Positions 1 to 16,567 of a DNA stretch of 16,567 nucleotides are shown here, piece after piece. The stretch's first letter is position 1; each line of letters starts with the position of its first letter. This DNA is from Verrucomicrobiales bacterium (lineage in GTDB: Bacteria; Verrucomicrobiota; Verrucomicrobiia; Verrucomicrobiales; SLCJ01): the NCBI GenBank assembly GCA_046075565.1, contig JBJTQJ010000129.1, positions 1 through 16,567 of the forward strand, written 5' to 3'. The position numbers and the translations under genes were made by a program. The notes below the pieces were generated by a model. It worked only from the letters and a program-made list of their open reading frames with translations, was not told where the DNA came from and ran no database searches.

Positions 1-33
1 CAGTATTGAGGTAAGGAGCTTGATTTGTTTCAT
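1..33 (-). CDS. 5' end of a gene running off the left edge; N-terminus resembles a signal peptide (probable secreted protein)
   Basis: Reverse complement of 1-33 reads ATG AAA CAA ATC AAG CTC CTT ACC TCA ATA CTG (MKQIKLLTSIL), a basic-then-hydrophobic start. The upstream context (CATCAAACCAGACCATC-ATG) is A/C-rich like other starts in the window. Only 11 codons are visible. Confidence 0.55.
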   Translation of the reverse strand, partial: MKQIKLLTSIL

Positions 34-166
34 GATGGTCTGGTTTGATGTGGCGCAGGATATTGCGTGTGATGAGGTGATGAAATTCGGCTAGGACTTC
101 GGTGGTGATGTTTCCGGCTGGAGTGATCCGTTGGCCGCTGCGGATTTCCGCCGATCAGGATGGGTT

Positions 167-1621
167 TCATTTTGCCGATTTTTTGCCTTTCTTCTTGGAT
201 GGCGCTTTCGGATCCGGGGCATCGCTGGCGGTGTTCACTTCACGGTGGCGTTTCTCGAGCAGGGCGGGATCGAGGAAGGAGTCTTGCGTTTCCTTGCGCC
301 ATTCGAGCAAGAGGCCTTGCATTCGCTTGAGTGTCCCGGCGTGCGCCGGGTCGTCGGCCAGGTTTTGAAACTCCCCGGGATCACTCTGGAGATCGTAGAG
401 TTCCCATTCGGGAGGGTTGGCGGCACGGGCCATGGCTTGCTGGGCGGGCGTGTCCTTGTAGGCGGCACTGGCGGCGACCTGCGGGGCGGTGGCACCGTCC
501 ACGCCGATGTTGAGGGTGAGTTTCCCGGCGAGCAGGTTGTGGATGACATGGTAGCGGGAGTCGCGCAGGGAGCGACGCGGGAAGAATGGGCTTTCGCCGT
601 GCTGATGGAATTCGCCCGCCAGCGTGGTGCGCCAGCCGGTGTTGTCTCCGCCCGCCACCCCGCGGAGGGAGCGACCCTGCACCTGCGCCGGGACGGGAAG
701 TCCGACGGCATCGAGGATGGTCGGCAGGATGTCCACGGAGGAGACGAAGGACTCGCTCACCAGACCCGGCTTCGTCACTCCGGGCCAGCGGAGGAGAAAC
801 GGCGTGCGCAGTCCGGCCTCGTAACAGGTGGTCTTGCTCCGGGCCAGCGGCGGGCCGTTGTCGCTGAGGAAAATGACGAGCGACTCCTGCTCCTTGCCGG
901 CTTTCTTCAGTTCGGCGAGAACCAGTCCGACGCAGGTGTCCAGTCGGCGCACGCAGTTGTAATAATTCGCCGCGTCGGTGAGGATCTGGTCGTCCCGCAC
1001 CTTCTGGAAAGGCCACTCGGGCACAGCACCCTTCAGGAAGGGCTTTTCCGGCAGGCCGCCGATTTGCGGCTCGCAGACGCGGTGCGGATCGGCATCGTTC
1101 ACCATCAGGAAAAATGGACGCTTCGGGTCCTGGGCGAGGAACTTTGCCATCTCGCGGGCGACGCCCTGCGCATTGCGGGATCCGCCTTCGCCGATCTGTT
1201 CATTGTTGACCTTGAAGTCGAAGGGGAAGGCGCTGGCGGGATTGACATGCAACTTGCCAATGATGCCGGTGCGGTAGCCGGTGGCCTTCAGCAATGCGGG
1301 AATGGTCTGCGAGTGCAGTTGCGAATGCAGGGGCGGGTTCTTGGGTTTGGCGAGGCCGATGTGACCGTGGGAATGCGGAAACATCCCGGTGAAAATGGAG
1401 GCGCGCGACGGACTGCATGAGGATTGCGCGATGTAAGCCGTCTCGAACCGCACCCCCGAAGCGGCCAAGGTGTCGAGATGCGGTGTCTGGATGTGCTTGT
1501 CGCCATAACACAAAAGCTGCAAGCCGAGGTCATCGGCGGTGATCAGAAGAATGTTCGGCCGCTCGGCGCCCGTGGCGCTGGCGAGCAGGAGCAGGGTGAA
1601 GAGAATTGGTCTGAGAATCAC
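167..1621 (-). CDS. Secreted formylglycine-dependent (S1) sulfatase, most similar in motif pattern to the N-sulfoglucosamine-sulfohydrolase-like group
   Basis: Signal peptide (MILRPILFTLLLLASATGA), PNILLITADDLG, catalytic CSPSRASIFTG (CxPxR), GKLHV, DPHR, SDNG, KTTCYEAGLRTPFLLRWPG, WELYDLQSDPGEFQNLA. GTG start. The subfamily call is by eye only. Confidence 0.95.
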   Translation of the reverse strand: MILRPILFTLLLLASATGAERPNILLITADDLGLQLLCYGDKHIQTPHLDTLAASGVRFETAYIAQSSCSPSRASIFTGMFPHSHGHIGLAKPKNPPLHSQLHSQTIPALLKATGYRTGIIGKLHVNPASAFPFDFKVNNEQIGEGGSRNAQGVAREMAKFLAQDPKRPFFLMVNDADPHRVCEPQIGGLPEKPFLKGAVPEWPFQKVRDDQILTDAANYYNCVRRLDTCVGLVLAELKKAGKEQESLVIFLSDNGPPLARSKTTCYEAGLRTPFLLRWPGVTKPGLVSESFVSSVDILPTILDAVGLPVPAQVQGRSLRGVAGGDNTGWRTTLAGEFHQHGESPFFPRRSLRDSRYHVIHNLLAGKLTLNIGVDGATAPQVAASAAYKDTPAQQAMARAANPPEWELYDLQSDPGEFQNLADDPAHAGTLKRMQGLLLEWRKETQDSFLDPALLEKRHREVNTASDAPDPKAPSKKKGKKSAK

Positions 1622-1664
1622 GGAGCTTTTTGTTCGCCTGGTAGGCCACCGGGGGAATGAACGT

Positions 1665-4600
1665 TCAAGGTCCCGTCACCCTGACATCGACAAACAGACG
1701 GGCGGGCAGCGTCCCGGTGACCGTGGCGGTGACACGGGTGAAGCCGGGGGCCGGGGTGTTCGCTTCGGTGGTGAAATTCACGGTGGTTCCGCCGCTGGTG
1801 GCACCGCCGAGGTGGAAGGTGGCAAGATCGGTCGACCAGCGGTAGCTCGCAGTAAGGCCGGCGGGAAGCGAGCCCTGCGGGTGGGTGAAGGTGAAGGTGC
1901 TGCCGTTCTTGATGCCGGCGGTGAGTCCCTGCGTGAAGGCAACGGGGTGGGTGCCGAAGAAACTTTCCACTCCGTTGTCGATGCCGTCGCCTTCGGGGTC
2001 GTCGGCGAGATCCCGGTCGGCCGGAGCGAGTCCGAAGGCGGGGTTGGAGATCCAGTCGGAGAAGGTGGGGAGGGCGGAGGTGAAGTTCCAGGCGGACGGA
2101 GCGGAAATGCCCGCGAAGGCATTTCCACCGGAGGTATCGATGACGGCGGTGGCATCGATGATGACACAATATCCCGTTTCGTAATCGAGGTTGGCGGTGG
2201 GATTGATGGTGAGCGTGGAGCCGCTGAAGGTGAGTCTGGTTGACGAGACCACGTCGAAGCTCTCGACGATGCTGTTGTCGGAGGTTTTCCTGAGGGTGAT
2301 TGTGCCGGTTCCCTTTACGACCGGCTCGCTGAAGGTGGCGACGAGATTGGCATCGACAAGTACACCGGTCGCATCGTCTGCGGGTGCCAGGGAGACAAGG
2401 GTCGGGGCGAAGTCGGTGGTGAAGTCCCATGCGGTGGCGCTGGAAATGCCTGCAAAGGCATTTCCAGCGGAGGTGTCGATGACTGAGGTGGAAGGGATCA
2501 GGGCATAGTAACCCGTTCCCGTAGCCAGATTGTTGGTTGGATCGATTGTCAGTGCCTGGCCGCTGAAGGTAAGTCTGGAGGATGTGGCCGCGTCGAAGCT
2601 CTCGACGATGCTGTTATCGGAGGTTTTCCTGAGGGTGATCGTGCCGGTTCCCTTTACAACCGGTTCGCTGAAGGTTGCGACGAGGTTGGCATCGACAAGC
2701 ACACCGGTCGCATTGTCTGCGGGTGCTAGGGAGACAAGGGTGGGGGCGAAGTCGGTGGTGAAGTTCCATGCGGTGGCGCTGGAAATGCCTGCGAAGGCAT
2801 GGCCGCCGGAGCTGTCAATGATCGCGGTGGAGGGGATCAGGGCATAATAACCCGTTCCCGTAGCCAGGTTGTTGGTTGGATCGATTGTCAGTGTCTGGCC
2901 GCTGAAGGTAAGCCTGGAGGATGTGGCCGCGTCGAAGCTCTCGAGGATGCTGTTGTCGGAGGTTTTCCTGAGGGTGATCGTGCCGGTTCCCTTTACGACC
3001 GGTTCGGTGAAGGTTGCGACAAGGTTGGCATTGACAAGCACACCGGTCGCATCGTCCGCCGGGCTGGTGGTGGTGATGACAGGTGCGGCAGCCGACGGCA
3101 CGAAGACGGCGAGGGCGTTGTTGTCGCCCGACGGGGCGCTGACCGTCCAAGTGTAATTGGCGGAGCCCGCTGTTGGCACAATCTGGTAGCCCGCGTTGCC
3201 CGCGGACGAACCCGAATCGCCGTTATGGAGGGTGCTGGCGAAGGGACCGGTGATCGAGGGTAAGTTGTTGGACGTGTAAACGCCGGTTACAAGGCTCCCA
3301 TTTACCGGGATGATCAAGTTGCCGGTAAGGCCAGTGGTGGTCGAGGTTCTCGCCACACCCCGGGCGGCGCCAGCCAAGCTCAGCACCCCGACGCGTGACT
3401 GGGTGGCCGCAGCAAAGGTCACGACGATGTTGCCAGAGCCCGTGGCTGGGTCGTCCAGGTAGAGGATCGCCGAATTTCTGCCGCCTGCGGAGTTGACCGC
3501 CACCGTGAAATTCTGAGTCCCTTTCCAAGTCGCGCTGATGCCCGGATTCGCGTTTTCCCAACTGGCGGTCAGCACCAGCTTGCGGTAGCTGCCGTCGGGC
3601 ACGGTGAAGTTGGAAATGGTGTTGGTGGTCGCGGTCGTGGACGTCTCATAGCGTTGGGTGTTGGCATTGTCTTCAAGCACGAGCCTGTCGAATTCAAGTG
3701 TGGGAGCGGCGATCGTGGCGTGTTCTTTCGATGCCACGATGGAGTTGCCGGATGCGGTGCTGGCTCTGGTGAGAATGAATGTCACCTTGTTGTCGGTATC
3801 CGCCAAAAGGAAGGAATCGAGGGCTGCGGACCGCAGCTCCAGAATGTTCCCCAAGGGCTGAGGTCCGGTGGCGGCAAGCGTGCCGAGTAGCGTCACCCGA
3901 CTGCTGGTGAGCCCATCTCCCGACGTTGTGGTGTTGGCCGGTGCGTTATTCCACGTGATGGTGCTCTCGCCCCAGGATTCCCCGGCGTCGGCATCTTTCA
4001 ATCCATAGACCTGCCATGGCGTCGTGTCATTCCATGCACTCTCGACCATGAACTGCAGGGAAGCGTTCGGCGTGGACTTAGGGTCATGCCCGGTAAGATC
4101 GAAGCGGATGTATGCCTTCCGATAATTGTCGGCGGTGGTGGCATTTTTGACGACGAGTTGCGTCGCAGTGCCGAAGTTGATCGCGGCACTGCTGCCTGCC
4201 CGAACATAGGCATCCGCGCTGGATTCCAGTGAGGCAATGCCGGAAAGCGCTTGCGGCGTGGCGCTCGCGACCGCGCTGTCCGGACTGGTGCCCTGGGCCG
4301 TGGTCATCGTGACCTTGTAGAAATACGGGGTGCCCTGCACCAAGTGCGAGTCCATCCAAGTCGTGCCGTTGACTCCCGCGGCGATGCTGGTGAACGGACC
4401 CGCCAGCGATGTTGCACGGAAGATACTATACGTTGCCGACGTGGTACCCCCCGTCCAGCCCTCCCAGGCCAGTGCGATTTTCGTGGCGGATGCCGCGTTC
4501 GCGGTCAGACTCTCGGGTGCGAGGGGACCGGCTTCTTGCCTGCCATAAACTTCCACGTAATCCACCTTGGCCGGAGTGCCGGAAACGGGTGTGACATCGA

Positions 4601-6716
4601 GCCGGATCTCTGCACCGGCTGGCAGAGTGACCGCACGTTTGATCCGGTGGCGGATTTGAAGGCCCGTGCCGGCCGGCGTCAGCTCCGCGCTCCACGAATC
4701 AACACTCGTTCCGTTCACGCGCAGCACGTAGCTGGCCGCAGCGCTGGACCCGGTGATATACGCGGCGTGGAGGTTGTAGGTTCCGGCCGCACCGGTAAAG
4801 GTGGTCGTGAGTCTCCCGTTCGCGCTGAAAGTGACTCCAGCATCATTGGAGTAGGCGGAGACTCCTGACTCGGCGGTTCCGGTGGTGATTGTCATGTTCT
4901 CGGCCTCGACCTTGGTCGGCATGACATAGTTCGACTTGCGGCCCGCATAATCGGTGATGGTCGTGTCTGCAGTGGTGACGTTGGAAATCAAACGGATGTT
5001 CTGCACGCCGCCGCTGGTATTCTGGTTGATGTCGTCGGAGCAATTCACATTGGCGTTGCGCTCGAAGGTGATGAATTCCGAGTAGTTGTCCGCATAGATC
5101 CCGGCCACCGGATAAGCACCCGTGAGTTGGGCCCACTGGATCGTGTCCGCCCAGTTGTCCACGATATGGGTTCCTTGTTGGCGGGCCAGCGTGTAAAACG
5201 CCGCGCCGTCGTCGTGGAACTGCATCACGTGATGCACGTAATTGTTTCTCAGGATGTTGTCCTTCATGCCCGCTTCCTCGTTGCCACCAGCCTGCCCGCC
5301 CGTCTGGGTGCCCATGTAGGGTCCGTAAGAGATTTCATTGTCCGCGATGAGCATGCGTTTCACGAAATAGCTGACGATGCCGACGCCGTTGCTGTATTGC
5401 TGGCCGAACCGGGAGATGCCGTTGTTGACGATGCGGATATTCTGGCACTCTTCACCTGCGGCCGGGCTTTGATCGCCATCCTCATGAATCACGATGCCGT
5501 TCCCGGAGAGCCAACGGAAATCGCAGTTGCGGATGGCTCCGCCCGTGACGCCCTTCACATAGGAAATGGCCGTGAAGCCTAGGAACCGGAACTTGCAGAA
5601 AGCAATATCCACATTCTCGGCATACTGCGCCGTGATCGCTCCATGCTTCGCAAAGGGTGAGATGAGTTCCCTGGCACCCTGGCTCATGGCGGAACCTTTG
5701 GTGCTAGGCCCGTTCCAGCCGGTTTGGGTGAAGGTCAGCCCTTCAAAGCGGACATTGCGCACCTTGCCGCTGGTGCTGGAGGATGTGCCGGAGATCTGGA
5801 TCAGCCTTTCCAGCTTTGGCGCCTCGATGGTGGCGGTGGGCATGTATTCACCCGTGCGCGGCTTGTAGTAAAGTGTCGAGCTGGCGGTATCATGGAACCA
5901 CTCGCCCTCGGCATCGAGAAAATCGATCGAGTTCTCGACGAAGTAAGGAACGGGATAAGTAAGGCTATCCCAGAAACTGTCGCCTTTGGCGAAAATCGAA
6001 CCGTTCTCAGGCGATTGGAATTTGAAACGGACCTGAGTCTCATTTTGATAGGAACCACCGTCTGCGGCAAGGCGGTCATCGACTCTCCCGCGGTATTGAT
6101 ACCAGTGCGGGTGCATGACCACTTCCACGTTGGAGAGGCCGGTGATACTTCTCCAACCTTCGACGTCCGGCCGATGGACAATCGCCTCTTTGGCCGCGGC
6201 GTCGATTCCGATCATGTTGAAATACGGGTCCGCAGCGTTTTGATTCGGCAATCTCGCCCTGATGGCAGAGGAGGCATTCACGGTGAGTTGCCGGAACGGG
6301 AAGTTGACCCCGGTTTTCTTATAGATGTTTTTCGTTGCATCATGAAGCACCCAGCCGCCCGAGAGATCCACGCCGCCGCTGATGACGGGGACCTCGCTGC
6401 CGTAATTCCGGTATACGACATTGAAGCCATTCGTTCCCGAATCACCCGGATCCAGCGTCAGCATCGCGGAAAGGCGGTGGATGCCTCCGCGGAGATGGAC
6501 GGTGATATCCTCCGTCATGCTGCCATTGATCGCATCCACCGCCGCGCGCGCTTTCTCCAAGGTCTTGAACGCGGTAGCGAGCGACGTGCCGTTGTTCGTA
6601 TCCTTTCCGGAAACGGGATCGACGTAGAAGTCCTCGGCGGAGGTCACGCTGCCCCCGCAAAACGCGAGCGCCAGCAGGCAACGCACGAGAACATGGATCC
6701 GGGAGGGCGGTTTCAT
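1665..6716 (-). CDS. Large secreted modular protein (~1683 aa): GH141-like right-handed beta-helix, CBM6/35-like module, FN3, DNRLRE/CBM96-like module, unassigned ~200-aa domain, three SbsA/Big_5-type Ig-like repeats, C-terminal DxxGDG-type domain
   Basis: Start placed at ATG 6716 (MKPPSRIHVLVRCLLALAFCGGSVTSA, signal peptide); the ORF extends to ATG 6770. Motifs: FYVDPVSGKDTNNGT...HLRGGIHRL...DSG...PVISGG and DDGAAFYTL...GIYADNYS (~4935-6635); KVEAENM...KVDYVEV (~4542-4913); PESLTA...LAW...YSIFR...YFYKVT (~4254-4526); ADAYVRAG...NFG...RKAYIRFDL...ITWNNAP...SKE (~3688-4229); repeats at 2070-3086. Confidence 0.85.
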   Translation of the reverse strand: MKPPSRIHVLVRCLLALAFCGGSVTSAEDFYVDPVSGKDTNNGTSLATAFKTLEKARAAVDAINGSMTEDITVHLRGGIHRLSAMLTLDPGDSGTNGFNVVYRNYGSEVPVISGGVDLSGGWVLHDATKNIYKKTGVNFPFRQLTVNASSAIRARLPNQNAADPYFNMIGIDAAAKEAIVHRPDVEGWRSITGLSNVEVVMHPHWYQYRGRVDDRLAADGGSYQNETQVRFKFQSPENGSIFAKGDSFWDSLTYPVPYFVENSIDFLDAEGEWFHDTASSTLYYKPRTGEYMPTATIEAPKLERLIQISGTSSSTSGKVRNVRFEGLTFTQTGWNGPSTKGSAMSQGARELISPFAKHGAITAQYAENVDIAFCKFRFLGFTAISYVKGVTGGAIRNCDFRWLSGNGIVIHEDGDQSPAAGEECQNIRIVNNGISRFGQQYSNGVGIVSYFVKRMLIADNEISYGPYMGTQTGGQAGGNEEAGMKDNILRNNYVHHVMQFHDDGAAFYTLARQQGTHIVDNWADTIQWAQLTGAYPVAGIYADNYSEFITFERNANVNCSDDINQNTSGGVQNIRLISNVTTADTTITDYAGRKSNYVMPTKVEAENMTITTGTAESGVSAYSNDAGVTFSANGRLTTTFTGAAGTYNLHAAYITGSSAAASYVLRVNGTSVDSWSAELTPAGTGLQIRHRIKRAVTLPAGAEIRLDVTPVSGTPAKVDYVEVYGRQEAGPLAPESLTANAASATKIALAWEGWTGGTTSATYSIFRATSLAGPFTSIAAGVNGTTWMDSHLVQGTPYFYKVTMTTAQGTSPDSAVASATPQALSGIASLESSADAYVRAGSSAAINFGTATQLVVKNATTADNYRKAYIRFDLTGHDPKSTPNASLQFMVESAWNDTTPWQVYGLKDADAGESWGESTITWNNAPANTTTSGDGLTSSRVTLLGTLAATGPQPLGNILELRSAALDSFLLADTDNKVTFILTRASTASGNSIVASKEHATIAAPTLEFDRLVLEDNANTQRYETSTTATTNTISNFTVPDGSYRKLVLTASWENANPGISATWKGTQNFTVAVNSAGGRNSAILYLDDPATGSGNIVVTFAAATQSRVGVLSLAGAARGVARTSTTTGLTGNLIIPVNGSLVTGVYTSNNLPSITGPFASTLHNGDSGSSAGNAGYQIVPTAGSANYTWTVSAPSGDNNALAVFVPSAAAPVITTTSPADDATGVLVNANLVATFTEPVVKGTGTITLRKTSDNSILESFDAATSSRLTFSGQTLTIDPTNNLATGTGYYALIPSTAIIDSSGGHAFAGISSATAWNFTTDFAPTLVSLAPADNATGVLVDANLVATFSEPVVKGTGTITLRKTSDNSIVESFDAATSSRLTFSGQALTIDPTNNLATGTGYYALIPSTSVIDTSAGNAFAGISSATAWDFTTDFAPTLVSLAPADDATGVLVDANLVATFSEPVVKGTGTITLRKTSDNSIVESFDVVSSTRLTFSGSTLTINPTANLDYETGYCVIIDATAVIDTSGGNAFAGISAPSAWNFTSALPTFSDWISNPAFGLAPADRDLADDPEGDGIDNGVESFFGTHPVAFTQGLTAGIKNGSTFTFTHPQGSLPAGLTASYRWSTDLATFHLGGATSGGTTVNFTTEANTPAPGFTRVTATVTGTLPARLFVDVRVTGP
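2070..3086 (-). repeat. Three tandem 339-nt (113-aa) intragenic repeats encoding Ig-like domains
   Basis: Units begin (minus strand) at 3086, 2747 and 2408. Each encodes AP...PAD.ATGVLV.ANLVATF.EPVVKGTGTITLRKTSDNSI.ESFD...AFAGIS...AW.FT. Long near-identical nucleotide runs such as CGGAGGTTTTCCTGAGGGTGAT recur at 339-nt spacing. Confidence 0.95.
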
Positions 6717-6899
6717 GGGTTGGGTTTGTCGGAAAATTGCGAATCGGGCCTGTCGCGGTCGGGCCTTCATGGGGAGGGGAGTTGGGTTTTCCAGCGGGGG
6801 AGGTCGCCTTTGCCTACGGTGTTGAACTTTGTTGACGATACGTGGGACGGGCGAGGCGTGGCGGGGAGATACTTCGGATGCGGGTGCTGCGGTTCATGG

Positions 6900-6932
6900 G
6901 ACACCGGCGTGCTCCATCAAGGCACCGATGTC
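6900..6932 (-). other. Imperfect RNA hairpin just downstream of the anti-sigma stop codon
   Basis: Minus strand reads GACATCGGTGC-CTTGATGGA-GCACGCCGGTGTC, pairing with one G-U and a 2-nt bulge. There is no U-tract, so it is not a canonical intrinsic terminator. Confidence 0.25.
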
Positions 6933-6938
6933 GGTTTG

Positions 6939-8234
6939 CTAAGGGTTTGGCCGGGGTGCCGCTGCGGTGGGCAAGGCGGCGATACCGTAAAGGATGGTGC
7001 CGGCACCGATGGATTCGGGCCGGGCGGCAGGGCCCAGCACCACCTCGCCACCTTCGGGCATGTCCCGGCGCCAGATATCAAACGAAACGGGCCTGTTCTC
7101 GCGGTGGGGTTCGATGCTGACCTTTCCAATCCGCTCGCCGGTGGGGACAAATCCCTCGACCAGCCAATGTGGCGCGGGCTGGTTTCGCCGCTGGAAGACA
7201 AAGAGCGAGGTGGAAGGCGCCACCGTCACGGTGACCCGAAGGTTCGCCCGATCGCGGTGGACGTGGGCCGGGAGCACCAGATCCGCTCCAAACAACCACG
7301 CGGGGATGGGGCGTTCGGACAGGCTCACCCAACGGGCATTCCGGTTGTGGTGGGCCGGCACCGACTCGACCAGACCGCCCGCGACAATGTGGTAAACCGA
7401 TTGGCCCTTTTGATTGTTGCGGACCGAGCGGATGAGGGAACTGCCGTCATCAAGCGCACCCGTGCTCCACTGCCCCGTATGGGGATTAAATCGGACCTGT
7501 TCGAGCTTGCCGATGGTTCCGGATGTGTTCACCACGACGCCCTCACCTTCGGCGAGACGGTTGACCCCGCCTCGTTTGGAGTGCAGTTCGACGCTGCCTT
7601 CGATGACCACGACGCCGGTCGAACCGGCGGCGGATGCGTCCACCCCGAAGCGGGTGCCGAGGTCAACCACCCGCGTCTGGGGCGCGTCCAGAATGAATCC
7701 CTTGCCCTGCGGGCCGACATCCACGGTCGCCTTTCCCGAATGGATCCGGACATGCATCGGGTTGATGAAATGCAGTTGAGCCGGTGCGAGCAGCTCGATC
7801 GACACGTCGTTGGCCAAACGCAACTCCAGCAATCCCTCTTCGATGGTGAGGTCCCGGACCCGGCTCCGGCTACCGGTTTCGGTTGCGATGCTGCCGTTTG
7901 AGACCTTGAGATCCCTCGCCGCGACAACTTCGACCTCGACGCCCCGGGTCATGTGGGTCCAGGTCGCGATCGAAATGGCGATGACGGCGGCGGCCGCGAG
8001 CCCCAGAATCCGGAGTTTTCCCCGACGCGCCCGCGCATCGATGAACTGGATGGAGTCTTCCACGGCGGAGCTGCCGCGCAGGGCGGCCCGGAGTTGCTCC
8101 TCGCGGACTCCTGTGATGACAAATTCCCTCAACAGCTCGGGATTACCATCAAGCAAGTCACGGAGTTCGCTGGACTCGCCGTCGTCCAAATCATTCTCGT
8201 AGTAGCGGGAGGTTAAATTCTCGAATCGGTTCAT
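6939..8234 (-). CDS. FecR-domain membrane anti-sigma factor (431 aa) with an additional C-terminal extracytoplasmic domain
   Basis: Start MNRFENLTSRYYENDLDDGESSELRDLL (helical anti-sigma-like N-terminus). The ATG overlaps the sigma stop (ATGA, 8231-8234) and has AAAGGAG upstream. One TM segment (ILGLAAAAVIAISIATW). FecR motifs LEL.LANDVSIELLAPA, GFILDAPQTRVVDLGTRFGV, VVVIEGSVEL. The upstream extension of the ORF to 8831 overlaps the sigma gene and is rejected. Confidence 0.9.
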   Translation of the reverse strand: MNRFENLTSRYYENDLDDGESSELRDLLDGNPELLREFVITGVREEQLRAALRGSSAVEDSIQFIDARARRGKLRILGLAAAAVIAISIATWTHMTRGVEVEVVAARDLKVSNGSIATETGSRSRVRDLTIEEGLLELRLANDVSIELLAPAQLHFINPMHVRIHSGKATVDVGPQGKGFILDAPQTRVVDLGTRFGVDASAAGSTGVVVIEGSVELHSKRGGVNRLAEGEGVVVNTSGTIGKLEQVRFNPHTGQWSTGALDDGSSLIRSVRNNQKGQSVYHIVAGGLVESVPAHHNRNARWVSLSERPIPAWLFGADLVLPAHVHRDRANLRVTVTVAPSTSLFVFQRRNQPAPHWLVEGFVPTGERIGKVSIEPHRENRPVSFDIWRRDMPEGGEVVLGPAARPESIGAGTILYGIAALPTAAAPRPNP

Positions 8235-8767
8235 GCGTGGCTCCTTTCCAACTGGATTTGGTTTTCGATGCACTTGCGCAACTCCTCGCGGATTCTCAGC
8301 AAGCCAACGCGGATGGCGACTTCGGTTGCGCCCAGCGCACGGGCGATCTCCCGTGAATCGAGCGAATCGTAGTAGCGCAGCCGGATCATCCGGCGCGCCT
8401 TGGGGGAGAGCTTGGTGAGGCAAACGTCGAGAGCCGCCCCCTCTTCCCGCTGGGCGGGAGCAACTTCGATAAACGTATTGGAGATGCGTTCCAGCAACGC
8501 CTCGTCGAAAACCAAACGTGATCTCGCGTAGTCCCTTTTGCTGCCCAGGATCGCGAATTTCGCGACCCCCATGGCCCAAGGAAGGAACGCTTTCGACGGG
8601 TCGTATTGGGCGAATTTGCGGAGCAACGTCATCGCGATTTCCTGCAGAAGGTCTTCCGCTTGCCCGCGGTCGCGGATGCTGGTGTGAACAAAGCACGCGA
8701 CCGTGGACTGCGACTGAGTCCATAGCTGGATAAAATTCTCCTGTTGGTCCGTGGTTAGCACCCCCAT
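8231..8767 (-). CDS. ECF sigma-70 factor (178 aa), resembling the Rhodopirellula/Verrucomicrobium family (TIGR02989-like)
   Basis: Region 2: FIQLWTQSQSTVACFVHTSIRDRGQAEDLLQEIAMTLLRKFAQYDPSKAFLPWAMGVAKF. Region 4: LDVCLTKLSPKARRMIRLRYYDSLDSREIARALGATEVAIRVGLLRIREELRKCIE. GGAG lies upstream of ATG 8767. Coupled to the FecR gene. Confidence 0.93.
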   Translation of the reverse strand: MGVLTTDQQENFIQLWTQSQSTVACFVHTSIRDRGQAEDLLQEIAMTLLRKFAQYDPSKAFLPWAMGVAKFAILGSKRDYARSRLVFDEALLERISNTFIEVAPAQREEGAALDVCLTKLSPKARRMIRLRYYDSLDSREIARALGATEVAIRVGLLRIREELRKCIENQIQLERSHA

Positions 8768-8975
8768 GATTTCTCCAAAAGTCACTCCTGGTGTTACAAA
8801 AATCTGAACTGATTTCGAAGGGACTGCACAAAAAAAACCGGCATGCCCGAAGCTTGTCGTATTCGCCTCAGTGTCAATGAATTGAAGAGATTTTTGTCCT
8901 CCCGTTCGCCCCGGACCGGTTATTTTGCTGTGGTCGAAGCAGGTTGCCATCCCTGGGACCCTGCGCTTCCTGAAG

Positions 8976-11915
8976 TCATGGTGTGGACAGGATGCGCACC
9001 GGACCGAGCAGGCCGGCGGGTTGCAGCGGGCTGTCCTTGGTGTAGTGGCGGTTGGTGGTGAAGGTGAACCGTCCGCCGGGTGCGCGTTGGGCTTTCCTGA
9101 ACCAATCCGGCCATTCGAGCAGGGTCTCGGGATTCTTCCATTTCGAGTCTAGGGGCAGGTGTTCGTCGCCGATCAGGCGGTTGTTCCAGGTGTTGGCAAC
9201 CTCGATTTCAAGGGCATTGGAACCGGGCCGAAGGGCTCCGGAGGCATCAACCTGATAGGGCGGCTTCCAGGCGATGCCGCAATCCTTGCCATTGAGTTTC
9301 ACACGGGCGACGACCTCGACCTGTCCGAGATCGAGGCGCAGGGGAATACGTCCGTCGGTGGGCACAGCATCGGACAGTTCGAAGGTGGTGCGATAGGTGG
9401 CGGTGCCGGAGTAATATCGAACTAGCGGGTCGGTGTGCTCGGACCAGGAGGCAAGCCGGTCAAGCTTGAGCGTTTCCTTGGTCCCCCATGCGGGATCGAA
9501 GCTCAGGGACCAGGCGCCATCGATGGGCTGGATGGGTTTCCATTCCGCGAAGGGGTTGTGGGTCGGGCGAGCGGCGCCGGGTTGATCGCGGAAGACGACA
9601 AACCAGCTTTGTGCGGGGCTGAAGCGCAGCTTCGCGCGCGTGCGACCGTCCGGATCGGGAGTGCTCGGCAGCGCGTGGATCTCGCCGGTTTCCGGGTTCC
9701 ACAGTTCGCCAGCTTTTCCGGTGCTGCGGAAGAGACATTCGCGTTCGACCGGCTCGGGCCGGGTATTGGCGACGAAGTAGATCTCGGTGTTCCCGGTTCG
9801 ACGGTGGAGCCATTTCAGTCCCTCGCCCTCGAAGTCCGGCGGGATCCGATCCGCCGTGAAGACTTCGTTCCATCCGCTCTTGGGCAGCAGGGGCCAGTTG
9901 GCGGCGAGTTTCTTCACTTCGTCGTTGGCCTGTGGGTAACCTTCGAGTCCCGGGGTGCCGGTGATCGGGGCCTGGAGGAAAATGGCGGCACCGGCTTCGC
10001 GTAGTTCCCCGATCTTGCGTGCGACCGGCAGCGTGAGGCGCCCGGAGCGCGGCAGGACGAGGTAGCGGTAGCTGATGCCGCTTGGCAGGTGGATGCGACC
10101 GTCGGCAAAAGTCAGACGCATGACGACTTCCTCCGAGCAAAAATCATGATCGTATCCGGTCAGGCGGTCAAATTGGATATCATTGAAGTTGAGCGGAGAA
10201 TCGCCATGGTAAAGGCAGGCGATATCGACGACGCGGCGGCCCTGCTGGAGCAGGAACTGGCAGCGGGCGACATAGTCGAACCACGGCTTGCTGAATTCCC
10301 ACCACGTCTGGTGGCGGTTGAAGTGCTGGCCCCAGCGGCTGTGCGTCAGGCCGGGCTTCATCGAATCGTAGGCCTGGTGGGCGGATAGATGGATGACAAA
10401 GTGGCTCACCCCCTCGCTAAAGGCCTCGTCGCCCATGCCTTTGATCAGATAGGGGTGGTCGATCCAGCCGCGGCAACCGGTGAAGGCCTCGGCTCCGACA
10501 CGTGCCTTGCCATGGGTATTGGCCACCGAGGCGAGTCCTTTCATCGAGTGATACCAGTAGGAGTGAAAGTCGGGAAAGCGGCCGTCGTATTTGCGATCCT
10601 TGAACTCCCGCTCGGTCCAGAACTCGGCGATGGGAAAATCACCGCGGCCGCCGTAGTCGAGGCTGTTCACACAGAGGCGACCGTAAGGTTCGGTGGAAAA
10701 TTTCACGCCGTAGGGTTCGATGCGCTGGCGCAGTCGGTCGATGTAGTTGGCCAGTGTCACCTCGCCGACCGTGCGGCGCAGGTCGCGGAGAAAGCGTTCG
10801 GTGAGATCGAGGCTGCCGACGGCATGGCCGGTGAGCACGGGCAGCCAGGGGGTGAGGTCGTAGCCCCGGCGCTTTTTGAATTCCCCGGCGAACCCGCTGG
10901 TCCAGTTCTGGCCGTGGGCCTCCCAACTGTCGATGTGGATGTATTGCAGCGTGCGCCCGGACTTCTCGCCGGCGGCATCGAGGATTGGCTTGAGGCGGTG
11001 CTCGAAATGCGCGTCGATACCGCGCGGATGGAGGCGGTCGCATTCGAGGCCGAGCACGCCGGAGGGCACGGGGCGGGTCGTCTTGAGGTTGGTGGCATGG
11101 CCGAGACGGACGACCGTCCATTCGCCCGGTGGAGCATTCCAACGCAAATGGCCATCGGTGTTCATCTTATCTGTTAGATCAACCACCCTGGCGGAGTGCA
11201 GCGGGATGATTTTGGATTTTCCGGCCAACGGTGGCGGGTCGGTCAACCAGCCCCGGCCGTCGTAGGTCTCAAGGGGATCTTCCTTGTGGTTCGATTCAAA
11301 AAGGCGGGAGCCATCCGCCTGCGCCGCCGGATAGGCAAAGACGCGGGCATCGCGGAACGAATCGGCCCGCTCGATGGCGGTGGCGACATCGGGAAGCATG
11401 CGTTCGTCGGGGTGCAACCAAACCGGTGGCGGCCTGGTCTCCACCACCGGTTGCGGCAGATTCGTCGTCACCGGTCCGCCACCCCGCACCTTGGTTTCCG
11501 ACCAAACCAGCTTCTGCATCGAGGTGTCCGGCGTGATGTGGGGTCCGCCGCTGCCATAGCCGAAATCCACGCTCAGTGTGAAGGCCAACCCGAGGCGGTC
11601 GGCCTCGGTGATGGCCCACTGCATACAATCATGCCATTCCTTGCTGTCCGCCTCGATCGGCCCTCGTGGAGCCCAACGCGGCCCGCTGACCTCCATCCAG
11701 ATCACCCCGCCGATGCCGACGTTTTTCATGGCCTCGAGGTCCTTGGTAATGCCCTCGCGACTGATGTTCCCGTTGATCCAGAACCAGAACACCCACGGCC
11801 GCGCCCCGGCGGGTGGTGACTTGAAAGAGGACTCCAAATCACCCGCTACCCGCGCGGGCAGGGCGAGGCAACAGGCCAACAAAATGGCCGCAGCATTGCG
11901 GAGGAGAAGGTTCAT
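8976..11915 (-). CDS. Secreted glycoside hydrolase family 106 (alpha-L-rhamnosidase-like) with a C-terminal beta-sandwich domain
   Basis: Signal peptide; F..PP..ARPWVFWFWINGNISREGITKDLEAMKNVGIGG, SMQKLVWSE, GLECDRL, HIDSWEAHGQNWT, RRGYDLTPWLP, AEAFT, WGQHFNRHQTWW, YVARCQFLLQQGR, RYYSGTATY, LDLGQV...VKLNG, LEIEVANTW.NRLIGD, GLLGPV. Confidence 0.9.
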   Translation of the reverse strand: MNLLLRNAAAILLACCLALPARVAGDLESSFKSPPAGARPWVFWFWINGNISREGITKDLEAMKNVGIGGVIWMEVSGPRWAPRGPIEADSKEWHDCMQWAITEADRLGLAFTLSVDFGYGSGGPHITPDTSMQKLVWSETKVRGGGPVTTNLPQPVVETRPPPVWLHPDERMLPDVATAIERADSFRDARVFAYPAAQADGSRLFESNHKEDPLETYDGRGWLTDPPPLAGKSKIIPLHSARVVDLTDKMNTDGHLRWNAPPGEWTVVRLGHATNLKTTRPVPSGVLGLECDRLHPRGIDAHFEHRLKPILDAAGEKSGRTLQYIHIDSWEAHGQNWTSGFAGEFKKRRGYDLTPWLPVLTGHAVGSLDLTERFLRDLRRTVGEVTLANYIDRLRQRIEPYGVKFSTEPYGRLCVNSLDYGGRGDFPIAEFWTEREFKDRKYDGRFPDFHSYWYHSMKGLASVANTHGKARVGAEAFTGCRGWIDHPYLIKGMGDEAFSEGVSHFVIHLSAHQAYDSMKPGLTHSRWGQHFNRHQTWWEFSKPWFDYVARCQFLLQQGRRVVDIACLYHGDSPLNFNDIQFDRLTGYDHDFCSEEVVMRLTFADGRIHLPSGISYRYLVLPRSGRLTLPVARKIGELREAGAAIFLQAPITGTPGLEGYPQANDEVKKLAANWPLLPKSGWNEVFTADRIPPDFEGEGLKWLHRRTGNTEIYFVANTRPEPVERECLFRSTGKAGELWNPETGEIHALPSTPDPDGRTRAKLRFSPAQSWFVVFRDQPGAARPTHNPFAEWKPIQPIDGAWSLSFDPAWGTKETLKLDRLASWSEHTDPLVRYYSGTATYRTTFELSDAVPTDGRIPLRLDLGQVEVVARVKLNGKDCGIAWKPPYQVDASGALRPGSNALEIEVANTWNNRLIGDEHLPLDSKWKNPETLLEWPDWFRKAQRAPGGRFTFTTNRHYTKDSPLQPAGLLGPVRILSTP

Positions 11916-11960
11916 GTTTGAAGGGAAGATCTAAACCAGGGATTTTCCACTCTGAAGCCT

Positions 11961-12965
11961 TTACCTTCCCAGGAACAAATCCCGGCCGGCGACCAGCGCC
12001 TCGATCTTGCGATCGGCCACCGAACGTTTCAGCATCCAGAACCCGCAGTCCGGGTGCACCCATTTGACCCGGCCGGGGCCGAGCGCCTTGACGGCGGCGT
12101 CGATGCGTGAGGCGACTTCGTCAGGGGTCTCGACGTGATTCACTTTGATATCGATCACGCCGATACCGATGGCGATGTGATTGCCGACTTGTTTGAGCGC
12201 CTCCAGATCGGAGGACGGGCGGTGGGCTAGTTCCAGCACGATGTGGTCGGTGTGCAGGCCATTGAGGAAATCGACGAGCGGTTTCCACGCGCCGGACTGG
12301 ATGGTCTGTCCGCCGTAGTTGCCGAAGCAGAAGTGGACGGCCTTTTCCACGGTCACCTTGTCGAGGATGCGGTTGATCGCGGCCTGAGCGAGCGGGGCAT
12401 GTTGTGGACTGCCGGGCACATTGGCCTCATCGACCTGGACACAGGCGCAGGGAAGATCCGCCACCTGCTCGGCCAGCGTGTCGGCGATGGCCATGGTCAG
12501 GGACTCGAGGTCGGGGTAATGGTGGTCGAGCAGGGTGCGGGCCAGCATGAACGGGCTGGTCAATGTGAATTTCATCGGGCCATTCGCCACCGAAGCGGAG
12601 CGCGCGCAGGCGTCGTAAAGATCGAGGGTGCCCTCGCTGATTGCATCGATCACCACGGCGGCGGGCTTGCGGCGGAAACTCATTTCCTGCTTCGCGCGGA
12701 AGGCGATCCCATCGCTGCGACCGACCTGCGAACGGATCCCGCCGAGCCGGCTGACGAAGTATTCGATCATGCCGTTGGTGTCGGGGTGGTTCGGATCGAA
12801 GCGGTAAAGTTCACCGTCGGTGGGTAGATCGATGCCGGCGTTCTTCTGGATGTTGATGACCACCGAGGTGGCGTCGATGACGGCCTGTTCGCTCGGCAGT
12901 GCGGCAAGCCAGTCGATGGGCGAATAGGAACCGACGGTGGTGGTTCGGATTTCGGGTGCGCTCAT
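11961..12965 (-). CDS. Stand-alone cobalamin-independent methionine synthase II family protein (single MetE C-terminal-type barrel, Zn thiol-alkyltransferase fold); substrate unknown
   Basis: TTTVGSY, Q..AGID..TDGE..R, CVQVDEAN, candidate Zn ligands HFC (12327-12335), LELAH and HPDCGF (Cys at 12045-12047), GVIDIK...VETPDEVA. About 334 aa, with no N-terminal MetE half. Start is ATG 12965 or ATG 12971. Confidence 0.88.
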   Translation of the reverse strand: MSAPEIRTTTVGSYSPIDWLAALPSEQAVIDATSVVINIQKNAGIDLPTDGELYRFDPNHPDTNGMIEYFVSRLGGIRSQVGRSDGIAFRAKQEMSFRRKPAAVVIDAISEGTLDLYDACARSASVANGPMKFTLTSPFMLARTLLDHHYPDLESLTMAIADTLAEQVADLPCACVQVDEANVPGSPQHAPLAQAAINRILDKVTVEKAVHFCFGNYGGQTIQSGAWKPLVDFLNGLHTDHIVLELAHRPSSDLEALKQVGNHIAIGIGVIDIKVNHVETPDEVASRIDAAVKALGPGRVKWVHPDCGFWMLKRSVADRKIEALVAGRDLFLGR

Positions 12966-12989
12966 GGGCATGGGATGGTGATTTGCGTT

Positions 12990-14132
12990 TTACGGGTTTA
13001 TTTTCCAATCGTGGACGGTCTTTGCGGAAAGCTCACGGAGTTTGTCTTCGTCCACTTCCAGGCCGAGGCCCGGGCCTTCGGGGATTTCCGCCACGGCATT
13101 GCGGATGACCACCGGCGAGCTGAGCACGGAAGCATCGAGAAACTGCGGGCCATTGAGCACGGCGGCTTCTTCCAACCCGTAGGCATCGTAGAGAGCCAGC
13201 GCGGCTCCGAGCGAGAGATCTGGATCGCAGAGCCCGCTGCCGACCCATTTGAGACCGTGCTCGATGCAGAGTTCGATCTGGCGTTTGTTCGAGGTCAGCC
13301 CGCCACAGCGGGCGGGTTTCATCGCCATGCCGTCGAGCATGCCGAGTTGGATGAACTCCTCCAATTCCACCGGGCTGATTACGCCCTCGTCCATGTAGAG
13401 CGGCAAGGCTCCTTGTTTCTTGAGCGCCTGATACCAACTGAGGCGATTCGGCGGCACCGGCGATTCGAAGACCTGCACACCCAGATCGGCGAGCTTTGGC
13501 GCGACCCAAAGCGCGTTGTCGAGATCGTAGGCCGTGTTGGCATCGGTCCAGAGAAAGCCATCCGGCGAGGCGTCGCGCACCATTTTCACCACTTCGAGAT
13601 CAAAGGCGGGATTCGGAGCCACCTTCACGTTGAAGTGCCGGTAGCCGAGGCGTTTGCCTTCGTTGACCGATGCCTCGACGCCATCGAGCGAAGTGACATT
13701 GACCGTCCAGCTCAGTTCGAGTTTACCCCGGCGAGGACGTCCCCAGATTTCGGCCAGCGACTGGTTGCGGGCTTTTCCGATCAGATCGTGGAGCGCCATG
13801 TCCACGGCGGCGCGGGTCAGCGGCATCCCGGTGGTAAAACCCGGACGGATCGCCTTGTCCATGATCGTATGGGCACCGGGGCTGTCCTCCGCGTCATGGC
13901 CCTTGAGAGCGGGTCCGTAGTAGTTACGCAGGGCGATGGTCGAAGTCTCCAGCGTCTCGTCACTCCAGGTCGAAATCGGCACCGCCTGGCCCCAGCCGAT
14001 CTTGCCGTCGTCGGTGGTGAGTTTGATTATCACCGCCGGCCGGCCCGAGGCACCGAGCGGGGTGGTGAAAAACTTGAAGTAGAGTTTGGTCGGGTATTCG
14101 AGGGGAAAGACCTCGATGGATTCGATTTTCAC
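12990..14132 (-). CDS. Enolase-superfamily enzyme (mandelate racemase/muconate lactonizing enzyme family, MLE-subgroup-like), cytoplasmic
   Basis: GTG start; N-terminal capping domain (VIIKLTTDDGKIGWGQ, AAVDMALHDLIGK...L..IWG); metal ligands TDAN, FESP, MDEG; KPARCGGL; C-terminal IPEGPGLGLEVDEDKL. The strand-2 motif is FNVKV. Confidence 0.92.
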   Translation of the reverse strand: MKIESIEVFPLEYPTKLYFKFFTTPLGASGRPAVIIKLTTDDGKIGWGQAVPISTWSDETLETSTIALRNYYGPALKGHDAEDSPGAHTIMDKAIRPGFTTGMPLTRAAVDMALHDLIGKARNQSLAEIWGRPRRGKLELSWTVNVTSLDGVEASVNEGKRLGYRHFNVKVAPNPAFDLEVVKMVRDASPDGFLWTDANTAYDLDNALWVAPKLADLGVQVFESPVPPNRLSWYQALKKQGALPLYMDEGVISPVELEEFIQLGMLDGMAMKPARCGGLTSNKRQIELCIEHGLKWVGSGLCDPDLSLGAALALYDAYGLEEAAVLNGPQFLDASVLSSPVVIRNAVAEIPEGPGLGLEVDEDKLRELSAKTVHDWKINP

Positions 14133-14144
14133 GTGATGGATTTG

Positions 14145-15476
14145 TTAGATGAATTTTTTCAAGTCCCAAGGTTCGCGGTAGGTTCCGGTCATGTGGGCGG
14201 CGGCCTCGGGGTGGTTGGTTATCTTTTCGGCGATGGGGTCCCAGGCGAGCGCTTTGCCTGCCTTGATGGCGGCGAGACCGAGCAGGCATTGGCTGTTCAC
14301 GCGGTGGCCGGCTTCGGCGTCGATCATGACTTTGCTCCCGCCGAGAATCGCCGCGATGAAATCCTCCTTGTCCTGCCGGGTCGGCACCCGCTGGTCCGTA
14401 TCCCGGAACTTGAGGCCCAAGAAATTCTTGTCACTGGCCTGGAGACCTCCCTTGCTGTGCCAGTTCGCTTGCAGCCAGCCCTCATCACCTTCGACACGCA
14501 GGTAGGGTTTGTCGATCTTGTAATCCAGTTTCACCCCGTTGGCATATTCGTAATGGACTTTGAAGGCGGTGATGGTGTCCCAGAGCGCCCCGGCTTCCGG
14601 GAAGGATCCAGTGCCCTCGATCTTCACCGGTCCGCTGTGGCTGGTGCCGTTGATGAAATTGGCCACGTCCATGAGATGGCCGCCCCAGTTGGTGATCATG
14701 CCGGCCGCGTAATCGGAAATACGCAACCAACCGGGTCGCCCGATGGGTGCGCCGGTCTGCGGGTCGGTGTTATGCACTCGATCCAGGGCATAAGGTTTTT
14801 CGGGCGCGGGGCCCTGCCACATTTCATAGTCGAGATGTGCGGGCACCGGCATCGGGGTTGGATTGCCGAATCCCTCGGTTAGCTCCTTCGGCACCCCGAC
14901 TTCAAAACGGCGGAGAGTTCCCAGATATCCGTTGAGCGCGAGGTCCGCGGTCTTGATCATGTAACCGCTCGAGCGGCATTCGCTATCGAGGCGGAAAACC
15001 AGACCGGATTTTTTTGCGAGGTCGGCCAGTGCCCGACCTTCCTCGAAGTGCAGGGTCATGGCCTTTTCGCAGCAGACATGCAATCCCTTCTTCAGGGCGA
15101 TCATCGACTGGATGGTATGCCAATGGTCCGGCGTGGAAATCATCACCGCGTCGAGGCCGGGCATGTCGTAGGCTTCGCGAAAATCCGTGAACAACCGGCA
15201 ATCCTGGGTGCCGTATTCGGCATCGACGAGTGATTTGGCGTGACCGGCGCGCAGACGATCCACGTCACACACCGCGACCACGCGCACATTCTTCTGGCTC
15301 AGAAACCCCCGCAGGTTCACTTGCACGCCCTGCCGGCCTGTGCCGATCATGGCAACGTTCACCCGCTTGGACGGCGTATCCTGCCCTCGCAACAGGCCCG
15401 ATGGCAGGATGGTGAAGGCCGAGCCTGCGGCAACTTGGCCGAGGAAACGGCGGCGATGCAAGGATTGCGGGTTCAT
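14145..15476 (-). CDS. Tat-exported Gfo/Idh/MocA-family NAD(P)-dependent oxidoreductase (443 aa)
   Basis: Start MNPQSLHRRRFLGQVAAGSAFTILPSG (twin-arginine signal); the ATG overlaps the upstream stop (ATGA, 15473-15476). Rossmann motif VAMIGTGRQG, VVAVCDVD, DAVMISTPDHWH, CEKA, LDYEMWQGPAP, GMITNWGGHLMD, L.WDP..E.I.N. Confidence 0.92.
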   Translation of the reverse strand: MNPQSLHRRRFLGQVAAGSAFTILPSGLLRGQDTPSKRVNVAMIGTGRQGVQVNLRGFLSQKNVRVVAVCDVDRLRAGHAKSLVDAEYGTQDCRLFTDFREAYDMPGLDAVMISTPDHWHTIQSMIALKKGLHVCCEKAMTLHFEEGRALADLAKKSGLVFRLDSECRSSGYMIKTADLALNGYLGTLRRFEVGVPKELTEGFGNPTPMPVPAHLDYEMWQGPAPEKPYALDRVHNTDPQTGAPIGRPGWLRISDYAAGMITNWGGHLMDVANFINGTSHSGPVKIEGTGSFPEAGALWDTITAFKVHYEYANGVKLDYKIDKPYLRVEGDEGWLQANWHSKGGLQASDKNFLGLKFRDTDQRVPTRQDKEDFIAAILGGSKVMIDAEAGHRVNSQCLLGLAAIKAGKALAWDPIAEKITNHPEAAAHMTGTYREPWDLKKFI

Positions 15477-16345
15477 TTCTTTTCCTGATTGGTTTGGTGG
15501 AAATTTCGCCAGGCACGCATCGAGATGGTGAGATGCTCGCGGGCGGGTCGTTTGATTTGATAACACTGCAAATTGACGGGGCCACGGTAGCCGATTTCAT
15601 CGAGACAGCGGATCACCCTGCCGACATCGAGTGTTCCTTCACCGAGCGGTTGGATCAAGCGGGTCCAATCCGGTTTCCCGGGAGGCACGACATCGCAACC
15701 GCTGATCTGCACGCACTTCAATCGCGGGCCAAATGAGCGGAGGCTTGCCTCGATTTCCTTTTCGTCGTTCATTGCAAGGAAATGGCAGAGTGTGAAACTC
15801 AACCCGAGGTTTTTCCTGTCCGCAAGGTCGGCGAGTCGCGCGCATTTCTCCAAGGTGTCGGTGCAACATCCCACATGGGGATAAAGTGCGACCTCGAGCC
15901 CCGCTTCCGCCGAGAGGTCGCAAATTTCGCGGAGCAACCGGACCGCCGTTTCGTCATCCGCCTTGGGGTTCGACAGACCCAGCCAGATCAATGTTCCGCG
16001 TCCTTTGAGTTTCCCGATATGCGCGGCAATTTCCGCAGGCACGGTTTCGCCTTCTTTCGCGGCAAGGACGACGTAACTCGCGATGATTTTGACTCTGGCT
16101 TGGTCCATCGCGTCCAGCCATTCCGTGGTGGCATTTGCCGGTCGGGTGCAAATCCCATCGTAGCCGAGTTCGTTGAGAAGCGCGGCTTGTTCCGCGGGGG
16201 ATTTGATATCGGTCAATCCGTTATCAAAGACGAAGAAAGGGCGCGGTGCCGGCGGAGAAGGGTCAGCGGAGACAGACGTGGTCGCCGCGAGGGCGAGGAT
16301 TCCCATGAGCAAACCCGGGAGTCGTAAGAGAAGTGTGGTGATCAC
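15473..16345 (-). CDS. Exported sugar-phosphate isomerase/epimerase-like (xylose isomerase/AP endonuclease 2) TIM-barrel protein
   Basis: Hydrophobic signal peptide ending VSA-D; LLNELGYDGI, LYPHVG, NLGLSFTLCHFL, IQPLGEGTLDV...L.EIGYRGPVNLQCY. Start is GTG 16345 (in-frame TAA shortly upstream) or ATG 16306. Confidence 0.8.
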   Translation of the reverse strand: MITTLLLRLPGLLMGILALAATTSVSADPSPPAPRPFFVFDNGLTDIKSPAEQAALLNELGYDGICTRPANATTEWLDAMDQARVKIIASYVVLAAKEGETVPAEIAAHIGKLKGRGTLIWLGLSNPKADDETAVRLLREICDLSAEAGLEVALYPHVGCCTDTLEKCARLADLADRKNLGLSFTLCHFLAMNDEKEIEASLRSFGPRLKCVQISGCDVVPPGKPDWTRLIQPLGEGTLDVGRVIRCLDEIGYRGPVNLQCYQIKRPAREHLTISMRAWRNFHQTNQEKK

Positions 16346-16353
16346 GACATCAC

Positions 16354-16381
16354 ATTATGAAAAGAGACTCCTCGAGGACAA
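16354..16381 (-). promoter_or_regulatory. Possible sigma70-type promoter for the TIM/oxidoreductase/enolase/MetE-like/GH106 operon
   Basis: Minus strand TTGTCC-N16-CATAAT, ending 8 nt before GTG 16345. A perfect palindrome TCCTCGAGGA (16369-16378) overlaps the -35 box and spacer. Motif match only. Confidence 0.35.
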
Positions 16382-16402
16382 CCGAATTATCCTGACATGA
16401 GA

Positions 16403-16429
16403 ACGACGGATGACACGGAGAACACGGAT
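16403..16429 (+). repeat. Intergenic 9-nt periodic triplet repeat with core ACGGA
   Basis: ACGACGGAT GACACGGAG AACACGGAT, with ACGGA at 16406, 16415 and 16424. Confidence 0.75.
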
Positions 16430-16487
16430 AAGCCTAGAAAGGAAAATGGGCACGTTGGAATGCCACCTCTGATGGAGGCGCGGGGCA

Positions 16488-16496
16488 TGTTAAAAT
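16488..16496 (+). promoter_or_regulatory. Possible extended -10 promoter facing out of the window (divergent)
   Basis: TGTTAAAAT matches TGnTAnAAT in a non-coding stretch. No clear -35 box, and no downstream gene is visible. Confidence 0.2.
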
Positions 16497-16567
16497 CTGA
16501 AAGGTTCGGCGGGATATTTTCATCCGCTCAAGAGCAGTTTTGCCTCATCGGGTAGTCCGGGAAGCCA

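Follow-up and report, generated by a model that had tools for sequence, protein, structure and literature searches.

The five genes of the operon studied here are not a conserved pathway. The reading that we prefer, to which we give about an even chance, is that they form a lineage-specific mosaic operon, and not a conserved five-step pathway, within a glycan locus under sigma/anti-sigma control in a freshwater Akkermansiaceae-like Verrucomicrobium.

Gene order and glycan-side enzymes

The window, the whole stretch of DNA that was analysed, is an entire contig of 16.6 kb, so any genes further 5′ of the operon lie outside what can be read. ORF analysis placed five co-oriented genes on the minus strand at 8976–16345. 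They encode an XI-like TIM barrel (15473–16345, 290 aa, PF01261 64.4 bits), a Gfo/Idh/MocA oxidoreductase (14145–15476, 443 aa, PF01408 and PF19051), an enolase-superfamily enzyme of the MLE subgroup (12990–14132, 380 aa, PF02746 and PF13378), an unusual short MetE-like (Meth_synt_2) Zn enzyme (11961–12971, 336 aa, PF01717 71 bits) and a GH106 alpha-L-rhamnosidase (8976–11915, 979 aa). The ATG of the Gfo gene overlaps the stop codon of the TIM gene by 4 nt as ATGA, and the gaps that follow are 12 nt before the enolase gene, 18 nt before the MetE-like gene (24 nt with its second Met as the start) and 45 nt before the GH106 gene. These coordinates and junctions confirmed the five genes, their order and their spacing as given in an earlier note on this DNA. 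A weak sigma-70-like promoter match (TTGTCC-16-CATAAT, 16354–16381, minus strand) lies just 5′ of the TIM start; with 2 sites in the scan and 3.8 expected from shuffled sequences, it is not above chance.

Export was called from the N-termini and from a hydropathy scan. The TIM barrel has a hydrophobic leader ending in VSA/D, the Gfo protein a Tat-like twin-arginine motif (HRRRFLG, residues 7–13) and GH106 a hydrophobic leader or signal peptide, while no leader peptide was seen at the N-terminus of the enolase or the MetE-like protein. The predicted division into exported (TIM, Gfo, GH106) and cytoplasmic (enolase, MetE-like) products, which had been proposed before, is borne out by these features.

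Downstream of the operon, the GH141-like and sulfatase genes are present as described in the earlier note, which had missed a sigma/anti-sigma pair lying between GH106 and the GH141-like gene; all four are on the minus strand. The ECF sigma factor (8231–8767, 178 aa from the likely ATG) belongs to the Rhodopirellula/Verrucomicrobium family TIGR02989 (133.8 bits, cutoff 124.55), and its stop is overlapped by 4 nt by the start of a FecR-type anti-sigma factor (6939–8234, 431 aa, PF04773 35.8 bits) with a single hydrophobic segment predicted near residues 72–95. The exported GH141-like enzyme (1665–6770, 1701 aa; PF21231, PF24517, PF13205) is a GH141 member by its insertion domain (PF21231, 45.6 bits, cutoff 27), and it also contains CBM96/DNRLRE and three Big_5 repeats. 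The exported sulfatase (167–1621, 484 aa, PF00884 163.9 bits) has the sequence CSPSR, matching C-x-P-x-R, and is a formylglycine sulfatase of the S1 family. GH106 matches PF17132 at 548 bits (cutoff 29) over model positions 1–739 of 743, with 6q2f (3.3e-134) and 5mqm (3.8e-129) as its PDB matches, and the best PDB match of the GH141-like enzyme is 5mqp, that is BT_1002 (3.7e-44, residues 43–367). The closest structural relatives of the two enzymes are BT_0986 and BT_1002 of Bacteroides thetaiotaomicron. It was also noted earlier that the window lacks canonical rhamnose and fucose genes. This is correct, no rha or fuc gene being found there, but the genome encodes RhaA on another contig (C79, 643 bits) and has four RhaM matches.

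Distribution of the operon genes in other genomes

The MetE-like gene was compared in the 80 best-scoring loci out of 580 or more, with genes called by a home-made GC-frame gene caller; the compared genomes are related and not independent. Among these 80 loci, the enolase gene adjoins the MetE-like gene in one (L001), GH106 appears as one weak partial match, and relatives of the window TIM barrel were not found. One further enolase/MetE-like case, L088, was found from the enolase side, and the enolase clade is present in only 8 of 50 genomes with a MetE-like gene. The earlier note had proposed a candidate pathway made up of the five genes, to be given up if their orthologs were not syntenic elsewhere. 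A conserved five-gene pathway is not supported by these counts, and the set is largely without synteny in other genomes.

The association of the enolase with Gfo genes across genomes, on the other hand, is real. Of 13 clade loci with 5 kb or more of context, 10 have a Gfo gene no more than three genes from the enolase (the window, L001, L086, L090, L091, L102, L104, L105, L106 and L107, of which L090 and L091 are near-duplicates and L105–L107 one family, so that the sample is not independent), and L088, L089 and L103 have none. As there are only about 40 Gfo matches in the 3.9-Mb genome, Gfo genes adjoin the enolase far more often than background would give. A Pfam-confirmed TIM barrel is also near the enolase in the window, L086, L105 and L106; the TIM barrels beside the enolase relatives have only 22–28% identity to that of the window over about 130 residues. 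Tat signals were seen in 6 of 10 enolase relatives, whereas the window enolase has no leader. The partners of the clade elsewhere are Gfo, TIM, GH38 and GH106, and no amino-acid genes were among them.

Elsewhere, the MetE-like gene adjoins AraC-linked Rieske monooxygenases, MtaA-like methyltransferases, Gfo, TIM and sugar transporters. Of 69 loci, 9 have a Rieske/VanA_C monooxygenase beside it, frequently together with AraC, and 3 have an MtaA-like methyltransferase with a 4-nt overlap. Gfo, TIM, sulfatase, GH, PL or CE genes are within two genes of it in 24 of the 69, and no methionine-biosynthesis neighbours were seen. Many loci lie amid housekeeping genes (EngA, CysS, ALAD, histidinol dehydrogenase), so a biosynthetic role fits these neighbourhoods as well as a catabolic one. 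SAM or cobalamin riboswitches were not found in 21 MetE-like loci and the window, compared with 2 of 10 canonical metE leaders, and this supports the view that the gene is not under methionine-type control. The second MetE-like paralog of the genome lies in an SDR-ROK-SIS-MetE2-MBL-Gfo-Gfo cluster that adjoins a sulfatase, a GH78 and a DUF1080 gene, and its synteny is retained in two other genomes. MtaA-like and Rieske partners were not found in the genome of the window by tblastn at 1e-8.

The moc enzymes, which act on an O-methylated cyclitol and demethylate it, are said to have been described by Bahar et al. in 1998 as a dehydrogenase of the Gfo family, an accessory protein and an oxygenase of the ferredoxin/Rieske type. 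The neighbours of the MetE-like family in other genomes are similar in that they include Rieske, Gfo and TIM genes, but the window has no Rieske gene. In the available part of a report on rhizopine (3-O-methyl-scyllo-inosamine) catabolism (PMC10107442), the genes are mocABC and mocDEF, and the cluster as given there has no MetE-like or enolase gene, unlike the window.

Similarity of the operon enzymes to known families

By sequence comparison, the Gfo protein is most like glycoside 3-dehydrogenases. Its top NCBIfam match is the glycoside 3-dehydrogenase BT_2158_fam (3.9e-32), which remains the best-scoring family although the score of 111.5 bits is well under the equivalog cutoff of 750, and in the PDB it matches 8tdf and 8tdh best, followed by DgpA. 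Its twin-arginine motif would fit a periplasmic enzyme with a tightly bound cofactor. The best PDB match of the TIM barrel is IolI (1i60, 4.4e-7); in Pfam it matches at the level of the PF01261 superfamily only, with QuiC (0.007) as the sole NCBIfam match. The part available of a study of Bacteroides and Alistipes (bioRxiv 10.1101/2024.03.25.586180) describes a periplasmic 3-keto-glycoside pathway (BT2156-2160, AL1-AL4) in which a periplasmic Gfo protein works with a 'sugar phosphate isomerase' that serves as 3-keto-glucoside 1,2-lyase. The top matches of the window Gfo agree with this system. The window differs from it in the scores just given, in lacking a DUF1080 partner and in adding an enolase and a MetE-like gene, which are foreign to the described system.

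The best PDB match of the enolase is chloromuconate cycloisomerase 1nu5 (3.9e-36), and galactarolactone cycloisomerase 4ggb and 3,6-anhydro-L-galactonate cycloisomerase 5xd9 are also among its MLE-subgroup matches. All 11 clade members share N168-x-K170, D197, E223, D248 and K272. The Asp/Glu/Asp metal ligands (D197, E223, D248) and the strand 2 and strand 6 lysines (K170, K272) align with those of 1nu5, which places the enzyme in the MLE subgroup, but Asn replaces the first Lys of the K-x-K motif. The muconate/chloromuconate cycloisomerase model TIGR02534 gives 136.9 bits against a cutoff of 334.95, and the partners of the clade are Gfo oxidoreductases and glycosidases rather than aromatic-catabolism genes.

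The MetE-like clade fits no curated methionine-synthase family, and every NCBIfam model is under its cutoff. The protein is not a MetE (TIGR01371, 46.5 bits against 929.95), having 336 aa compared with about 750 aa in the two-barrel enzyme, and its score against PRK04326 is 145.8 bits against 406, with other models lower. Orthologs are patchy (7 of 201 genomes of the phylum), and conservation across phyla is 66–96%. The match to MesD (PDB 3rpd) is at 2.9e-13. Residues were mapped via alignments to 3rpd and 4ztx and the residue list of Price 2021: S15, E54, D181, H213, C215, E247 and C309 are invariant in 69–70 of 70 family members, and four predicted Zn ligands (His, Cys, Glu, Cys) and three predicted homocysteine contacts (Ser, Glu, Asp) are kept as in the core synthases. 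Together with the homology to 3RPD and MetE, this supports the assignment of the protein as a Zn enzyme that probably transfers methyl or alkyl groups to a thiol, as the earlier note had suggested. The folate-independent 'core' methionine synthases MesA–MesD, as far as the available part of Price et al. 2021 (PMC7857596) covers them, resemble the MetE-like protein in being single Meth_synt_2 barrels of about 340 aa and in co-occurring with MetH, which accompanies MesD in 75% of cases. The MetE-like protein differs in its low scores and in its partners: no Meth_synt_1 match above cutoff and no MesX (PF08908) match were found in the genome, control genomes giving none for MesX either, and a corrinoid protein was not found with it. 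It is flanked by AraC, Rieske, MtaA-like, Gfo and TIM genes and not by Wood-Ljungdahl or MesX genes.

Possible functions of the operon

In the preferred reading, exported GH106, the GH141-like enzyme and the sulfatase would trim a rhamnose-containing sulfated glycan, and free rhamnose would enter the RhaA route encoded on the other contig. By analogy with the known periplasmic pair, the Tat-exported Gfo and the exported TIM barrel may carry out C3 oxidation of a glycoside and then its cleavage by 1,2-elimination, at a residue or linkage that resists ordinary glycosidases. The enolase might take the alpha-proton from a sugar-derived carboxylate (uronate, aldonate or lactone), with beta-elimination or cycloisomerisation as the outcome, and this step could be coupled to that of Gfo, its conserved partner in other genomes. 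The MetE-like enzyme would be an accessory module recruited in this lineage only, in which a Zn-activated homocysteine-type thiol may receive a methyl group, or another alkyl group, from some donor. Several observations weigh against this reading. In the Pfam, NCBIfam and PDB comparisons, the TIM barrel showed no similarity specific to characterised 3-keto-glycoside lyases, and the Gfo protein scores far under its family cutoff. Gfo and TIM are exported and the enolase is not, with no transporter in the operon, whereas in other loci the three tend toward one common compartment. The housekeeping surroundings of many MetE-like loci do not favor it either.

These same surroundings would suit a back-up methionine synthase that works without B12, as one more folate-independent 'core' family and a passenger beside an ordinary four-gene glycan module. 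We regard this as doubtful. The homocysteine and Zn residues are kept as in MesD and MetE, the conservation across phyla is very high, and MetH was present in 6 of 6 ortholog-bearing genomes checked, as with MesD, and full-length MetE in 0 of 6. The absence of MetE carries little weight, because only 21 of 201 genomes of the phylum have this enzyme at all. Both MetE-like paralogs of the genome lie in carbohydrate-type clusters, and the AraC-linked operons resemble inducible catabolism. The lack of riboswitches, of Meth_synt_1 and MesX, and of any score above a methionine-synthase cutoff also speaks against a back-up synthase.

The earlier note had proposed a pathway dedicated to an O-methylated deoxysugar: GH106 would release the sugar, Gfo, TIM and the enolase would activate it, and its methyl group would pass by way of the MetE-like enzyme to homocysteine or another thiol. 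If true, this would be a non-oxidative O-demethylation, and we consider it improbable. BT_0986 and BT_1002 are RG-II enzymes, and RG-II contains methyl-ether sugars. The intact Zn-thiolate and homocysteine site, the methyl-handling Rieske and MtaA-like neighbours, the lack of riboswitches and the position of both paralogs beside rhamnosidase genes (GH106 and GH78) would agree with such a pathway. However, we know of no precedent for a Zn-thiolate accepting methyl from an alkyl ether, and the sugar O-demethylation known to us is oxidative. The gene set is non-syntenic in other genomes, GH106 is unlinked to the other operon genes in the MetE-like loci compared, and the methyl-handling partners are missing from this genome. 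Moreover, the enolase alone could free methanol from a 3-O-methyl aldonate, so a methyl acceptor would not be needed.

The enolase and the MetE-like enzyme might instead act on a nitrogen compound (betaine, N-substituted amino acid or Amadori-type) and not on a carbohydrate, which would be similar to hydroxyproline-betaine catabolism with its enolase-superfamily epimerase and Rieske demethylases. This is highly improbable: the MLE relatives do include N-succinyl-amino-acid racemases, dipeptide epimerases and the HpbD-like 2pmq and 4h2h (about 1e-20), the MetE-like site would bind an alpha-amino acid, the Rieske partners resemble the methyl-oxidising monooxygenases SdmA and GbcA, and SIS and ROK in the paralog cluster could suit a sugar-amine route, but the enolase is no nearer HpbD than other MLE enzymes among its PDB matches, its clade is partnered by Gfo, TIM, GH38 and GH106 and not by amino-acid genes, and it occurs in just 8 of the 50 MetE-like genomes.

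Layout of the probable operon and its locus

The window is the entire 16,567-bp contig C129 of a 3.9-Mb genome assembled in 129 contigs, and it carries nine credible genes, all on the minus strand. The first transcribed gene encodes a XI-like TIM barrel (15473-16345), whose stop codon is shared, as ATGA, with the start of a Gfo/Idh/MocA oxidoreductase gene (14145-15476). These are followed by genes for an enolase-superfamily protein (12990-14132, after a gap of 12 nt), a short MetE-like protein (11961-12971, after 18 nt) and a GH106 enzyme (8976-11915, after 45 nt). After a further 208 nt there is an ECF sigma factor gene (8231-8767), overlapping by 4 nt with the gene of a FecR anti-sigma factor (6939-8234), and then come a GH141-like protein of 1701 aa (1665-6770) and a sulfatase (167-1621). 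The family-level assignments of these proteins by Pfam and NCBIfam were unambiguous. The N-termini and hydropathy predicted export through hydrophobic leaders for the TIM barrel, GH106, the GH141-like protein and the sulfatase, and the Gfo protein is predicted to be exported by its twin-arginine motif HRRRFLG; the enolase and the MetE-like protein lack a leader.

The genes, coordinates, junctions and families of the five-gene cluster reported in the earlier note were confirmed, and the sigma/anti-sigma pair had been left out there. Promoter and terminator scanning of the window gave no sites above shuffle expectation, and no terminator was found in the 45-nt gap preceding GH106. The four sequencing runs listed as containing this sequence are all DNA runs of a single freshwater study, and no RNA run was among them. 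The cluster is probably a single operon within a glycan-utilisation locus under sigma/anti-sigma control, and the ECF sigma/FecR pair probably controls this locus. The sigma factor is of the Rhodopirellula/Verrucomicrobium type (TIGR02989), and the anti-sigma factor has one membrane segment; the pair spans 6939-8767, between the GH106 and GH141-like genes. In the GH141-like protein, three nearly identical Big_5 repeats of ~100 residues each occupy roughly residues 1240-1570; a CBM96/DNRLRE domain and an fn3-like region are also present.

Conservation of the five genes and the enolase-oxidoreductase unit

Scanning one genome per species, we found relatives of the MetE-like protein in at least 580 loci, and the best 80 of these were analysed. 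The five genes had been proposed as a candidate pathway, and as a conserved pathway they did not hold up: in tblastn searches of the 80 loci with the window proteins (E <= 1e-10), the enolase matched one locus, GH106 gave one weak match of 153 residues (L030), the TIM barrel matched none and Gfo matched nine. The single enolase locus, L001, comes from a MAG of the Akkermansiaceae and encodes a MetE-like protein sharing 95% identity with that of the window. Its gene order is Gfo, enolase, MFS transporter, URO-D-like and MetE-like; GH106 is absent from this locus and no TIM barrel lies beside Gfo. In this locus, the closest public relative, the enolase (4563-5674) matched as two overlapping pieces in different frames, which reflects either a pseudogene with a frameshift or a faulty assembly.

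A metagenome scan with the enolase returned eight loci, including L088, where an enolase gene (78% identical) is followed by a MetE-like gene (81% identical). Both genes are also present in three complete genomes (G060, G117 and G156) from another family, but on separate contigs or megabases apart. An enolase-clade gene (E <= 1e-60) was present in 8/50 genomes reached through MetE-like loci and in 6/201 genomes of the phylum sample, which together with the scattered gene positions indicated some enrichment at the genome level and no obligate coupling. As a full set, the five genes are restricted to the lineage of the window. The composition of the operon is a lineage-specific mosaic, and the five-gene 'pathway' should not be passed on as a conserved system. 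Our literature searches, with supplementary files outside their scope, found no description of this gene set or of the MetE-like clade; the papers on a MetE fusion (PMC10861871) and on MtgC/MtgD (PMC12478193) were set aside because they concern different architectures.

The window enolase is a member of the MLE subgroup that scored under every NCBIfam cutoff. Among PDB structures it is closest to chloromuconate cycloisomerase (1nu5, 3.9e-36), with racemases, epimerases, galactarolactone cycloisomerase and anhydrogalactonate cycloisomerase ranking lower. The residues N168-x-K170, D197, E223, D248 and K272 are common to 11 clade members (45-100% identical), and twin-arginine leaders were found in six of ten relatives (L086, L089, L091, L102, L103 and L104). 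To our knowledge, the periplasmic export of an enolase-superfamily enzyme has rarely been described.

A Gfo gene was located no more than three genes from the enolase in 10 of the 13 loci whose surrounding sequence reached 5 kb or more, a count that includes two near-duplicates (L090 and L091) and three loci of a single family (L105-L107). Since there are only ~40 Gfo and 19 TIM matches in the 3.9-Mb genome, this adjacency is well above background. Four of the ten loci (the window, L086, L105 and L106) also have a Pfam-confirmed TIM barrel; these barrels share only 22-28% identity with that of the window over ~130 residues and thus do not count as its orthologs. The glycosidase adjoining the enolase is GH38 in L090, L091 and L106. 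Taken together, what is conserved is a pairing of the enolase clade with a Gfo oxidoreductase, to which a TIM barrel is often added, and these proteins usually share a compartment. The window departs from this pattern, since its Gfo and TIM barrel are predicted to be exported and its enolase to be intracellular. This Gfo-enolase(-TIM) association is genuine, uncharacterised and worth experiments, and an enolase-superfamily clade that is mostly Tat-exported and travels with Gfo oxidoreductases is a target for enzyme discovery.

The second enolase copy of the window's genome (L102, contig C31, 6894-12265) is 52% identical, has a Tat signal and directly follows a Tat-signal Gfo gene 37% identical to that of the window; an amidohydrolase gene comes after it, and a DUF1080 gene runs in the opposite direction. 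Judging from these signals, the Gfo-enolase pair of L102 would be periplasmic in its entirety.

The best family of the window Gfo is the BT_2158 glycoside 3-dehydrogenase (NCBIfam, 111.5 bits against a cutoff of 750), and the solved structures closest to it are 8tdf and 8tdh, followed by the C-glycoside 3-dehydrogenase DgpA. The accessible text of a preprint (bioRxiv 10.1101/2024.03.25.586180) describes a periplasmic pathway of a Gfo protein, a 'sugar phosphate isomerase' that is actually a 3-keto-beta-glucoside 1,2-lyase, and a DUF1080 lyase/hydratase. By analogy, it is plausible that the window Gfo/TIM pair functions like this 3-keto pathway; however, the window Gfo falls below the family cutoff, and its TIM barrel is similar at the superfamily level only (NCBIfam, PDB). 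On contig C4 of the same genome, Gfo matches occurred as mirror-image pairs with identical scores within each pair, 12291-12659(-) with 69850-70218(+) and 23966-24343(-) with 58166-58543(+), the coordinates of each pair adding up to 82509. The pattern suggests that the contig is a palindrome created by the assembly.

The MetE-like clade and its gene neighbours

The MetE-like protein matches Meth_synt_2, yet it scored under all curated methionine-synthase models of NCBIfam (PRK04326, 146 bits vs 406; MetE, 46 vs 930). Its nearest structure is a MesD protein (3rpd, 2.9e-13), and its ESM Atlas matches were solely 'methionine synthase II family' clusters. Using HMMER alignments, we transferred the zinc ligands and the Ser/Glu/Asp homocysteine contacts set out in the accessible text of Price et al. 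2021, and S15, E54, D181, H213, C215, E247 and C309 were invariant in 69-70 of 70 sequences. The same residues are kept in the second paralog of this genome, which is 28% identical. Identity within the clade is 66-96% across Verrucomicrobiota, Acidobacteriota, Planctomycetota, Rhodothermota and Lentisphaerota, and the orthologs are patchy (7/201 phylum genomes). A quick tree mostly tracked taxonomy with some rows of other phyla nested within: Rhodothermota lay in the Verrucomicrobial set (99% support), and a Blastopirellula row was sister to a Verrucomicrobiales row. The clade is genuine, sharply defined, uncharacterised and worth experiments; with more than 580 loci in at least five phyla and an intact active site, it is a second target for enzyme discovery.

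The paralog (contig C95, L094 3592-19266) lies in a cluster of the order DUF6807-TIM-Gfo ... SDR-ROK-SIS-MetE2-MBL-Gfo-Gfo, with sulfatase, GH78, DUF1080 and SASA genes divergent from it. The MetE2-MBL synteny is kept in genome G066, and SDR, SIS, MetE2, MBL and both Gfo genes are kept in G165.

Our home-made gene caller, which found eight of the nine window genes (the sigma gene was masked by an over-long anti-sigma ORF), called the MetE-like gene in 69 of the 80 loci. Among the neighbours within two genes, 236/242 were run through Pfam and many had no match. At least one Gfo, TIM, sulfatase, GH, PL or CE gene was present in 24/69 loci, with Gfo in 11 and a TIM barrel in three; a PL22-like beta-propeller was found in seven (Acidobacteria) and an SSF symporter in three. 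Many other neighbours were housekeeping genes (EngA, CysS, ALAD, histidinol dehydrogenase), and none in the 69 loci was a methionine-biosynthesis gene.

A Rieske + VanA_C monooxygenase gene was directly upstream in nine loci (L004, L006, L007, L011, L046, L050, L056, L061 and L069), and its best NCBIfam match was the methylsterol monooxygenase SdmA (82 bits). An AraC regulator occurred in seven loci, several adjoining those Rieske genes, and it was divergent beside the Rieske gene in at least four of the nine (L006, L007, L046 and L069). In three of the nine (L056, L061 and L069), one of the next two genes encodes a Gfo or TIM protein. A URO-D family gene was found in three Verrucomicrobial loci (L001 7024-8004, L005 828-1817, L009 7033-7992), sharing 4 nt with the start of the MetE-like gene in each. 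Its best relatives are the MtaA/CmuA methyltransferases (PDB 4ay7, 8.5e-13), with 80 bits to TIGR01463 against a cutoff of 235. The His of the MtaA H-x-C zinc motif is missing from its product, and the surroundings in these loci showed no gene for a corrinoid protein. A search of the window's genome found no MtaA-like, Rieske or propeller partner.

Possible roles in methyl transfer and rhamnose use

MetH is present (1407 bits) and full-length MetE absent in the window's genome, and likewise in five other holders of the MetE-like ortholog. MetE is rare in the phylum (21/201 genomes), so this pattern is uninformative and was dropped as a clue to the MetE-like role. The window's genome gave no MesX in a profile search run without a positive control, and no Meth_synt_1 above cutoff. 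No SAM or cobalamin riboswitch was found by Rfam in the window or in 21 MetE-like loci; as a control, cobalamin riboswitches were detected upstream of two of ten canonical metE genes of Verrucomicrobial genomes (L117 157-310, L122 503-613). From these points we lean towards an inducible, accessory role, and a back-up methionine synthase is compatible with the same observations.

An L-rhamnose isomerase is encoded on contig C79, and there are four mutarotase matches in the genome; hence free rhamnose requires none of the four genes upstream of GH106. It is more likely that these genes handle the attachment partner of rhamnose or a modified sugar. The earlier note proposed that the five genes catabolise a modified, rhamnose-like deoxysugar, with the zinc enzyme passing a methyl or alkyl group to a thiol. 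For a scheme in which an O-methylated deoxysugar would be demethylated in this way, the contextual hints are the methyl-handling partners of the family in other genomes and the rhamnosidase genes adjoining both MetE-like paralogs of this one. However, the scheme would require a Zn-thiolate attack on an alkyl methyl ether, for which we know of no precedent. A candidate for a simpler route with the same outcome is the loss of a 3-O-substituent from an aldonate by enolase-type beta-elimination, but its support is no greater than that for demethylation.

A bolder proposal, which we consider improbable, is that the MetE-like clade would be a fifth folate-independent homocysteine methyltransferase family with a catabolic role. 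Methylated carbohydrates or cyclitols, or products made from them by Gfo oxidation or enolase activation, would serve as its methyl donors in a non-oxidative transfer. In the window it would act with Gfo, the TIM barrel and the enolase to strip methyl substituents off a rhamnose-rich sulfated glycan and yield methionine. If this were true, it would give aerobes their first example of O-demethylation that is both non-oxidative and corrinoid-free, and it would tie glycan breakdown directly to the methionine supply of B12-dependent freshwater Verrucomicrobia.
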